A program made the translations under genes and the position numbers. From contig JAFRCC010000001.1 in the NCBI GenBank assembly GCA_017404545.1, forward strand, positions 2,335 through 66,334: a stretch of DNA of 64,000 bases, read 5' to 3'. Below, one piece after another: positions 1-64,000 of the stretch; positions within the stretch are counted from its first letter, which is position 1; each line of letters opens with the position of its first letter. Source of the stretch: Clostridia bacterium. Lineage in GTDB: Bacteria > Bacillota > Clostridia > TANB77 > CAG-508. The notes under the pieces are model-generated. The model worked only from the letters and a program-made list of their open reading frames with translations, did no database searches and was not told the DNA's origin.

Positions 1-1
1 G

Positions 2-205
2 CCAATTGTTTCAAGCACATATTGGAATGAAGTACATGGATTCACAAAAGAAGATGTTGAGAAAGATAAAGAAGGATTACAAATAATGAGAAATCTTGGA
101 AGAAATATGGCATTTATGATAAAAGCAATTAATCTTGGAAAAGAGCAATATGGAATTCCTCAAAATGAAAGAGGCGCATTTACAAGCTTTCCAGATGGAT
201 TATAA
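2..205 (+). CDS. 3' end of a flavin reductase / iron-sulfur flavoprotein-like gene (start outside window)
   Basis: Frame 2 is open from the window edge to TAA 203-205. ..YWNEVHGFTKEDVEKDKEGLQIMRNLGRNMAFMIKAINLG.. resembles C-termini of NADPH-dependent FMN reductase family proteins. Confidence 0.45.
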   Translation, partial: PIVSSTYWNEVHGFTKEDVEKDKEGLQIMRNLGRNMAFMIKAINLGKEQYGIPQNERGAFTSFPDGL

Positions 206-230
206 ATAAAATATGAAAAGGAGGAAAAAG

Positions 231-710
231 ATGAAAACGTTACTTGTTTATTATTCTTATACAGGGAATACTAAAATCATTGTTGATATGATAAAGGATA
301 AAATTGACTGTGATGTTTTAGAATTAAAACCAAAGACACCATTTTTAATAGATGATTATCAAGAAATTGTAGATGAATATCAATCAAATGAATCAACTAA
401 AAAGTGTGTAGAAATTGAAGCTATAAATGTAGATTTAAATGATTACGACAAAATAATTATTGGAACTTCTGTATGGTGGTATACAATAACACCAGTTGTA
501 AGAGAATTCTTAAAGAAAAATGATTTAAGTAAAAAGAAAGTATATGCTTTTGCAACAAATGCTGGTTGGCTTGGCAGAACTTTTAAGGAAATTGAAAGCT
601 ACTGTAAGTTAGAAAATACTCTTAATATTCAATTCACAGAAGATTGGAGAGAGCATACTTATTTAACTTCGGATGAAGAAATTAGCAAATGGATAGAAGA
701 AATTAAGTAA
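231..710 (+). CDS. flavodoxin-like protein
   Basis: ORF 213-710. AGGAGG at 219-224 lies 6 nt before ATG 231. MKTLLVYYSYTGNTK is a flavodoxin-type FMN phosphate-binding loop. Confidence 0.8.
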   Translation: MKTLLVYYSYTGNTKIIVDMIKDKIDCDVLELKPKTPFLIDDYQEIVDEYQSNESTKKCVEIEAINVDLNDYDKIIIGTSVWWYTITPVVREFLKKNDLSKKKVYAFATNAGWLGRTFKEIESYCKLENTLNIQFTEDWREHTYLTSDEEISKWIEEIK

Positions 711-741
711 TATTAAATATTAAAACTTAGGAGGTATTATT

Positions 742-1266
742 ATGAGTCTATTTGGAGAGAAAAAAGAAAGTTATAAGGATAAGAAAAGCTTAGTTATTTA
801 TTTTTCAAGAGCTGATGAGAATTATGCAGTTGGATATATTGACAAGGGTAACACTGAATATATTGCAGAATTTGTACAGGAATTTACAAATGCTGATTTA
901 TTCAGAGTTGACCCACTAGTACCATATAGTAAAGATTATATGACATGTATCGAGGAAGCTAAACAAAGAGTTGGAAATGCACCAATAAAGGAAAGTATTC
1001 CAGATATATCTGGATATGAAGTTATTTATATAATGAGTCCAATATACTGGGGAACATATGCTCCAGAGCTTGAAACAGCATTAAAGAAGCTAGATTTTAC
1101 TGGAAAGACAATTCGTATTGTTACGACTCATGAAGGATCAGGCTTAGCTAATGTACCAAATGATGTAAAAAGAGCTTGTAAAAATGCAAATGTACTAAAT
1201 GACGCAATTGCAATTAGAGGGGCAGATTGTAAAAATGCAAGAAGCAAAGTAGAAAATTGGATATAG
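742..1266 (+). CDS. flavodoxin family protein
   Basis: 174-aa ORF with a GGAGG RBS. The LVIYFSRADENYAVG and SPIYWG motifs are shared with the next paralog. Confidence 0.8.
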   Translation: MSLFGEKKESYKDKKSLVIYFSRADENYAVGYIDKGNTEYIAEFVQEFTNADLFRVDPLVPYSKDYMTCIEEAKQRVGNAPIKESIPDISGYEVIYIMSPIYWGTYAPELETALKKLDFTGKTIRIVTTHEGSGLANVPNDVKRACKNANVLNDAIAIRGADCKNARSKVENWI

Positions 1267-1288
1267 ATATTGAAGAAAGGAATTTTTT

Positions 1289-2032
1289 ATGAGTAAAAAA
1301 ATTATTGGTTTAATTATTGCAATTCTTATAATAGTAGCTGCCATTTTTGGAATTATATATTTAGTAAATAATGATGTTTTAGGAAATAAAAACGAAGATA
1401 ATGATTCTTCAAAAGCTGTTGGTACATCTATTGGTAATGATGAGAATAAAAATGGTAATGGTGAACAAGATAAAAATGATACAGACAATGAAAATGATGA
1501 GAATTCAAGAAAGATTTTAATTGCATATTTTTCAAGAGCTGATGAAAATTATTCTGTTGGAACTGTTGAGGTCGGTAATACAGAAATAATGGCAGGTTTT
1601 ATAAGAGACTATTTTGGTAATAATGTAGATACATTTAAGATTGATCCAGTTAATGCGTATCCGGCAAACTATAACGAGTGCACAACTGTGGCTCAAAAAG
1701 AAAAAAATGAGAATGCAAGACCAGAATTTAAAAATCCAGAGTTTATAGATATTTCCAAATACGATACAATATTCCTAGGATATCCAATTTGGTGGGAAGA
1801 AGTACCAATGGTAGTAAATACATTTTTAGAAGAATACGATTTTTCAGGGAAGACGATAATACCATTTTGCACACATGAAGGCTCTGGCAATGCAGGTACA
1901 TTTGCTAGATTATCAAGTAAATTAGCATCAAGTAAAGTTAATACAAATGGTCTAGCAATCAGAGGAACTGATGCAAGAAAAGAAGAATCTAGAGCTACTG
2001 TTGAAAATTGGTTAAAAGGATTAGGGTTTTAA
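1289..2032 (+). CDS. membrane-anchored flavodoxin family protein
   Basis: 247-aa ORF. It has an N-terminal hydrophobic helix, an Asn/Asp-rich linker, then a flavodoxin-like domain (LIAYFSRADENYSVG, YPIWWEE) paralogous to 742-1266. Confidence 0.75.
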   Translation: MSKKIIGLIIAILIIVAAIFGIIYLVNNDVLGNKNEDNDSSKAVGTSIGNDENKNGNGEQDKNDTDNENDENSRKILIAYFSRADENYSVGTVEVGNTEIMAGFIRDYFGNNVDTFKIDPVNAYPANYNECTTVAQKEKNENARPEFKNPEFIDISKYDTIFLGYPIWWEEVPMVVNTFLEEYDFSGKTIIPFCTHEGSGNAGTFARLSSKLASSKVNTNGLAIRGTDARKEESRATVENWLKGLGF

Positions 2033-2035
2033 TAA

Positions 2036-2128
2036 GTGAAAAAGAAAAATGTAATAAAAATAGTAATAGATATTGCAATGCTTGTAATTATGCTATTAGA
2101 GTATTCTAAAGTATATACGGGACAATAA
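2036..2128 (+). pseudogene. possible truncated remnant of a DUF4405-like membrane protein (30 codons)
   Basis: GTG 2036 to TAA 2126-2128 gives VKKKNVIKIVIDIAMLVIMLLEYSKVYTGQ. From memory this looks like the first helix of small membrane proteins often found next to such flavodoxins. It is far shorter than a full gene. Confidence 0.3.
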
Positions 2129-2202
2129 GCTGTATTGTATATAATTTAGATAGTATTGGTAAAAAAACGAGAGAGAAGGAGAATAAATAAGGAGGGCTAA
2201 TT

Positions 2203-2628
2203 ATGAATAAAGAAGAATTTGATAAAGCAAATGTTTTTGGTTTGGGCAATCCAAATGTTAATTATGCTCAATATTTTATAGGAAATTCGTATTTGAATCC
2301 TCTTACAGAATATGGAAAATGTCCAGTATTTTTAGCAAATGTTACATTTGAACCAGGATGCAGAAATAATTGGCATATTCATCATGCTAAAAGTGGTGGA
2401 GGACAACTTCTTATATGTACGGCAGGAAGCGGTTGGTATCAGGAAGAAGGTAAAGAAGCGGTTGAACTTAAACCAGGAGTTGTAATAACAATTCCTGCGA
2501 ATGTAAAACATTGGCATGGGGCTAAAAAAGATTCATGGTTTTCTCATATAGCTGTGGAAGTACCAGGAGAAGAGACATCCAATGAATGGTGCGAGCCGGT
2601 TTCTGATGGAGAATATAACAAATTATAA
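2203..2628 (+). CDS. cupin domain protein
   Basis: 141-aa ORF with an AAGGAGGG RBS. The pattern GCRNNWHIHH ... NVKHWHG is typical of cupin_2 metal sites. Confidence 0.8.
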   Translation: MNKEEFDKANVFGLGNPNVNYAQYFIGNSYLNPLTEYGKCPVFLANVTFEPGCRNNWHIHHAKSGGGQLLICTAGSGWYQEEGKEAVELKPGVVITIPANVKHWHGAKKDSWFSHIAVEVPGEETSNEWCEPVSDGEYNKL

Positions 2629-2649
2629 TTAAGAAAAGGAGAGATTAAT

Positions 2650-3510
2650 ATGGAATATTTAAATTTAAATGATGGAAATAAAATTCCAGCTATGGGAATT
2701 GGAACTTTTTTATTAACACCAGATCAAGCAGAGGCTTCTGTTTATAATAGCTTAAAAGATGGCTACGAATTAATTGATACAGCTAATGCATATGTAAACG
2801 AAAAAGCTGTTGGCAGAGCGATAAAAAAAGCAATAGAAGATGGAATAACAACCAGAGATAAAGTTTATTTAGAAACTAAAATATGGCCTTCTTTTTATGA
2901 AGAAGAGGAGGCTGTTGATAAGACATTAGAAAGACTTGGATTAGACTATATTGATATGTTAATATTACATCAACCAGCAGGAAACTATGTAGCTGGATAT
3001 AAAATGCTCGAAAAAGCTAAAAAAGAAGGTAAAGTAAAATCAATTGGTATTTCTAATTTTAGTATAGAGCAAATAAAAGATTTAATGTCTCAAACAGAAA
3101 TTATACCAAGCTTAATTCAAGTAGAAGCACATCCATATTATCCACAAACAGAGCTAAAAGAGTTCTTAAAGCAGTATAATATTGTTTTACAAGCATGGTA
3201 TCCACTTGGAGGAAAAGGAAACGATTCAGTACTTAGCGAAGAAATATTTGCTAAGATAGGAGAAAAGAATGGTAAGTCATCAGCTCAAGCAATATTAAGA
3301 TGGCATGTTGACTCAAATAATATTGTTATACCGGGATCTAGTAATCCAGATCATATTCGTCAAAATATTGATATATTTGATTTTAAATTATCAGATGAAG
3401 ATATGAAGGAAGTTGCTAAACTTAATAAAAATACACCATTTTATATTTCAACACAAGATAAATTAGATGGATATGCTCTATGGAGACCAGATGTTGATGG
3501 TCAAAAATAA
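2650..3510 (+). CDS. aldo/keto reductase
   Basis: 286-aa ORF with the AKR hallmarks IDTANAYVNE, LETKIW, LILHQP, GISNF and IPGSSNPDHIRQN. Confidence 0.9.
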   Translation: MEYLNLNDGNKIPAMGIGTFLLTPDQAEASVYNSLKDGYELIDTANAYVNEKAVGRAIKKAIEDGITTRDKVYLETKIWPSFYEEEEAVDKTLERLGLDYIDMLILHQPAGNYVAGYKMLEKAKKEGKVKSIGISNFSIEQIKDLMSQTEIIPSLIQVEAHPYYPQTELKEFLKQYNIVLQAWYPLGGKGNDSVLSEEIFAKIGEKNGKSSAQAILRWHVDSNNIVIPGSSNPDHIRQNIDIFDFKLSDEDMKEVAKLNKNTPFYISTQDKLDGYALWRPDVDGQK

Positions 3511-3521
3511 TTTGTATCAAG

Positions 3522-3676
3522 TTGCTTGAAAAATGCGTGTGCATGTGCCCCTGAGGACTTCGATGATCTTTCTGTAAAGAGGAACTGATACCACTTCATT
3601 AAGTTGGTAAATGTTCGTCCCGTAAAGTAATCAGACTAGGAGACCATCAAGCAAAAAAGCTTGGTGGTTTCTTTGG
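3522..3676 (+). ncRNA. unassigned GC-enriched structured element ending in an intrinsic terminator (3' UTR-derived or independent small RNA)
   Basis: Composition is visibly GC-richer than the flanks. There is no credible ORF or RBS, several local hairpins, and a terminator at the 3' end. I recognised no known RNA family. Confidence 0.35.
3640..3676 (+). terminator. intrinsic terminator
   Basis: 13-bp stem GAGACCATCAAGC / GCTTGGTGGTTTC (two G-U pairs) with an A6 loop, followed by a T-rich tail. Confidence 0.7.
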
Positions 3677-3821
3677 CTCTTAAATTAAAATAAAAAAGTA
3701 TATATAAGTTAATATATTCAAAAAGTGATGTGCTTTGATGTGGATAAAAGATACTATCTATAATAACAGACGAATTAAGAGCAAACTAAAAGGAATGTAT
3801 CCTATACAAAGTCTACATAAA

Positions 3822-3850
3822 TTGACTTCCTGGCAAAAATCTGGTATAAT
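3822..3850 (+). promoter_or_regulatory. sigma-A type promoter for the large orphan gene
   Basis: TTGACT (3822-3827), 17-nt spacer, TGgTATAAT extended -10 (TATAAT at 3845-3850). Confidence 0.6.
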
Positions 3851-3876
3851 TGTAGAAATGTTTTTTGGGGGTATAT

Positions 3877-6396
3877 ATGGAATTAGATGATGAAATGTTG
3901 GTAAAAATATTATTCGAAGCTTCAATAATTCAAGATAAAATTGCAAGAATAGATGGAGATAAATGCGAAGTAGTATTGCCAGATGGAAGTCGTAAGGAAT
4001 TTTCAAGGAAGAAGATATCTCAGGCAATAAGACTAGGACTTGAAGATACATATGCGTATGCAGAAGCATATTTTGAATTAGTATCTGGATTGAGTTCTAC
4101 AGGGAAAATAAATAACAGATCAAAAGAAATTGAAGAGTACGTAAATCACATTAAAGATTCTATAGAACAAGAAATAGATAAAAAATATCGTGAAAAATTA
4201 TTGAGTAATGATGAGAGGCAGGAATTACTATGCAAGGAATATGTAAAAAGGGTGAATAGCAATTGTGTAGGGTTATTGTATATTATGCAAAGAATACAGG
4301 AAAATTTTCCACAGTCTGAACAAGAAGCTCCATATTTTGATGAGATAACTAAAAAAACTTTACAAATTATGAATCATGTATGTGAGTATGAGCCAAATTT
4401 TAAAGAAGGAGTGTTGGCAAATTTATTTGATAATTCTGCATCAAATAGAGTATTGGAAACCATAAAAAGGAGTTTTAGACAAACCAAATTTCTATCAGAT
4501 GAAGAAGTAATACTATTTATTAATCGATATATGAGTGAAGATGAATTAAAAAGCTTTATTCATAAACATGGAGATATTTTTATAAAACGTGGACCTGTAG
4601 TAAAATTTTTAACAGAACGAAATGACGGGCAAACTAACAATTCAAAATCAGGATTAATGAGCAAAGATGAATTTTACGGAAATATTGATGAAAAAGTTTT
4701 AGAAGAAGTATTTCTTCATACTGGAGCAAGGTATATTTTAAAATACTTATCTGGTGAATTTATAAAAGAGATGTATGAAAGAGAAGAAATAAATTTTCAA
4801 ACATATGTTAAATATGCTCCTAAAAGAGATATAGTAGATATGTATTTTAGCGGAGAATTAGATGTGGCATTATATCACAACAATATATCTATTACAGAAA
4901 TTCTTCAGCTGGAAATTCCTCAGGAAGATATGATAAAAGCTCTCACAGACAAAAGAGGTAGGGCTTTATTTCACCACGATGAAACAGCAGAAATATGGCG
5001 TATGTTTGAAAGTGGAAAAATTTCTATAGATACAGTTAGAGCAATGGAAAGGTTAAAATATTTTTCGTCTCAAGCTCTAGTTAATTTATATTACAAGAGC
5101 AATGCAAGAAAAATTGCTGCAGAGCTTGGAGAGGTAGATTCATTATCAAATGAAAAGTTACTTAAATATTTTACACCAGATGTTGTATATGGTATTTTAA
5201 AGAGAACATTAAATGATAGTGAAAAATCATTTTATAATAAAGATTTAAAAGGTATCTATGAAATTGCAAATGAGAATCTAGAAGATAATATTTCTGAACA
5301 AATTGATGAAAACGACAAAGAGAATAAATCGGAAGTGTATTTTGATTTATACGAAAAAGGATTCTTTTCAGCGAGAGCACTTGCTAATCATGAAATTGCT
5401 GAAGAGGACGCAGAAGCATATTGTAATAGGAAAAACAAAGAAAAAACAATTTTAATAGATTTTTTTAATAATGGTGTTATATCTCAAGATGTAATCTTTA
5501 GCTTATATAGTGACAATTTCGATGAAAAGGCTTTAGAATTAATAAATGCTGGAATGAGTGCTAAAGTAATCCAGGGGCTATATTCTACTGCCGAAATTAT
5601 AAGATTAATAAATAAATCAGAATTATCGTTATCAAGTGTTTTAGAAATAAAATCCGACATAAATACTGGATTAAATACGGATAATAGCCAAGCTAGGCAA
5701 AATGTACCAAATCTTTTAGATTTGTATTTAAAAGGTGAACTCGATTATGCTGAATTATATGGATTGGCAAGTAGCGGAATAATAACGATAGATGAAGCAA
5801 ATGAAATAAATGAAAAATATAATATATTAAAGGACTGGGAAGATTTAAAGAAACAAGGTGTTGAAGGACATCCACTTATAGGAGGAAATCAGCAAGATCC
5901 TACATCTAATAATTCAAATCCATCTGGTTCAAAGGATGTAATAGGAATTGATGATGGATGTATCATAGATTTTTATGTTGCGTTAGGTGCTACAGAATAT
6001 CTAGAAATTGATTCAAAAAAGTGTCCAGTTTTCAAAGATTATATTATTATTCCAGTTTTCCAGAAGAAAGTTGCGTATCTAGAAGGGAAAGATGGTAGAA
6101 CATATATTGTTCCAATCAAGATTGTTTTGGAGCAGATAAACAATCCGCGAAGTGAGCTTGATTTAATTGGTAATGCTCCGTCAAGAAATGATTTTAATAA
6201 TAATAAAAAATATATTCGAGGAGCAAATCATACAAGAAATTGGGGAAGAAATGTTGTTATGAAAATGGCAGAGCTTCCATCTGTTCCAATGACAACAGAT
6301 GAAGCAGAAGAATTTTTAAAGAAAAAGCAAGACATCATTACAAGTATTCAAAACTCGTACGATACAAGAAAAATTGGATGCAATCACAAAAGGTAA
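3877..6396 (+). CDS. large hypothetical protein (839 aa from ATG 3877), mostly helical with a distinct C-terminal domain
   Basis: ORF 3865-6396. GGGGG lies 5 nt before ATG 3877. I recognised no catalytic motif. Degenerate repeats of the type LYxxGxISxxE occur between about residues 520 and 660. Confidence 0.75.
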   Translation: MELDDEMLVKILFEASIIQDKIARIDGDKCEVVLPDGSRKEFSRKKISQAIRLGLEDTYAYAEAYFELVSGLSSTGKINNRSKEIEEYVNHIKDSIEQEIDKKYREKLLSNDERQELLCKEYVKRVNSNCVGLLYIMQRIQENFPQSEQEAPYFDEITKKTLQIMNHVCEYEPNFKEGVLANLFDNSASNRVLETIKRSFRQTKFLSDEEVILFINRYMSEDELKSFIHKHGDIFIKRGPVVKFLTERNDGQTNNSKSGLMSKDEFYGNIDEKVLEEVFLHTGARYILKYLSGEFIKEMYEREEINFQTYVKYAPKRDIVDMYFSGELDVALYHNNISITEILQLEIPQEDMIKALTDKRGRALFHHDETAEIWRMFESGKISIDTVRAMERLKYFSSQALVNLYYKSNARKIAAELGEVDSLSNEKLLKYFTPDVVYGILKRTLNDSEKSFYNKDLKGIYEIANENLEDNISEQIDENDKENKSEVYFDLYEKGFFSARALANHEIAEEDAEAYCNRKNKEKTILIDFFNNGVISQDVIFSLYSDNFDEKALELINAGMSAKVIQGLYSTAEIIRLINKSELSLSSVLEIKSDINTGLNTDNSQARQNVPNLLDLYLKGELDYAELYGLASSGIITIDEANEINEKYNILKDWEDLKKQGVEGHPLIGGNQQDPTSNNSNPSGSKDVIGIDDGCIIDFYVALGATEYLEIDSKKCPVFKDYIIIPVFQKKVAYLEGKDGRTYIVPIKIVLEQINNPRSELDLIGNAPSRNDFNNNKKYIRGANHTRNWGRNVVMKMAELPSVPMTTDEAEEFLKKKQDIITSIQNSYDTRKIGCNHKR

Positions 6397-6417
6397 CTCC
6401 ATAAGTAGAAAATTATT

Positions 6418-6449
6418 AAGAGCAGATAATTGAAAAATTATCTGCTCTT
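6418..6449 (+). terminator. stem-loop terminator after the orphan gene
   Basis: 14-bp perfect stem AAGAGCAGATAATT / AATTATCTGCTCTT. The T-tract is weak. Confidence 0.6.
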
Positions 6450-6617
6450 GTGATATTATAAGCGAAACTAATAAGAAATTTATTATATAATGGAGGATGC
6501 GAAAATTGTCGCATTCTTTTTTCGTAAATTAACAAAAATGTATTGTAATATAAAATGTACAATGCTATAATTCAAATCGATAAACATTTATCGAATTATA
6601 GGAAAGGAGAAAAGATA

Positions 6618-7214
6618 TTGGCTATTTCAGTAGTTACATTAGGAAGGTTACCAAAGTATTTAAGAATACTTAAAAAAATGCAATTGGAAAACATCAATAA
6701 TGTGTCATCTACAAGTATAGCTAAGGAACTAGGGTTTAATCCAATACAAGTTCGAAAGGATTTAGCTTGTGTTAGCAAAACAGATGGTAAACCAGGAGTA
6801 GGATTTGTAGTAAATGACCTTATCAATGATATTGAGGAGTTTTTAAATATAAATAAATCTAAGGATATCATTGTAATTGGAGCTGGTAGACTTGGTCAAG
6901 CACTGATGAATTATTCTGGATTTGAAAATAAGATTAGAGTTGTTAGAGCTTTTGATGTTGATAAGAAAAAGTGCGATAACAAGAAGATATTTTTAATGAG
7001 TGGTTTAAAAAACTATGTTAAGAAAAATAAAATTAGTGTAGCAATTATAACAGTTCCAAGAGAAGCTGCACAAGTAGTTTGTGATAAGCTTATAGATTGT
7101 GGTATAAAAGTTATTTGGAATTTTGCTCCAATAAATTTAAAAGTGCCAGAAAATATAAGAATTAAAAACGAAGACTTGTCTGCATCATTAGCTATATTGC
7201 TAAATAGTTATTAA
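6618..7214 (+). CDS. rex: redox-sensing transcriptional repressor Rex
   Basis: ORF 6555-7214. AAAGGAG RBS precedes TTG 6618. It has an N-terminal winged helix (RLPKYLRILKKM) and a Rossmann GAGRLGQAL motif. Its position directly upstream of adhE is typical. Confidence 0.85.
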   Translation: MAISVVTLGRLPKYLRILKKMQLENINNVSSTSIAKELGFNPIQVRKDLACVSKTDGKPGVGFVVNDLINDIEEFLNINKSKDIIVIGAGRLGQALMNYSGFENKIRVVRAFDVDKKKCDNKKIFLMSGLKNYVKKNKISVAIITVPREAAQVVCDKLIDCGIKVIWNFAPINLKVPENIRIKNEDLSASLAILLNSY

Positions 7215-7283
7215 TATTTTCCAAAGCATGTATTAAAATACAATAAATGAATAACCTAAATAAAAATAAGGAGGAGAGCAACG

Positions 7284-9884
7284 ATGAGTAAATATGATAT
7301 TGTAGATAGTACAGAATCATTACAAAAGTTAATTGAAAATGTAAGAAAAGCACAAAAGGAGTTTGCTACATTTTCACAAGAGAAAGTAGATAAGATATTT
7401 TTTGCCGCAGCAATGGCTGCAAACCAAGCAAGAATTCCACTTGCAAAACTTGCAGTTGAAGAAACAGGCATGGGTGTAATAGAGGATAAAGTTATAAAAA
7501 ATAACTATGCTGCAGAATACATCTATAATAAATATAAAAATGTTCAAACCGTTGGAGTTGTTGAAGAAGATAAATCATATGGATATAAGAAAGTACTAGA
7601 GCCAATTGGTTTAATTGGAGCTGTTATACCAACAACTAATCCAACATCAACAGCGATATTTAAAACACTTGTATGTTTAAAAACACGTAACGGAATTATT
7701 ATAAGCCCACATCCACGTGCTAAGAAATCAACAATAGAGGCTGCTAAAATAGTACTAGAAGCAGCTGTAAAAGCTGGTGCACCAAAAGGTATTATTGGAT
7801 GGATTGATGTTCCATCACTTGACTTAACAAATATGTTAATGGCAGAGTCAGATACAATTTTAGCAACTGGTGGACCTGGTATGGTTAAAGCTGCATATTC
7901 AAGCGGAAAGCCAGCCCTTGGAGTTGGTGCGGGAAATGTTCCAGCTGTTATTGATGAATCAGCAGATATTATATTAGCTGTTAACTCAATTATACATTCA
8001 AAAACATTCGATAACGGTATGATTTGCGCAAGCGAGCAATCTTGTATTGTTGATAGTAAAATATACAGCAAAGTAAAAGCTGAATTTGAAAAACGTGGAT
8101 GTTATTTCTTAAAAAAGAATGAAATTGAAAAAGTACGTAAAACAATATTAATTAATGGTGCATTAAATGCTAAAATAGTTGGACAAAAGGCAGCTACAAT
8201 AGCAGAGCTTGCTGGAGTTAAAGTTCCTGAAACAACTAAAGTATTAATCGGAGAAGTTGAAAGTGTAGATATTTCAGAAGAATTTGCTCATGAAAAATTA
8301 TCACCAGTTCTTGCTATGTACAAAGCAGAAAATTTCGATGATGCAATAGAAAAAGCAAGACATTTAATTTTTGATGGGGGACTTGGTCATACATCTTCAT
8401 TATTTATTAACACAATGACAGAGCAAGAAAAGATGCAAAAATTCTATAGTAGCATGCCAACATGCAGAGTTGTTATAAATATGCCTTCATCACAAGGTGG
8501 TATAGGTGATATCTATAACTTTAAAATGGCTCCATCACTAACACTTGGATGTGGAAGCTGGGGAGGAAACTCTGTATCAGAAAACGTTGGAATTAAACAC
8601 TTACTAAATACAAAAACAGTTGTTGAAAGGAGAAACAATATGCTTTGGGTTAGAATGCCAGAGAAGGTTTATATTAAGAGAGGTTGCTTACCTGTTGCAA
8701 TTGAAGAATTAAAATATGTAATGGATAAGAAGAGAGTATTTATTGTAACAGATAAATTCTTATTCGAAAATGGCTACACAAAAGTGGTAACAGATAAATT
8801 AGATGAAATGGGAATTGAACATACAACATTTTCTAATGTCGCTCCAGATCCAAACTTAGCATGTGCAAAAGAAGGTGCTAAATTGATGGCTGAATTTAAA
8901 CCTGATTGCATTATAGCAATTGGTGGTGGTTCAGCAATGGATGCAGGAAAAATTATGTGGGTTCTATATGAACATCCAGAAATTGACTTCTTAGATATGG
9001 CTATGAGATTTATGGATATTAGAAAACGTGTTTATACATTCCCTAAGATGGGTGAAAAAGCATACTTTATAGCTGTTCCAACATCAGCAGGTACTGGTTC
9101 AGAAGTAACTCCATTTGCTGTTATTACAGATGAACAAACAGGTGTTAAATATCCATTAGCTGACTATGAATTACTACCAAAGATGGCTATAGTAGACGCT
9201 GATATGATGATGAATGCTCCAAAAGGATTAACTTCAGCTTCAGGTATAGATGCATTGGTTCATAGTATCGAAGCTTATGTTTCAATGATGGCTACTGAAT
9301 TTACAGATAGCATGGCATTAGAAGCAATTAAAATAATCTTCGAATATTTACCAAGAGCATATAAGGAAGGCACTAAGGATCCTGTTGCTAGAGAAAAAAT
9401 GGCACATGCTGCAACGCTAGCTGGTATGGCATTTGCAAATGCATTCTTAGGAATTTGTCACTCAATGGGTCACAAACTTGGTGCATTCCACCATTTACCA
9501 CATGGTGTTACAGTATCGCTTGTATTAAATGATGTAATGAGATTTAACGCAGAAGAAGTTCCATACAAAATGGGAACATTCCCACAATATGATCATCCTC
9601 ATACATTAAGAAGATATGCAGAAATTGCTGAAGCACTTGGAATTACTGGAAAAGATGATAATGAAAAATTTGAAAAATTATTAGCTAAAATAGATGAATT
9701 AAAAGATGCAATTGAAATCAAACATACTATAAAAGACTATGGCATTAAAGAAGAAGATTTCTTAGCAACACTTGATGAAATGAGTGAGCAAGCATTTGAT
9801 GACCAATGTACAGGTGCAAACCCACGTTATCCAACAATTGAAGAAATTAAGAATCTATATCTAAAAGTATATTATGGCAAATAA
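7284..9884 (+). CDS. adhE: bifunctional acetaldehyde-CoA / alcohol dehydrogenase
   Basis: 866-aa ORF with an N-terminal aldehyde dehydrogenase domain and a C-terminal iron-type alcohol dehydrogenase domain (GGGSAMDAGK, HSMGHKLG). Confidence 0.97.
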   Translation: MSKYDIVDSTESLQKLIENVRKAQKEFATFSQEKVDKIFFAAAMAANQARIPLAKLAVEETGMGVIEDKVIKNNYAAEYIYNKYKNVQTVGVVEEDKSYGYKKVLEPIGLIGAVIPTTNPTSTAIFKTLVCLKTRNGIIISPHPRAKKSTIEAAKIVLEAAVKAGAPKGIIGWIDVPSLDLTNMLMAESDTILATGGPGMVKAAYSSGKPALGVGAGNVPAVIDESADIILAVNSIIHSKTFDNGMICASEQSCIVDSKIYSKVKAEFEKRGCYFLKKNEIEKVRKTILINGALNAKIVGQKAATIAELAGVKVPETTKVLIGEVESVDISEEFAHEKLSPVLAMYKAENFDDAIEKARHLIFDGGLGHTSSLFINTMTEQEKMQKFYSSMPTCRVVINMPSSQGGIGDIYNFKMAPSLTLGCGSWGGNSVSENVGIKHLLNTKTVVERRNNMLWVRMPEKVYIKRGCLPVAIEELKYVMDKKRVFIVTDKFLFENGYTKVVTDKLDEMGIEHTTFSNVAPDPNLACAKEGAKLMAEFKPDCIIAIGGGSAMDAGKIMWVLYEHPEIDFLDMAMRFMDIRKRVYTFPKMGEKAYFIAVPTSAGTGSEVTPFAVITDEQTGVKYPLADYELLPKMAIVDADMMMNAPKGLTSASGIDALVHSIEAYVSMMATEFTDSMALEAIKIIFEYLPRAYKEGTKDPVAREKMAHAATLAGMAFANAFLGICHSMGHKLGAFHHLPHGVTVSLVLNDVMRFNAEEVPYKMGTFPQYDHPHTLRRYAEIAEALGITGKDDNEKFEKLLAKIDELKDAIEIKHTIKDYGIKEEDFLATLDEMSEQAFDDQCTGANPRYPTIEEIKNLYLKVYYGK

Positions 9885-9963
9885 TATGTGGCAAGATTTG
9901 TATATTAAGCTACTAAAGCCCAAGCAAAAGAGCTTTAGTACCATTTGAATGGAGGTAAATTAT

Positions 9964-10725
9964 ATGAGTTATAAATTAGACAATCCAATTGTAAAAAGAG
10001 CTACAAAAGTTGTGTATAAGGATAATGGTAATACGATTAAACTATTTAATGATGGATATTCAAAAGCAAATATTTTTAACGAAGCGTTGAATCAAGCTAG
10101 AGTTGAAGAAAGTACAGATTTAAAAATTTCAAAGCTAAAAGAAGTTTCTATTGTAGAGAATAAGTTAGGTATAGTTTCTGAATACATTTGTGGAGATACA
10201 TTAGAGGATTTAATGGAAAAGAATCCAGATAAAATTGAAGAATATTTAAATACATTTGTTGATATTCAAATGGAGATTTTTTCAAAGAAAGTTCCTCTCT
10301 TAAATAGAATGAAAGATAAATATAGAAATAGAATTAGTGAATCGGATTTATTTGAAGATAATATAAAATATGATTTATTACAAAGGTTAGAAGGGATGAA
10401 AAATCATTTTAAACTTTGCCATGGAGATTTCGTTCCAAGTAATATTATAATAACTGAAAATGGAGAGCATTATGTAATAGATTGGGCTCATGTAACTGTT
10501 GGAAATGCTTCAGGTGATGTTGCATTAACTTATTTAAAATTTTGTATGATGGGGAAAAAGGAACTCGCTGAAAAATATTTAGATTTATATGCTGAAAAGA
10601 GCAATACAGATAAAAATTATATTCAACAATGGATTCCTATTGCTGCTGCTATTCAGTATACAAAACAAATATCAGAGGAAAAAGAAATTTTAAAACAATG
10701 GATTGATGTTGTTGAACCTCAATAA
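9964..10725 (+). CDS. phosphotransferase (APH/choline kinase family) protein
   Basis: ORF 9949-10725. GGAGG precedes ATG 9964. The catalytic loop is HGDFVPSNIII followed by IDWAHV. Confidence 0.75.
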   Translation: MSYKLDNPIVKRATKVVYKDNGNTIKLFNDGYSKANIFNEALNQARVEESTDLKISKLKEVSIVENKLGIVSEYICGDTLEDLMEKNPDKIEEYLNTFVDIQMEIFSKKVPLLNRMKDKYRNRISESDLFEDNIKYDLLQRLEGMKNHFKLCHGDFVPSNIIITENGEHYVIDWAHVTVGNASGDVALTYLKFCMMGKKELAEKYLDLYAEKSNTDKNYIQQWIPIAAAIQYTKQISEEKEILKQWIDVVEPQ

Positions 10726-10741
10726 TTAAGTAAATACTGTT

Positions 10742-10792
10742 AAATTTGACAGAATGCATTATATATATTGTTATTCTGTCAAATTTATTTTC
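10742..10792 (+). terminator. intrinsic terminator
   Basis: 14-bp stem AAATTTGACAGAAT / ATTCTGTCAAATTT followed by ATTTTC. Confidence 0.8.
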
Positions 10793-10901
10793 TATTTATA
10801 TTTAATATGGTATACTAGGCGTACAGAATATAGAAAATAAATATCAAAAAGATTATATGAAGATAGATGACGTTTTAGAAAAGAAGTAAAGGAAAAGATA
10901 T

Positions 10902-11660
10902 ATGATTAAGATAATTGTAATAGTAGTAGCAATTGTTCTTATATTTGTGATAATAGCCTATAGTGACTATATTAGCTGGTTCTTTAAACTTTTAAAGGGC
11001 GAAATACAGCACAATAACAACTTAAATAAATTGATGAATAAGAATAAAAAAAATAGTTTAGTAAGTAAAAAAGATATAAAGAAATATCTTGAGATGATTG
11101 ATTTAAATATACGTAAATTAGGATATCCATTGAAGTCAGAATACAAGTTATTAGAAGAGCTTGAACGCAAACTAATGTACTCTAGATTTGATAACAAGTA
11201 TATTCAGGAGCTATTTAAATCAATATATGAATATATGGGAATTAATGGAGAAGAGCTTAAATTTACAATTAGAAGAACTTCTAGTAGAACCCAAACACCT
11301 GTAGCAGGGAGCTATAATGAAATAAACAAAGAAGTAACGTTGGAAGTATCAACATATACTACAATAGATCAAGTTATTTCAACGTTATCCCATGAATTGT
11401 CGCATCATATTTTATTATCAAATAAGGTTGAGCTTAAAAATAGATTGGATAATGAAATATTAACTGATTTAACTGCTATATACATGGGATTTCACAAGTA
11501 TTTTTACAAAGCATATAGGGATAAAAGCAGAATTATATATGAAGGAGAATTTCTAGAGCTTGTAGATAGAAAAAAATTGGGCTATATTGGATATAGAGAT
11601 GTAAAATTTGCAGAAAAATTATCAAAAAAATATAAAAATACCAGTAAAGCAATACACTAA
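10902..11660 (+). CDS. membrane-anchored putative zinc metallopeptidase (HExxH)
   Basis: 252-aa ORF with an N-terminal TM helix and the motif LSHELSHHIL. I did not recognise the family. Confidence 0.65.
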   Translation: MIKIIVIVVAIVLIFVIIAYSDYISWFFKLLKGEIQHNNNLNKLMNKNKKNSLVSKKDIKKYLEMIDLNIRKLGYPLKSEYKLLEELERKLMYSRFDNKYIQELFKSIYEYMGINGEELKFTIRRTSSRTQTPVAGSYNEINKEVTLEVSTYTTIDQVISTLSHELSHHILLSNKVELKNRLDNEILTDLTAIYMGFHKYFYKAYRDKSRIIYEGEFLELVDRKKLGYIGYRDVKFAEKLSKKYKNTSKAIH

Positions 11661-11731
11661 AAGCGTTTAAATAAATCAAAAGATGAATAATAATTAATGC
11701 ATAATTTACTTAGTAGAAAGGTTGGTTTGAA

Positions 11732-13210
11732 ATGGAAAAATTTGAAAAATTACTAGATTATTTAAAGCAGGTTGAATATTTGGGATATACAGTTGCAATG
11801 CTTAGGTGGGAGATGGATACGGTGGCATCTAAAAAGTCATACGACTATTTAATTGACGTTAGTACAAAATACGAGATCGAATCATTTAGATTAACGCAGA
11901 GCAATGAGTATATAGAATTAATTGAAGATGTGGCTAATAGTGACGAATTTAATAAACTAAATGAAATGCAAAAACATTATTTATCAAGTTTAAAGAAAGA
12001 TTTTTACAAGATGAAAAATGTGCCAGAAGAATTTTACAAGGGCTACTGCGAGCTTAGGAATAAATCATTAAACTCATGGGTAGAGGCAAAAGAGAAAAAC
12101 GATTATGAAATATTTAAACCATATTTGATACAAATAATTAGTGAAACAAAAAAATTGTACAATTATATTTATCCAGATAGCACAAATTTATATGATTGTA
12201 TGTTAAATGACTACGAAGAAGGGATAAAATCTGAACAAATAGATAAATTATTTACTGACCTAAAAGAGCAAATAATACCAATTATTAGAAATTTAAAAGT
12301 AAATAATGAGGAAAAATTAGATAAGAAATATACAGATGAAGAGCTAGTAAACTTTGGAAAATTTTTACTTGAATATATTGGATTTGATAATACAAGAGGA
12401 GCTCTTGGAATTTATACTCATGGATATACAATGAAGCTAAATAATAATGATGTTAGAATTACATTTTCAAATGATAATGATATAACAGATATTTGCTCAA
12501 CAATTATACATGAAGGTGGCCATGGTATATTTGAGCAAAATATTGATGAATCGTTAGCAAAATTTTACACGTATGATATAGATAAAATTGCTCTTCATGA
12601 GAGCCAATCGAGATTCTTCGAAAATATATTAGGAAGAAATATTAATTTTTGGAAGCCAATATACAATGATGTTAAAGAGCAATTGAATCTTGATATACCA
12701 ATAGAAGATTTTGTAAAAATGTTTAACAATGCAAGGCCATCAAACATACGAACTAAGGCTGATGAATTAACATATTGTATGCATATTATAATTAGATATG
12801 AGCTGGAAAGAGCAATATTTAATGGAGATGTTGATTTTGACAAATTACCACAAATGTGGAATGAAAAGTATAAAGAGTATTTAGGTCTAGATATTTCAAA
12901 CGATGCAGAGGGAATTTTACAAGATATGCATTGGTCAGAGGGGGCATTTGGGTATTTTCCTTCATATTTGCTTGGTTCAATTTTCGACGGAATGTTACTA
13001 GAAACCATAAATGAAAAGCTTGGAAAAGTTGATCAAATGCTTGAGCAAGGAAGAATAAGAGAAATAACGAAATTTCTAAACGAAAACATACACAAATATG
13101 GTGGGGTTTACAATATTAATGAAGTAGCAAAACGTGTTTGTGGTAAAGAGCTTGAAGTTGATGGAATAGTGAAATATTTTAACAATAAGTATGGAAATAT
13201 AGAGAAATAA
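11732..13210 (+). CDS. carboxypeptidase M32 (Taq-type thermostable carboxypeptidase family)
   Basis: 492-aa ORF with the M32 motifs HEGGHG, HESQSRFFEN, IRTKADELTY and GILQDMHWS. Confidence 0.92.
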   Translation: MEKFEKLLDYLKQVEYLGYTVAMLRWEMDTVASKKSYDYLIDVSTKYEIESFRLTQSNEYIELIEDVANSDEFNKLNEMQKHYLSSLKKDFYKMKNVPEEFYKGYCELRNKSLNSWVEAKEKNDYEIFKPYLIQIISETKKLYNYIYPDSTNLYDCMLNDYEEGIKSEQIDKLFTDLKEQIIPIIRNLKVNNEEKLDKKYTDEELVNFGKFLLEYIGFDNTRGALGIYTHGYTMKLNNNDVRITFSNDNDITDICSTIIHEGGHGIFEQNIDESLAKFYTYDIDKIALHESQSRFFENILGRNINFWKPIYNDVKEQLNLDIPIEDFVKMFNNARPSNIRTKADELTYCMHIIIRYELERAIFNGDVDFDKLPQMWNEKYKEYLGLDISNDAEGILQDMHWSEGAFGYFPSYLLGSIFDGMLLETINEKLGKVDQMLEQGRIREITKFLNENIHKYGGVYNINEVAKRVCGKELEVDGIVKYFNNKYGNIEK

Positions 13211-13224
13211 AAGGGGTATTTAAT

Positions 13225-13779
13225 TTGAAGGATAAACTATTGATTTTTAAGGATGAAGGAATTGGATTTAAAAAGACAATATACATAATATTGCTAATAA
13301 TGGTGTGCAGTGGCTTTTTTGGATTTGTTTATGAGATGCTTTTCTATAGAATAGATTTAGGTTATTTTATAAAGAGAGGATCTACATTTGGACCATGGAT
13401 ACCAATTTATGCATTTGGGGGTTTATTTATTACAGCATTTACATATAAATTAAAGAAGCATCCATCTGTGGTGTTTCTTGTAAATTGTGTAATTACTGGA
13501 GTATTAGAATATGCAACAGGCTGGGTACTTTGGGAATTTTTTCATAAGCGATTGTGGGACTATAACGTAGAGATATGGAACTGGGGAAATATTAATGGAT
13601 ATATATGTTTTAGGTCAATCTTATTCTTTGGGTTATCTAGTTTATTTTTAATATATATGGTGGTTCCAAGTATAAAGAAAATTGCTAATAAAATTTCGGA
13701 AAAGAGCTTGGCAATTATATCGTGCACTTTGGGTTGTATTTTCGGTATAGATATGTTATTGTATATGATTTTAAAATAA
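13225..13779 (+). CDS. multi-pass membrane protein (putative ABC-transporter type IV / DUF1113-like)
   Basis: 184-aa ORF with a TTG start after AAGGGG. It has 4-5 hydrophobic helices and GPWIPIYAFGG. Family assignment is from memory. Confidence 0.65.
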   Translation: MKDKLLIFKDEGIGFKKTIYIILLIMVCSGFFGFVYEMLFYRIDLGYFIKRGSTFGPWIPIYAFGGLFITAFTYKLKKHPSVVFLVNCVITGVLEYATGWVLWEFFHKRLWDYNVEIWNWGNINGYICFRSILFFGLSSLFLIYMVVPSIKKIANKISEKSLAIISCTLGCIFGIDMLLYMILK

Positions 13780-13801
13780 GATTTTTTTTGAAGGTGGTAG
13801 T

Positions 13802-14383
13802 ATGAAAATAATATTAGCATCAGGTTCACCACGAAGGAAAGACCTTTTAAATTTGGTTGTGCCTGAGTTTGAAATTCAAGTAAGCGGAATAGATGAAACT
13901 TTACAAGAAGGATTAACTCCAGAAGAGCAGGTAACAAGGCTTGCTTTTATAAAAGCAAAGGATATATTTGATAAAACAAATGGAAACAGAATTGTAATAG
14001 GCTCAGATACTGTTGTTGTAAGAGATGGTGAAATATTTGGAAAGCCAAAAAGTAGAGCCCATGCTAAGAGCATGATTAAAAGTTTTTTGGAGGGAAATAG
14101 AACACATAGTATATTAACTGGCTTGAGCGTTCTTATTTATAAGGATGGAGAATATGAAGAGCATAAAACTTTTGATGAAGTAAAAGTATACTTAAAGGAT
14201 ATATCAGACGATGAAATAGATAGATGGATTGATACTGGTAATGCCATGGATAAGGCTGGTGCATATGGAATACAAAATGAATTTTGTGTGCATGTTGAAA
14301 AAATTGAAGGTAATTATTCTACAATGATAGGTTTGCCAACACATATTCTATATGACATTATAAAACCATATATACTTAATTAA
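13802..14383 (+). CDS. maf: Maf-like nucleoside triphosphate pyrophosphatase
   Basis: 193-aa ORF with MKIILASGSPRRKDLL, IGSDTVV and AGAYGIQ. Confidence 0.92.
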   Translation: MKIILASGSPRRKDLLNLVVPEFEIQVSGIDETLQEGLTPEEQVTRLAFIKAKDIFDKTNGNRIVIGSDTVVVRDGEIFGKPKSRAHAKSMIKSFLEGNRTHSILTGLSVLIYKDGEYEEHKTFDEVKVYLKDISDDEIDRWIDTGNAMDKAGAYGIQNEFCVHVEKIEGNYSTMIGLPTHILYDIIKPYILN

Positions 14384-14404
14384 ATAGTTTGGGGAGGATT
14401 TTGT

Positions 14405-15508
14405 ATGGATAGATCTAAGGTTATTATAAAAACAAGCATTAAAGCAATAATTGTTAATATTTTCCTTGTAATTTTTAAAGCAATAGTTGGATTTTTAGCT
14501 AATTCTATTGCAATTATATTAGACGCAGTAAATAACTTGAGTGATGCTGTATCGTCTATAATAACCATAGTTGGAGCTAAACTTGCAAATAAAGCTCCAG
14601 ATAAAGAGCACCCATATGGCCATGGGAGAATTGAATATATTGCTTCTGTAATAATAGCGTTAATTATATTGCTGGCAGGTTTCACATCACTAAAAGAATC
14701 CATTGAGAAAATAATATTTCCTAGCGAAGTAAACTATTCCGTTGCTTCAATTATTGTTGTTGCAGCTGCTGTATTTGTTAAATTTTTTTTAGGTCGATAT
14801 GTAAAAAATACAGGGAAGAGAATAGATTCTCAGAGCTTAATTGCTTCTGGTACAGATGCCTTCTTTGATGCAGTGGTATCATTTTCTACGTTAATAGCTG
14901 CAGTGGCAAATATTGTGTGGGGATTAAAATTAGAAGGATACATTGGTATAGTTATATCTGCATTGATTATTAAATCTGGTATAGAAATTTTAAAAGAAAC
15001 ATTAAATACAATAATTGGAACAAGAGCAAATGGCGAATTATCAACAAAATTAAAGGAAAGAATAAATCAATTTGATAAAGTTTACGGAACATATGACTTA
15101 ATGTTACATAGTTATGGGCCATCTAAGATAATGGGAGCTGCAAATATTCAAGTAGATGAAAAAATGACAGCAAAAGAAATTCATGGATTAACTAAAACAA
15201 TTCAAGGAACAATTTATAAAGAGTTTGGAATAATACTTATTCTTGGTATATATGCAACAAACGAAAGTGACGAGGGTGCTGTTCAAATTGAAAAGGACTT
15301 AAGAGCAATAATTGCTGAATACAAAGAAATAATACAGTTACATGGTTTCTATGTGGATAACGAAAAGAAAACAATTAACTTTGATATTATAATTGACTTT
15401 TCTGCGGATAATCCAAAGAAAATAAAGGATGAAGTATATGAAAGAATTAAAGAAAAATATCCAGAATATAAATACTATATTGTAATAGATAGTGATTTTA
15501 CAGATTAG
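14405..15508 (+). CDS. cation diffusion facilitator family transporter
   Basis: 367-aa ORF with six TM helices and the motifs LDAVNNLSD and HPYGHGRIEY, plus a cytoplasmic C-terminal domain. Confidence 0.9.
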   Translation: MDRSKVIIKTSIKAIIVNIFLVIFKAIVGFLANSIAIILDAVNNLSDAVSSIITIVGAKLANKAPDKEHPYGHGRIEYIASVIIALIILLAGFTSLKESIEKIIFPSEVNYSVASIIVVAAAVFVKFFLGRYVKNTGKRIDSQSLIASGTDAFFDAVVSFSTLIAAVANIVWGLKLEGYIGIVISALIIKSGIEILKETLNTIIGTRANGELSTKLKERINQFDKVYGTYDLMLHSYGPSKIMGAANIQVDEKMTAKEIHGLTKTIQGTIYKEFGIILILGIYATNESDEGAVQIEKDLRAIIAEYKEIIQLHGFYVDNEKKTINFDIIIDFSADNPKKIKDEVYERIKEKYPEYKYYIVIDSDFTD

Positions 15509-15600
15509 GAATGGTTCTGTTTCGTGCGAATGGGAGGCGTAATAAAAAAATATTAGTTTAATTAAATTTTGTGCCGTTAATGAAAGGAATAATAGTTAAT

Positions 15601-16281
15601 ATGGAAAATATGGTAAATATTAAATATTTAATTTTAGATATGGGATATGTACTTGTAAAGCCAACATCAGGTGATTGGCTTGTTACACCAGTATTATTAA
15701 AAAATGTTGATATAAATGAGATAGATATAAAAAAGGCATCTAAAATTATGTCTGAGCTTGGACATACATTAGATGGAAAAGTAGAGACTTTAGACGAAGA
15801 AAAAGAAATGATGATGAAGTTTTATACAGAAGTGTTTAAAAGGCTAGAATATGATATTACCAAGGAAAAAGTAACAGAAATTGTTGATGACTTTGTTTAT
15901 AATTTGAGTGATACAAAATATACAATGTACAATGATGTTAAAGAGCAATTAGAAAGATTATCAAAGAAATATACATTGCTTATGCTATCTGATAACTGGC
16001 CTTGTGCGTATAGATACTTAGAGAAACATGGCATTGATAAATACTTTGATAAAGTTTATATTTCTTCAGTATATGGAGAGCTTAAAAGAGATAAAGTATT
16101 ATTTAATCATCCAATAAATGACTACAATATTAAAGCTGGAGAAGCATGCTTTGTAGATGATAAAGAAACTTTACTTGATATTGCTGTGGAGAAGAACTTA
16201 GAGGTTATGTTAATGGATAGAGGAAATAAAATACATAACTCAAAGTATAAAACAATTAAATGTTTAGGTGATATAGATTAA
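15601..16281 (+). CDS. HAD-superfamily hydrolase
   Basis: ORF 15571-16281 with a DxG-type start of the HAD fold (LILDMGYVLV) and a later SDN motif. The start is ambiguous among ATG 15580, 15601 and 15610. Confidence 0.7.
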   Translation: MENMVNIKYLILDMGYVLVKPTSGDWLVTPVLLKNVDINEIDIKKASKIMSELGHTLDGKVETLDEEKEMMMKFYTEVFKRLEYDITKEKVTEIVDDFVYNLSDTKYTMYNDVKEQLERLSKKYTLLMLSDNWPCAYRYLEKHGIDKYFDKVYISSVYGELKRDKVLFNHPINDYNIKAGEACFVDDKETLLDIAVEKNLEVMLMDRGNKIHNSKYKTIKCLGDID

Positions 16282-16325
16282 GAAATTACTACCATTTAAA
16301 TAACAAGTAAAAAAGATGAGCTCTG

Positions 16326-16361
16326 TGAGTTTAATAGAAATAATTCATAAACTCATTTTTT
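16326..16361 (+). terminator. intrinsic terminator
   Basis: Stem TGAGTTTA / TAAACTCA followed by T5. Confidence 0.65.
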
Positions 16362-16371
16362 AGAGATTCAT

Positions 16372-16400
16372 TTGACTTTATATAAATTAAATGCTATAAT
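16372..16400 (+). promoter_or_regulatory. sigma-A type promoter of the GC-rich cassette
   Basis: TTGACT (16372-16377), 17-nt spacer, TGcTATAAT (TATAAT at 16395-16400). Confidence 0.6.
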
Positions 16401-16513
16401 CATAACATTCCGTGTGGATGGTTGAAAAACTGAGTGTAGCAAGTTCTTTCAGTAACTCAGTACCACCACAAATCCATAAGCAAATTGAATCAACAAAGAA
16501 AGGAGCTAAACTT

Positions 16514-17071
16514 ATGGAATTGCTGGAAAATATTTTCGCCCAACTGCCGTCGAAGAAATTTGGTGATGATACTACGATATACTTCGACAAAACTGGAAAA
16601 AATGTACTTTTTATTGTTCAAAATGGCACTTACACCTACTTGGTGGAAACTGGTGAGGGAGAAGATAAGAAATACATTATGAAGACTGAGCTGGTGCCGG
16701 GATTATGTGCAGAATGCGTGGTTGATCCGAAGAGATTCTGGGTTATCCCGAATATTGACGAAATGGATATGTGTGAGTCGATGGGCTTTTTCGACATTAA
16801 GAGCGAGGTTGCATGTGTGATGTGCGACAAGGTATTCGAAGTTGTAAGCTACACTATACTTGAAACACCGGCATTCAGAGGTAGTTTGTTTTCTAATTCA
16901 ACAATAAGTGTTCTTGCAACTAATCCGCAGGGGAAAGCATACGCTATCCCATTTCTCGTTGATGAGGGAGTACGGGGCTGTGATGGTAATCCGTGCGGCA
17001 GCGTGATAGGCGAAGCATATCGCTTTAATACGCTTGGTAGAGTGGTAGATGACTTGATTATTGAGCTGTAA
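16514..17071 (+). CDS. hypothetical protein (185 aa), compositionally foreign, Cys-pair containing
   Basis: ORF 16412-17071. GAAAGGAG lies 8 nt before ATG 16514. Codon usage (CTG, CCG, GCG) is unlike neighbouring genes. It contains CAEC ... CVMC pairs and CDGNPC. I recognised no family. Confidence 0.65.
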   Translation: MELLENIFAQLPSKKFGDDTTIYFDKTGKNVLFIVQNGTYTYLVETGEGEDKKYIMKTELVPGLCAECVVDPKRFWVIPNIDEMDMCESMGFFDIKSEVACVMCDKVFEVVSYTILETPAFRGSLFSNSTISVLATNPQGKAYAIPFLVDEGVRGCDGNPCGSVIGEAYRFNTLGRVVDDLIIEL

Positions 17072-17076
17072 AAAAT

Positions 17077-17107
17077 AGCCGGGAATCCGCAAGGAAACCC
17101 GGCTTTG
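17077..17107 (+). terminator. GC-rich stem-loop terminator
   Basis: AGCCGGG-AA-TCC-GCAA-GGA-AA-CCCGGCT followed by a short TTT. Confidence 0.55.
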
Positions 17108-17189
17108 CAGTGCTCTTTGGAGTAAATTATAATTGACTATTGAAGAATTATTTGTTAGTATTGATGATAGTTAGGAAGGGAGACACTAC

Positions 17190-17753
17190 ATGGTAAAGTA
17201 TGAGGAGTTATATGTGGAAGTTAAAAAAATGTTATCAGAAAAAAGATTTAAACATTCAGAAGGTGTTGTAAAAAGAGCTATAGAATATGCAGAAATTTAT
17301 AATGTGGATATTGAAACAGTAAAACTTGCCGCAATTGCACATGATATAGCAAAAGAGCTATCTTCAGAAGCGGAACAGGATTATATAAGAAAATATGGAA
17401 TAGTCTTGGATGAGGTTGAAAAGGTAAATCATAACTTGCTTCATGCAATTATCGGAGCAGAGATATGCAAGGATAGATTTGGATTTTCTGAGGATATGGC
17501 AAATAGCGTTAGATTTCACACAACAGGTAGAGCTAACATGAGTATGCTAGAAAAAGTTATATATCTTGCTGATGCAACCGAAGAAGGAAGAAATTATGAA
17601 AAAGAATGTTATGTGGATACAATAAAGCAAGATATAGATAAAGGTATGGTTGAAGTATGCAAATGGGTAATTATGAAATTAGTAAATGATAATAAAATTG
17701 TTCATATTGATTCAGTTAAGTGCTTTAATTACTATGTAAATAAAAATAGATAA
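17190..17753 (+). CDS. yqeK: HD-domain bis(5'-nucleosyl)-tetraphosphatase YqeK
   Basis: 187-aa ORF with RFKHSEGV, IAHDIAK and YLADATE motifs of YqeK-type HD hydrolases. Confidence 0.85.
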   Translation: MVKYEELYVEVKKMLSEKRFKHSEGVVKRAIEYAEIYNVDIETVKLAAIAHDIAKELSSEAEQDYIRKYGIVLDEVEKVNHNLLHAIIGAEICKDRFGFSEDMANSVRFHTTGRANMSMLEKVIYLADATEEGRNYEKECYVDTIKQDIDKGMVEVCKWVIMKLVNDNKIVHIDSVKCFNYYVNKNR

Positions 17754-17766
17754 AAGAGGTTAAATT

Positions 17767-18153
17767 ATGGAAGATGATTTTGAAGTAGCAGAGAAAGCAA
17801 GAGAATATTCTTGTTCACCATATTCTCATTTTGCTGTAGGGGCAGCTCTTAGAGCAAAAAATGGTAAGGTGTATATGGGATGTAATATCGAAAATAATGG
17901 AATTCAAGCAATTTGCGCAGAGCGTACTGCTTTTGCAAAGGCACTATCAGAAGGAGAACGAGAATTTGAAAGTATAACTATTCTTGGAGCACCTGCCGGT
18001 GAAAAGGCTATAAATGAGTGTGTTCCATGTGGATATTGCAGGCAATTTATGAATGAATATGTTGATGATAAATTTAAAATATATACAAGACAAGGTGAAG
18101 AAATAAAAGCATATGCTATGAAGGATTTATTACCACATAGTTTTAAATTTTAG
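17767..18153 (+). CDS. cdd: cytidine deaminase
   Basis: 128-aa ORF with the CAERTA and PCGYCRQF zinc-binding motifs. Confidence 0.93.
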   Translation: MEDDFEVAEKAREYSCSPYSHFAVGAALRAKNGKVYMGCNIENNGIQAICAERTAFAKALSEGEREFESITILGAPAGEKAINECVPCGYCRQFMNEYVDDKFKIYTRQGEEIKAYAMKDLLPHSFKF

Positions 18154-18176
18154 TAAAAAGAATGTTATAGTTTAAT

Positions 18177-18374
18177 ACTTCTTTTGTTTGGAACTGGCAC
18201 AAGAAGGCTAATAGCCGTGTGTTTTAAAAGTCCCGCGTAGCGACCAACTGTAGTGTATACGTAGGGCGATTGGAGTAATCGAAGATTACGACAACAAGGG
18301 CGCTAAAACACACGGCTATTAGCCTTCTTGCGACGTTTTTACTACCGCAAGTGTTAAACAGGAACAAAAGAAGT
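18177..18374. repeat. nested perfect inverted repeats (12-bp outer, 27-bp inner) enclosing a 77-nt GC-rich core
   Basis: Outer pair: 18177-18188 with 18363-18374. Inner pair: 18200-18226 with 18304-18330, exact complements. There is an extra hairpin at 18275-18289. Confidence 0.85.
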
Positions 18375-20264
18375 TCGTTTGCGTTTATTTCGCCAATTAT
18401 TGCTGCATATGTAGCTGGTGCATCATCAGGGAATCCATCAGATGGGTTAGCAGGAGCAATGACAGGAATAATGGTTGTTGGTGTTGTTTACATTATTGTT
18501 TCACTTTTAGTTAGAGCAATCGGAAAGAATTGGATTGATAAATTATTGCCACCAGTAGTAATTGGACCAATGATTATGATTATTGGTCTTGGCCTAGCAA
18601 GTTCAGCTGTGAATAGTATAGGTATTGGTGCAGGTGTAGAAAATATAGAATGGAAGGGCGTTTTGGTTGCTGCAATAACATTTTTAACAACAGCAATTAT
18701 AATGGTTAGAGGAAAAGGATTTATAAAAATAATACCATTTTTGGTTGGTATTGTTGTTGGATATATTGTTTCAGTTTGTTTAGGGTTAGTTGATTTTACT
18801 ATGGTAAATGAAGCGGCTTGGTTCCAAGTGCCAAACTTTAATATACCATACGTAACGTATAATCCTAACTTTATGATTGCACTTACTATGGCGCCAATAG
18901 CCTTGGTCACAATGGCTGAGCACATTGGGGACCATACAGCTTTAGGAACGATTATAGGAAAAGATTTATTGAAGAAACCAGGACTAGAAAATACACTTCT
19001 AGGAGATGGTTTAGCAACTTTTGTAGCAGGCGTTTTAGGCGGGCCGGCTAATACAACATACGGAGAAAATACGTCCGTAGTTGGAATGACAAAGGTGGCA
19101 TCTGTGTGGGTTATAGGTTTAGCTGCAATATTTGCTATAGTATTCGGATTTTTAGGCAAATTTACAGCACTTATTCAAACAATTCCGAGCCATGTGCTAG
19201 GCGGAATTTCGCTTTTATTATATGGATTTATAGCGGTAAATGGTTTGAAAGTTTTAATCCAAAATCAAATCGATTTTGGGAAGAATAAAAATATTATTGT
19301 AGCATCTTGTATGCTTGTTTTAGGACTAGGAGGTGCTGTAATTAATTTTAAGACAAGTGGTGACATGACTATCCCGCTTTCAGGAATGAGTTTGGCTGCA
19401 ATTGCTGGAATATTATTAAATTTAATACTACCAAATGAAAAAGATGAAGAGGATAAACCTTCAGAAAAAAATAAAACTATAGTAAAAGCAAAAGTTGTTG
19501 GCGAGAATTCAATAAGAATAAAAATTGAAGAAACTAATAATGAAAAAAATCAAGAAAAAAGTAAAATAACCAAAAAAGATGTAGTAAATGAAAATGTAAA
19601 AAAAGAAGAGGAGTCTGATATTATGAGAGAATTTGAAAATGTTGTAGAATTAAATCATCCATTAATTGAACATAAACTTGGAATTTTAAGGAGTAAAAAT
19701 ACAGGAACAAAAGAGTTTAGAGAATTAGCAAATGAAATAGGAATGTTTTTATGTTATAGAGCAATGGAAGATGTTGAACTTGAAGATACTGAGGTTGAGA
19801 CACCATTGTGCAAGATGAAAACAGGAAGACTTGATGAAGATAAATTTGCATTTATTCCAATTTTAAGAGCTGGAATGGGAATTCTTGATGGAGTAATAAA
19901 TGTTATACCGAATGCAAAAGTCGGTCATATTGGAATGTACAGAGATGAAAATAATAATCATAAACCAGTAAATTATTTCTTTAAGGTTCCAAAAAATATT
20001 GAAAACAAAGAAGCGATAATACTTGATCCAATGCTTGCTACAGGTGGAAGTGCAATAGATGCAATAGAGCTATTAAAAGAAAAAGGAGTTAAGAAAATAA
20101 AATTCCTATGTCTAATTGCAGCACCAGAAGGTCTAAAAGCTGTAACAGAAAAACATCCAGATGTAAAGATTTATTGTGCGCATATAGACGAAAAGCTAAA
20201 TGAAGATGCATACATAGTACCTGGTTTAGGAGACGCAGGTGATAGAATATATGGAACAAAATGA
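18351..20264 (+). CDS. single ORF: uracil permease lacking about 70 N-terminal residues, Lys/Glu-rich linker, and a complete uracil phosphoribosyltransferase
   Basis: 637-codon ORF. It aligns with UraA/PyrP only from SSFAFISPII onward (TTYGENT motif present). The Upp module runs from MREFENVVELNHPLIEHKL to the end with no stop codon between the two parts. Confidence 0.75.
   Translation: MLNRNKRSSFAFISPIIAAYVAGASSGNPSDGLAGAMTGIMVVGVVYIIVSLLVRAIGKNWIDKLLPPVVIGPMIMIIGLGLASSAVNSIGIGAGVENIEWKGVLVAAITFLTTAIIMVRGKGFIKIIPFLVGIVVGYIVSVCLGLVDFTMVNEAAWFQVPNFNIPYVTYNPNFMIALTMAPIALVTMAEHIGDHTALGTIIGKDLLKKPGLENTLLGDGLATFVAGVLGGPANTTYGENTSVVGMTKVASVWVIGLAAIFAIVFGFLGKFTALIQTIPSHVLGGISLLLYGFIAVNGLKVLIQNQIDFGKNKNIIVASCMLVLGLGGAVINFKTSGDMTIPLSGMSLAAIAGILLNLILPNEKDEEDKPSEKNKTIVKAKVVGENSIRIKIEETNNEKNQEKSKITKKDVVNENVKKEEESDIMREFENVVELNHPLIEHKLGILRSKNTGTKEFRELANEIGMFLCYRAMEDVELEDTEVETPLCKMKTGRLDEDKFAFIPILRAGMGILDGVINVIPNAKVGHIGMYRDENNNHKPVNYFFKVPKNIENKEAIILDPMLATGGSAIDAIELLKEKGVKKIKFLCLIAAPEGLKAVTEKHPDVKIYCAHIDEKLNEDAYIVPGLGDAGDRIYGTK
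19623..20264 (+). CDS. upp: uracil phosphoribosyltransferase (possible independent initiation inside the long ORF)
   Basis: ATG 19623 is preceded by GAGGAG 9 nt upstream. The 213-aa product has the PRPP loop ILDPMLATGGS and a C-terminal YIVPGLGDAGDR. Confidence 0.6.
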   Translation: MREFENVVELNHPLIEHKLGILRSKNTGTKEFRELANEIGMFLCYRAMEDVELEDTEVETPLCKMKTGRLDEDKFAFIPILRAGMGILDGVINVIPNAKVGHIGMYRDENNNHKPVNYFFKVPKNIENKEAIILDPMLATGGSAIDAIELLKEKGVKKIKFLCLIAAPEGLKAVTEKHPDVKIYCAHIDEKLNEDAYIVPGLGDAGDRIYGTK

Positions 20265-20280
20265 TTCTATTTGTTTTAAC

Positions 20281-20309
20281 TTGACATAATACAAAATAAA
20301 TGATACAAT
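20281..20309 (+). promoter_or_regulatory. sigma-A type promoter of the second GC-rich cassette
   Basis: TTGACA (20281-20286), 17-nt spacer, TACAAT (20304-20309). Confidence 0.55.
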
Positions 20310-20398
20310 ATGCGTCGTAAAGCACATCGTTGAGTATGTGTCCGCCAAAAATTCGGAGGACATGTGCCTCCGGAAACACTAAAAACGGAGGTATGAAT

Positions 20399-20683
20399 AT
20401 GAAACCGAAATTTGAGATGAGAATCGAAAAGGTTGTACAGGTGACAATGCATAAACCGAAGGTCATCAAGGCAATCAACGGCATCAAGTTTCCTGAAGCG
20501 TGGGAGAGTAGTTATGATGCAGGAACCAATGAGGCAGTTTGCCACAAGTGGGCAGCTACATGCGGAGCAAGCATCGACCAGATTCACGTTGAAAACGACA
20601 AAATCAAGTTCTATTTCAGATTTCCCAGTGTGGAAGCAGCAAGAGATTTTATCAAGGATTTCGAAGTTAATTGCTGCAAGTAA
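20399..20683 (+). CDS. hypothetical small protein (94 aa), compositionally foreign
   Basis: ORF 20330-20683. CGGAGG at 20386-20391 lies 7 nt before ATG 20399. A strong terminator follows. I recognised no family. The protein ends in ..NCCK. Confidence 0.6.
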   Translation: MKPKFEMRIEKVVQVTMHKPKVIKAINGIKFPEAWESSYDAGTNEAVCHKWAATCGASIDQIHVENDKIKFYFRFPSVEAARDFIKDFEVNCCK

Positions 20684-20696
20684 ACAGTTCAAAAAG

Positions 20697-20731
20697 GCAG
20701 AGCTCCCAGAGATGGGAGCTCTGCTGATTTT
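20697..20731 (+). terminator. intrinsic terminator
   Basis: 12-bp perfect GC-rich stem GCAGAGCTCCCA / TGGGAGCTCTGC with a GAGA loop, then TGATTTTA. Confidence 0.8.
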
Positions 20732-20846
20732 ATGGAAAAAGCTGTTATTGCATTTTAGCTATTTTATCTTTTTATACACAATTTCACAATTGATTTTTGA
20801 CAGCATATAAGATATAATGTGAAAAAATATACAGGAGGATTATCTT

Positions 20847-21770
20847 GTGCAGAAAGATGAAATCTATAATTATTTTACAGATCAATTAAATATTAGAAAT
20901 ATTAAAGTTGATGAGCCAATGAACAAACACACTTCATTTAAAATTGGTGGAAATGCTGATTTTTTTATTAGAATAAGTGATGTTGAGCAACTTAAAGGTG
21001 TATTAAATTATTCCAAATTAAACAACATAGATGTTACAATAATTGGAAATGGAAGTAATATTTTAGTTAAGGACAACGGAATAAGAGGAATTGTAATAAA
21101 GTTAGATTTTAATAAAGTAAAAATTGATAAAATAGATAATAAGCATGTAAAAGTTACGGCAGAAGCAGGCGCTACGTTAGGCTTGATAGCTCAAAAGTTA
21201 TTAAAGGAAAATATAAGTGGGTTTGAATTTGCATCCGGAATACCAGGTACTATTGGTGGTGCAATAAGAATGAATGCAGGTGCATATGGTGAAGAATTTA
21301 AAAATATAGTAACAAAAACAAAATGTTTGGATGAATATGGAAATATTCATATATTAAAAAATGAAGAACAAAGATTTTCATATAGACATAGCATATTTGT
21401 AGAAGAAAAGCTCATTATTCTAGAAACAGAGCTTTTGTTAAATTTACATGATGGCCCGGAGGAAATAAACAAAAAGATGACTGAGTATTTTCAATCAAGA
21501 AAAGCTAAGCAACCACTAAATTACCCAAGTGCGGGAAGTACATTTAAACGTGGAGATGATTTTATAACAGCTAAATTAATAGATGAATGTGGCTTAAAAG
21601 GTTTTTCTATTGGAGGAGCTCAAATATCTGAGGTACATGCAGGATTTATCATAAATAAAGGTGGTGCAACTGCAAAAGATGTGCTTAAACTTGTGGAATA
21701 TGTAAAAAGCAAAGTATATGATAAATTTGGTAAAAAAATTGAACTAGAGATAGAGGTCCTAGGGGAGTAA
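20847..21770 (+). CDS. murB: UDP-N-acetylenolpyruvoylglucosamine reductase
   Basis: 307-aa ORF with a GTG start 7 nt after AGGAGG. It has an FAD-binding domain (TSFKIGGNADFF, GNGSNIL) and C-terminal SAGSTFK. Confidence 0.95.
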   Translation: MQKDEIYNYFTDQLNIRNIKVDEPMNKHTSFKIGGNADFFIRISDVEQLKGVLNYSKLNNIDVTIIGNGSNILVKDNGIRGIVIKLDFNKVKIDKIDNKHVKVTAEAGATLGLIAQKLLKENISGFEFASGIPGTIGGAIRMNAGAYGEEFKNIVTKTKCLDEYGNIHILKNEEQRFSYRHSIFVEEKLIILETELLLNLHDGPEEINKKMTEYFQSRKAKQPLNYPSAGSTFKRGDDFITAKLIDECGLKGFSIGGAQISEVHAGFIINKGGATAKDVLKLVEYVKSKVYDKFGKKIELEIEVLGE

Positions 21771-21788
21771 AGAAAGAGGTTTGACAGA

Positions 21789-23363
21789 ATGAAAGGATTT
21801 TTTTCATGGTTTAAATCAGGAAATAAAGTAAAAAGATGGTTGCTATTGATAATACTTGCAATGATATCAATTTGTTATGCATTTTCAATAATACTTGTAA
21901 CCGACACTTTAGATATAAAGACAATAATAAAGATTGTAACATTGTTTGTTATGGGGTTTCTTGGAATTGTTATAGGTTTAATTTCAATTCAAAAACGAAA
22001 CCTTGAAATATTAGTAAAAAAAACAGATAAAAGAGCAAATGTAAAGTCGTTAATATATAACAAAAAAGTTTATGACCAAGGTCCTAAAGTGGTTGTAATA
22101 GGTGGAGGAAATGGTCTTAACACAGTTCTAAGAGGGTTAAAAGAATATACGCAAAATATTACAGCAATAGTAACTGTAAGTGACTTTGAAGATAAAAATT
22201 CAGATTCAAGAATGCTACTAGATACATTACCACTTGATGATGTAAAAGAAAGCATTGTAGCATTATCTGAAAATGAAGAAGAAATGGAAAATATAATAAA
22301 TTTTAAGTTTCAGTATGGAAGTCTAAAATCGTTATCTTTTGGAGATATATACCTTCTCGCAATGCAAAATATATATTCTGATTTTTCAAAATCAGTAGAA
22401 AAAACAAGAGATATTTTAAATATAACAGGAAGAGTGTTACCGGTTACTCAAGAAAAAATTGAAATATGTGCAGAGCTGTCAAATGGAAATATTGTAAAAG
22501 GCAGAGACGAAATTCCAGAGGCTATAAATGAAGAAATTGTATCTATTGAAAGAGTGTACATAAGTCCAACAAATACGAAGGCTGCGCCGGGTGTTATTGA
22601 AGCAATTAAGGAGGCAGATGCAATAGTTATTGGTCCGGGAAGTTTGTATACAAATGTTATTCCGAATCTTCTTGTAAAAGGTGTGTCTAAAGCAATTAAA
22701 GAGTCTAAAGGATTTAAAATATATATTAGCAATATTATGACAGAGCCCGGACAAACATATAATTATTCTTTATCAGATCACATTAAGGCGATAAAACGTC
22801 ATATTGGAGAGGGATTTATAGATTATTGTATATACGATACTGGAGAAGTTACACCGGAATATATTAGAAAATACAACTTAAAAGGTTCAGAGCTTGTGGA
22901 TCAAGATATACAAAAAGCAAAGGCAGAAGGTGTAAACCTTATAAAACGAGATTTAGCTATAGTTGAGGATGAACATATAAAGCATAATCCCGATGCAATA
23001 GGAAGGGCAATTATAGAGCTTATATGTGAAGAGTTAAAGTTTAAAGATAAACAAAATGATCCACAATATTTGATGTTAAAGCAAAAAATTAAATATAAGA
23101 AAATAACATCGCCAACCAAAGAAAAATGGAAAAAGCCTAAGTTAGATAAATCAGGAAAAAGTAAATTTTATTCAAAGTATCAAGATAGAATTATGTCGTT
23201 AAGGGAAAGCAACGAGAAAATTAAAGCTGATATGAAAAAAAACGCTGTAAATAACCAGATATTGGAGAAAGTAAGTGGAATGAGAAAATTTAATAGTGAG
23301 ATGAAAAGACGTAAAGAAACTGAAGCAACTGAAAAGAAAAAGTTTTTAGATAGTTTAAAATAA
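21789..23363 (+). CDS. yvcK: YvcK/CofD-family (gluconeogenesis factor-like) protein with N-terminal TM helices and a Lys-rich C-terminal extension
   Basis: 524-aa ORF. The core contains VVVIGGGNGL, VTVSD and IGPGSLYTNVIPNLL. Two hydrophobic helices precede it and about 110 charged residues follow. Confidence 0.85.
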   Translation: MKGFFSWFKSGNKVKRWLLLIILAMISICYAFSIILVTDTLDIKTIIKIVTLFVMGFLGIVIGLISIQKRNLEILVKKTDKRANVKSLIYNKKVYDQGPKVVVIGGGNGLNTVLRGLKEYTQNITAIVTVSDFEDKNSDSRMLLDTLPLDDVKESIVALSENEEEMENIINFKFQYGSLKSLSFGDIYLLAMQNIYSDFSKSVEKTRDILNITGRVLPVTQEKIEICAELSNGNIVKGRDEIPEAINEEIVSIERVYISPTNTKAAPGVIEAIKEADAIVIGPGSLYTNVIPNLLVKGVSKAIKESKGFKIYISNIMTEPGQTYNYSLSDHIKAIKRHIGEGFIDYCIYDTGEVTPEYIRKYNLKGSELVDQDIQKAKAEGVNLIKRDLAIVEDEHIKHNPDAIGRAIIELICEELKFKDKQNDPQYLMLKQKIKYKKITSPTKEKWKKPKLDKSGKSKFYSKYQDRIMSLRESNEKIKADMKKNAVNNQILEKVSGMRKFNSEMKRRKETEATEKKKFLDSLK

Positions 23364-23391
23364 ACATATGAAAAGATAGGAGAGACAGAAG

Positions 23392-25383
23392 ATGAAATTA
23401 TTAGTTAAAAGAATGGGTTTTGAAAAGGCAATTGATAAGGAATGGATAATAACGAATGGATTGGGGGGTTTTGCTAGTTCTACTATTATTGGAGCAAACA
23501 CGCGTAAGTATCATGGACTACTTATAGCACCTCTTGATCCTCCAGGAAAGAGACAACTATTGGTGTCAAAAGTTGATGAAAGTATAGTTATTGATGGTGC
23601 CGAGCATATTCTTTATACTAACATGTGTAGAAAAAATATTACAGATGGTTATAAAAACCAAGTATCTTTTGAAAAAGAAGAAGTTCCTACATATACTTAT
23701 AATGTAGATGGAATTGAAATTGAAAAGTCTATTTGTATGGAGTATAGAAAGAATATTACAATCATTTTATATAAGATAAAAAATACAGATAAAAATATAC
23801 AACTAAAATTAACACCATTATTAAATAATAGAGGTTTTCACGAAACGAGTTATGGCAGAAATTTTAAAATTAAGCAAACTATAAATAAAAGGCTTGTTGA
23901 TGTAGTACTCGATAATAGTGAACATCATATCTATATGAATTGCTCGGATGGTAATTATATTGAGCGAAAAAACGATTCTTTTAAAAATATGTACTATATG
24001 GAAGAAGAAAAAAGAGGATTGTCAAGCGAAGAAAATCATGCTATTGCTGGCTATTATGAAGTGGAAGTTGCTCCAGGAGAGGAAAAATATATTACGTTTG
24101 CATGTTCTTTAGACGAAGTAAAAATTGATAGAAAAGATGGTCAAAAGATAATTGCAAATGAGAAGAAAAGAATTAAACTTCTAATGGATAAAGCAAGTTT
24201 AGATGGTGATGAGGATTTAATAAAAAAATATATAATAGCATCAGATAACTTTATTGTATCTAGAAAAAATCTCTTAACAATCATAGCAGGATACCCATGG
24301 TTCTTAGATTGGGGAAGAGACACTTTTATAGCTTTTGAAGGGTTAATGCTTAAGAATAAAAGATTTGATGTAGCAAGAAAGGTATTACTTACATTCACAA
24401 AAGATATAAAAGAAGGACTAGTACCTAATGGCTATACGGAAGATAAGAATAAACCAATATACAATAGCGTAGATAGTAGTTTGTTGTTATTTGAGCAGGT
24501 AAAGAAATATGTAGATTACACTTCAGACTACGACTTTATAAAGGATAAAATTTATAATTCTATGAAAAACATTATTCAAAATTATGTTAAAGGAACAAAT
24601 TTAGATAATAATAATGTATTTTTAGATGATGATTTTTTAATTTCTACAGGAACACTAGAAACACAAAGTACATGGATGGATGCTAAAGTTAATGGTTATG
24701 TGGTTACACCTAGAAACGGAAAACAAGTTGAAATTAATAGTCTTTGGTATAATGCGTTGATGATTATGTGTGAACTTGGGAAGAAATTTGATGAAGATAA
24801 AGAGGTTTTAAGTGGATACAAGGAAATTGCCAAACTTGCAAAAGTGTCTTTTAATGAGAAATTTTATAATAATTCAACAAAGTGTTTATACGATGTTTTA
24901 GGCGACTCGAAGATAAGACCTAATCAGCTATATGCATTATCACTAAGTTACCCAATAATGGATACAAATTCAAAAGAAGCAAGAAGCGTTTTTGATGTTG
25001 TTACCAAAAAATTACTTAATAATTATGGCTTAAAAACTCTAGCAAAAGGTGAAACACATTATACAGAAATATATGAAGGAGATCAATACAGAAGAGATAT
25101 AAGCTACCACCAAGGAATAACCTGGCCATGGTTACTCGGTTTATATAATGATGCTTTTGTAAATATAATTAAACACGAAAAAGACAAGGATGAGAAGAAA
25201 AAACTAAAAGAAGCGTATAATCAATTTGTTGATAATACAAGAAAAACTTTTGTTAAGGAAATTAATGAAGGTAAAACAATAGGAAGTATAACGGAATTGT
25301 ATGATTCCAAAAGACCATTCGCTTCTAAAGGTGCTATAGCACAAAGTTGGAGTGTTTCTGAGGTGTTTAGAATTATATTATAG
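23392..25383 (+). CDS. amylo-alpha-1,6-glucosidase / glycogen debranching enzyme family protein
   Basis: 663-aa ORF with NTRKYHGLL near the N-terminus and the GYPWFLDWGRDTFIA motif of the GDE_C domain. Confidence 0.85.
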   Translation: MKLLVKRMGFEKAIDKEWIITNGLGGFASSTIIGANTRKYHGLLIAPLDPPGKRQLLVSKVDESIVIDGAEHILYTNMCRKNITDGYKNQVSFEKEEVPTYTYNVDGIEIEKSICMEYRKNITIILYKIKNTDKNIQLKLTPLLNNRGFHETSYGRNFKIKQTINKRLVDVVLDNSEHHIYMNCSDGNYIERKNDSFKNMYYMEEEKRGLSSEENHAIAGYYEVEVAPGEEKYITFACSLDEVKIDRKDGQKIIANEKKRIKLLMDKASLDGDEDLIKKYIIASDNFIVSRKNLLTIIAGYPWFLDWGRDTFIAFEGLMLKNKRFDVARKVLLTFTKDIKEGLVPNGYTEDKNKPIYNSVDSSLLLFEQVKKYVDYTSDYDFIKDKIYNSMKNIIQNYVKGTNLDNNNVFLDDDFLISTGTLETQSTWMDAKVNGYVVTPRNGKQVEINSLWYNALMIMCELGKKFDEDKEVLSGYKEIAKLAKVSFNEKFYNNSTKCLYDVLGDSKIRPNQLYALSLSYPIMDTNSKEARSVFDVVTKKLLNNYGLKTLAKGETHYTEIYEGDQYRRDISYHQGITWPWLLGLYNDAFVNIIKHEKDKDEKKKLKEAYNQFVDNTRKTFVKEINEGKTIGSITELYDSKRPFASKGAIAQSWSVSEVFRIIL

Positions 25384-25406
25384 TTTGAAGGAGGGAGGAG
25401 ACTTAA

Positions 25407-26429
25407 GTGACTATTGCTGAATTAGAGAAAAATATAAAAGAAAATAATCTAGCTAGCATATATTTATTGCATGGTAAAGAAAATTTTTTACTGGAAAATA
25501 GCTTGAAGAAAATAAAAAAATGTTTTGGCGAGCTAAAAGAAGGTCTAAATTATATTAAAATTGAAAATGCTAGTTCAGATAACATAATACTAGAGCTTCA
25601 AACTCCTCCATTTGGATTTGAAAAAAAACTAATAATCGTAAAAGACTCAGAGTTATTAAAGAAACAAGCGAAAAAAAAGAACCAGAATAATATAAATGAA
25701 ATCGAAAAGCTTGTTGAATTTCTTGAAAATGATTTTAAAAATGTTAAAGAACAAAATATAATAATTTTTATAGAAGAAGAAGCTGATAAAAATGCTCTAT
25801 ATAAAGCAATAGAAAAGCTTGGCGTAGTTTGTTGTTTTGAACCTGAAAAGGTGCAGGATATTGCTAGGCGAATAAAATTTATATGCAATAGTTATAGCGT
25901 AAATATTGATAATCCAACTATTTCATACTTTATAGAGTCGTGTGGAACAGATTTGCAAGACTTAATAAATGAAGTAAGAAAATTAATAGAGTATGCTGGA
26001 AAAGATGGAACAATAAAAAAAGAAGATATTGATGCACTATGTATAAAAAAATTTGAGAGTGTAATTTTTGATTTGACAGATAGTTTAGGTCAAAGAAATA
26101 TAAAATTAGCGTTAGAAGTATTAAAGAATTTGATATATGCTAAAGAGCCCATACAAAAAATTTTAGTTACACTATATAATCATTTTAAAAAACTATACAT
26201 TGTTAAACTTTGTGAAAAATACAATGAAGATATTCTAGAAAATTTGAAACTAAAACCAAATCAAACTTTTTTAGTTTCAAAATATAAAAGGCAAGCAGGC
26301 TATTTTTTAGAGGAAGAATTACGAAAAATATTAGCAGAGCTTATTAATATAGATGAAAGCTATAAAATTGGAAATTGTGATTTAAATATAGGCTTAGAAA
26401 CAATTTTATGTAGGTATTGTAGTAAATAA
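25407..26429 (+). CDS. holA: DNA polymerase III subunit delta
   Basis: 340-aa ORF with a GTG start after GGAGGGAGG. The N-terminus IYLLHGKENFLLE is typical of HolA, and the gene sits next to gpr. Confidence 0.85.
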   Translation: MTIAELEKNIKENNLASIYLLHGKENFLLENSLKKIKKCFGELKEGLNYIKIENASSDNIILELQTPPFGFEKKLIIVKDSELLKKQAKKKNQNNINEIEKLVEFLENDFKNVKEQNIIIFIEEEADKNALYKAIEKLGVVCCFEPEKVQDIARRIKFICNSYSVNIDNPTISYFIESCGTDLQDLINEVRKLIEYAGKDGTIKKEDIDALCIKKFESVIFDLTDSLGQRNIKLALEVLKNLIYAKEPIQKILVTLYNHFKKLYIVKLCEKYNEDILENLKLKPNQTFLVSKYKRQAGYFLEEELRKILAELINIDESYKIGNCDLNIGLETILCRYCSK

Positions 26430-26457
26430 AATTCTAAAATATGAATTAAAAGAAAAA

Positions 26458-26487
26458 AATCTCAAATAATAAATTTGAGATTTTTTA
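26458..26487 (+). terminator. intrinsic terminator
   Basis: Stem AATCTCAAAT / ATTTGAGATT followed by a T-run. Confidence 0.75.
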
Positions 26488-26520
26488 GCTCTTATAGAGC
26501 TGAAGTAAGGAGATTTTATT

Positions 26521-27459
26521 ATGTATAATTTTAGAACTGATATGGCAGATGAAAGAAATGAGTTTTACAAAGCATCAAATGATCTAGATAAAGATATTTC
26601 TGGGATAAAAACAAGCCAGTTTATAGAAAACAAACATATAAGACGTAATACGATTGATGTTTTAAATAAGAATGCCGAAAAAGCAATAGGAAAACCAATA
26701 GGTAAATATGTAACGTTTGATTTAGAAGATTTAAGGTATGCAGATGAGGATGAGATTGAAGAATCAGCTTCTATTATTGCAAAGGAATTAAAGAAAATTG
26801 TTGATGAGAAGATGCCTGAAAGTGATGGTGAGGTATTGGTTGTTGGGCTTGGAAATCAGTATGTAACGCCAGATTCGCTAGGCCCAAAAGTTATTTCAGA
26901 AATTGAGATAACAAGACATTTAAAAAAATATGCTCCTAAATATGTTGTTGATGGAGCAAAGTCTGTCAGTGCGATAGCACCTGGAGTGCTCGGAACAACT
27001 GGAATAGAAACCTTTGAAATTGTAAAAGGAATTGTAGAAAATATTAGACCAAAGCTTATAATTGCAATTGATAGCTTAGCTTCAAAAAGTATAAAAAGAA
27101 TAAGTAGTACAGTTCAAATTGGTAATACCGGAATTGTACCAGGTGGTGGCGTTGATAATAAAAGGATGGAGTTAAGTGAGAAAACATTAGGTGTGCCAGT
27201 TGTTGCAATTGGAGTACCAATGGTAGTTGATTTGGCAACAATAACAGATGAATGTTTAAATGTGTTAATTGGAAAATTACAAGACGAAGCAAAGTCAAAT
27301 GAATATCTAAACCACATAAAGAATCAAAGTAATTACGATGAGATAAGAAATGCACTGGTTCCAGACGATTTTAATATGATTGTTACACCCAAAGAAATAG
27401 ATGATTTAATTGAAAATATGAAGAATATTGTGTCAAAAAGCATTAACTACGCATTGTAG
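26521..27459 (+). CDS. gpr: germination protease (GPR endopeptidase)
   Basis: 312-aa ORF starting MYNFRTDMADE, with VVGLGNQYVTPDSLGP and IAIDSLAS motifs. Confidence 0.9.
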   Translation: MYNFRTDMADERNEFYKASNDLDKDISGIKTSQFIENKHIRRNTIDVLNKNAEKAIGKPIGKYVTFDLEDLRYADEDEIEESASIIAKELKKIVDEKMPESDGEVLVVGLGNQYVTPDSLGPKVISEIEITRHLKKYAPKYVVDGAKSVSAIAPGVLGTTGIETFEIVKGIVENIRPKLIIAIDSLASKSIKRISSTVQIGNTGIVPGGGVDNKRMELSEKTLGVPVVAIGVPMVVDLATITDECLNVLIGKLQDEAKSNEYLNHIKNQSNYDEIRNALVPDDFNMIVTPKEIDDLIENMKNIVSKSINYAL

Positions 27460-27475
27460 TTAATTAACAATTGAA

Positions 27476-27499
27476 GCCCTCTGCATAGAGGGTTTTTGT
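27476..27499 (+). terminator. intrinsic terminator
   Basis: CCCTCT-GCAT-AGAGGG followed by T5. Confidence 0.8.
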
Positions 27500-27641
27500 A
27501 TTATATAAAATTTGTCCGAAATTCCTATAATACAAAAGTACTGCCACTATAACAGTTTCGACGGCGTAGCCAACATTATTATTGTTTTTTTGCAGTTGCT
27601 ATTATATAATGAAAGCGATTCAGACGAAAGGAGAAATAAGA

Positions 27642-28247
27642 ATGAAAAATCTTAAAAAAATTAATATAGGACTTATTTTAACGATTATAACAGTGCTTGC
27701 TGTGGTAATATATTCTATCAATATAGAAAATCAAAGAAAAAATTCAAAAGAAGAGGTTAAGAAGTGTTGTGAGGAGTACATAGATTTGGTTAATAAATAT
27801 TCTGTATTGCCGGAAAATGTTCAGATTTTAGGCGAGGATGCAAAAAAAATTAATGTAGGTGATTTTTATAAGGAAATGGAAGAAAAGCTTAAAGATATTA
27901 CAATAAGCGATTCAGCGGCATTAATTCAAAAAAAGATTTTATCTAATTTTGTTGAGAAAGATTTGTTAGATACATCTATTTTTACAATTAACTATGATAG
28001 AAAAATTACCAAAATCAATTCGTACGAGTTTGATGGTAATCAAGTTACAGTTGCTTTTGAATGCAAAGCTACAATTAAACAAAAATATATTGAGGTCAAT
28101 TTAGAGACAGGAGAGCAATATGAGCGAATGAAGGAGCACAGCATTGATATGCCTAATAACTCAATAACTCTTGAAAATAAAGATGAGAAATGGAAAGTTG
28201 TATATTCAGACTTAGATTATGGAATTGTTGATAATGCGAGGAGGTAA
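27642..28247 (+). CDS. membrane-anchored hypothetical protein
   Basis: ORF 27582-28247. AAAGGAG precedes ATG 27642. It has an N-terminal signal-anchor helix and is first in an operon with the ABC pair. Confidence 0.65.
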   Translation: MKNLKKINIGLILTIITVLAVVIYSINIENQRKNSKEEVKKCCEEYIDLVNKYSVLPENVQILGEDAKKINVGDFYKEMEEKLKDITISDSAALIQKKILSNFVEKDLLDTSIFTINYDRKITKINSYEFDGNQVTVAFECKATIKQKYIEVNLETGEQYERMKEHSIDMPNNSITLENKDEKWKVVYSDLDYGIVDNARR

Positions 28248-28252
28248 GAAAT

Positions 28253-28972
28253 ATGAGCAACATAGTTTTAAAAATTGAAAATGTTAGTAAATATTTTGGA
28301 AAAACAAAAGTTGTTGATAATTTAAGCTTTGATGTTAAATCTGGCGAGATATTAGGTTTTTTAGGACCAAATGGAGCCGGGAAAACAACAACAATAAAAA
28401 TGATTTTGGGGCTTCTTTCAATTGACGAAGGGAGTATAAAAATAAACGGATATGATGTAAAAAAAGATTTTGAAAAGGCAATGGATTACATTGGGGGGAT
28501 AGTTGAAAATCCAGTTTTATATGGATATATGACTGCTGTTGACAATCTCAAATTACATGCCAAAATTAGAAATATAGATTACAGAGAAGTGTATAAAATA
28601 TTGAAGCAAGTGGGTCTCGAGAAAAGTATGAATCAAAAAATTTCAAAGTATTCACTTGGAATGAAACAAAGAGCTGGACTTGCTCTTTCGTTGTTACATT
28701 CTCCAAAGGTATTAATTTTGGATGAACCTACGAATGGTCTTGATCCAGATGGAATAAAGAACCTAAGAGATATATTAAAGAAAATTGCAAAAAATAATAA
28801 TGTTGCTGTTCTTGTATCTTCACACATTTTAAGTGAAATGGAATTAATATGCGATAGGATAGTTGTAATAAACGAAGGGAAATTTGTTAAAACACAAGAC
28901 TTAAACGGGAGTGAGGGTACTCTAGAAAGTATTTTTTTTGATGTAACAAAGGAGGGAAAAGAAGATGAGTAA
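28253..28972 (+). CDS. ABC transporter ATP-binding protein
   Basis: 239-aa ORF with Walker A GPNGAGKTT, the signature YSLGMKQR and Walker B LILDEPTNGLD. Confidence 0.92.
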   Translation: MSNIVLKIENVSKYFGKTKVVDNLSFDVKSGEILGFLGPNGAGKTTTIKMILGLLSIDEGSIKINGYDVKKDFEKAMDYIGGIVENPVLYGYMTAVDNLKLHAKIRNIDYREVYKILKQVGLEKSMNQKISKYSLGMKQRAGLALSLLHSPKVLILDEPTNGLDPDGIKNLRDILKKIAKNNNVAVLVSSHILSEMELICDRIVVINEGKFVKTQDLNGSEGTLESIFFDVTKEGKEDE

Positions 28973-30467
28973 ATTTTTTAAATTATGCAGTTGTGAATTT
29001 ACAAAGATAATGAAGAAAAAATCAACAAAAGTAATGTTTTTTGTACTTGTACTTGCTCTCCTAGCATCAGCAGGAATTACAGCATTAACAAAAAAAGTAA
29101 CGGATTATTCAGATGAGGAAATAGATAAATTAGACTATAAAAGTAAATTACAGGCAGAGATAGATTCAAGTAAACATGAACTTTCAGATAATACCAATAA
29201 TTTAGATGAATCAACGAAAAATGAGTTGCTAGCAAGAATAGATATATACCAATTTGCAATTGACAACGAAATTAATATGTATCAAACATATTGGAAATCT
29301 AATGTATTATTTTCAGATGTATTTACTTGTCAAGAGGGTGTATATAAATGTAAAAGCTTAGGGCAAGAAAATGAAGAAAAAAATTTACAAGAAAAAGTAG
29401 ATAAAATGTGTGATTATATAAAAAATGATAATTTTAACGGATACATAAATTATCAGAAGGAGAATTTAAAGAAATCATTTGACGCAGGAGAAATTGCTCA
29501 AGAAAACTATGATGTTCAATTATATATTTTAAATTTAAAAGAAAAATATGAAATAGGAAAATCATTTAATAAAGATGAGGTATGGAAAAATGGAATTCTT
29601 GAAGAAATAGATTCTTTAAAAGTAAGTCTAGCTACTGGAATTGACCAAACATCATTCAAATCTTTAACGGAAAAAACGTATAAGAAAACAGAAAATAGAA
29701 TAAAAATTGATGAATATAGACTAGAGCATAATATGGCTCCATCTATTACAGGAGATAAAATAACTTCGTTAGGCTCAACAAGAAAGGTTTTCGATTACAT
29801 TTCTGGAAGCTTTATTCAATTTGTTTTAACTATTATGATGGTTATAATTGCGGGAACAAGTATTTCATCAGAAATATCCAAAGGCACAATTAAATTTTGG
29901 AGCTGTACACCATGTAAAAGATGGAAAATATTATTATCAAAATTAGTTGTTTCAACATTAATATTGGTAATATGTACAGTAATTATATCATTATTTTCTA
30001 CTATTATTGGAAATATATTCTTTGGAGCTAAAAATGCCCAGGGCTACTTATTTGTTTCGAATGGAAATGTTCATGAAATAAACTATGTGCTATTCTCAAT
30101 AGTATATAATCTTGTTGGAGCAATTGAAATTTTTGTATTTATGGTATTTGCACTAATGCTTTCAACAGTTGCAAGAAATTCAGCAGTTTCAGTTGGATTA
30201 AGTATAGCAGCATACTTAGGTGGTTCAACAATTATGCAAGTAGTAAATATGTTTGTTAAATCAGATTGGATTAAATTTATTCCTTTTAACAATTTGTCGT
30301 TAACGGACAGAATATTTACTGGAGATATTTCATACAGCACATCAACAATGATATCTGGCATTACAGGGAACATACCTATTGGTTTTTCTTTTGCTGTATT
30401 AGGTATATGTGTTTTTCTAATGATTGTTACAATGTTTGATAGTTTTAGAAAGAGAGATATTGCTTAA
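28965..30467 (+). CDS. ABC-2 type transporter permease with a large extracytoplasmic insert
   Basis: 500-aa ORF overlapping the ATPase stop by 8 nt. It has one N-terminal helix, about 230 soluble residues, then 5 helices. Confidence 0.8.
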   Translation: MSKFFKLCSCEFTKIMKKKSTKVMFFVLVLALLASAGITALTKKVTDYSDEEIDKLDYKSKLQAEIDSSKHELSDNTNNLDESTKNELLARIDIYQFAIDNEINMYQTYWKSNVLFSDVFTCQEGVYKCKSLGQENEEKNLQEKVDKMCDYIKNDNFNGYINYQKENLKKSFDAGEIAQENYDVQLYILNLKEKYEIGKSFNKDEVWKNGILEEIDSLKVSLATGIDQTSFKSLTEKTYKKTENRIKIDEYRLEHNMAPSITGDKITSLGSTRKVFDYISGSFIQFVLTIMMVIIAGTSISSEISKGTIKFWSCTPCKRWKILLSKLVVSTLILVICTVIISLFSTIIGNIFFGAKNAQGYLFVSNGNVHEINYVLFSIVYNLVGAIEIFVFMVFALMLSTVARNSAVSVGLSIAAYLGGSTIMQVVNMFVKSDWIKFIPFNNLSLTDRIFTGDISYSTSTMISGITGNIPIGFSFAVLGICVFLMIVTMFDSFRKRDIA

Positions 30468-30475
30468 AATAAAGG

Positions 30476-30510
30476 GCGTGTAAGATTTGCTAACTTACAT
30501 GCTTTTATTT
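30476..30510 (+). terminator. intrinsic terminator
   Basis: Stem GCGTGTAAG / CTTACATGC followed by TTTTATTT. Confidence 0.7.
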
Positions 30511-30569
30511 GTTGTTTTGTTGCTCCAAAAACGTTATAATAGTGTAAATTTAGCAGGGAGGAATAGCTT

Positions 30570-31157
30570 ATGGATGATAAACTTCAAAAACTGTTTTGTG
30601 AATGTAAGAGCGAATTGAATGGAATTGGTATAGATATAGAAAATGAAAATATAGGGGATATAAGTATAGGCATTGGAAAGCGAAATTGCAAAAGGTATGG
30701 CTGTTGCAAGCAAGAAAATCCAATAAAATCAACCAAGTATATTGAGAAAATTGGTAGAAATAGATATATAAAATATGGTCAGTATAAAAGTCATAAAATT
30801 GAAATAAGTAAGTGGGTTATGAATTTGAATGATGATATTATAAAAAATACTATTATGCATGAAATAATACATTGCTTTCCAAATTGTAGTAATCATGGTG
30901 AACACTTCAAAAAATATGCTAGCTATATTAATAGCAGGCTTGGATACGATATTTCAAGAGTCGGAGATAAAAGAAAGGATATGGCAGAGAGTAATATTCA
31001 GGAGGAAGCGGAAAAATATAATTATAAAATTGAATGTACAAATTGTGGATACAATTTTCTTAGGAAGAGATTAAATTGTAATTTCTCAAGAAAATATAGA
31101 TGTGGAAAGTGTGGAGGTAAGCTTCAAACAATGAAGGGAATATTTTATAAAATTTAA
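30570..31157 (+). CDS. SprT-like zinc metallopeptidase domain protein
   Basis: 195-aa ORF with the HExxH motif IMHEIIHC and a C-terminal zinc ribbon CTNCGY ... CGKCGG. Confidence 0.75.
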   Translation: MDDKLQKLFCECKSELNGIGIDIENENIGDISIGIGKRNCKRYGCCKQENPIKSTKYIEKIGRNRYIKYGQYKSHKIEISKWVMNLNDDIIKNTIMHEIIHCFPNCSNHGEHFKKYASYINSRLGYDISRVGDKRKDMAESNIQEEAEKYNYKIECTNCGYNFLRKRLNCNFSRKYRCGKCGGKLQTMKGIFYKI

Positions 31158-31179
31158 GACAAAATATACAATGTTAGCC

Positions 31180-31208
31180 TTGACAAACAAATTGTGTCAT
31201 AATATAAT
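31180..31208 (+). promoter_or_regulatory. consensus sigma-A promoter for the regulator-suf operon
   Basis: TTGACA (31180-31185), 17-nt spacer, TATAAT (31203-31208). Confidence 0.65.
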
Positions 31209-31225
31209 GTTAGCCGAAGCTAACA
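31208..31225. promoter_or_regulatory. palindromic operator candidate (DtxR/IdeR-like iron box)
   Basis: TGTTAGC-CGAA-GCTAACA abuts the -10 element. A half-site ATGTTAGCC is repeated at 31171-31179 next to the -35. Confidence 0.45.
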
Positions 31226-31238
31226 AAGGGAGATTATT

Positions 31239-31691
31239 ATGATATCAAAGTCTTTAGAGGAATATTTAAAAACAATGTATATACTAAAGCAACAAAATGG
31301 GAATATACGCGTCACAGATATTGCAAATAAGATGAATTGCACGAAGGCAAGCGTGAATAAAGCTATTAATAATTTAAAAGATAATAATTTAGTAAACTAT
31401 GAATCATATGGAAAAATTGAACTAACTACAGAAGGAGAAAATTTGTCAAAAAAAATACTTGAGGCATATGATATAGTTTACATTTTTTTGAGAGAGGTCT
31501 TAAATTTAAGCGATGACGATGCAAAGAGCGAGGCAGAAAGCATTAAGGGGGCAATACAAGATACAACAATAAACAAACTAGCCAAATATGTTCACAAGGA
31601 GCTAGGATTAAGTAGTTTGGATTGTGATTATGATATAAATAAAGAAAAATGTCGAAGTTGCGCTAGAAGAACTGCTTCAAAAAAACTTTAA
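31239..31691 (+). CDS. DtxR/MntR-family metal-dependent transcriptional regulator
   Basis: 150-aa ORF. LEEYLKTMYIL and the winged-helix region are typical of the DtxR family. It has a short Cys-containing tail. Confidence 0.85.
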   Translation: MISKSLEEYLKTMYILKQQNGNIRVTDIANKMNCTKASVNKAINNLKDNNLVNYESYGKIELTTEGENLSKKILEAYDIVYIFLREVLNLSDDDAKSEAESIKGAIQDTTINKLAKYVHKELGLSSLDCDYDINKEKCRSCARRTASKKL

Positions 31692-31711
31692 ATGTGGAGG
31701 AAGGATTTATA

Positions 31712-32449
31712 ATGAAAGAATTATTAGAAATAAAAAATTTACACGCGGGAGTAGAAGACAAGGAAATACTAAAGGGAGTAGATTTAGCAATAAAACCAGG
31801 AGAAATACACGTAATAATGGGACCTAATGGGTCTGGTAAAACTACTACTGCAAATGCAATACTAAATAATCCAGAATATACAAAAACAGAAGGAAGCATT
31901 ACTTTTAATGGTGAAGATATAACAAATGAATCAACAGATGAAATTGCAAGAAAAGGTGTATTTATGTCTTTCCAATTACCAGAAGAAATACCAGGGGTTT
32001 CTGTAACTAATTTCTTAAAATATGCTAAAAATAAAATTACAGGGAAGCCAGTTAAAATATTCGAGTTTAAAAAAGAGCTTCAAAAATATATGGAAGAGCT
32101 TAATATGAATCCTAAAAATATGGAAAGAAGCTTAAATGTTGGTTTCTCTGGTGGTGAGAAAAAGAAAAACGAAATATTGCAAATGCTAGTTTTAAACCCT
32201 AAACTTGCAATACTAGATGAAACAGATTCTGGTCTTGATGTTGATGCAATAAAAACAGTTTCAAAAGGTATTGAAATGTTCAAGAATGAAGAGAATGCTG
32301 TTTTAATAATTACGCATAATACAAAAATTTTACATAGTTTAAAAGTTGACTATGTTCATATATTTATCGATGGAAAAATTGTTAAAACTGGTAGCCAAGA
32401 ATTGGCAAAAGAAATTGAAGAGAATGGATATGGAAAATATAAAAAATAG
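31712..32449 (+). CDS. sufC: Fe-S cluster assembly ATPase SufC
   Basis: ORF 31694-32449. GGAGGAAGG precedes ATG 31712. Motifs: GPNGSGKTT, FSGGEKKKNEI, ILDETDSGLD. Confidence 0.95.
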   Translation: MKELLEIKNLHAGVEDKEILKGVDLAIKPGEIHVIMGPNGSGKTTTANAILNNPEYTKTEGSITFNGEDITNESTDEIARKGVFMSFQLPEEIPGVSVTNFLKYAKNKITGKPVKIFEFKKELQKYMEELNMNPKNMERSLNVGFSGGEKKKNEILQMLVLNPKLAILDETDSGLDVDAIKTVSKGIEMFKNEENAVLIITHNTKILHSLKVDYVHIFIDGKIVKTGSQELAKEIEENGYGKYKK

Positions 32450-32474
32450 CCGCTGGGATTGCTCCCCAGCAGCG
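32441..32474 (-). terminator. minus-strand intrinsic terminator of the antisense small gene
   Basis: On the minus strand, stem GCTGGG / CCCAGC (extendable to 9 bp) is followed by TATTTTTT. The T-tract overlaps the last codons of sufC. Confidence 0.65.
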
Positions 32475-32488
32475 ACCGAAGTATTAGC

Positions 32489-32686
32489 TTATTTTTTATT
32501 GTGCTCGAAAACACTGTCTATGATGTCTGAAGCTATAAACGGGGAAAACGGTACAATGAAAAGTACGATTGCCGCCCATACAGGTGATTCAATTGCCACA
32601 GCTACACAAACAAATATCCAGGCAAAAATAGCTAAGCTTGTGATTATTCGAGAAAGTACCCGAGTAACCGATTTAGAATACTTCAT
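32489..32686 (-). CDS. small hydrophobic protein (65 aa, two predicted TM helices) antisense within the suf operon
   Basis: GGAGG lies 8 nt before the ATG (minus strand). It has its own consensus promoter and terminator and is GC-richer than the surroundings. No family recognised. Confidence 0.6.
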   Translation of the reverse strand: MKYSKSVTRVLSRIITSLAIFAWIFVCVAVAIESPVWAAIVLFIVPFSPFIASDIIDSVFEHNKK

Positions 32687-32715
32687 AAATACACCTCCAA
32701 AAGTATTTGGAGAGA

Positions 32716-32744
32716 ATTATATAAAATATAAATACTATTGTCAA
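32716..32744 (-). promoter_or_regulatory. consensus sigma-A promoter on the minus strand
   Basis: The reverse complement reads TTGACA (32744-32739), 17-nt spacer, TATAAT (32721-32716). Confidence 0.55.
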
Positions 32745-32760
32745 GTGAGAGGAAATAGAA

Positions 32761-34161
32761 ATGGCTAAAACGCAATTAGAAGAAATTAATAGAAATATAT
32801 ACGATATAAAAAATAAAGATGAGTATGATTACAAAATAAAAAAGGGTCTTACAAGAGAAATTGTGGAAGAAATTTCTAATCAAAAAAATGACCCAGATTG
32901 GATGAGAGAAATAAGGTTAAAAGCATTAGAAACATACAACAAATTAGAAATGCCAACATGGGGGCCAGACCTATCAGAGCTAAATATGGACGAGATTGCA
33001 ACATATGTTAGACCTAAATCAAAATTAAATAGTTCGTGGGATGATGTTCCAGATGATATAAAGAATACATTTGATAAACTTGGAATTCCAGAAGCGGAAA
33101 AAACGTCACTAGCTGGTGTTGGTGCTCAATACGATTCAGAAGTTGTATATCATAGCATGAAAGATGAATTATTAAAGCAAGGTGTTATATACACAGATAT
33201 GGAAACTGCAGTAAAAGATTATCCAGATTTGGTAAAAGAGCATTTTATGAAATGTGTTCCAATATCAGATCATAAATTTGTTGCTCTTCACGCTGCTGTA
33301 TGGTCAGGTGGTTCATTTGTATACGTACCAAAGGGTGTTAAACTAGAAATGCCATTACAATCATATTTTAGGTTAAATTCTCCAGAATCTGGACAATTTG
33401 AACATACACTTATTATAGTTGATGAAGGCGCAAGCTTACATTTTATAGAGGGATGTAGTGCTCCAAAATATAACAAAGTTAATTTACACGCTGGTTGTGT
33501 TGAATTATATGTAAGAGATAATGCATATTTAAGATATTCTACAATAGAAAACTGGTCGAAAAATATGCTTAACCTAAATACTAAAAAAGCAATATGTGGA
33601 AAGAATGCTGAGGTTGATTGGGTATCGGGTTCATTTGGTTCAAAAATATCAATGTTATACCCAATGAGTATTCTGAATGGTGAAGGTGCCAAGACGGAAT
33701 TTACAGGAATATCGTTTGCTGGTGGTGGACAAAACCTAGACAATGGATTCAAAGCAATCCACAACGCACCAAATACATCGAGTGTTGTAAATGCAAAATC
33801 AATATCTAAAAATGGCGGAAAATGTACGTATAGATCACTAATTAGAATAAATGAAAATGCAACAGGGTCTAAATCATCAGTATCATGCGAAAGTTTAATG
33901 TTAGATGATTTTTCTATATCAGATACAGTGCCAACAAATGATATAAGAACAGACGAAGTAGAATTCTCACACGAAGCTAAAATAGGAAAAATTTCAGATA
34001 AAACCATATTCTATTTAATGAGTAGGGGCTTATCCGAGGAAGATGCAAAGGCAATGATAGTTAGAGGATTTGCATATCCAATATCAAAAGAGCTACCAGT
34101 AGAGTATGCTGTTGAGATGAACAATCTAATAAACCTAGAGCTAGAGGGAGCAATAGGTTAA
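32761..34161 (+). CDS. sufB: Fe-S cluster assembly protein SufB
   Basis: 466-aa ORF with conserved SufB blocks (HAAVWSGGSFVYVPKGV, FIEGCSAP, HEAKIGKIS). Confidence 0.97.
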   Translation: MAKTQLEEINRNIYDIKNKDEYDYKIKKGLTREIVEEISNQKNDPDWMREIRLKALETYNKLEMPTWGPDLSELNMDEIATYVRPKSKLNSSWDDVPDDIKNTFDKLGIPEAEKTSLAGVGAQYDSEVVYHSMKDELLKQGVIYTDMETAVKDYPDLVKEHFMKCVPISDHKFVALHAAVWSGGSFVYVPKGVKLEMPLQSYFRLNSPESGQFEHTLIIVDEGASLHFIEGCSAPKYNKVNLHAGCVELYVRDNAYLRYSTIENWSKNMLNLNTKKAICGKNAEVDWVSGSFGSKISMLYPMSILNGEGAKTEFTGISFAGGGQNLDNGFKAIHNAPNTSSVVNAKSISKNGGKCTYRSLIRINENATGSKSSVSCESLMLDDFSISDTVPTNDIRTDEVEFSHEAKIGKISDKTIFYLMSRGLSEEDAKAMIVRGFAYPISKELPVEYAVEMNNLINLELEGAIG

Positions 34162-34162
34162 A

Positions 34163-34189
34163 TTAATTTTGGGGACGGAGCAAATAATT
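34163..34189. repeat. copy of the GGGGACGGAGCAAATAATT motif (half element)
   Basis: TTAATTTTGGGGACGGAGCAAATAATT starts 2 nt after the sufB stop. The same 19-mer occurs at 48553-48571. Confidence 0.6.
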
Positions 34190-34250
34190 AAAACTTTTAG
34201 ATTATAAATTTTTTCGCTTCGAAATATGTTCTAGAATAGAAAGGAAAAAT

Positions 34251-35315
34251 ATGACGAATATAGTATTAAATGAAACACCAGTAAGAACATCAAGAAATTT
34301 TAATATTAATAATGTAAAGTTGGAAGATATAGAAATTCCTAAAAATATACAAGCGTTTAAAAATGTTAAGGTTTCAGAGTTAAGTTCAAAAATTGCATTA
34401 AATACAGATTTTAATAACTTTGAATTAAAATATGGGCTAAACGATTTTCTTACAGAGCAAGTAAACAATAATGCTAACTTTAAAGCAAATATTGTAATAG
34501 ATAGTAAAACGAATAAAGATGTTAAGATTGATTTTAAGTTTGATGAAGCTAATAAAGATTTAATAGATGCAATAAATATTGTTGCAAATGAAGATACGAA
34601 ATCCACAATAATAGTAAAATATGAATCAGACTGTAACGTGCAGGCGTATCACAACGGAATAATTAAAGCAGTAGCAAAGAGCAATTCAGTGCTTAATATA
34701 ATTGTAGTTAATTTTATGAATGAAGTTTCAAATAACTTTTTAAGCATTGAGAATTGTTTTGAAAACGATTCTAAAATTAATTATTATATAATTGATTTTG
34801 GAGGACAGAATAGCATAACGAATTATTATTCGAACATTAAAGGCAATAATGCTAATAGTAGATTAAATACTTTGTATATAGGATCTGATGAACAACTAAT
34901 AGATTTAAACTATATAGGTGAACTATATGGTGAAAAGTCTAATGTAAATATAGAAGTTCAAGGAGCTTTAAAAGATAAAGCAAGAAAGAATTTTAAAGGA
35001 ACAATAGATTTTAAAAAAGGTTGTAAGAAAGCAGTTGGAAATGAGAATGAGAATTGTATCTTGCTTTCAGATACAGCTAAATCACTTGCTCTTCCAATGT
35101 TACTATGCTCTGAAGAGGATGTGGAAGGAAACCATAGTACATCATCAGGAAAGGTAGCTGAGAAAGAATTATTCTATATTATGAGTAGAGGATTTGAATT
35201 GAAAGATGCGCTAAAACTATTAGTTAGAGCAAAGTTTAACAAGATTCTTGAAGAAATAAAAGACGAAGAATTAAGAAATGAAATACTAGAGCAAATTGAT
35301 AAAAGAATTGGCTAA
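34251..35315 (+). CDS. sufD: Fe-S cluster assembly protein SufD
   Basis: 354-aa ORF. Its C-terminal block LLSDTAKSLALPMLLCSEEDVEGNHSTSSGKV..LFYIMSRG matches the SufB/D fold, and it sits between sufB and sufS. Confidence 0.9.
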   Translation: MTNIVLNETPVRTSRNFNINNVKLEDIEIPKNIQAFKNVKVSELSSKIALNTDFNNFELKYGLNDFLTEQVNNNANFKANIVIDSKTNKDVKIDFKFDEANKDLIDAINIVANEDTKSTIIVKYESDCNVQAYHNGIIKAVAKSNSVLNIIVVNFMNEVSNNFLSIENCFENDSKINYYIIDFGGQNSITNYYSNIKGNNANSRLNTLYIGSDEQLIDLNYIGELYGEKSNVNIEVQGALKDKARKNFKGTIDFKKGCKKAVGNENENCILLSDTAKSLALPMLLCSEEDVEGNHSTSSGKVAEKELFYIMSRGFELKDALKLLVRAKFNKILEEIKDEELRNEILEQIDKRIG

Positions 35316-35332
35316 ATATAGGAGGATTAACT

Positions 35333-36550
35333 ATGAGTCCAGAAGAAATAAAAAAAGATTTTCCATTATTACAAAATAGAAAAGAAGTTTATTTAGATAG
35401 TGGAGCTACAACTCAAAAACCTATCCAGGTTATAGAGGCTGTAGATGAGTACTATAGAAAATATAATGCAAATCCACATAGAGGTGCATATTCTTTAAGC
35501 ATTGAAGCTACACAAGCTTACGAAGATACTAGAATCAAAATTGCAAAGTTTATAAATGCAAGATATAGTGAAGAGATTATATTCTCTAAAAATGCTACTG
35601 AAAGTTTGAATTTAGTCGCTTATTCGTACGGAATGGATAACTTAGAAGCTGGTGATGAAGTAGTTATATCTATAATGGAGCATCATGCTAACTTAGTTCC
35701 ATGGCAACATGTATCTAAAACAAAAGGTGCGACTTTAAAATATATGTATATGAATGATGAGTATGAGCTTACTGACGAAGAAATTGAATCTAAGATTACA
35801 GATAAAACTAAGGTTGTTGGTATTACTCATATATCAAATGTTTTAGGAACAATAAATAATGTTAAAAAAATAATTAATTATGCACATAAAAAAGGTGCTA
35901 TTGTTATATTAGATGCTTCACAGAGCATTCCACATACTAAAATAGATGTACAAGATTTGGATGCTGATTTTCTAGCTTTTTCTGGACATAAATTATTAGC
36001 ACCATTTGGAATTGGTGTGTTATATGGTAAAAGAGAAATTCTAAATAAGATGAATCCATTTTTAATGGGTGGAGATATGATAGAATATGTGTATGAACAA
36101 AATACAACTTTTGCACCACTACCAAATAAGTTTGAAGCGGGTACTCAAAATGTTGGTGGGGTAATTGGACTTGGAGCTGCAATAGATTATATTGAGAAAA
36201 TAGGATACGATACAATTCAAAAGATTGAAAATGAAGTTACTTCATATGCTATAGAAAAGATGTCAAAACTAGATTTTTTAGATATATATATAACACCAAA
36301 TAAAAAGAATCATTCTGCAGTAATTTCATTTAACATAAAAGGTGTACATCCGCATGATGTGGCTAGTATATTAGATGCTAATGGCGTTTGTGTTAGATCT
36401 GGAAATCACTGCGCGCAACCGCTACTTAGGTTTATGGGAATTGATTCAACATGTAGAGCAAGCTTCTATTTTTACAATACAAAAGAAGATGCAGATAAGC
36501 TTGTTGAGGCTCTTAAGAAAGCCTATGAAATGTTTAAAAAATATATGTAA
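35333..36550 (+). CDS. sufS: cysteine desulfurase SufS
   Basis: 405-aa ORF with the PLP lysine motif FSGHKLLAP and the active-site loop RSGNHCAQP. Confidence 0.95.
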   Translation: MSPEEIKKDFPLLQNRKEVYLDSGATTQKPIQVIEAVDEYYRKYNANPHRGAYSLSIEATQAYEDTRIKIAKFINARYSEEIIFSKNATESLNLVAYSYGMDNLEAGDEVVISIMEHHANLVPWQHVSKTKGATLKYMYMNDEYELTDEEIESKITDKTKVVGITHISNVLGTINNVKKIINYAHKKGAIVILDASQSIPHTKIDVQDLDADFLAFSGHKLLAPFGIGVLYGKREILNKMNPFLMGGDMIEYVYEQNTTFAPLPNKFEAGTQNVGGVIGLGAAIDYIEKIGYDTIQKIENEVTSYAIEKMSKLDFLDIYITPNKKNHSAVISFNIKGVHPHDVASILDANGVCVRSGNHCAQPLLRFMGIDSTCRASFYFYNTKEDADKLVEALKKAYEMFKKYM

Positions 36551-36576
36551 TTAATAAATTGATACAAGGAGTTAAA

Positions 36577-37032
36577 ATGGACGAGTTAAACGATTTATAT
36601 ACTGATTTAATTATGGAGCATAGTATGAATTCTTGTAATAAAAGAGAGCTTGAATGCTGTGATTATTGCAAAATGGGACATAATCCAAATTGTGGTGATG
36701 AAATTAAATTAGAGCTAAAAATGGATGGAGATATAATAGATGATTTAGCATTTTCTGGACATGGATGTGCAATTTCTCAAGCCTCAACATCTATAATGAT
36801 TGATACATTGAGAGGAAAAAATATACATGAAGCAAGGAAAATAATTGAAACATTTATTGGAATGATAAAAAGAGAAATTACAGACGAAGCGGAACTTAAA
36901 AAATTAGAAGATGCAATTGCGTTTAGAAATGTATCACATATGCCAGCTAGAGTTAAATGCGCACTTCTTGCATGGCATACAATAGAAGATATGCTTAATG
37001 AAAGAATGGAAGGAAATTCAGATGGAAAATAA
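36577..37032 (+). CDS. sufU: SUF system Fe-S scaffold SufU (IscU/NifU-like)
   Basis: ORF 36559-37032. AAGGAG precedes ATG 36577. Motifs: NPNCGDEI, GHGCAISQAS, RVKCALLAW. Confidence 0.9.
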   Translation: MDELNDLYTDLIMEHSMNSCNKRELECCDYCKMGHNPNCGDEIKLELKMDGDIIDDLAFSGHGCAISQASTSIMIDTLRGKNIHEARKIIETFIGMIKREITDEAELKKLEDAIAFRNVSHMPARVKCALLAWHTIEDMLNERMEGNSDGK

Positions 37033-38074
37033 AAGAGTATTATTAGGTATGAGTGGGGGTGTAGATAGCTCTGTATCGGCCTTATTATTAAAGCAAGCCG
37101 GATACGAGGTAATAGGTGCAACGATGGAACTTTTTGTAGGAAGTAGTTGTTGCAATGTTAATACATATTTAGACGCAAAAAATGTATGCAATTCTATAGG
37201 AATACCACATTTTACATATGATTACAAAAATCAATTTAAAGAATATGTAATAGATGATTTTATAAATTGTTATAAAAATTGCAAAACACCAAATCCTTGT
37301 ATAGAATGCAATAAATATATGAAATTTGGTTTAATGTACGAAAAGGCAAAGGAGCTCGGTTGTAATTACATTGCGACGGGACACTATGCTAAAACAGAAT
37401 ATAGCGAAAAGTATGGTAGATGGGTTCTAAAAAAATCAAATGCTGGAAGAAAAGACCAAAGCTATGTATTATGGAATATGCCAAAAGAGCTTGTAGAACA
37501 TGTACTATTTCCACTTGCTGAATTTGAAGAAAAAGAGCAGATAAGGGCAATTGCAAGAGCTAATAATCTAAAAGTAGCAAACAAACCTGATAGTGAGGAT
37601 ATTTGTTTTGTTCCAGATGGTAACTATAAAAAATTCTTAGAAAAAAATTCTGATATTAAGCCAAAGCAAGGAAATATTGTTAATTTAAAAGGCGATGTTT
37701 TGGGTAAGCACACAGGATTATATAACTACACAATTGGTCAAAGAAAAGGTCTTGGAATTTCATACAAGGTACCCCTTTTTGTTGTTGGTTTCAACCATGA
37801 AAAAAATGAAGTAATAGTAGGTGAGGAAAGTGAATTATATACATTAGAAGCATACGTAGACGACGTAAATTTACTATTATTTGATGAAATAAAAGAAGAA
37901 ATTGAGGTCAATGTAAAAACAAGATATTCAGCAAAAGTTGCAAATGCAACAATCGTTCAAGAAAATGATAAAATAAAAATTAAATTCAAAGAGCCACAAA
38001 GGGCTGTTACACCTGGACAATCAGCAGTATTTTATTTGGATGACATAGTAGTAGGCGGAGGAAAGTTGATATAA
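37022..38074 (+). CDS. mnmA: tRNA-specific 2-thiouridylase MnmA
   Basis: ORF 36998-38074. The likely start ATG 37022 overlaps the sufU end by 11 nt. Motifs: PP-loop GMSGGVDSS, NPCIECN, ATGHYA. Confidence 0.95.
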   Translation: MENKRVLLGMSGGVDSSVSALLLKQAGYEVIGATMELFVGSSCCNVNTYLDAKNVCNSIGIPHFTYDYKNQFKEYVIDDFINCYKNCKTPNPCIECNKYMKFGLMYEKAKELGCNYIATGHYAKTEYSEKYGRWVLKKSNAGRKDQSYVLWNMPKELVEHVLFPLAEFEEKEQIRAIARANNLKVANKPDSEDICFVPDGNYKKFLEKNSDIKPKQGNIVNLKGDVLGKHTGLYNYTIGQRKGLGISYKVPLFVVGFNHEKNEVIVGEESELYTLEAYVDDVNLLLFDEIKEEIEVNVKTRYSAKVANATIVQENDKIKIKFKEPQRAVTPGQSAVFYLDDIVVGGGKLI

Positions 38075-38096
38075 GCTATATAGCTTAAAAAAGAGC

Positions 38097-38307
38097 AAAA
38101 AAATGAACTCTAACAAACTTTTCTGACAAAGAATGTTAGAGTTCTAAATAACCTCTTCCATTAAAATCCTCCTTTTCTTATAGATTACTATTACTCAATT
38201 ACAACTAAATAAACTAAAATGGATTTTTCTGAAATCCCAAAAAATTGTAATGGAATAGTTACAGAAGAGACAGCCCTGAGAGTATACATCTATACTCGAT
38301 CTAGCTT
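38097..38307 (-). ncRNA. candidate small RNA (about 200 nt) with a 5-codon micro-ORF, unassigned family
   Basis: It is bounded by a consensus minus-strand promoter (38314-38342) and a terminator (38105-38144). It has internal hairpins. The only SD-preceded ORF is MEEVI (38144-38161). Confidence 0.4.
38105..38144 (-). terminator. intrinsic terminator (minus strand)
   Basis: 11-bp stem GAACTCTAACA / TGTTAGAGTTC followed on the minus strand by T7. Confidence 0.7.
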
Positions 38308-38313
38308 AAATAT

Positions 38314-38342
38314 ATTATACTACTTAGTTAACATAATGTCAA
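38314..38342 (-). promoter_or_regulatory. consensus sigma-A promoter on the minus strand
   Basis: The reverse complement reads TTGACA (38342-38337), 17-nt spacer, TATAAT (38319-38314). Confidence 0.55.
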
Positions 38343-38435
38343 ATGAAAACCATATTTTTTTGATAAATTTATATTATTGAAAAAGTGCATAGAATAATAT
38401 ATAATTGCACAAATATTTTTAGGAGGTATGAGAGT

Positions 38436-39821
38436 ATGAAGATTAATTTTTATAATACTTTAACAAAGAAAAAAGAAGAGTTTAAACCAATTAATGAGGA
38501 TAAAGTCTGTATGTACTCTTGTGGTCCTACAGTATATTACTATCCACATATAGGAAACTTAAGGGCATATTTATTTATGGATTCACTACGCAGAACATTA
38601 AAATATAATGGGTATGAACTTAAACATGTAATGAACATAACTGATGTTGGCCATCTTGTTTCAGATGCGGACGATGGTGAAGACAAAATGATGAAAGCAG
38701 CAAAACGCGAAAATAAAAATCCATTTGAAATTGCAGATTTTTATACGAACGTATTTTTACAAGATTTAAAAAAATTGAATATTGATATGCCAGAAATAAT
38801 TGCTAGAGCAACTCAACATATTAAGTGTATGGAAGAATATGTAAAGAAAATTATTGCAAATGGTTACACATATGAAACTGAAGATACAATATATTTTGAT
38901 ACATCTAAATTAGATAAGTATGGAGTTTTATCAAACAAAGACGTAAAAGAAGAAGATTTAGAAGCTAGAATTGAAGTAGATCCAAATAAAAAGCATCCGA
39001 ATGATTTTGCAGTATGGTTTAGAGCTCCAGAAAATCATTTAATGAAGTGGGATACTTTCTGGGGAAAATGTTATCCAGGTTGGCATTTGGAGTGTTCTGC
39101 AATGGGCCATGAGTATTTAGGCGAAGAGTTCGACATACATACTGGCGGTATAGATCATATTCCAGTACATCACGAAAACGAGATTGCTCAAGCCAAAGGG
39201 TATTGTGGTAAAATTCCAGCTCACTACTGGATGCATGTTGAGTTTTTACAAGTTGATGGAAGAAAAATGTCTAAGAGCTTAAATAACTTATATACAATTG
39301 ATCAGTTAAATGATATGGGTTATGAGCCAGCAGTATTTAGAATGTTTAATATAGGAGCGCATTATAAAAAGCAAATAAACTTTACCATAGATGCAATGGA
39401 TGCAGCCAAAACTGCACTTGCTAGATTAAGAGAGGGATATTTAAAACATAAAGAAGGTACTGCAGAAATCAATAACAATGTAATTGATGAGTACGAAAAT
39501 AAATTTCACGAGGCAATTAATGATGATTTGAACATGCCGGTGGCAATGAGTGTTGTATGGGAAGTTATAAAGAACCCAAGTAAATCAAAGCAATTTGCAA
39601 AGTTAATTGATAAGTTTGATACTGTAATGGGATTTAATTTAAAAGAATATGTTCCAGAAACCCAGGAATTACCAGAAGAGATAATAAGTTTAGTAAATCA
39701 AAGGAATGAAGCAAGAAAAAATAAAGATTGGGCTGAATCAGACAGATTAAGAGACGAATTAATTTCAAGAGGATATTCTGTTAAAGATAGCAAAGAAGGA
39801 ACTATCATAGAAAAAAAATAG
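38436..39821 (+). CDS. cysS: cysteine--tRNA ligase
   Basis: ORF 38385-39821. AGGAGG precedes ATG 38436. Motifs: class I HIGN (YPHIGNLRAY), KMSKS, and the zinc site CYPGWHLECS. Confidence 0.96.
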   Translation: MKINFYNTLTKKKEEFKPINEDKVCMYSCGPTVYYYPHIGNLRAYLFMDSLRRTLKYNGYELKHVMNITDVGHLVSDADDGEDKMMKAAKRENKNPFEIADFYTNVFLQDLKKLNIDMPEIIARATQHIKCMEEYVKKIIANGYTYETEDTIYFDTSKLDKYGVLSNKDVKEEDLEARIEVDPNKKHPNDFAVWFRAPENHLMKWDTFWGKCYPGWHLECSAMGHEYLGEEFDIHTGGIDHIPVHHENEIAQAKGYCGKIPAHYWMHVEFLQVDGRKMSKSLNNLYTIDQLNDMGYEPAVFRMFNIGAHYKKQINFTIDAMDAAKTALARLREGYLKHKEGTAEINNNVIDEYENKFHEAINDDLNMPVAMSVVWEVIKNPSKSKQFAKLIDKFDTVMGFNLKEYVPETQELPEEIISLVNQRNEARKNKDWAESDRLRDELISRGYSVKDSKEGTIIEKK

Positions 39822-39925
39822 GGACGGGGTAATTTGGTCAATTTCAGAATAAATAAAACAAATGAGGTTAAAATAAAATTATAGTATTTTATTACTATAA
39901 TTCTTGATGAAAGGACCATATAAAA

Positions 39926-40090
39926 ATGGAAAATCAAAAAATAAATTGTACCGTGGAATCATGTAAATATAACAATTGCAATAATCAGGAGTGTATTTTG
40001 AAGCAAATAACGGTAACACCAATTCAAAATTGTAAAACACAAAAACCAGATGAATCAATGTGCAGTAGTTATATTCATCATAATTTATAG
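39926..40090 (+). CDS. small Cys-rich DUF1540-like protein (54 aa), below the ORF-track cutoff
   Basis: ATG 39926 to TAG 40088-40090 gives MENQKINCTVESCKYNNCNNQECILKQITV...CKTQKPDESMCSSY. The two C-x-x-x-C-type half repeats are typical of DUF1540. A terminator-like hairpin follows near 40160-40197. Confidence 0.55.
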   Translation: MENQKINCTVESCKYNNCNNQECILKQITVTPIQNCKTQKPDESMCSSYIHHNL

Positions 40091-40291
40091 AATTATTAAA
40101 AAGAGCAATTTTTGTACTGAATCCAAATTGTTGGATAGTATAAATTAGGCTACTAATAGGGAGTGTTTCCTGTATTGAACAGGAGACATTCCTTTTAGTT
40201 ATTACTTAATTCCAGTGAATGTATTTCTTTGATGGGATTAAACAAAAAGTGTAAAATTGAAACCTTTTATAATATAAACATCTGAATAATC

Positions 40292-40320
40292 TTGACTTTA
40301 GCAAGATTTAGAAATAAAAT
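40292..40320 (+). promoter_or_regulatory. sigma-A type promoter upstream of aldolase
   Basis: TTGACT (40292-40297), 17-nt spacer, TAAAAT (40315-40320). Confidence 0.5.
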
Positions 40321-40392
40321 GAAAGCCAAATGGTGGTATGGTTATACCACAAAAGAAAATACTAAAATACTAGAAGAAAAGAGGAATGAAGT

Positions 40393-41280
40393 ATGAAAGA
40401 GAAAATGTTAGAAATTATGAAAAGCCAAAAAGGATTTATTGCAGCACTTGATCAAAGTGGAGGAAGTAGTAGTAAAACTCTAAAGGCATATGGAATAGAA
40501 GAAAGTCAGTATTCTTCAGACGAAGAGATGTTTGATTTAATACATGAAATGAGAAAGAGAGTTTTTACAAGCAAATCATTTACAAAAGATCATATAATAG
40601 GTGCAATTCTTTTTGAGAAAACTATGATGTCTAAAATAGATGATGAATATACAGCTGATTACCTATGGAATAAAAAAGGTATAATTTCATTTTTGAAAGT
40701 TGATAAAGGTTTGCAAGATGAAAATAATGGTGTAAAGTTAATGAAAGATATACCAAATTTAGCAGAGCAACTTAAAGAAGCAAATAGTAAAAATGTTTTT
40801 GGAACAAAGATGCGTTCGGTAATATATGAAGCAAATGAACAAGGAATAAAAGATATTGTAAAACAGCAATTTGATTTTGCAAAAACAATTTGTGACAACG
40901 GATTAGTTCCAATAATAGAGCCAGAAGTTGATATAAATTCACCAGAAAAAGATAAATGCGAGAAAATGTTAAAAGAAGAAATAAAGAATAGACTTGCAAA
41001 TTGGAACAAAGAAGATAAAATAATGTTTAAATTTACAATACCAACAACAGAAAATTTATATTTAGATTTATATGATTACGAATGTGTTGTAAGAATTGTA
41101 GCTTTATCAGGTGGATATGATGTTGATACTGCGGTAGAAAAACTATCAAAAAATAATAGAATGATAGCTAGTTTCTCAAGAGCGTTATTACAAGACTTAA
41201 GAGTTAGTCAAAGTCAGGATGAATTTGACAAAATTTTAAGTGATGTTATTATTAAAATATATAATGCATCTATAAGCTAA
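40393..41280 (+). CDS. class I fructose-bisphosphate aldolase
   Basis: 295-aa ORF. GFIAALDQSGGS near the N-terminus and FLKVDKGL (Schiff-base lysine region) are typical of class I FBA of Firmicutes. Confidence 0.9.
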   Translation: MKEKMLEIMKSQKGFIAALDQSGGSSSKTLKAYGIEESQYSSDEEMFDLIHEMRKRVFTSKSFTKDHIIGAILFEKTMMSKIDDEYTADYLWNKKGIISFLKVDKGLQDENNGVKLMKDIPNLAEQLKEANSKNVFGTKMRSVIYEANEQGIKDIVKQQFDFAKTICDNGLVPIIEPEVDINSPEKDKCEKMLKEEIKNRLANWNKEDKIMFKFTIPTTENLYLDLYDYECVVRIVALSGGYDVDTAVEKLSKNNRMIASFSRALLQDLRVSQSQDEFDKILSDVIIKIYNASIS

Positions 41281-41301
41281 ACAGAAAGGAAGTGATATGT
41301 A

Positions 41302-41757
41302 ATGAATAAATTGGTTGCAAAGAATCCAAACGCAAGACACAATTACACAATTGAAGATACTATTGAGGCTGGAATTGTTTTAACTGGTACAGAGATTAAA
41401 TCTATAAGAGCAGGGAAGGTAAATTTAAAAGATAGCTACGCAGGTATAAAAAATGGTGAAGTATATATTTATTCAATGCATATTAGTCCTTATGAACAGG
41501 GAAATATTTTTAATAAAGATCCATTAAGAGATAGAAAATTACTTTTAAATAGGCTTGAAATTACAAGGTTATCAGTAAAAATAAAGCAGAAGGGATATTC
41601 ACTTATACCAATGAGTCTATATTTTAAAGGCGATATTGTAAAGGTTGAATTAGGTATTGGAAAAGGTAAGAAGCTATATGATAAAAGGGAAGATATTGCA
41701 AAAAAAGATGCAGAGCGTAGAATGAAACAAGCTCAAAGTGAGAAGAATAATTATTAA
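41302..41757 (+). CDS. smpB: SsrA-binding protein SmpB
   Basis: 151-aa ORF with NRKARHNY-like [20 protein letters not shown] and LLLNRLEI. Confidence 0.96.
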
Positions 41758-41766
41758 AAACATAAA

Positions 41767-41806
41767 AAGACGGTCCAATATGGAAAATCCATTGAGGAGC
41801 CGTCTT
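41767..41806. terminator. stem-loop between convergent genes (bidirectional terminator)
   Basis: AAGACGGTCC ... GGAGCCGTCTT (one bulge), flanked by A-run and T-run. Confidence 0.7.
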
Positions 41807-41831
41807 TCATATAATAAGGCTTGAAGTATTA

Positions 41832-42281
41832 CTATTTTCTAGATTGAACCATAAAATACCAAAATATGGCTACTATTGCAGCAACCAGAACACCAATAAC
41901 AATCCAGGCCCAAGTAGTTGAATCCATCAAGTTATTAGATGCATTTTCTGTTTCTGCAGCTGTTCTTTCGGCAGTATATTCAACGCCATTTTTCATATCT
42001 TCAGCGGCATTTTGAATATTATTTTTTGCATCTTCTGCACCTTTTTTTATATTATCGCCAGCTTTACCTGCTGCGTCGCCTACAGCATTTGTAGCTTCTT
42101 TACTTTTTTCGGTGGCATTTTTTGCACCATCTTCAACTTTGTTTTCTGCATCACCTACCATATTTTTTATGCTATTACCAATTGCATCTAAGTTATTGTT
42201 ATTAGTTGTTGCATATGAATTAACGGATGTTGCAAGCAGAATTGTAAGTATAAAAGAAATAGAAAAAATTAATTTTTTCAT
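41832..42281 (-). CDS. secreted/anchored protein with LEA-like Ala/Lys/Asn repeats
   Basis: 149-aa ORF with an AAGGAGGG RBS. It has a signal peptide, repeated motifs of the type AxDAxNxV, and a C-terminal TM helix. Confidence 0.7.
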   Translation of the reverse strand: MKKLIFSISFILTILLATSVNSYATTNNNNLDAIGNSIKNMVGDAENKVEDGAKNATEKSKEATNAVGDAAGKAGDNIKKGAEDAKNNIQNAAEDMKNGVEYTAERTAAETENASNNLMDSTTWAWIVIGVLVAAIVAIFWYFMVQSRK

Positions 42282-42423
42282 TAGATAAAACCCTCCTTTG
42301 TATAATCAAGCTAATTTTGCTCAAGTTTATTATTTACCAAAAATATAATTTTATACAAAAATTTAATCGTTGATGTACAATGAGGAGTATAGGACTATAT
42401 GGATGGTGTGTTTGAAGTAAAAT

Positions 42424-42478
42424 AAAAAGAAACGATTAAGATTGTGAATTTATTTCAATTTCTTAATCGTTTCTTTTT
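42424..42478. terminator. 17-bp perfect stem-loop, bidirectional terminator
   Basis: AAAAAGAAACGATTAAG / CTTAATCGTTTCTTTTT. Confidence 0.8.
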
Positions 42479-42525
42479 GTATTAAATATTGTCTTTTGCA
42501 ATTATCATAATGTATGCTATTGTTC

Positions 42526-42804
42526 CTATCTTTTCAAACGTGTATAAATTGCAATAGCAAGTAAAATAAGTACTATACCAACTGCAATAAGTAATATATT
42601 TATAATATTAGGCACGTATAGAATCTCATTTTCTTCTGATGAGGTATCTTTTATGGTTGTTGAAATTTGACCAGATGGTTGGGATTGTGTAGTTCCTGTT
42701 GTTTCTGCAGGCACAGTATTATCAGCACGAACAATATTACAAAATCCAAAACATGCAAATGTTAGTATAAACAATGTTACAAAAATTTTCGAAAAATATT
42801 TCAT
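42526..42804 (-). CDS. small signal-peptide protein with a C-terminal TM anchor
   Basis: 92-aa ORF with a GGAGG RBS. It has hydrophobic N- and C-termini and a Thr/Ser-rich middle. Confidence 0.65.
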   Translation of the reverse strand: MKYFSKIFVTLFILTFACFGFCNIVRADNTVPAETTGTTQSQPSGQISTTIKDTSSEENEILYVPNIINILLIAVGIVLILLAIAIYTRLKR

Positions 42805-42915
42805 CTTTTACCTCCAAAATTAAATACAATATGTTATTATAATAACATAAAATAATGAAAAAAGTCTATATAAAATAAAAATAATATGATAGAATCAGGG
42901 AAAAAGGAGGCCATT

Positions 42916-44652
42916 ATGAGTAAGCCACATAGTAAATTATATATAAAAACAAATTATGCTAATATTAGGGAAGTTGTAAGAGCTGGAATTGAGAAATATC
43001 CAGAGAATATAGCTTTTACTATAAAAAATAAAATTGGTAAGGATGTTGAATATAGAGATATAACATACAAAGAGCTAGAGCAAGAAATAAATAATCTTGG
43101 CTCTGGGTTGTTAAAACTTGGTATAAAGGATAAAAAGGTGGCGATAATTGGTCCAAATACATATGAATGGGCTCTATCGTATATTGCTATCTTATTTGGA
43201 GTTGGTATAGCAGTTCCACTTGATAAAGGTCTTCCAAGTCAAGAGATTGAAGATTCAATTATTAGAAGTGAAGCTGAAGTTATAATATTTGATAAAAAAT
43301 ATATTGACGAAATAAAAGCAATAAAAGTAAATAACAATTCAAAGTTAAAGAACTACATATGCATGCAAGATATTAACGAGGAAGGCATAAAAACCTTATC
43401 TGATGTTAAAGAGCTTGGAAAAATTGAACTTGAAAAAGGAAATAGAGAATTCTTTAATTTAGAAATTGATAATGAAAAAGTAAGTGTAATCATATTTACA
43501 TCCGGAACTACATCTCAATCGAAGGCTGTAATGTTGTCGCATAAAAATATTGCCTCAGATGTAAATTCTATGAACGCCGCAGAAAAATTATATAGTACAG
43601 ATGTAAATATGCAAATGCTTCCATTTCACCATACGTTTTCTTCTACGGGAATTATTTTAATGTTAAACAATGGTGTAAAAAATGTATTTTGTGATGGTTT
43701 AAGGTATATACAGAGCAATATGAAAGAATACAAAGTGTCTGTGTTTGTATGTGTTCCGCTTATACTTGAGGCAATGCATAAAAGGGTAATGACAGAGGTA
43801 AAAAAGAAAGGCAAAGAAAAAGCAATAAACTTTGCAAAAAAAATTAGCAAATTTCTGTTAAAATTTAAAATCGACATTCGAAAAAAATTATTCAAGGAAA
43901 TCTTAGATAATTTTGGTGGAAATATGAGATTTGTTGTAAGCGGAGCAGCAGCAATAGATAAAACTGTTGCAGAAGACTTTAATAGCTGGGGAATATTAAC
44001 GATTCAGGGATATGGACTAACAGAAACATCGCCAGTTGTATGCGCTGAAAATGCAAAATATATAAGATATGGATCTGTAGGTGTTCCTTTAGAAGATATT
44101 GAAATTAAAGTTGATAATCCAGATGAGAATGGAATTGGTGAGTTTATTGTAAAAGGTCCAAATGTAATGCTTGGATACTATAAAAACGAAGAGGCAACAA
44201 AGGATGTTCTTACTGATGGATGGTATCATACAGGTGATTTGGGCTACAAAGATAAGGATGGATACTTATTTATAACAGGAAGAAAAAAGAATGTTATTGT
44301 TCTAAAGAATGGAAAAAATATATTTCCAGAGGAGCTTGAGGAATTGGTTGATAAACTTCCATATGTAGCAGAATCATTAGTATTTGGATATCCAAAAGAT
44401 GATGATTTAGTTGTATCTGTAAAAATTGTGTATGATGAAAATTATGTAAAAACCTTTATGAACGGTATATCGGAAGAAGAGCTAAGGGAAAAAGCTTGGG
44501 ATGATATTAAAATAATAAATCAGGACGTTCCTAAGTACAAACATATGAAAAAGCTTATACTAACAAAAGAGCCAATGATAAAAACAACAACTGCAAAAGT
44601 AAAAAGATTTGAAGAAATAAAACAAATAGTAGATCAAAAATTATTAGATTAG
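42916..44652 (+). CDS. AMP-dependent synthetase / long-chain acyl-CoA ligase
   Basis: ORF 42886-44652. AAGGAGG precedes ATG 42916. The AMP-binding motifs are IFTSGTTSQSKAV, GYGLTE and TGDLG. Confidence 0.88.
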   Translation: MSKPHSKLYIKTNYANIREVVRAGIEKYPENIAFTIKNKIGKDVEYRDITYKELEQEINNLGSGLLKLGIKDKKVAIIGPNTYEWALSYIAILFGVGIAVPLDKGLPSQEIEDSIIRSEAEVIIFDKKYIDEIKAIKVNNNSKLKNYICMQDINEEGIKTLSDVKELGKIELEKGNREFFNLEIDNEKVSVIIFTSGTTSQSKAVMLSHKNIASDVNSMNAAEKLYSTDVNMQMLPFHHTFSSTGIILMLNNGVKNVFCDGLRYIQSNMKEYKVSVFVCVPLILEAMHKRVMTEVKKKGKEKAINFAKKISKFLLKFKIDIRKKLFKEILDNFGGNMRFVVSGAAAIDKTVAEDFNSWGILTIQGYGLTETSPVVCAENAKYIRYGSVGVPLEDIEIKVDNPDENGIGEFIVKGPNVMLGYYKNEEATKDVLTDGWYHTGDLGYKDKDGYLFITGRKKNVIVLKNGKNIFPEELEELVDKLPYVAESLVFGYPKDDDLVVSVKIVYDENYVKTFMNGISEEELREKAWDDIKIINQDVPKYKHMKKLILTKEPMIKTTTAKVKRFEEIKQIVDQKLLD

Positions 44653-44663
44653 GAGATTTTGTT

Positions 44664-45254
44664 ATGATAAAAAAAATAATAGTAGCAAGTAATAATAAAA
44701 ATAAAATAAGAGAGATAAAAGCTAAATTAGCTGGCTTAGACATTGAAGTTTTATCACAAAAAGAAGCTGGTTTTAACATAGAAGTTGAAGAGACTGGAAC
44801 AAGTTTTGAAGAAAATTCTATGCTTAAAGCAAGAGCAATATATGATTTAGCAAAAATACCTGTAATTGCTGATGATGGAGGATTAGAAGTAGATTTCCTA
44901 AACGGAAGACCAGGTGTATATTCTGCTAGATTTTGTGGTCCAGATGCAACGGATAAAGATAAATATATGAAAATATTGGAATTAATGAAAGACGTAAAAG
45001 GGGACGAACGTGCAGCAAGATTCAGATGCATAATTAGTTATATAGATGAAAATGGGGATTCACATGCTTTTGAGGGAATTTGCAATGGAAAAATTGCAAA
45101 TTCACCAATGGGCGATAATGATTTTGGATATGATCCAATTTTCTTAGTTGGAGACAAAACATTTGCACAAATTAGTCAAGAAGAAAAAAATAAAATAAGT
45201 CATAGAGGAAGAGCTATTGATAAATGGGTGGAATACCTAAAAAATATAAAATAA
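44664..45254 (+). CDS. rdgB: dITP/XTP pyrophosphatase (RdgB/HAM1 family)
   Basis: 196-aa ORF with SNNKNKIRE, DDGGLEVD, GFGYDPIF and SHRG. Confidence 0.93.
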   Translation: MIKKIIVASNNKNKIREIKAKLAGLDIEVLSQKEAGFNIEVEETGTSFEENSMLKARAIYDLAKIPVIADDGGLEVDFLNGRPGVYSARFCGPDATDKDKYMKILELMKDVKGDERAARFRCIISYIDENGDSHAFEGICNGKIANSPMGDNDFGYDPIFLVGDKTFAQISQEEKNKISHRGRAIDKWVEYLKNIK

Positions 45255-45277
45255 CAATCTATGGAGAGTGAGTACAA

Positions 45278-45688
45278 ATGATATATGAATTTGAAGTGCC
45301 AGGGAAAATAATTGGAAAAGGAAGACCAAGGTTAAATAGTTATACAGGATCAGTGTATACACCTACCAGAACAAAAGATTACGAAACATTGGTAGAGCAG
45401 TATTTTTTGCTAAAATATCCTAGATTTAAACCTTTTGAAGGTAGGGTTCAGGTTGAAATAAACGCAAATTTTGAAGTACCAAAGTCAGCAAAAAAAGCAG
45501 AAAAAGAATTAATGCTTGAAAATAAAATAAATCCTACAAAAAAACCAGATATTGATAACATTATTAAGATTATTTTAGATGCAATGAATGGAATTGCATT
45601 CAGAGATGACACCCAAATTACAAAACTACAGGTTGAAAAAATATATTCAACAAGTGAAAGTGTAAAAATAAAAATAAGTGAGTATTAA
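45278..45688 (+). CDS. rusA: RusA-family crossover junction endodeoxyribonuclease
   Basis: 136-aa ORF with GKGRPR, the PDIDNIIKIILDAMNG and FRDDTQI motifs of RusA. Confidence 0.8.
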   Translation: MIYEFEVPGKIIGKGRPRLNSYTGSVYTPTRTKDYETLVEQYFLLKYPRFKPFEGRVQVEINANFEVPKSAKKAEKELMLENKINPTKKPDIDNIIKIILDAMNGIAFRDDTQITKLQVEKIYSTSESVKIKISEY

Positions 45689-45694
45689 TGTAAA

Positions 45695-45721
45695 AAGACA
45701 TGCGTGGCATGTCTTTTATTT
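45695..45721 (+). terminator. intrinsic terminator
   Basis: AAGACATGC-GTG-GCATGTCTT followed by TTATTT. Confidence 0.85.
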
Positions 45722-45811
45722 GTGTCGGGTAATGGCGAAATATACAACTTAAAATTTGTAATATCTTTTTCATTTATGAATACTATTATAATGAAATGAA
45801 AGAGGTGTGCA

Positions 45812-46075
45812 GTGAGTAAATTTAAGTTTATTTTTTTATTAATAGGTTTTATTATTTTAATTCAGTGCGTAGTACATACCAGTAGCATTGAAAAACCATA
45901 TGTGAGCTCTATTTTTGGACAAACAGATAATGTATTAGATGTGAAAGCAGATAAAAATGTATATATAAAAAACCTTTATTCCGGTTCAATAAATATAATT
46001 GAAAAATATTTAACGATCTATATGATTTTATTTATTTTTAGTTATTATATAAGAAGCACGTGTATCAGAATATAA
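45812..46075 (+). CDS. hypothetical small membrane protein
   Basis: 87-aa ORF with a GTG start after GAGGTG. It has hydrophobic N- and C-termini. No family recognised. Confidence 0.4.
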   Translation: MSKFKFIFLLIGFIILIQCVVHTSSIEKPYVSSIFGQTDNVLDVKADKNVYIKNLYSGSINIIEKYLTIYMILFIFSYYIRSTCIRI

Positions 46076-46151
46076 TTGGGACTAGTTTATGAAAATATAT
46101 TATGATAGAATTTATGCAATACTAAAATATAAGTTAAAGAAGGAATATAAA

Positions 46152-46905
46152 ATGGAGAGTAAAAGAATTAAAAATATACCAATCAAATTAAGTTTTTTAT
46201 ATCAGTTTTGTTATTTGTTATGCCATCAATAATATTTTTTATAAAAAATGGAACTACATATGTTAGTAGTAATTTGGAATACAAATTTATACTACGAGAT
46301 GATATAGACAATAAAATACATATGATTGCATATCTAGTGGTTATAGCCTTAATAATTGTTTTATATACAGTAATTTTAAAAAAGAGACGAGAGCTTTTTA
46401 AAAGCATAAAAGATGTATATAAATTTATTATCGTAATTTCACTTTTATGTGTAGTAGGACTACCTTTTATGAGCTCTGATGTTTATTATTATTTAGGAAT
46501 TGGTAGGCTCTCATCTAAATACAAGCAGAATCCGTATTACATAGATATGAAAAGCTATATAGATAATAACGATATTGATATCGATAATGATTCTGTAATG
46601 GAAATAGGATATAAGAATTATTGAGCAGGTACAACTGTTGTGTATGGAGCTCTAGAGATATAAATGTGTTTAATGGAATTGCTGCTCAGCAAGGTAGATA
46701 TGCAAAAGGATTGTACTGTTATATTATGGTGGTATTCCCACAATATGTACATACTATAACTTATGTAAGAGCTGTTAGCTCATATTGTTTCGCTCTATTG
46801 TACTTTTCATTTTGTGTGAAATTATTAATTAACGAAAATATAAAATGGTACATGGAAGTAAGAAAAATATATATGCTAAACAATTCTTTGAAGTATTCAT
46901 AGTAT
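46152..46905 (+). pseudogene. decayed multi-pass membrane protein gene (frameshift plus premature stops)
   Basis: ATG 46152 (MESKRIKNIPIKLSF) shifts frame in the T6 run 46193-46198 into ORF 46208-46624. An in-frame TGA at 46622 sits where ..GYKNY-W-AGTTVVYGAL.. would need Trp. A second stop follows 13 codons later, and downstream frames are fragmented. Confidence 0.55.
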
Positions 46906-46975
46906 CAACATGGATTTGTATGATTTTTAATATATCAAAAAGAATACGTAGATTTAAAAGAGCAGAGATAAAAAA

Positions 46976-47004
46976 TTGACAATAATATACATTTATGTTA
47001 ACAT
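46976..47004 (+). promoter_or_regulatory. sigma-A type promoter preceding a long leader
   Basis: TTGACA (46976-46981), 17-nt spacer, TGtTAACAT (46999-47004). Confidence 0.5.
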
Positions 47005-47195
47005 GTTAATGTAGCATTTCAATTCGTCCATTCGCGTGATGTTACCTAAGGAATTATAATAAAGAATGTTATTGAATCTTTCTTTATGAATGGCAAAAAT
47101 TTAAACCATAGCAAAATTATGGTTGTTTTTGCTGTTGATAGAAGGGAGGTTCTTTTTGTTTATATACAACCAAATAAAATTAAAGGAGAATAAAA

Positions 47196-47951
47196 ATGAA
47201 AAAAGATGAATTAGAGTTTTATGAAAATGTTGGAGATTGGGATTTCTCAATGATAAAGTATGATGAAGAAATATTAACAGATTGGAACTTTTACGAGAAA
47301 ATAGCTGAGAACGCAGATGAAAAATCACTATGTCTTGATCTAGGATGTGGTGGAGGAGAGAATGTATTAAAAAGATATCCAGAAGTGGGAATGGTGATTG
47401 CAACAGATTTTTCTCCAGAAATGGTCAAGACTGCAAATGAAAACTTAAAAGATTATCCAGAGAGAAGAGCAAAATTTCTTGTAATGGACAATTTAAAGAT
47501 GACATTTCCAAGTGAAATGTTTGACTTAGTATCTGCAAGACACACTATAATTGACAGCTACCAAATACGAGAGTGTTTAAAAGAAGGAGGAACAGTTGTA
47601 ATACGCGGTGTTGACAAGGGAGATTGTTCTGAATTAAAGCAGATATTTGGACGTGGTCAAGGTCAATACGATGAAATAGCAATTTCTGACTTAGATTATG
47701 CGAATTTAAAAGAGGCTGGATTCAAAAATGTTGAAAAAGTAGAAATACTAATAAACGAGTACTACAAGACAGAGCAAGATTTAATGGCATTATTATTAAA
47801 AACTCCAATACTTGAAAGAGAAAATGAAAGTGGGAAAATGGAAATGCCTCTAATTGAAAAGGATTTATTTGATGAGTATGTAAGAAAATTTAGATCTGAG
47901 AGAGGAATTCTTTTGAAAAGAAAATATTATGGAATAATTGCAAAAAAATAA
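47196..47951 (+). CDS. class I SAM-dependent methyltransferase
   Basis: 251-aa ORF with SAM motif I CLDLGCGGGEN. Confidence 0.85.
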   Translation: MKKDELEFYENVGDWDFSMIKYDEEILTDWNFYEKIAENADEKSLCLDLGCGGGENVLKRYPEVGMVIATDFSPEMVKTANENLKDYPERRAKFLVMDNLKMTFPSEMFDLVSARHTIIDSYQIRECLKEGGTVVIRGVDKGDCSELKQIFGRGQGQYDEIAISDLDYANLKEAGFKNVEKVEILINEYYKTEQDLMALLLKTPILERENESGKMEMPLIEKDLFDEYVRKFRSERGILLKRKYYGIIAKK

Positions 47952-48008
47952 TATAGTTATGGTATAATACAGACGAAAAGAAATAAGAAGTTTATCAGGA
48001 GGGCTAAT

Positions 48009-48548
48009 ATGGAATACTTTGATGTTTTAAATGAACTTGGAGAATTTACGGGAAGAATTGAAAGTAGGGACGTATGCCACAATGAAGGTCTATGGCATAG
48101 AGCTGTATATGGTTTCATTATAAATAAAAATGGAGATGTTTTGCTTCAAAAACGAAGTAAATCTAAAAAGTTATGGCCTAATTTATGGGATATTACAGCA
48201 GGAGGTCATGTACTTGCTGGTGAGTTTGGTGAGCAAGCACTAATTCGCGAAGTTGGAGAGGAGCTTGGAATAGATGTTAAACCAGATGAAGTAAGATATC
48301 TAGTCGGATCGACATCAATAAATGAAAAAGGAAGTACCATTAATAAACATTTTAACGAATGCTATTTAATAAAAAAAGATATTAATATAAAAGATATTAC
48401 ATTACAAACAGATGAGGTATCTGATATTAGATGGTTTTCAAAGGAAGAAATATTAAAACGTATAAATAACAATTACGATGGTATAACAGATAAAACTGGA
48501 CCATGGAATTTTCTAAAAAAATATTATGAGTATTTAGATAAAAAATAA
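48009..48548 (+). CDS. NUDIX hydrolase
   Basis: 179-aa ORF with the Nudix box GGHVLAGEFGEQALIREVGEELGI. Confidence 0.88.
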   Translation: MEYFDVLNELGEFTGRIESRDVCHNEGLWHRAVYGFIINKNGDVLLQKRSKSKKLWPNLWDITAGGHVLAGEFGEQALIREVGEELGIDVKPDEVRYLVGSTSINEKGSTINKHFNECYLIKKDINIKDITLQTDEVSDIRWFSKEEILKRINNNYDGITDKTGPWNFLKKYYEYLDKK

Positions 48549-48552
48549 TAAC

Positions 48553-48586
48553 GGGGACGGAGCAAATAATTTCTTCCTCCGTCCCC
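48553..48586. repeat. palindromic GGGGACGGAG element (10-bp GC-rich hairpin)
   Basis: GGGGACGGAG (48553-48562) pairs with CTCCGTCCCC (48577-48586). The left half plus loop repeats the 19-mer at 34171-34189. Confidence 0.65.
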
Positions 48587-48606
48587 AAAATTAAGGAGGA
48601 TTTTTT

Positions 48607-49008
48607 ATGCAAGAAAAGAAAGTATTATGGAATGATAGAAAGAGGATTATATTTGGATTGCCTTGGACATTCACAAAATATAAATTAACCGAGGAAAAAT
48701 TAATAATCCAAACAGGATTTTTTAACATTAAACAAGAAGAAATTAGATTATATAGAATAATGGATATAACACTAAACAGAAAATTCGGACAAAGAATATT
48801 TGGGCTGGGAACAATCCATTGTTGCTCTGCTGATAAAAGTACTCCAGAATTTGATATAAAAAACATTAAAAAGTCTGAAGCAGTAAAAGAGCTTTTATCA
48901 GATAAAGTTGAGCAAGAGCGTCAAAGAAAAAGAGTTTCAAGTAGAGAATATATGCATGCAGACGATGATAATGATGATATTGGTGACGACGATTTACATA
49001 ACGACTAG
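48607..49008 (+). CDS. bacterial PH domain (bPH_2 / YdbS-like) protein with an acidic tail
   Basis: 133-aa ORF. YKLTEEKLIIQTGFFNIKQEEIRLYRIMDI matches the bPH_2 pattern. Confidence 0.75.
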   Translation: MQEKKVLWNDRKRIIFGLPWTFTKYKLTEEKLIIQTGFFNIKQEEIRLYRIMDITLNRKFGQRIFGLGTIHCCSADKSTPEFDIKNIKKSEAVKELLSDKVEQERQRKRVSSREYMHADDDNDDIGDDDLHND

Positions 49009-49021
49009 TTTGTGATATAAT
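48993..49021 (+). promoter_or_regulatory. promoter for the ABC-F leader
   Basis: TTTACA (48993-48998), 17-nt spacer, TGaTATAAT (TATAAT at 49016-49021). Confidence 0.5.
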
Positions 49022-49049
49022 TAGCAAAATTAATTTAAGGAGAAAAGAA

Positions 49050-49124
49050 ATGAATAGAAAATTTGATTTGAAAGGAAAAGTAAAACATAGGGGCTTCGGC
49101 TGCCAAGCTATTACAGCGAGATAA
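49050..49124 (+). CDS. putative regulatory leader peptide (24 aa) upstream of the ABC-F gene
   Basis: AAGGAG lies 6 nt before ATG 49050. The product is MNRKFDLKGKVKHRGFGCQAITAR. The stop is embedded in the left arm of the downstream hairpin. Confidence 0.5.
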   Translation: MNRKFDLKGKVKHRGFGCQAITAR

Positions 49125-49176
49125 CGCTATATAGGTTGTAATAGTTTATATTTAGTATATAGCGGTTATATCTCGC
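49116..49176 (+). promoter_or_regulatory. attenuator stem-loop with an alternative pairing
   Basis: GCGAGATAACGCTATATA pairs with TATATAGCGGTTATATCTCGC (bulged). A competing pairing is CTATTACA (49108-49115) with TGTAATAG (49137-49144). Confidence 0.55.
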
Positions 49177-49212
49177 TTATTAGACAGATTTTAGTAATGA
49201 TAAGGAGATATA

Positions 49213-50778
49213 ATGATGATAGAATTAGATATAAAAGATTTAGTAAAAAATTATGGAATTAAGAATATATTAGATGGATTAACCTTTGAAGTTAAAACAG
49301 GAGAAAGAGTAGCTCTTATAGGTCAGAATGGCTGTGGTAAATCTACAGTACTCAGCATTATTAATGGAGATGAGACTTTAGATAGTGGTAGAGTTAATAT
49401 AAGAAATGGTGCTAGCATGAAAATGTTAAAGCAAATATATGAGAAAAGACCGGTTAACTGTACAGTTAATGAGTTTTTAATGGAAAACTTTAGCAAATGT
49501 TTTGAACTTGAAGAAAAACTTAAAATCATTGAAAATCAAATGGCAATAGAAACAGATAATAGTATACTTGAAAAGCTTATGAATAAGTATGGAAGAATTC
49601 AAGACGAGTATATTTTAAATGGTGGATACGATATCCGAGAAAAGTATAAGAAAATATGCTCTGGATTTAATTTTTGTGAGCAATTCTTAAATAGTATGTA
49701 TAATAATCTAAGTGGTGGAGAAAGAACAAAGGTAAATCTTGCAAAGATACTTATGAGTGAACCAGATATATTATTACTAGACGAACCAACTAATCACTTA
49801 GATGTGGAAACTCTTGAATGGCTGGAAGGATTACTTTCTTCATATAGTGGTACAATTCTTGTTGTATCGCATGATAGGTATTTCTTGGATAAAATAGCGA
49901 CAAAAACAGTTTTAATTGAACAAGGGAAATCTAAAATATACAATGGAAATTATTCTTATTTTCTGGAAGAAGATGAAAGAAGAACACTTGCTGAATTTGA
50001 AAATTATAAAAATCAGCAAAAACAAATTCAAAAGATGAAAGAGTCAATAAAGACTTTAAGAAAATTTGGTGATATTGCTAAAAACGAAATGTTCTACAAA
50101 AGGGCGAAAAGTATCGAAAAAAGATTAGAAAAGATGGAAGTACTTGATAAAGTAACTCTTGATAAAAAGTCAAGTAATATTAACTTAGTTGCAGGAGATA
50201 GATCTGCAAATGATGTAATAAAAGTAAATCATTTATATAAAAGTTTTGGAGATAAAGCTCTTTTTAATGATTTCAATATGAATGTGTATAGAAAAGAAAG
50301 AGTATGTATTACTGGAAAAAACGGTTCTGGGAAAAGTACTCTAATCAAAATGATAATTGGTGAACAATTAGACTACAAGGGTAATATCATGTTGGGATCT
50401 AATACTAAAATTGGATATATTTCTCAAGATTTAAATTTTAAAAATAATGATGAAACGATTCTAGAGTATATGCTAAATAATACAAACATGGGAGAAACAG
50501 AAACAAGAACATATCTTGCTAAGTTTTCTTTCTATGGAGAGAATGTATTTAAGAAAATTCGAGAGCTTTCTGGTGGTGAAAAAGTTAGATTAATACTTTC
50601 TAAATTGATGCAGAAAAACATTAATCTATTAATTCTGGATGAGCCAACAAATCATTTAGATATAGCTTCAAGAGAAGCTTTAGAAGAGAGTTTAATTAAT
50701 TTTGATGGAACAATTTTATTTGTATCTCATGATAGATACTTCATAAAAAAAATAGCAAATCGAATGATAAATATTTGA
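49213..50778 (+). CDS. ABC-F family ATPase (two NBDs, no TM domain); possible ribosomal protection type
   Basis: 521-aa ORF with two Walker A motifs (GQNGCGKST, GKNGSGKST), two signatures (LSGGERTK, LSGGEKVR) and a charged inter-domain linker. Confidence 0.92.
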   Translation: MMIELDIKDLVKNYGIKNILDGLTFEVKTGERVALIGQNGCGKSTVLSIINGDETLDSGRVNIRNGASMKMLKQIYEKRPVNCTVNEFLMENFSKCFELEEKLKIIENQMAIETDNSILEKLMNKYGRIQDEYILNGGYDIREKYKKICSGFNFCEQFLNSMYNNLSGGERTKVNLAKILMSEPDILLLDEPTNHLDVETLEWLEGLLSSYSGTILVVSHDRYFLDKIATKTVLIEQGKSKIYNGNYSYFLEEDERRTLAEFENYKNQQKQIQKMKESIKTLRKFGDIAKNEMFYKRAKSIEKRLEKMEVLDKVTLDKKSSNINLVAGDRSANDVIKVNHLYKSFGDKALFNDFNMNVYRKERVCITGKNGSGKSTLIKMIIGEQLDYKGNIMLGSNTKIGYISQDLNFKNNDETILEYMLNNTNMGETETRTYLAKFSFYGENVFKKIRELSGGEKVRLILSKLMQKNINLLILDEPTNHLDIASREALEESLINFDGTILFVSHDRYFIKKIANRMINI

Positions 50779-50789
50779 GGTGGAAATAT

Positions 50790-51890
50790 ATGAAAGATGA
50801 TGTATTAACAAGAATTAGAAAGTCTATAGAAGAAAGTAGTAATGAGACAAACGAAAAATATACAAAAGAAGAAATTGATAAAGCAGTACAGGTTATTACT
50901 GATTTTATTACCAAACTTAGAGGAATGACTGTAGAGGAGAATGGAACAAGAAGGGGCTTGAATGAGCTTGAAAAATTCTTAGTAATAAATGAATTTGTAA
51001 CTGATAGGGTTTATGAAGATAATAAAAAAGGTGAAAGATTAACTTCACATAATATCATAGGCGTATGTAACACTGGAAAAGCAGTTTGTGAAGGTTTCTG
51101 TAATTTGATGCATTTGTTATGTAGCATTGAAGGGATAACAATATGGCATAAAGAATGTGAAGCAGAAAATAAGAAGTCTGGTAAAACAAGTCATCATGGT
51201 AATATAGAGGTTTGTATCCACGACAAAGGAGGAAAAATTCACTGTTTGCATGTTGATCCAACAATAGATTGTTTAGATGGAAAGGATGTACTAACGTATA
51301 ACGCAACTTTAATTCCTGACAGTAACATCAACAAGTATAGAGCTATTCAGAGGTATACTATTTGCAATGCTATATGGCTAGATTTATTTAATGGAGTAAC
51401 TCCTGGGCGATTTGAAGAATTAATAAAACCAACAGCAGTGGAACTGATTAGTGCAGAAATATATGGACATGCATATGAGGATGTAGAACATGAAAAAATC
51501 AAAACATATGTTCAACAATTAATCGATATGGCAGAAGCATTGGGAATAAGTGTAAATGAGGAAATAAAAAGTATTGAACAAGCTGTAGAAGTATATACAA
51601 CTATTTGTGCAGCATACAAAGAATCAAGGAAACCAATTGGTAATAGGGAGTTGTTAGAGGCACTTATTAATGTTGAAACAGCATATTTAGAGCAAGATGG
51701 ACGTATTCCCGCTGAAAAGATAAAAGAGCTAAGTAGAAAAAAGATAAAAGAACGTATAGAAAAATCAGTTGAGTTGCAGAATAATGGTGATTGGGATAAA
51801 GATGCTAACGAATCATTTATTGTTGATATTGCAAATGGAAAATTTGACTACAAGCAGCAGTTGCAAAACGAATACAATATAGACAGATAA
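50790..51890 (+). CDS. hypothetical protein with a possible transglutaminase-like Cys-His-Asp core
   Basis: ORF 50775-51890. GAGGTGG precedes ATG 50790. GKAVCEGFCNLMHLLC ... HHGNIEV ... HVDPT loosely resembles transglutaminase-like cysteine peptidase cores. Confidence 0.55.
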   Translation: MKDDVLTRIRKSIEESSNETNEKYTKEEIDKAVQVITDFITKLRGMTVEENGTRRGLNELEKFLVINEFVTDRVYEDNKKGERLTSHNIIGVCNTGKAVCEGFCNLMHLLCSIEGITIWHKECEAENKKSGKTSHHGNIEVCIHDKGGKIHCLHVDPTIDCLDGKDVLTYNATLIPDSNINKYRAIQRYTICNAIWLDLFNGVTPGRFEELIKPTAVELISAEIYGHAYEDVEHEKIKTYVQQLIDMAEALGISVNEEIKSIEQAVEVYTTICAAYKESRKPIGNRELLEALINVETAYLEQDGRIPAEKIKELSRKKIKERIEKSVELQNNGDWDKDANESFIVDIANGKFDYKQQLQNEYNIDR

Positions 51891-51901
51891 GTAAAGCAAA
51901 G

Positions 51902-51933
51902 GAAGCATTACGAAAAGTATTGCTTCTTTTTTT
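51902..51933 (+). terminator. intrinsic terminator
   Basis: Stem GAAGCATTAC / GTATTGCTTC (one mismatch) followed by T7. Confidence 0.8.
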
Positions 51934-52026
51934 ATCGTATAATGCAAAATTAGTAAGGCAATATACTAGCAATATAAAATAATATGTGATATACTAACAT
52001 GAATTTCATCCAGAAAGGGAGTGAAG

Positions 52027-52203
52027 ATGATGCTATCAGGAATTATTGCTATAATAGTACAAATTGCCATTATATACTTTTTACTAAAAGTTGCATTTAA
52101 GATTACAAAATTTTTAATTAAATTGGCATTTTATATTTTAGCATTAGCTATAGCGTTGAATGTACTACGCATTCTTGTAGCTACAATTTTGATTTTATTG
52201 TAG
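52027..52203 (+). CDS. small hydrophobic peptide (58 aa, two TM helices)
   Basis: ORF 52021-52203. GGGAG lies 5 nt before ATG 52027. The product is almost entirely Ile/Leu/Ala/Lys and has its own terminator. Confidence 0.55.
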   Translation: MMLSGIIAIIVQIAIIYFLLKVAFKITKFLIKLAFYILALAIALNVLRILVATILILL

Positions 52204-52227
52204 TAATTGACAGAGCAAAGTGCGAGA

Positions 52228-52258
52228 GGGTAACACAATTTTTGTGTTGCCCTTTTTG
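52228..52258 (+). terminator. intrinsic terminator
   Basis: GGGTAACACAA-TTT-TTGTGTTGCCC followed by T5. Confidence 0.85.
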
Positions 52259-52300
52259 TGCTTTTATTGATATAATGCAAAAAAATGAGGAGGTAAAAAT

Positions 52301-52681
52301 ATGTCTAGAGAATTTATTGTAAAAAAATGTATGAAATGTGGAGCGGTTGTTAAAGTATTTGAAGATTGCAACTGCCCAGGATGTGGGATAAGATGTTGTG
52401 ACGAGGAAATGAAAGTATTAGTTCCAAATTCAGTAGATGCATCTGCTGAAAAACATATTCCAACATACGAGGTAAAGGATGGAAAGATTTTTGTAAGAGT
52501 AAATCATATAATGGAAGAAGAACACTATATTGAATGGATTGCTATTGTATATGATGATCATGAGAAAATAACATATCTAAATCCAGGAGATGAGCCTGTT
52601 GCTCATTGCAAATATGTTCCTGGTTCTACAATATATGCATACTGCAATAAACATAGCTTATGGAAAGCAAATGTAGAATGA
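52301..52681 (+). CDS. dfx: desulfoferrodoxin (superoxide reductase)
   Basis: 126-aa ORF with an N-terminal Cys cluster (CMKCG ... CCDEEM) and an SOR domain (EKHIP, EEEHYIEWI, CNKHSLW). Confidence 0.9.
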   Translation: MSREFIVKKCMKCGAVVKVFEDCNCPGCGIRCCDEEMKVLVPNSVDASAEKHIPTYEVKDGKIFVRVNHIMEEEHYIEWIAIVYDDHEKITYLNPGDEPVAHCKYVPGSTIYAYCNKHSLWKANVE

Positions 52682-52812
52682 AAGAGGCAGATAGAGAATA
52701 CTATACTTTTTCAAATATTTAATCAATTGTTTTCTACCGAAGAGCTGAAATATGCTTTTTGGTAAAATTTTTTATATAACCATAAGAATCATAAGGAAAA
52801 CCAATACTCAAT

Positions 52813-52841
52813 TTGACATAAATCCAAGTATATGGTAAAAT
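52813..52841 (+). promoter_or_regulatory. sigma-A type promoter
   Basis: TTGACA (52813-52818), 17-nt spacer, TGgTAAAAT (TAAAAT at 52836-52841). Confidence 0.55.
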
Positions 52842-52895
52842 GAGATGATGCAGTTAACATAAACAAAATACCATGTTGTGTAAAGGAGAATTTAT

Positions 52896-54041
52896 ATGAG
52901 TAATATGGAAGAAAATAAAAGACCAGAGCATAGCAAGCCTTTGTTTTTTGTTAGTGATTTTCATGGTGTTTATGATGCTATGGATATTGTAAAAAGTAAA
53001 GTAGAAAATGGCAATAGTAGAGTGGTTATACTAGGAGATTGCATGGATCGTGGAAATGAAGGAATACGTATTCTATCAGAAATAAAAACAATGTCTGAAG
53101 AAGGAAAAGACATTATGTATATTCCAGGAAATCATGATGAAGCAATATACACAAAGTTTAGAAATTTTGTCGAAATGTATAGAATAAAAAGAGAAAGAAA
53201 TGAAATTACAAACGAACTAATGGAAGAATTGCAGTTAGCTCTTAGAAGTACCATTAATGCAGCAAGATTTGATGGGTTTGCAAAGGGAAATGGCCAATTG
53301 CCAACGTTAGAGGAAATAAAGAAAAAGTGTGAAACTATAGAAGGAGTAAAAGATTTTTTTGAAACTCTAATATGGCTTGAAGAGCAACCTCTACTTAGAA
53401 TTGAAGTTGATTGTGATGGAAGAAAAATTGCTATGGGACATGCTGCTTTTGATATGGAGTTATTTTCTATGGACGAACCATTAACTTTAAAATCAAAAAC
53501 TTTTATAGATAAAAGATATGATGAGTTAAAAAAGTCAGCACCTAATTCAAAAGAATTCGAGGATATAAAGAAAATGAATAAGAAAGCATTTGCATGTTTG
53601 TGGTATAGAAATCCAAATGATATGTACTCTTTTGACTTTGATAGGGTAGTTACATTACCAAATGAAACTGAAGCAGATGTTATAGTTGTGGGCCATACAC
53701 CAAAACAAATGGAAGTTTCTATAATTGGTGAAAATATAACAAGAAATGCTATTGATGTTGATGGTGGAACAGTAGAATGTTACTTATCTGGAAATGGAGA
53801 AATGTTAAAATTCGAACCATATAGGGAGAGCATACCAACTAAGGTAATGGTTCCTTCTTTTGTAATAGTCGGCAGAAAAGGAGCATATGAAAAATTAGAT
53901 TTAATGGATGAATACAGAGATGATTTTGCAGATTCTGAACAGAGCGAACAAGAAGATGATGATGTGAAAGTCTACATTCCTAAAAAACGAAAAAAATATA
54001 TAGATACTTCAGACCCTGATGAGGATTTTGGAGATATATGA
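52896..54041 (+). CDS. PPP-family metallophosphoesterase (Ser/Thr phosphatase-like) with an acidic C-terminal tail
   Basis: 381-aa ORF with the motifs SDFHG, GDCMDRGNEG, GNHDE and VGHTP. Confidence 0.85.
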   Translation: MSNMEENKRPEHSKPLFFVSDFHGVYDAMDIVKSKVENGNSRVVILGDCMDRGNEGIRILSEIKTMSEEGKDIMYIPGNHDEAIYTKFRNFVEMYRIKRERNEITNELMEELQLALRSTINAARFDGFAKGNGQLPTLEEIKKKCETIEGVKDFFETLIWLEEQPLLRIEVDCDGRKIAMGHAAFDMELFSMDEPLTLKSKTFIDKRYDELKKSAPNSKEFEDIKKMNKKAFACLWYRNPNDMYSFDFDRVVTLPNETEADVIVVGHTPKQMEVSIIGENITRNAIDVDGGTVECYLSGNGEMLKFEPYRESIPTKVMVPSFVIVGRKGAYEKLDLMDEYRDDFADSEQSEQEDDDVKVYIPKKRKKYIDTSDPDEDFGDI

Positions 54042-54060
54042 TTTGATGTGAAAGAAGAAG

Positions 54061-54098
54061 AGTCAGTTAAATAAAAATAACTGACTTTTTTCTTTTTT
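54061..54098 (+). terminator. intrinsic terminator
   Basis: AGTCAGTTA / TAACTGACT followed by a long T-run. Confidence 0.85.
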
Positions 54099-54211
54099 TA
54101 GTATAGGAAAGTTTTGCATTACTATTACGTAAATAATAATTTGAATATTTCTACAATATATGATAAAATACGCGAATAGAGCATCTATATATTTGTAAAG
54201 GAGGACTAGAT

Positions 54212-55135
54212 TTGTATTTTAAAAAAATTATAGAGGAAATTTGTAAAGAAGAAAATATAAAATTTAAAGCAATATCTAAAGATTGGATATTTGTTCTTGA
54301 AAAAAATGGTGTTACAAATTTTATTACGGGCTACAAATTTGGGATAAATAACCACGCTTTGGGAGAACTGTTAGATGATAAATATGCAACGTTTGAGTTA
54401 TTGAGAGAGCAAAATTTGCCAGTAATAAATCATAATATAGTATATGCTCCAACTAATAATAATGAATATGCTAAAGGCAATAACAGTATAGAATACCTAA
54501 AAGATCTTTTTACCAAATATAATAAAGACATAGTACTAAAAATAAATGATGGAACGTGTGGGGCAAATGTTGTGCATATAAAAGATGAAAAGACACTTGA
54601 AAGTCAATATGAAAAAATGAGTAACAAGTTTTTTTCTATGAGTATATGCCCATTTTACAATATTGAAAATGAGTATAGGGCCATAGTGTTAAATGGTAAT
54701 GTAGAGCTTTTATACAAGAAGATAAAGCCAGTTATAATCGGGGATGGAAAACATTCTATAAAAGAATTATTAAATGAGTTTAATTCAGATTACTTTAAAA
54801 ATAAAGACAAACCTGAATGGAATAAAATATTAAAAGATAATGAGAAATATGAATATGACTGGAGATACAACCTTGCCAAAGGTGCTAAGGCAGATAGAGA
54901 AATAGAGAGCCAGTTAAAGCAGAAGATTAGTATAATGGCAATAGAAATTGCTAAAAAAATAGGTTTAGGATTTGGAAGTATAGATATTATAAAAACTTCA
55001 GATAATGAGCTTTTTGTTATGGAAATAAATAGTGGCGTTATGATGGAAAATTTCATAAAGCAGATTCCAGAAGGATACAGCATAGCAAAAAAAATATATA
55101 CAAAAGTAATAAAAAGCTATAATTGGAACAAATAA
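54212..55135 (+). CDS. ATP-grasp domain protein
   Basis: 307-aa ORF with a TTG start 7 nt after AAGGAGG. The layout (KYATFELL ... VLKINDGTCG ... EYRAIVL ... VMEINSG) is typical of ATP-grasp ligases. Confidence 0.72.
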   Translation: MYFKKIIEEICKEENIKFKAISKDWIFVLEKNGVTNFITGYKFGINNHALGELLDDKYATFELLREQNLPVINHNIVYAPTNNNEYAKGNNSIEYLKDLFTKYNKDIVLKINDGTCGANVVHIKDEKTLESQYEKMSNKFFSMSICPFYNIENEYRAIVLNGNVELLYKKIKPVIIGDGKHSIKELLNEFNSDYFKNKDKPEWNKILKDNEKYEYDWRYNLAKGAKADREIESQLKQKISIMAIEIAKKIGLGFGSIDIIKTSDNELFVMEINSGVMMENFIKQIPEGYSIAKKIYTKVIKSYNWNK

Positions 55136-55244
55136 TGAACCAATTTATACATTATAAGGTCTATTATTATGTAGAGAGCTAAAGCATGAACTTGATTTTA
55201 CGAAATCGTATGATAAAATATAAAAAAATTCAAAGGAGGAAAAT

Positions 55245-55847
55245 ATGTTTGCATATTTAAAAGGAGTTTTTGATTCAAGAACGATGGATTATATCGTTAT
55301 TGATGTAAATGGAATAGGTTATAAAATTTTTATGTCAGAAAATTCTATGAAAGAAATTGGCGAAATTGGATCAATTGTGAAGGTACACACATATGTAAAA
55401 GTAAGAGAGGATGATATTAGTATATATGGATTCTCATCAGGAGAAGAGCTTAGAATGTTTGAGTTGCTAATTTCAGTTAGTGGAATAGGCGCAAAATCTG
55501 CGATAACAATACTATCTAATATTGAGCCATCAACTTTTGCTGCAGCGGTTGTATCGGATGATGTAAATATTTTAAAAAAATTACCAGGTGTTGGTGCAAA
55601 ATCTGCTCAAAGAATTATTTTAGAGTTAAAAGATAAGCTAAAATCAATGAATATTGATGAATCTGGAGCTACAAGTGATACTAACATAGAAATTATAAAT
55701 AATGACAATGTCGAAGATTTAATATCTGCTTTACAGGTTTTAGGTTATTCTCGTAAAGATATTGAGAATATAATTTCAAAGTTAGATATTAAAAATGAAA
55801 GTTTAGAAGACTTAATAAAAAAGGCACTTGTATTATTATCAAAGTAG
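55245..55847 (+). CDS. ruvA: Holliday junction DNA helicase subunit RuvA
   Basis: 200-aa ORF with MFAYLKG, GIGYKIF, GIGAKSA and LPGVGAKSAQRI (HhH motifs). Confidence 0.93.
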   Translation: MFAYLKGVFDSRTMDYIVIDVNGIGYKIFMSENSMKEIGEIGSIVKVHTYVKVREDDISIYGFSSGEELRMFELLISVSGIGAKSAITILSNIEPSTFAAAVVSDDVNILKKLPGVGAKSAQRIILELKDKLKSMNIDESGATSDTNIEIINNDNVEDLISALQVLGYSRKDIENIISKLDIKNESLEDLIKKALVLLSK

Positions 55848-55946
55848 TAAAATATATTGAAAAAACTCTTTTATTTTTTTATATTTTATAATATAATTTT
55901 AATGTGATTTGACACTAAAATTGAGTGTCAGAAAAGGAGTATATAA

Positions 55947-58661
55947 ATGGAAAAAAAGAAAAAAGGTAGATCAAGTGCTTCTGTGGGTAGCAATGTAGTA
56001 AGAAAAAAGCCTACAAGTGGCAAAAATACTAGGAATGTAAGACCTGCTGGAAGTAAAGTAAAAAAAAGCCGAAACGGAAAAGAAAAGAAGAAGATGTCTA
56101 AAATAAAAAAATTCTTTATCATAGTAGCTTTATTGTTTATACTTGTGATTCTTGTTGGTATTGGAATTTCTTGTGGAATTTTCTTTAGCGATAAATTTGC
56201 CTTATCAAGAGAAGATTTATTATTATCAAATGCAAATACAATTGTTTACGATAGAGATGGTAACGTTATAGCTGAGTTATCTGGTACAGAAACTAGAAAA
56301 ATAATAAGTTATGATGAAATGGCAAAATCATTACCAGATGCTTTTGTGGCAATTGAGGATGAAAGATTTTATCAACATAAAGGTGTTGATGTTAAAAGAA
56401 CTTTAGCAGCAACAACAACGTATTTACTTAAAGGTGATTCATCATTTGGTGGAAGTACAATTACTCAACAGCTTATAAAAAATATAACAAATGAAAGAGA
56501 GAATAGTGGTTCAGCAGGTGTTGAGAGAAAAATAAAAGAAATGTCTAGAGCATACCAAGTAGAAAAGATGATTTCAAAAAAGCAAATATTAGAGCTATAT
56601 TTGAATATCATACCGCTTGGGGCCGATGGTGGAGATATATGTGGTGTAGAAATGGCATCAACATATTATTTCGATAAATCAGCAAGTGAGTTATCAATAG
56701 AGGAATGCGCATTTATAGCAGGAATAAATAATGCACCAAATACGTATAATCCATTTAAAAACGAGGGAAATGATGAGAAACAAGCTCAAGTAATGAAAAA
56801 AATAAAGGATAGAACGGAAATTGTTTTAAGAAAGATGAAGGAGCTTGGATATATTACAGAGGACGAGTATAAAACCGCGTATCAAAACACAGAAAATGGA
56901 TTAAAATTTGATAAAGGCGAATTACCATCATCTACAATTAAAGATTACTTCATTGAAGCAGCCGTAGATAATGTTGTAAATGATTTAGTAGAGAAAAAGG
57001 GAATGAAATTAGAATATGCAAGGAATCGTGTGTATGGTGGTGGATACAAGATATATACAACAGAAGTAGCATCTGTACAAAATAGCTTATATGAAACATA
57101 TACAAGTGGCAATTATCAATTAACATCTAGTGAATCAGAAACTCATTCTCAATCTGCGATGGTTGTAATTGATCATACAACAGGTCAAGTTGTTGGATGT
57201 ATGGGAGGTTTGGGCGATGATGTTGATGCAATAGGTATTAATAGAGCAGTAGATACAAGAAGACAAACAGGATCATCAATAAAACCAATTGTTACTTATG
57301 GTTTTGGAATAGAAAGCGGAACTATAACACCAGCAACAGTATATAATGATGAAAGAACATCTTTTGGAAGTTATGAGCCAAAAAATGATAGTGGTGGATT
57401 TTCAGGGTATATTACAGTAAGAAACGCAATTGAGCGTTCTGTAAACATAGTTGCATGTAAAATTATGTCTGAGCTTGGACCAGATAATGCGATAGATTTT
57501 GCAAGAAAATGCGGAATAAGTTCACTGGTTAAATCTAGTGAAAATGCAAAGAATAATGATTCTAACTTAGCTGCAATGGCCCTTGGTGGACAGACACAAG
57601 GTGTAAGCGTATTAGAAATGGCCGGAGCATATGCAATGATTGCAAACAATGGTGTATATATTTCACCAACCTTCTATACGAAAGTTGAGGATTCATCAGG
57701 TAATGTTGTAATTGAAGCAGAGCAAGAAACAGAAAGAGTTATGACAGAGCAACATGCTTATATTATGAAAACATTGTTAAAGCAACCAGTTGAAGGAGGT
57801 TCAGGTACAGCTAAGGTTTGTAGAATGGAAGATTTTGATGTTGGAGCTAAAACCGGTACAACCAACAAAAAGAAAGATAACTGGCTATGTGGTATGACTC
57901 AATATTATACAGGTGCTGCATGGTATGGATATGATAATGGTACTCCAATTAATGGTAGTGGAAACAACGCTGCAAAGTTATGGGCAGAAGCCATGAAGAA
58001 AATTCATAAAGATTTGGCACCAGCAGAGTTTTCAGAGCCAAGCGGAATTGTTAAGTTATCAGTTTGTAGAACAACAGGTAAGAGGGCTTCAAGTTCATGT
58101 TCAGACACATATATGGAATATTTTGTTGAAGGGGAAGAGCCAAGTTATTGTGAAGGCCATTCATCAATAAAAGTTTGTAGAGAATCCGGACTTGTAGCAA
58201 CAGAAAATTGTCCAGATACTTATTATTACAGCTTTGCTCCAGAAAAGGAGAGAAATCCAAGTTGGAAGACGGATGGCTCGTATTCAACGGCTCCGTCAGA
58301 AACTTGTACAATTCATACTAGTGGGTCAGTAACAAATGTAAATCCAACCACAGGAACAGAAGAGCCAGTAACAACAACAGATGTGGTAGTTCCAAATGTT
58401 ATTGGATTAACAGAAGTTGAAGCAAGAAGACAATTATCTGGGTTAACAGTTATAGTTGTAACTACAAGTGATGCTAGCAAACAAGATGGTGTAGTTATTT
58501 CACAAAGCTTTGCTGCTAATTCTGTAGTTGAAAAGAATGCTAAAATAAAAATAACAATTAATAAAAAGCCAGCTGCTGAGAAACCAGAGGAACCAACTGA
58601 ACCGACGGAGCCAACTGAGCCAGCTGAAGGTGGTAATACAACAGTAATAGAAGTCCCATAA
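55947..58661 (+). CDS. class A penicillin-binding protein (glycosyltransferase + transpeptidase + PASTA)
   Basis: 904-aa ORF with a basic cytoplasmic N-terminus and a TM helix. Motifs: GT51 (EDERFYQHKGVD, GGSTITQQ), transpeptidase (SSIKP, KTGTT). A PASTA-like domain is followed by a PEEPTEPTEPTEP tail. Confidence 0.95.
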   Translation: MEKKKKGRSSASVGSNVVRKKPTSGKNTRNVRPAGSKVKKSRNGKEKKKMSKIKKFFIIVALLFILVILVGIGISCGIFFSDKFALSREDLLLSNANTIVYDRDGNVIAELSGTETRKIISYDEMAKSLPDAFVAIEDERFYQHKGVDVKRTLAATTTYLLKGDSSFGGSTITQQLIKNITNERENSGSAGVERKIKEMSRAYQVEKMISKKQILELYLNIIPLGADGGDICGVEMASTYYFDKSASELSIEECAFIAGINNAPNTYNPFKNEGNDEKQAQVMKKIKDRTEIVLRKMKELGYITEDEYKTAYQNTENGLKFDKGELPSSTIKDYFIEAAVDNVVNDLVEKKGMKLEYARNRVYGGGYKIYTTEVASVQNSLYETYTSGNYQLTSSESETHSQSAMVVIDHTTGQVVGCMGGLGDDVDAIGINRAVDTRRQTGSSIKPIVTYGFGIESGTITPATVYNDERTSFGSYEPKNDSGGFSGYITVRNAIERSVNIVACKIMSELGPDNAIDFARKCGISSLVKSSENAKNNDSNLAAMALGGQTQGVSVLEMAGAYAMIANNGVYISPTFYTKVEDSSGNVVIEAEQETERVMTEQHAYIMKTLLKQPVEGGSGTAKVCRMEDFDVGAKTGTTNKKKDNWLCGMTQYYTGAAWYGYDNGTPINGSGNNAAKLWAEAMKKIHKDLAPAEFSEPSGIVKLSVCRTTGKRASSSCSDTYMEYFVEGEEPSYCEGHSSIKVCRESGLVATENCPDTYYYSFAPEKERNPSWKTDGSYSTAPSETCTIHTSGSVTNVNPTTGTEEPVTTTDVVVPNVIGLTEVEARRQLSGLTVIVVTTSDASKQDGVVISQSFAANSVVEKNAKIKITINKKPAAEKPEEPTEPTEPTEPAEGGNTTVIEVP

Positions 58662-58728
58662 TTTATGATATTATAAGGTGAAAACACTGGAATATTACTT
58701 CTAGTGTTTTCATTTTTTAGAGGTATAT

Positions 58729-59517
58729 ATGAAAAGAAAAAATTTATTTATAAATCAAGTAATAGATAGTATTAAGAATTTCGATTCATACAAGGAAATA
58801 AGTGAATGTAAAGTATTAAATAGTTTTATATACTTTCTTCTTTTAATCTTAATTTATGCAATTATATCTACAATTGGTATAACATATAAAACTAATGCTA
58901 AAATTAAAAATGCACAGAATTTTATAAGGGATGAAATTAGTAGTATAAGTTATAATGATGGAATTTTAAGTGTAAATGGCGATGAATATTCTTCATATTA
59001 CGGCAATTACTTAATAATTGATACATCAGAAAATGCTAATATAGAAGACTACAATGCAAGTATGATTTTTGGGAAAAGAAATTTTTACATTAAGGTTGAG
59101 CAGAACATGATGAAATTTTCATATAGTAACTTTTTCAATCAGAATGTAGACAAGGATACGATAGTTGAAGCTTTAAACTCAGATAATTATACAGCTTTAA
59201 TAATTATTGTTTCTTTAGTTGGAGCATTCATAGTATTGTCAATATCAACATTACTTGATATACTTGTAATTGCAGTAATTGGTTTTATAATATCAGAGAT
59301 AATCGGTAATAATAAAATTAAATTTAAAAATGCATTTAACATAGCAGTACATGCAGTTACACTTTCGGTAATTCTAGGTATGGTATACTTCTTAGTTAAT
59401 ACTTTTACAGGGTTCTATGTAAAATATTTTTCTACAATGTATACATTACTTGCAACAATTTATATGGTTACAGCAGTTATATTAATAAATGCTGAAGACA
59501 ATAGTAACAATAGCTAA
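58729..59517 (+). CDS. DUF1189-like membrane protein
   Basis: 262-aa ORF. The topology (one N-terminal helix, soluble insert, 3-4 C-terminal helices) and the N-terminal pattern resemble DUF1189. Assignment is from memory. Confidence 0.6.
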   Translation: MKRKNLFINQVIDSIKNFDSYKEISECKVLNSFIYFLLLILIYAIISTIGITYKTNAKIKNAQNFIRDEISSISYNDGILSVNGDEYSSYYGNYLIIDTSENANIEDYNASMIFGKRNFYIKVEQNMMKFSYSNFFNQNVDKDTIVEALNSDNYTALIIIVSLVGAFIVLSISTLLDILVIAVIGFIISEIIGNNKIKFKNAFNIAVHAVTLSVILGMVYFLVNTFTGFYVKYFSTMYTLLATIYMVTAVILINAEDNSNNS

Positions 59518-59537
59518 GTACTTATGAAGGGAGAAAA

Positions 59538-61361
59538 ATGATGAGTTCAAACGAAAACAAAAAAAATGGCAAGAGCAATAAAAAGGGCAATAGGGGAAAA
59601 ATTACTTTAATTGCATTAATTATTGTAGCAATGGTTGCTGCAATAGTGTATGGTGTGGTTCAGTATAGTAAATCTCAAAAAGAAAAAGAAGAAAAAACTT
59701 TGGCATATACAAAACTTGTAACTGACATGCAAGAAGATAAAGTTGAAAAAATTGAGATGAAAACGAAGAGCGATACAGTAAAAATTAAAATAAAAGATGA
59801 TGAAAAGGAGTATGAAGCAATAGTTCCAGAAAGTGAAGCTTTTATTGAGTTTGTTCAAGAGCAGATAAAAGAAGGAAAAACTATTGAATTAGTCCAAAAA
59901 GAAGAAAGTCCGTTATTAGCCGTTGGGGAGAAAATATTATCATTATTACCTACACTTTTACTAATAGTATTTGTTATATTACTTTTCCAAATGCAAGGTT
60001 TAGGTGAGAAAGGTAAAGTTTATGATGCAACTACTGCTAAGACTAAGACAACGTTTAAAGATATAGCAGGTCTTGATGAAGAGAGACAAGAAATGGTAGA
60101 AATAGTAGATTTTCTAAAAAAACCTAAGAAATTTCAGGAGATGGGAGCAAAAGTACCTAGAGGTGTTTTGTTATGTGGTAATCCTGGAACTGGAAAGACA
60201 TTAATTGCAAAAGCAATTGCCGGTGAAGCAGATGTTCCATTTATTTCCATGAGTGGTTCTGAATTTATAGAAATGTTTGCTGGTCTTGGCGCTTCAAGAG
60301 TTAGAAAATTATTTGAAAAAGCAAGAAAAATTGCACCATGTATAGTTTTTATAGATGAGATTGATGCAATTGGTTCAAGAAGAACTACTTCAAGCGGTGC
60401 TGAAAGCGAGAATAATCAAACTTTAAATCAATTATTAGTTGAGATGGATGGTTTTGATACAGAAGAAGCAATAATAGTTCTAGCTGCTACAAATAGACCT
60501 GAAATGCTTGATAAAGCTTTATTAAGACCGGGAAGATTTGATAGGCAAATAATGATTGGACTACCTGATTTAAACGGAAGAGAAGAAATATTAAAGATAC
60601 ATGCAAAGAATAAGAAAATTTCTTCTAATGTTAATTTAAGAAGTATAGCTGAAGACACAGCTGGATTTACAGGTGCGGAACTTGCAAATATTTTAAACGA
60701 AGCAGCTATAATTGCAACAATAAAAAGTCATGATGCTATAACAAACAGAGATATAGAAGATGCAGTAAAAAAAGTAACTGTTGGTATTGAAAAACATAGC
60801 CGAGTTGTTTCAGATAAGGACAAACGTTTAACTGCATTTCATGAGGCCGGACATGCAATTGTTAGTAGATATTTAGAAACACAAAAAGATATAAAAGAAG
60901 TATCTATAATACCAAGAGGTGTTGCAGGTGGATATACAATGTATAAGACAAATGAAGACAAGTTCTATGTTTCGAAACAAGAAATGCTTGAAAAATTAAT
61001 TGCTTTACTAGGTGGTAGAGCTGCAGAAAAAATAGCTTTAGATGATATATCAACAGGTGCAAGTAATGATATAGAGGTTGCAACTCAGATTGCAACAGAC
61101 ATGGTTACTATTTATGGAATGAGTGATATAGTAGGACCAATATATGTTAATGCAGAGAAGGATCCATATCAAATGCAGTTACTTGGCGAAAAATTTGAAG
61201 ATTCTGTAGGATCAGAAATTAAGCTTTTAATTGATAATGCATATTATCAAGCTAAAAAATTAGTATCAGAGCATATGGATAAGCTTGAACTTGTTGCAAA
61301 TGCTTTAATGGAAAAAGAAATAATCTCAGCTGAAGAATTTGAGAGCTTCTTTGAGGAATAA
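59538..61361 (+). CDS. ftsH: ATP-dependent zinc metalloprotease FtsH
   Basis: 607-aa ORF with Walker A GNPGTGKT, the SRH region and the zinc site HEAGHA. Confidence 0.97.
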   Translation: MMSSNENKKNGKSNKKGNRGKITLIALIIVAMVAAIVYGVVQYSKSQKEKEEKTLAYTKLVTDMQEDKVEKIEMKTKSDTVKIKIKDDEKEYEAIVPESEAFIEFVQEQIKEGKTIELVQKEESPLLAVGEKILSLLPTLLLIVFVILLFQMQGLGEKGKVYDATTAKTKTTFKDIAGLDEERQEMVEIVDFLKKPKKFQEMGAKVPRGVLLCGNPGTGKTLIAKAIAGEADVPFISMSGSEFIEMFAGLGASRVRKLFEKARKIAPCIVFIDEIDAIGSRRTTSSGAESENNQTLNQLLVEMDGFDTEEAIIVLAATNRPEMLDKALLRPGRFDRQIMIGLPDLNGREEILKIHAKNKKISSNVNLRSIAEDTAGFTGAELANILNEAAIIATIKSHDAITNRDIEDAVKKVTVGIEKHSRVVSDKDKRLTAFHEAGHAIVSRYLETQKDIKEVSIIPRGVAGGYTMYKTNEDKFYVSKQEMLEKLIALLGGRAAEKIALDDISTGASNDIEVATQIATDMVTIYGMSDIVGPIYVNAEKDPYQMQLLGEKFEDSVGSEIKLLIDNAYYQAKKLVSEHMDKLELVANALMEKEIISAEEFESFFEE

Positions 61362-61368
61362 TTGTGAT

Positions 61369-61411
61369 AAAGACATGAAATGCTTGTAGTTATAGTGTTT
61401 CATGTCTTTTG
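61369..61411 (+). terminator. intrinsic terminator
   Basis: 12-bp stem AAAGACATGAAA / TTTCATGTCTTT. Confidence 0.85.
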
Positions 61412-61508
61412 TATGGAAAAGAATTTATTGGAATTTTGAAAAATATCTTGTAGAAAAATGATAAAAGATGTAGAATAATCAGTGTATAGAATAAAATAGG
61501 AGGGGAAC

Positions 61509-63008
61509 ATGAACGGAGTAAAGGAAAGAGAAGAGCAAGAGTATAAGTACAGATCAGGTAGAGACTATAATAATCAATCAAGTGATGACAAGAAGAACAA
61601 AACCATAATTGTTGTTATAGCATTAATTGCAATAATAATTGCAATTGTATTATTAAAACAATTTTTAGGAAAACCAACATTTAAATTAAACGGGGAAGCA
61701 ACTGTAGAAATTGAGTATGGTACAGAGTATAAGGATGCAGGAGCAACAGCTAAAGCTAAGTTTAGTGATATTAGTGATAAGATTATTGTTGAGAGCAATG
61801 TAGATACATCAAAAATAGGTAAATATACAGTTACATACAAAGTTCCAAACAACAACGGAAGTGATATATATACAAGAACAGTCATAGTAAAGGATACACA
61901 GGCACCGGTAGTTACTTTAACTGGTGAGGAAAATGTAGAAATAGATTTTGGAAAAGAATACGAAGAAGAAGGATTTTCAGTTCAAGATGGATATGATGGT
62001 GAAATATCTAATGACAAGGTAACAAGGGAAGAAAGAAAAACAGAAAATGGTGATATGGAAATTCACTATATAGTATCAGATTCATCATCAAACAGAGCTG
62101 ATAAAGTTAGACATATTAAAGTTGTTGATAAAACAGCACCAGAGATAAAATTGAATGGAAAAGCATTTGTAAGTCTAAAAACAAACGAAGAATTTAAGGA
62201 TGACGGTGCAACAGCAACAGATAATAAAGATGGTGATTTAACAAGTAGAATTACTAAAGAAGGTAGTGTAGATACATCTAAAGATGGAAAGTACACAATT
62301 ACATATAAAGTAAAAGATAATAATGATAATGAAGCAACTGCACAAAGAACAGTATTTGTTGGAGCAACACAAGCAACAGGAGTTATATATTTAACATTTG
62401 ATGATGGTCCAAGTGCAAATACAACTCCAAGAATACTTGATACATTAAAAGAAAAAGGTGTTAATGGTACATTTTTTATTCTTAACTATAGCGATGCAAA
62501 CGAACATTTAGTTAAAAGAACGCTTGAAGAGGGAAATGCAATTGGTATGCATGGATATACTCATGATTATAAGGTATTGTACGCTTCAGTAGATGCATGT
62601 TACCAGAATTTCAAAAAATTACAAGAAAAAATCGAAAAGACAACTGGTAAGAAGATGCTAATTGCGAGATTTCCAGGTGGTGCTTCAAACACGGTTAGTA
62701 GAAAGTATTGCAAGGGGGTTGTAACGGAAACAAGTAAAAAATTATTAGCTGACGGAATAAAGTATTTTGATTGGAACGTTGCTTCTGGAGATTCAGGTGA
62801 TGTACATACGGCAGATGCAGTATATAAGAATGTTACAAATGGAATAAAACCTGGAAGAAATAATATAGTTTTAATGCATGATTTCAGTGGAAACAATAAA
62901 ACTGCAGAAGCATTACCAAAAATCATAGACTGGGGATTAGCCAATGGATATAGATTTGAAGTTATTACACCAGATACAGAAATGATAACTCAAAAAATAC
63001 AAAATTAA
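61509..63008 (+). CDS. polysaccharide deacetylase (NodB) with N-terminal TM anchor and three Ig-like repeats
   Basis: 499-aa ORF. Repeats of the type GKYTVTYKV occur three times. The NodB motifs are LTFDDGPS and HGYTH. Confidence 0.88.
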   Translation: MNGVKEREEQEYKYRSGRDYNNQSSDDKKNKTIIVVIALIAIIIAIVLLKQFLGKPTFKLNGEATVEIEYGTEYKDAGATAKAKFSDISDKIIVESNVDTSKIGKYTVTYKVPNNNGSDIYTRTVIVKDTQAPVVTLTGEENVEIDFGKEYEEEGFSVQDGYDGEISNDKVTREERKTENGDMEIHYIVSDSSSNRADKVRHIKVVDKTAPEIKLNGKAFVSLKTNEEFKDDGATATDNKDGDLTSRITKEGSVDTSKDGKYTITYKVKDNNDNEATAQRTVFVGATQATGVIYLTFDDGPSANTTPRILDTLKEKGVNGTFFILNYSDANEHLVKRTLEEGNAIGMHGYTHDYKVLYASVDACYQNFKKLQEKIEKTTGKKMLIARFPGGASNTVSRKYCKGVVTETSKKLLADGIKYFDWNVASGDSGDVHTADAVYKNVTNGIKPGRNNIVLMHDFSGNNKTAEALPKIIDWGLANGYRFEVITPDTEMITQKIQN

Positions 63009-63156
63009 TACATAAAAGTAGTTTTATGAAATATTTTATATATTATAAAAGTAAAATATCGTAAAACTACTTTTAATAATTTTGAATAATAATCAGCACG
63101 CTAGTATTCTTTTATATAATGTTATAATTTCACATTTTATGTTTAATCTGCCTATA

Positions 63157-63183
63157 AAAGTGTTAAACAGTAACATTAATTTG
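63157..63183. repeat. 27-nt direct repeat copy 1 containing the palindrome TGTTA-N5-TAACA
   Basis: AAAAGTGTTAAACAGTAACATTAATTT. Copy 2 lies 80 nt downstream with two mismatches. Confidence 0.7.
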
Positions 63184-63236
63184 TTACTATTTAATAGTTA
63201 TGATAACAACAATCCTTTCTCTGACCTTGTTAAATA

Positions 63237-63263
63237 AAAAGTGTTAAACTATAACATTAATTT
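63237..63263. repeat. 27-nt direct repeat copy 2 containing the palindrome TGTTA-N5-TAACA
   Basis: AAAAGTGTTAAACTATAACATTAATTT. Confidence 0.7.
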
Positions 63264-63369
63264 ACAAAAAATCTTAAAAACTCTTTATTTTTGGGCATTT
63301 TTAAGATATAATGTAAGTGTAGACGTAATTTGGAAAGCTAATAGATAATAATTGGAGGTGATGTTGTAG

Positions 63370-63909
63370 ATGGAAAATAATGTCATAAAGGAAAACCAAT
63401 TAGAAGTATTGCCTAAGAATGAAATCGCAACAATAGTGGAATTAAATAATCTTCCTGTGGCAAAAGATAAAAAGGAATTGTTACCTACAATTATTAGAAA
63501 AGAAGCATTGGCTCTAGTTGAAATAAAAAAAGAATTTTATAACGTTAAGAAACAGCGCTCAATATATGGATTAGCGTGGTTCCTAAAGAAAGTAGCTGTG
63601 CTCTGCGCAAAATTGATTAGATATTTATTTTTAGGAGTAACTAGGTTAGTTAGTTTTGTAATGTTTTCTGTAATTGTGATTTTGTCTACAACAATAATAA
63701 CAAGAAATGTTGTGAATTCATTGTATGGTGTTAGAGCAACTGAAGTTGATGGTACTGGTTTTTCTATATTTAGTGTAAAAGATGATGAAGAAGCAAAAGC
63801 ACATGCAGATATGATGGAATCTAAGTCAGATGAGAGTAGAGATAATACCTCTGAGCAAATGGAAGAAAAGCAATCGGATCCAGAGGTTGATGAGACTGAA
63901 GATGAATGA
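63370..63909 (+). CDS. hypothetical membrane protein with an acidic C-terminal tail
   Basis: 179-aa ORF with upstream GGAGGTG. It has two central hydrophobic helices and a Glu/Asp-rich end. Confidence 0.6.
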   Translation: MENNVIKENQLEVLPKNEIATIVELNNLPVAKDKKELLPTIIRKEALALVEIKKEFYNVKKQRSIYGLAWFLKKVAVLCAKLIRYLFLGVTRLVSFVMFSVIVILSTTIITRNVVNSLYGVRATEVDGTGFSIFSVKDDEEAKAHADMMESKSDESRDNTSEQMEEKQSDPEVDETEDE

Positions 63910-63918
63910 GATAAAAAT

Positions 63919-63953
63919 AAAACCACTTCCTTATGAAGTGGTTTTATTTTTTT
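63919..63953. terminator. bidirectional intrinsic terminator
   Basis: AAAACCACTTC-CTTAT-GAAGTGGTTTT flanked by A-run and T-run. Confidence 0.85.
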
Positions 63954-64000
63954 AATCTAAGTTTTCTAATATTTTTGGTAACATTTGTTTCTTTCTTGAA
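63952..64000 (-). CDS. possible 3' end of a minus-strand gene running off the window
   Basis: The minus-strand frame ..SRKKQMLPKILENLD stops at 63954-63952 just before the shared terminator. It is too short to identify. Confidence 0.25.
   Translation of the reverse strand, partial: SRKKQMLPKILENLD

Follow-up and report, generated by a model that had tools for sequence, protein, structure and literature searches.

Replacement of the 5′ end of a uracil permease–uracil phosphoribosyltransferase gene by a small palindromic repeat block in a Clostridia bacterium

Short repeats that fold back on themselves occur in bacteria in several described forms. MITEs and REPINs disrupt genes, donate promoters and are cut by RNase III (PMC10969869; PMC3116915); copies of a MITE can number as few as 1 per genome (PMC10969869), and the spacings reported for the REPINs of P. 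fluorescens are 71 and 110 bp (PMC3116915). In other systems, a short segment, intergenic or at a 5′ end, lies between inverted repeats, as in the invertons described with PhaseFinder and DeepInverton (PMC11602134, PMC11892184), or inverted repeats enclose a long hairpin, as in the msr-msd region of retrons. The locus considered here has something in common with each of these. It lies between a cytidine deaminase gene and a uracil permease gene in a 64-kb stretch of a contig from a gut Clostridia strain, hereafter the window, to which all unlabelled coordinates refer.

Architecture of the block and the elements it resembles

The locus comprises the following features.

17767-18153, plus strand: cdd (cytidine deaminase; Pfam dCMP_cyt_deam_1), the intact upstream neighbour, with its stop codon at 18151-18153
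18142-18171, plus strand: promoter-like site TTTAAA-18-TG-TATAGT with an extended -10, a consensus match only (consensus scan)
18154-18369, no strand: non-homologous block, with no similarity to the loci of relatives (homology resumes at 18370), no protein match in six frames and no Rfam family
18177-18188, plus strand: left arm of the outer inverted repeat (ACTTCTTTTGTT; repeat computation)
18200-18226, plus strand: left 27-bp arm of the inner inverted repeat, holding the mini-palindrome GGCTAATAGCC (repeat computation)
18227-18303, no strand: 77-nt centre (fold and composition)
18304-18330, plus strand: right 27-bp arm of the inner inverted repeat (repeat computation)
18363-18374, plus strand: right arm of the outer inverted repeat (AACAAAAGAAGT; repeat computation, and comparison with relatives L003, L013 and L014, which have ..GGAAGTTC..)
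18370-19622, plus strand: uracil permease remnant, from TM3 of UraA onward, with a Lys/Glu-rich linker (Pfam, UraA in the PDB, alignment with relatives, dN/dS)
19608-20264, plus strand: complete uracil phosphoribosyltransferase (UPRTase) domain, with an in-frame GAGGAG (19608-19613) and ATG (19623) upstream (Pfam, PDB 1i5e, reading of the sequence)

When the repeats were recomputed, the elements described in the initial annotation of this DNA were all recovered in place: a perfect 27-bp inverted repeat (18200-18226 and 18304-18330) with 77 nt between its arms, a perfect 12-bp inverted repeat within which it is nested (18177-18188 and 18363-18374), and a 6-bp hairpin, GTAATC-GAA-GATTAC, at 18275-18289. 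The 27-bp arms are 100% complementary, for 0 matches expected in shuffled sequence. They form the longest perfect inverted repeat of the window, in which all other long inverted repeats are AT-rich, terminator-like hairpins, and the 27-mer is present in the 64 kb solely as these two arms. Arms and centre together make up a 131-nt unit with 27-bp terminal inverted repeats, which is nested between the 12-bp inverted repeat and inverted copies of a further motif, M, described below.

The block had also been noted as foreign to its AT-rich surroundings, and its composition bears this out: the G+C content of its 198 nt is 43.9%, against 30.2% for the whole window, and only 0.7% of 198-nt windows are as rich. 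The centre is indeed about half G+C, the original count of 38 in 77 nt having to be corrected to 39 (51%). Folding of 18154-18400 as RNA, a check proposed with the initial annotation, gave a very stable structure of -86.2 kcal/mol (z = -6.4 relative to shuffles); the centre folded by itself yields two small hairpins, one of them that at 18275-18289. Transcription from the promoter-like site at 18142-18171 would begin at about 18178, at the first base of the outer arm.

MITE or foldback elements, such as Correia of Neisseria and MITEAba12, offer the first comparison. Like them, the block is small (131-215 nt) and non-coding, carries terminal inverted repeats of ~26-27 bp, lies directly upstream of or inside a gene that it disrupts, has promoter-like sequence at its edge and would form an RNase III-type hairpin in mRNA. 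Unlike them, it has no target-site duplication, no second copy of its arms and no known parent IS or transposase, and a second inverted repeat surrounds its arms, which are perfect. The foldback or MITE-like insertion put forward initially thus came closest of the ideas in the inverted repeats (27 bp, perfect), the size (131 nt) and the lack of coding capacity (no protein relative), and falls short in the target-site duplication and the additional arm copies, of which none were found in 74 kb of the genome or in sequence collections scanned for exact 21-24-mers. REPINs and BIMEs, which are mobilised by RAYT proteins, are similar in other respects: here too, two short inverted repeats ~70-110 nt apart form a long hairpin, each 27-nt arm holds a small palindrome of its own, and M alternates in orientation at a second locus, at 63.1 kb, as REPs do in BIMEs. 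REPINs number tens to hundreds per genome, however, whereas in 74 kb of this genome the arms occupy one locus and M two; the palindrome of M is weak and AT-rich, and no RAYT gene or RAYT-like ORF was seen in the window. Because target-site duplication and copy number fail as far as these searches reach, we do not file the block as a MITE or a REPIN, and describe it as something that may work like one or the other, these being the closest counterparts.

The truncated permease–UPRTase gene and the corresponding locus in relatives

The ORF at 18351-20264 runs from the uracil permease part into a complete UPRTase, in frame and without a stop, a continuation which the initial annotation overlooked. 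The permease part matches positions 67-385 only of the 389 of Pfam Xan_ur_permease, and its alignment to E. coli UraA from the PDB begins at UraA residue 71. The initial estimate of ~70 missing N-terminal residues therefore holds against E. coli UraA. Against the closest homologues, fusion proteins 84-85% identical with 88 extra N-terminal residues, it has to be raised to 88, and TM1 and TM2 lie within this stretch. That the N-terminus is not encoded between cdd and the ORF was correctly seen, and the absence extends further, since tblastn detected no coding sequence for it on either strand of the whole 64-kb window. The UPRTase domain, by comparison, is complete (positions 3-206 of 206 of Pfam UPRTase; E = 4e-76 with PDB 1i5e). 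The permease remnant is without a convincing ribosome-binding site or start codon: the GTG at 18351 has no ribosome-binding site, and the ATG at 18471 chosen by the gene caller also cuts off part of TM3.

The fusion itself is natural and widespread in Clostridia, and no accident of this contig. The same permease–UPRTase architecture is found in thousands of Clostridia proteins of 656-736 aa (P0002-P0120 among them), with a linker that is rich in Lys and Glu and variable in length; a literature search gave no description of it. Measured against the full set of 14 TM helices, the copy in the window lacks TM1-TM2 and retains a complete Upp, and is thus a truncated member of this fusion family.

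Four loci from relatives (L003, L006, L013 and L014) were available for comparison. The order YqeK-like HD protein, cdd, permease-upp and MurB is common to these and the window, in which the neighbours of the block are YqeK, cdd, permease-upp, a 94-aa ORF and MurB. The 94-aa ORF (20399-20683) is conserved, also occurs in relatives and is of unknown function; ahead of it, directly after upp, lies a near-consensus promoter, TTGACA-17-TG-TACAAT, at 20281-20309. The gap between cdd and the permease gene is occupied in 4/4 relatives by a conserved leader of ~270 nt with a mean column identity of 82%.

L003 3735-4003, L006 3745-4003, L013 1352-1621 and L014 2740-3003: leader between cdd and permease-upp in relatives (locus comparison)

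Within this leader are a promoter (TTGTAA ... TGTTATAAG), a leader ORF of ~32 codons with a ribosome-binding site, and a perfect terminator, ACTAGAA..TTCTAGT followed by T8, and then a hairpin beside the ribosome-binding site of the permease. In this layout it looks like a leader-peptide attenuator; it belongs to no Rfam family and is not the PyrR site that one might expect. A small lipoprotein gene precedes the leader in two or three of the four relatives and is missing from L014.

Homology between the window and the relatives ends at the cdd stop codon and resumes at 18370. The sequence in between, 18154-18369, takes the place of permease codons 1-88 together with the promoter and leader-peptide attenuator of the ancestor, so that the replaced length is between ~0.5 kb, on the layout of L014, and ~1.0 kb, on that of L003. 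The block resembles none of the relatives' loci and is present in 0/4 of them; its derivation from their leader or 5′ coding sequence was considered and discarded, as no similarity was found. This comparison clearly supports the initial view that the block was inserted or substituted here and does not represent an ordinary leader, because relatives have a leader and 88 codons in its place. The converse situation, in which relatives share the block as their leader and their permeases start at this point, was encountered in none of the four. No closer relative is present in databases, the best having 85% amino-acid identity.

It might be asked whether the missing 5′ end was lost at all. If the gene was split by a rearrangement without deletion, its 5′ half (leader and ~81 codons) would survive elsewhere in the same genome. 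A protein search with the missing N-terminus returned only short proteins, the best of which, P0121, is encoded by a fragment from the same study.

L021 1-420: permease codons 1-81 joined to unrelated DNA (SAMN15829846; protein P0121)

The DNA of this fragment is 84-87% identical to the same relatives, which is also the distance of the window, and its junction, too, falls in a hairpin, in this case an 11-bp terminator hairpin (AGAGGGTTTCC/GGAAACCCTCT) that overlaps the permease by its first 5 nt. Nevertheless, L021 is not assignable to this strain and has no repeat in common with the block, and other N-terminal fragments ending in unrelated or frameshifted sequence exist (P0129, P0146). In addition, cdd adjoins the 3′ half of the gene in the window, so that a single inversion cannot explain both arrangements. 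L021 may represent the second half of a split gene, or an unrelated rearrangement or chimera, and a split that spared the 5′ half appears very unlikely.

The right junction of the block retains traces of the event. The outer right arm ends in 5 nt, GAAGT at 18370-18374, that belong to native permease codons 88-89 (relatives GGAAGTTC), such that block and permease meet in a 5-nt microhomology, and it is with these native GAAGT bases that the left outer arm pairs. No target-site duplication is found in any register: the flanks of the inner unit are GGCA and CGAC, and those of the outer inverted repeat TTTAAT and TCGTTT. An adjacent deletion would erase a target-site duplication, the absence of which is therefore not decisive. 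In the simplest reading, a pre-existing inverted-repeat unit ending in ...AACAAAAGAAGT would have recombined with the permease gene at the 5-nt identity. Taken together, the microhomology at the junction and the lack of a target-site duplication disfavour clean transposition, and the event looks like an illegitimate, microhomology-mediated deletion beside a hairpin element.

The replacement is recent relative to the divergence of the species (dS > 1), as judged from three properties of the sequence: the remainder of the ORF is intact, with all 630 remaining codons open; the dN/dS of the permease remnant against relatives, 0.03-0.07, equals that among the relatives themselves; and the inverted repeats are perfect.

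Since the contig is derived from a metagenome, and assemblers can produce palindromes, the authenticity of the block also deserves attention. The arrangement of cdd and truncated gene recurs in five contigs from several samples. L016, which comes from another sample, shows 100% identity to the window over 10.6 kb and represents the same strain. L002 represents a second distinguishable strain, with one SNP and different sequence left of 16275, and shares the identical left junction, the left arm and the first 21 nt of the loop, in the same orientation. L020, on the right, begins ~1 kb downstream and so stops short of the block. Because the five contigs and the second strain share the arrangement, an assembly artefact is unlikely; with the whole 131-nt unit also shorter than a read, it seems scarcely credible as an explanation of the block.

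Copies of the block, its border motif and competing explanations

No sequence family was found to which the block could be assigned. Rfam yielded no gathering-level match in the 64-kb window, and searches of a 2.5-kb segment and of the block alone, at gathering level and at E <= 10, returned only generic miRNA-hairpin models, the best score on the block being 29 bits for mir-1781, a generic hairpin, against a threshold of 68. Neither the block nor the rest of the 64 kb contains a tRNA or tmRNA. A known or conserved structured ncRNA, one of the initial hypotheses, thus finds no support, and the retron-like RNA that had been suggested along with it is rejected because no reverse transcriptase is encoded in the window. 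The likeness to retron msr-msd is confined to the short outer inverted repeats, similar to a1/a2, around a long hairpin; the 77-nt apical loop is unlike msd stems, and there is no Rfam match. In the same Rfam and tRNA/tmRNA scans, no tmRNA was found beside smpB (41302-41757), nor a T-box or other leader before cysS (38385-39821). A 600-nt stretch free of genes, 42282-42885, follows the ORF after smpB.

The block was also considered as a fragment of a gene, and this was rejected when a six-frame query found no relative among 5.8 billion proteins. Its 47-aa minus-strand ORF has no Pfam match, and its DNA shows no similarity to plasmids (PLSDB) or phage records. Extra copies of the element, to which the initial annotation had looked for confirmation, did not materialise for arms or loop, and only the 20-nt border motif recurs. 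Neither the 27-nt arm nor the loop recurs in the other 74 kb available from this genome, and IMG/VR and JGI metagenomes contain no exact copy of the arm or of the tested loop segments (a different one per collection); these collection scans needed exact 21-24-mers, and diverged copies would escape them. A single 21-mer match to the arm, on one strand only, was found among GTDB species representatives (L012 3515-3535). It lies inside the yqfD sporulation gene of an unrelated MAG of 50% G+C, in the same frame as the longest ORF of the block. Given that ~0.3 such matches are expected by our own estimate, it is probably due to chance and was not accepted as a real copy. Domains of recombinases, transposases, integrases and reverse transcriptases are absent from ORFs of at least 120 aa in the window. 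The window also contains an 843-aa ORF (3865-6396) with no Pfam domain at E <= 0.001.

When short words of the block were compared with the remainder of the window, a 20-nt motif emerged, M (AAGTGTTAAAC-NN-TAACATT), which contains the dyad TGTTA-N5-TAACA and occurs at both borders of the block and at one other place.

18161-18180, minus strand: left border copy of M (AAGTATTAAACTATAACATT), 19/20 identical to 63239-63258
18349-18368, plus strand: right border copy of M (AAGTGTTAAACAGGAACAAA), cut off where the permease starts and 17/18 identical to 63158-63175
63117-63259, no strand: second M locus, with three clear copies in alternating orientation (also L016 9745-9893, L017 1-140 and L018 1-30)

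Four sites with up to 3 mismatches to M were found where 0.06 were expected, and the local alignments of M beat 500/500 shuffles; similarity between the left border of the block and the 63.1-kb locus spans ~34-50 nt. The copies at 63.1 kb are at 63118-63137 (minus strand), 63158-63177 (plus) and 63239-63258 (plus), and two of them make up an inverted repeat with 30-nt arms (83% complementary) and 83 nt between them. The cluster lies upstream of a gene for a 179-aa membrane protein (63370-63909) without Pfam or NCBIfam hit. M is confined to these two loci, both intergenic; neither 35 kb of sequence from relatives nor another 10 kb of this genome contains it. An M 18-mer gave 6 single matches in IMG/VR, which we judge consistent with chance for an AT-rich 18-mer. 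Its absence from the 35 kb of relatives marks M as a lineage-specific repeat, and a block bracketed by inverted copies of such a repeat argues against random filler DNA. By its dyad, M could equally be the operator of a transcription factor, and no end of a mobile element.

This observation bears on the most conservative account of the block, a non-mobile repair scar. According to it, the 5′ part of the gene suffered a double-strand break or replication error, repair of which lost ~0.5 kb and captured or synthesised filler DNA, with template switching as the origin of the inverted repeats. Such a scar would accommodate several observations: no search turned up a further copy of the arms, block and permease meet in a microhomology on the right, there is neither a target-site duplication nor a transposase in the window, and perfect inverted repeats are expected of a recent copy-back event. 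Template switching should, however, copy local DNA, and arms and loop match neither the relatives' locus nor the rest of the window; nor would random filler be expected to share at both borders a motif that recurs 45 kb away. On balance we regard a repair scar as unlikely.

Selection for a regulatory function would provide a different explanation. Hairpins may act as 5′ stabilisers or RNase III sites, as is known for Correia elements. In the present case M could be an operator at two promoters, the 5′ hairpin a selected RNA, or both, in control of upp. The M dyad is found only in two intergenic regions, the extended -10 overlaps the left M, the outer stem is exactly where the transcript would begin, the fold is highly stable, and MITE inverted repeats are known both as RNase III targets and as promoter donors (PMC10969869), which all fits such a role. 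Yet M and the block are both missing from the homologous promoter of every relative compared, the block has no homologues in which covariation could show, a perfect 27-bp helix is atypical of RNAs that sense ligands or proteins, and the target gene is without its own start. A functional regulatory region is accordingly held to be distinctly improbable.

Two loci with the same inverted-repeat motif are also reminiscent of master-invertase regulons, such as those of B. fragilis Mpi and C. difficile RecV. In an inverton or phase switch of this kind, a recombinase encoded elsewhere would flip 18227-18303 or 18181-18348, and likewise the M-bounded segment at 63.1 kb. The short segment flanked by inverted repeats is in keeping with this, as is the fact that contigs of other samples break at M or show a variant junction there: L017 matches the window at 100% identity from 63237 on and carries, upstream of that M copy, 114 nt of different sequence, and a third contig, L018, begins at 63233. 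The 114 nt align weakly with the reverse complement of the left part of the block (score 50, versus 28 +/- 4.4 in shuffles). Direct comparison shows that L017 is not the inverted form of 63117-63259; it represents structural variation or a chimeric join at the repeat, and either way points to another M-linked copy elsewhere. At the block, no promoter-like site was detected by consensus scan within 18181-18348 in the assembled orientation, and no promoter candidate was seen when the flipped loop was read by eye. Moreover, a core of 77 nt leaves very little length for recombinase synapsis, the 64 kb encode no recombinase or nearby invertase, and only one orientation has been observed, the partial extra contig L002 having the loop in the same orientation as the window. 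With neither an internal promoter nor a recombinase in the window, and unlike described invertons in these respects, the block is very improbable as a switch. A candidate sigma-54 promoter at 18194, TGGCAC-N5-GGCT, was dismissed by eye for the wrong spacing to its GC element.

It is tempting to go one step further and to regard the block and the M-bounded structure at 63.1 kb as members of a new family of recombination-active foldback elements, in which a recombinase encoded elsewhere inverts or exchanges DNA between M sites. We consider this a long shot. If true, it would explain the variant junction of L017, and the locus would be a phase-variable upp switch; even a reversible splitting of the permease, with an L021-like 5′ half parked elsewhere, would be conceivable.

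Proposed course of events and its consequences

The explanation that we tentatively favour, while giving it somewhat less than an even chance, is a small non-coding foldback, MITE-like repeat element tied to an illegitimate deletion that killed the permease half of the gene. The ancestor would have had the order cdd, promoter, leader-peptide attenuator and full-length permease-UPRTase gene. In this lineage, the element would have arrived just downstream of cdd, and illegitimate recombination would have fused its right end to permease codons 88-89 via GAAGT, with the loss of ~0.5 kb, or of ~1 kb if the small lipoprotein gene was there. Insertion would thus have preceded deletion, and the element would have been mobile. 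Its perfect arms, its odd composition and the presence of M at both borders would be in line with such an element, as would the weak similarity of the 114 nt of L017 to the left part of the block; the native GAAGT bases in the right arm fit an inverted-repeat unit that was formed beforehand and fused by microhomology.

For the cell, the consequences would differ between the two halves of the fusion. The transporter half is predicted to be dead, because TM1-TM2, the native start and the ribosome-binding site are gone. The pyrimidine-responsive leader would have been lost with them, and with it any pyrimidine control exerted by the ancestral attenuator. Synthesis of the UPRTase half may continue from the internal GAGGAG/ATG (19608-19625): its domain is intact and preceded by these in-frame signals, which makes independent translation of Upp possible. 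A upp mRNA started from the extended -10 (TG-TATAGT, 18163-18171) inside the left M would have its 5′ end buried in the hairpin.

The block is, in sum, a real feature of an ordinary kind, a recent and strain-specific replacement of the 5′ end of a gene by a small palindromic repeat block, and it gives no sign of a new switch or RNA gene. If the foldback-element reading is true, this strain would have lost uracil uptake and the pyrimidine-responsive control of its fusion gene. The 597-aa “uracil permease/UPRTase” predicted by the gene caller could then not transport, which is a warning for annotation, and the locus would add one more case of hairpin repeats reshaping genes in uncultured rumen Clostridia.

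Follow-up and report, generated by a model that had tools for sequence, protein, structure and literature searches.

Putative antisense genes for small membrane proteins in the junctions of the suf operon of gut Clostridia

The spacer between sufC and sufB in the Clostridia bacterium studied here holds what we predict to be an independent, self-contained minus-strand gene for a small two-helix membrane peptide. The main new result of the analysis is a comparative pattern across 80 related species, in which two junctions of the operon, sufC-sufB and sufB-sufD, form a clade-wide hotspot for predicted antisense small membrane-protein genes in gut Clostridia. Our preferred reading, to which we give somewhat less than an even chance, is that of an accessory, type I toxin-like peptide gene facing suf transcription head-on, with its toxicity and its coupling to suf inferred. 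In what follows, the window is the whole 64-kb stretch of DNA that was analysed, and the coordinates of its relevant features are collected in Table 1.

The suf genes of the window lie in a dtxR-like-sufCBDSU-mnmA operon, and the palindrome that directly follows the operon promoter is likely an operator for it. The gap between sufC and sufB measures 311 nt as compared to 2, 89, 17, and 8 nt at the other junctions, which bears out the unusual length pointed out in a preliminary description of this DNA made from its letters alone. All of the spacer elements listed in that description were found, and together they make up a complete minus-strand unit between the two genes. The GC-richer block that it reported is also real (GC 0.40-0.45 at 32450-32650; 0.23-0.31 in the flanks). 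On the plus strand, an ORF at 32346-32768 (140 aa, TTG start) is the mirror frame of the minus-strand ORF and overlaps sufC out of frame.

Table 1. Features of the suf locus around the sufC-sufB spacer (positions in the window)
Feature	Position	Strand	Remarks
Promoter of the dtxR-like-sufCBDSU-mnmA operon	31180..31208	+	TTGACA-17-TATAAT, 12/12
Palindrome GTTAGCcgaaGCTAAC	31209-31224		directly 3' of the operon promoter
sufC (ABC ATPase)	31694..32449	+	ABC_tran, E 3e-27
Direct repeat ATATAAAA (8 nt), left copy	32437..32444		bounds the 282-nt presence/absence polymorphism
Predicted intrinsic terminator of the peptide gene	32439..32473	-	hairpin 32473-32449, then TATTTTTTAT (32448-32439)
ORF, 65 aa	32489..32686	-	stop codon included; predicted two-helix membrane hairpin
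Shine-Dalgarno GGAGG	32694..32698	-	7 nt before the ATG at 32686
Palindrome CTCCAAA-n4-TTTGGAG	32695..32712	-	overlaps the Shine-Dalgarno
Predicted promoter of the peptide gene, TTGACA-17-TATAAT	32716..32744	-	-35 TTGACA 32744-32739, -10 TATAAT 32721-32716; 12/12
Direct repeat ATATAAAA, right copy	32719..32726
sufB Shine-Dalgarno GAGAGGA	32747..32753	+
sufB	32761..34161	+	SUFBD_core, E 3e-82

By itself, the 65-aa ORF is only modestly unlikely, because an ORF of at least 65 codons arose in 64 of 2000 shuffles of the gap (3.2%). Perfect TTGACA-17-TATAAT sites, of which the previously described minus-strand promoter is one, number three in the 64-kb window when 0.05 would be expected by chance; promoter-like sites at the 9/12 level are found about as often as expected (16 observed, 18 expected). 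The hairpin of the terminator has 10 pairs, 7 of them G-C, and folds at about -18 kcal/mol. Its T-tract is the reverse complement of the final sufC codons (AAA TAT AAA AAA TAG), and the plus strand has no T-tract after the hairpin, consistent with the earlier claim of a minus-specific terminator running into the end of sufC. The Shine-Dalgarno (SD) sequence had been placed 8 nt before the ATG; the motif stands, and the distance is counted here as 7 nt. The palindrome said to enclose it is present as well, but transcription likely begins at or downstream of its 5' arm, so that it is probably only partly transcribed and pairing in the RNA would be limited to about 5 bp. Taken in combination, the predicted promoter, SD, ORF, and terminator cannot be put down to chance.

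The two hydrophobic helices previously claimed for the ORF product are seen both as hydrophobicity peaks (residues 14-30 and 36-52) and as a helical hairpin in the AlphaFold model (H5-31 and H35-64, pLDDT 73). The N-terminus is basic (K2, K5, R9, R13), and the C-terminal tail reads SDIIDSVFEHNKK. A signal peptide spanning residues 1-31 (AVA/IE) was considered and rejected, as its 19-residue hydrophobic core is better suited to a transmembrane (TM) helix. The minus strand is T-rich here, and T-richness alone favours long hydrophobic ORFs. Codon usage and composition of the cassette appear foreign to the host: GC3 of the ORF is 0.33 versus 0.17-0.21 in host genes, and its codon-usage score is -1.32 while host genes score -0.74 to -0.83. 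No homologue was found by a word-seeded search of 5.8 billion proteins, by phmmer against 1.84 billion representative proteins (0 hits), among JGI metagenome contigs, or by tblastn against plasmids and phages, and there was no significant match in Pfam, NCBIfam, PADLOC, or PHROGs to any known toxin, holin, or defence family. The ORF is thus a predicted orphan across the libraries searched. Since an exact-sequence look-up returned no recorded called gene, the annotation pipeline of the public protein collection appears to have missed it.

Comparison of close strains indicates that the cassette is accessory, being present in some and absent from others. It was recovered exactly in three runs of one study (X1-X3) and near-identically in three further studies (X4, X5, and X7), a goat gut sample among them; the near-identical copies lack 1 nt of the 3' UTR and carry one or two substitutions. 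Another contig (X6), with flanks 96-98% identical, skips 282 nt between the two copies of the direct repeat (joint 32436|32719, 8 letters shared). The -10 box of the peptide gene spans the right boundary of this indel, and the -35 box lies outside it, 2 nt from the sufB SD. These 8-nt repeats fit a deletion by microhomology equally as well as a target-site duplication; the indel between the related loci L072 and L073 is likewise bounded by a repeat (TATACCAC). A MITE or IS-type element was rejected, as the insert is single-copy (no second copy by blastn and tblastn in the window or the 80 loci) and no terminal inverted repeats are seen at its ends.

The suf loci of 80 related species show gaps between sufC and sufB of 0 to 2509 nt. 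About 22 of the 80 carry a minus-strand small hydrophobic ORF at this junction, starting 79-172 nt from the sufB ATG (79-109 nt in 19 species), and 10 have a minus-strand small membrane-protein gene between sufB and sufD; none was found at the dtxR-sufC junction of the same species, and most species in the clade have no cassette at all. Most cassettes of relatives come with their own predicted promoter (9-12/12), SD, and terminator hairpin, and the terminators examined appear transparent to sense transcription. The sufC-sufB gaps, about 15 kb in total, contain 17 ORFs that combine an ATG, an SD, and a TM segment, every one on the minus strand, as compared to a single one in about 170 kb of sequence antisense to sufC and sufB themselves; in intergenic regions flanked by co-directional genes, 25 were counted on the minus strand and 1 on the plus strand. 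Specificity for suf was assessed within the 64 kb of the window and within flanks of about 3 kb at each locus. Carriage differs between sister taxa, and the 33 well-formed cassettes of the two junctions sort into about 25 sequence families that are unrelated to one another. One family occupies sufC-sufB in L017 and sufB-sufD in L035 (alignment z = 14), and tandem arrays occur in five loci (L030, L035, L043, L048, and L068). Each tandem cassette has its own promoter, and an integron-like layout, with one resident promoter and promoterless cassettes, was rejected.

The preliminary description had proposed comparing the suf loci of relatives for the insertion and had tied its case to conservation of the ORF in relatives with the same spacer. 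Analogous antisense genes are indeed found there, and the presence of such genes in the same slot of about 22 of 80 species strengthens the gene call. The spacer itself is not shared: relatives have other cassettes or none, no homologue of the window cassette was found among the 80 loci, and neither the insert nor its ORF resembles the ORFs of other gaps (z below 2.6), so conservation within the same spacer cannot be applied as originally worded. These data also bear on whether the window ORF is a non-functional chance product of inserted or foreign DNA, with fortuitous promoter- and terminator-like matches. The shuffled gaps, the orphan status and missing gene record, and the many promoter-like sites of AT-rich DNA would all fit such an origin; we nonetheless consider it very improbable in view of the rare 12/12 promoter, correctly spaced to GGAGG-7-ATG and joined by a strand-specific terminator, the same architecture in about 30 independent cassettes of relatives, and a near-identical sequence across four independent studies.

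The ORFs of relatives also appear to be coding. In the L004 family, which is called by public gene callers and is always antisense between sufC and sufB, every indel within the ORF is a multiple of 3. Sequence constraint in this best-sampled family is weak, because dN/dS amounts to 0.65-0.77 when L007 is paired with the other members and to about 1 within the closest three; two other families gave 0.26-0.32. When the L004 family is compared to L010, conservation is higher in the antisense promoter beside the sufB SD than in the ORF, and remnants of the -35 box are kept in short gaps, surviving in cassette-less X6, L002, L041, and L073. Both observations would suit an element whose main role is that of a regulatory antisense promoter, uncoupling sufC from sufBDSU or tuning their ratio by way of opposing transcription or of duplex cleavage by RNase III, with the ORF incidental or serving only to stabilise the antisense RNA. 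There is precedent in the antisense promoters documented to modulate the isc-suf operon of Rhodobacter (PMC6956336). We regard this as unlikely, however, because several families show ORFs that remain intact, indels that preserve the frame, strong SDs, and dN/dS values under 1, because most of the clade is cassette-free, and because overlap with the translation start region of sufB may explain part of the promoter conservation.

The geometry of the locus predicts a convergent, overlapping pair of transcripts on opposite strands (operon promoter at 31180 on the plus strand; minus-strand unit 32709-32439), one mRNA being antisense to the other. Neither a plus-strand promoter of at least 9/12 nor a plus-strand terminator was found within 32450-32760, and the nearest plus-strand promoter match is a weak one (9/12) at 32329, inside sufC. 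Any transcript that starts from the one strong upstream promoter, at 31180, and extends into sufB would thus be antisense to the whole peptide mRNA, as had been suggested earlier for suf read-through. None of the RNA runs screened contained the window cassette, and metatranscriptome runs X11 and X13 held only cassette-less relatives. For an L004-type cassette of a relative, RNA libraries yielded a few unstranded contigs of 151-230 nt that cross the sufC/cassette and cassette/sufB borders and may derive from DNA carry-over.

Folding was also examined for an mRNA lock of the type I kind. In the minimum-free-energy fold, GAAGUAUU beside the AUG pairs with AAUACUUC in the 3' UTR (8 bp); neither this 5'-3' pairing (p = 0.06 across 26 cassettes, p = 0.10 in the window) nor sequestration of the SD (p = 0.83, 26 cassettes) significantly exceeded that of shuffled controls, and neither the palindrome nor the pairing is counted here as evidence for such a lock. 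Folding of the spacer bears further on whether the GC-rich block reflects a structured plus-strand cis-regulatory RNA in the suf mRNA, such as a riboswitch, processing site, or stabiliser. GC-rich islands in AT-rich genomes are often structured RNAs, and folding of the plus strand gives a z-score of -2.5; that of the minus strand is about as good (z -2.2), though, and no Rfam family reached its gathering threshold in the whole window, the best E-values of a targeted search being 0.79 and 0.98. With no homologous sequence in relatives and no block in the close strain X6, such an RNA is extremely improbable.

Type I toxins usually have fewer than 60 residues and a single TM helix. The predicted peptide is a small hydrophobic protein in the same sense, slightly over the typical size at 65 aa and with two helices rather than one, which places it at or beyond the usual limit. 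It belongs to none of the described toxin families (Fst/Ldr, TxpA/BsrG, Hok, Ibs, TisB, and others) in searches of Pfam, NCBIfam, PHROGs, and PADLOC and by phmmer. Published type I toxins are small, with a TM domain and a charged C-terminus, are encoded by convergent overlapping RNAs, and lack homology across families (PMC6563280). We compared the cassettes with the type I toxin-antitoxin systems of Firmicutes (C. difficile CD2517.1-RCd8 and relatives; B. subtilis TxpA/RatA and BsrG/SR4; E. faecalis Fst/RNAII). These systems and the window cassette have in common a small hydrophobic membrane peptide with charged ends and a strong promoter of its own; a convergent RNA with long perfect complementarity is shared as well, though only predicted here. 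Unrelated families, tandem copies, and patchy strain distribution, mostly unannotated, are also common to both (PMC6563280), and the combination of many families, tandem copies, and strain-level absence resembles the pattern typical of type I toxin loci. Unlike these systems, the cassette has no dedicated antitoxin sRNA gene, the only antisense RNA being the polycistronic mRNA of a housekeeping operon, and it sits inside a core operon instead of in a prophage, plasmid, or CRISPR-adjacent site. The type I-like layout put forward in the preliminary description is thus supported by the antisense gene for a two-helix membrane peptide and, from relatives, by the many families and patchy presence, and it finds no support as regards a dedicated antitoxin, a known toxin family, or an mRNA lock.

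Two other kinds of systems offer partial parallels. In the excludons of Listeria and the isc-suf locus of Rhodobacter, an mRNA doubles as the antisense RNA of an opposed neighbour or antisense promoters lie within an Fe-S operon, as is predicted here. Excludons, however, rely on long 5' or 3' extensions to pair genes or operons that diverge, whereas the present locus has an entire small gene nested between two cistrons; no peptide gene was reported with the Rhodobacter promoters (PMC6956336); and the present element is accessory and hypervariable rather than a fixed regulatory feature. As in genomic islets and hotspots, there is a fixed slot between conserved genes with lineage-specific cargo, empty sister sites, and foreign composition, but the slot is a junction within an operon, the cargo is one mini-gene of about 280 nt that is always antisense, and no integrase, tRNA, or inverted repeats are present here.

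The peptides could instead be benign accessory small membrane proteins (e.g., modulators of a membrane complex or immunity-type peptides) that have neither toxicity nor a functional link to suf and occupy a tolerant spacer between highly conserved genes, where homologous recombination readily exchanges insertions. Two-TM hairpins of 50-80 aa are typical among many non-toxic small membrane proteins, and the lack of a match to toxin families, the full set of expression signals with no visible repression device, the patchy distribution, and the occurrence of one family at two junctions are all compatible with this. We hold it to be possible though somewhat doubtful: about 25 families in one slot and weak purifying selection argue against a specific binding partner, and this reading would not explain why the orientation is so strictly antisense (25:1) or why only two suf junctions are occupied.

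Under the toxin-like reading that we tentatively prefer, the spacer provides no separate promoter for sufBDSU, so that the suf transcript and the peptide mRNA would converge from two consensus promoters and form perfect complements along about 270 nt. Their expression would then become reciprocal as RNA polymerases collide and the RNA duplex is degraded, with high suf transcription silencing the peptide and a shut-down of suf releasing it. The peptide would most likely be membrane-active and type I toxin-like, the operon transcript taking the place of a dedicated antitoxin sRNA. The suf operon is thought to be essential in Firmicutes. The cassettes would probably persist and spread because they are flanked by highly conserved, presumably essential genes; such flanks would make transfer by homologous recombination easier and ensure that antisense RNA is supplied. 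They may be lost by deletion between short direct repeats, with which the -35 remnants in short gaps are also in keeping. Several observations speak against this reading: a head-on consensus promoter in a presumably essential operon would be costly if suf were truly blocked, there are no dedicated plus-strand antitoxin signals and no match to a known toxin, holin, or defence family, and the dN/dS constraint is weak. A bolder version, which we think rather unlikely, is that the cassettes make up a hitherto undescribed kind of type I-like module, serving addiction or stress, in which the suf transcript replaces an antitoxin gene of their own; they would nest head-on in intercistronic junctions and spread between species via the suf flanks. 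A fall in suf transcription would then free a membrane toxin and act as a dead-man switch on Fe-S assembly.

If the peptide is toxic and restrained by suf mRNA, the transcript of a housekeeping operon can act as a type I antitoxin. Selfish or stress-responsive mini-genes would in that case have a habitat in the junctions between the cistrons of core operons, and toxin-antitoxin finders that look for a toxin together with an sRNA would miss such cassettes. Whatever their function, about a third of the 80 species carry at least one of about 25 unrelated putative antisense membrane peptides at two junctions, and the hotspot offers a natural system in which to study how small membrane proteins of uncultured gut bacteria arise, turn over, and are exchanged.

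The source of the window is an uncultured gut Clostridia bacterium of low GC content (30%), whose SufC is 82-91% identical to that of MAGs from sheep, deer, goat, rabbit, and human guts. Its suf genes form a + strand cluster (see table; the names sufS-like, sufU-like, and mnmA-like are based on gene order and a reading of the translations) with junctions of 2, 89, 17, and 8 nt and a 35-nt overlap of the last two genes; the sufC-sufB junction, at 311 nt, is the exception. The preliminary description had remarked on this unusually long gap and placed in it a complete minus-strand unit, and the promoter, GGAGG motif, 65-aa ORF, and minus-specific terminator were all recovered, although the spacing between GGAGG and ATG is 7 nt, not 8. 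As also described, the terminator T-tract overlaps the end of sufC (it reads as the reverse complement of that gene's final codons), the peptide has two hydrophobic segments, and the block is GC-richer than its surroundings (0.40-0.45 across the ORF vs 0.23-0.31 nearby). The N-terminus of the peptide is basic, and single-sequence AlphaFold predicted a helical hairpin (H5-31 and H35-64, pLDDT 73). Because an ORF of this length is reached in 3.2% of gap shuffles, the case for a gene rests on the combined signals and on the comparison with relatives detailed below, from which we conclude that the window cassette is a genuine gene for a small membrane protein, antisense to suf.

Features of the suf region and of other small units, in window coordinates
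Feature	Position	Strand	Remarks
Palindrome GTTAGCcgaaGCTAAC	within 31173-31224		directly 3' of operon promoter -10 box
GTTAGCC half-site	within 31173-31224		just upstream of operon promoter -35 box
Operon promoter	31180	+	TTGACA-17-TATAAT, upstream of suf cluster
suf cluster	31239-38074	+
DtxR-family repressor gene	31239-31691	+	first gene of cluster
sufC, sufB, sufD-like, sufS-like, sufU-like, mnmA-like	within 31239-38074	+	in this order after dtxR
Weak promoter-like site	32329-32356	+	TTTACA-16-TATGTT, 9/12, inside sufC 3' end
Direct repeat ATATAAAA	32437-32444 and 32719-32726		bounds 282-nt indel
Cassette terminator	32473-32449	-	hairpin of 10 pairs (7 G-C), then TATTTTTTAT on this strand only
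Cassette ORF	32686..32489	-	65 aa
Cassette GGAGG	32698-32694	-
Cassette promoter	32744-32716	-	TTGACA-17-TATAAT, 12/12; -35 box 32739-32744
Minus unit beyond mnmA-like gene	38095-38342	-	gap between mnmA-like and cysS-like genes
Promoter of that unit	38342-38314	-	perfect TTGACA-17-TATAAT
Small hydrophobic ORFs	45812-46075 and 52027-52203	+	in gaps, with SD, co-directional

The suf loci of 80 related species were compared, as the preliminary description had proposed. Their sufC-sufB gaps span 0 to 2509 nt (median 77) and, with the mis-parsed locus L036 set aside, reach at least 200 nt in 24 cases. About 22 species carry a minus-strand hydrophobic ORF of 37-122 aa in this gap, with its ATG 79-172 nt from that of sufB (79-109 nt in 19 of them) and, in single-cassette gaps, its stop 24-118 nt past that of sufC; the window has the same layout, at 74 and 39 nt, respectively. 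At five loci (L030, L035, L043, L048, and L068), with gaps of 527-1072 nt, two or three such genes follow one another in tandem. Most cassettes have a promoter matching 9-12 of the 12 consensus letters, often with a TGn extended -10, together with an SD and, as terminator, a hairpin with a folding energy of -12 to -29 kcal/mol; in those abutting sufC the terminator T-tract is the sufC stop region. The sufB-sufD gap is at least 200 nt in 16 of 74 loci, and 10 of the 74 have minus-strand hydrophobic ORFs (36-78 aa) there; between dtxR and sufC these loci have a median gap of 11 nt, only two gaps of at least 200 nt, and no such ORF. Three loci (L025, L051, and L081) have a 60-62-aa family with two TM segments (MSKKRCWQ.LAAIVTIIG...) antisense between sufB and sufD and a different cassette at sufC-sufB, so one operon can hold two unrelated antisense peptide genes.

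A T-rich minus strand favours hydrophobic ORFs, and the counts of ORFs of 35-95 aa with an ATG, an SD, and a TM segment must be read with this in mind. Such ORFs numbered 17 in the sufC-sufB gaps (∼15 kb), all on the minus strand; downstream of sufB there were 10, likewise minus-strand. Gaps between co-directional genes contained 25 minus vs 1 plus. Antisense to sufC and sufB themselves (∼170 kb) there was a single one; as this control shows, such units do not arise from composition alone. Upstream of the loci (2-3 kb each) there were three on each strand, and among the 25 gaps of the window the suf cassette is the sole antisense ORF of this kind. Of the small + strand ORFs listed in the table, the one at 52027-52203 has 58 aa and two TM segments, and the one at 45812-46075 has 87 aa and starts with GTG; both may encode small membrane proteins that have escaped annotation and have no relation to the suf cassettes.

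The occupants of these junctions differ widely. Grouping the 33 well-formed cassettes at z of at least 6 gives ∼25 sequence families, and none resembles the window ORF (z below 2.6). The family of L004, L007, L009, and L051, with its distant member L010 (33% identity), bears the marks of coding sequence: indels within the ORF are all multiples of three and those in the terminator region mostly 1-2 nt. Comparisons of L007 with other members give dN/dS of 0.65-0.77 at dS ∼0.3, the three closest members (only 8-10 substitutions apart) ∼1, and two other families 0.26-0.32. Between L004 and L010 the ORF is less conserved than the promoter, 5' UTR, SD, and terminator. Public gene callers annotate this family (P0001-P0006), always antisense between sufC and sufB. 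What the relatives show is a hotspot rather than a conserved gene.

On the SufB tree cassettes are patchy, and sister taxa differ in gap length (window, 311 nt vs L001, 51 nt; L072, 273 nt vs L073, 53 nt; L025, 322 nt vs L028, 75 nt). The L072/L073 indel is bounded by a TATACCAC repeat whose two copies lie at the 3' end of sufC and within the -10 box, matching the placement of ATATAAAA in the window, and the antisense -35 box is kept in some short gaps (L002, L041, and L073). Cassette loss by deletion between short repeats is thus well supported by the flanking repeats and leftover boxes. One family occurs at sufC-sufB in L017 and at sufB-sufD in L035 (score 106, z = 14, reached by 0 of 1000 shuffles), so cassettes move, or have moved, between junctions; exchange probably proceeds by recombination in the highly conserved suf sequences on either side. 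No signature of transposition was found, with neither inverted repeats nor extra copies in the window and the 80 loci. Other material is also found in the sufC-sufB gap: at six loci gaps of 75-153 nt hold long GC-rich palindromes but no ORF (e.g., GTTGTCAAAAGGGACGCCC...GGGCGTCCCTTTTGACAAC), REP-like intercistronic hairpins with TTGACA motifs inside, and four further loci have the same type, so the junction collects a second kind of small insert. A far larger insertion fills the 2509-nt gap of L077 (2570-5080), where a + strand gene encodes a repetitive, lysine- and glutamate-rich product of 826 aa with HTH-like repeats.

The window sequence is exact in three runs of one study (X1-X3) and the insert is near-identical in X4 (2013), X5 (goat gut, 2025), and X7, all three lacking 1 nt of the 3' UTR, at 32476; the cassette is real DNA, not an assembly artefact. 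A 361-nt contig of run X6, with flanks 96-98% identical, joins 32436 directly to 32719, skipping 282 nt, and the eight letters common to both sides of the joint are the direct repeat. ORF, SD, and terminator are thus a strain-level presence/absence polymorphism, with the -35 box outside the indel and the -10 box straddling its right edge. The ORF, absent from the record as a called gene, has a GC3 of 0.33 (0.17-0.21 in eight host genes) and a codon-usage score of -1.32 (-0.74 to -0.83), which point to horizontal acquisition from a GC-richer source. Its product had no homologue among 5.8 billion clustered proteins, 1.84 billion representative proteins (exhaustive phmmer), JGI metagenome contigs, or plasmids and phages, and no match in Pfam, NCBIfam, PADLOC, or PHROGs.

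Two consensus promoters face each other across the window spacer, which has neither a + strand terminator nor a + strand promoter. Because the + strand of the terminators inspected (window and L004 family) has no T-tract, sense transcription should pass through. Any transcript reaching sufB would be complementary to the entire peptide mRNA (∼270 nt), and suf and peptide outputs would become reciprocal through colliding polymerases and cleavage of the duplex RNA. With the upstream half-site, the GTTAGCcgaaGCTAAC palindrome is probably where the DtxR-like repressor, the product of the first gene, binds as to its operator, which would imply metal-dependent autoregulation of suf; in that case suf transcription would respond to metal status, and so, by way of suf, would the peptide. 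The RNA data on the system consist of a few unstranded library contigs of 151-230 nt, which cross the sufC/cassette and cassette/sufB borders of the L004-type cassette; they are compatible with sense read-through but no proof of it. In the predicted fold of the window mRNA, GAAGUAUU beside the AUG pairs with AAUACUUC in the 3' UTR; over 26 cassettes, 5'-3' pairing (p = 0.06) did not exceed that of shuffled controls, and SD pairing (p = 0.83) did not either. These structural hallmarks of toxin mRNAs are not counted as evidence. Perfect promoters number three in the 64 kb (0.05 expected), those of the operon and the cassette and a third heading a minus unit of ∼230 nt. This unit comprises a ∼130-nt leader, a strong SD (AAGGAGG), a mini-ORF of five codons (MEEVI), and a hairpin GAACTCTAACA..TGTTAGAGTTC with T7 behind it, and its end lies ∼20 nt short of the mnmA stop; it has no Rfam match and may be an sRNA or leader-peptide unit converging on the 3' end of the suf operon.

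The peptides match the published description of type I toxins, Clostridia included (PMC6563280): they combine small size with one or two TM helices and often a lysine-rich tail, and their cassettes are tandem, strain-variable, and without cross-family similarity. The preliminary reading as type I toxin-like is partly supported: it holds for the antisense membrane-protein gene and its layout, but one defining feature, a dedicated antitoxin RNA gene, was looked for at the window cassette and is missing; the only candidate, the weak site inside sufC, would start a + strand RNA into the cassette and is not convincing. The cassette should be described as working like a type I TA system, not as a member of that family. 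Among regulatory systems, the closest parallels are antisense pairs of the excludon type and the antisense promoters in the isc-suf operon of Rhodobacter (PMC6956336). Full-text literature searches turned up no description of such a cassette arrangement. What is new is a recurrent hypervariable hotspot of antisense peptide cassettes at two suf junctions in a clade of gut Clostridia, of which the window cassette, an orphan of foreign composition, is one occupant.
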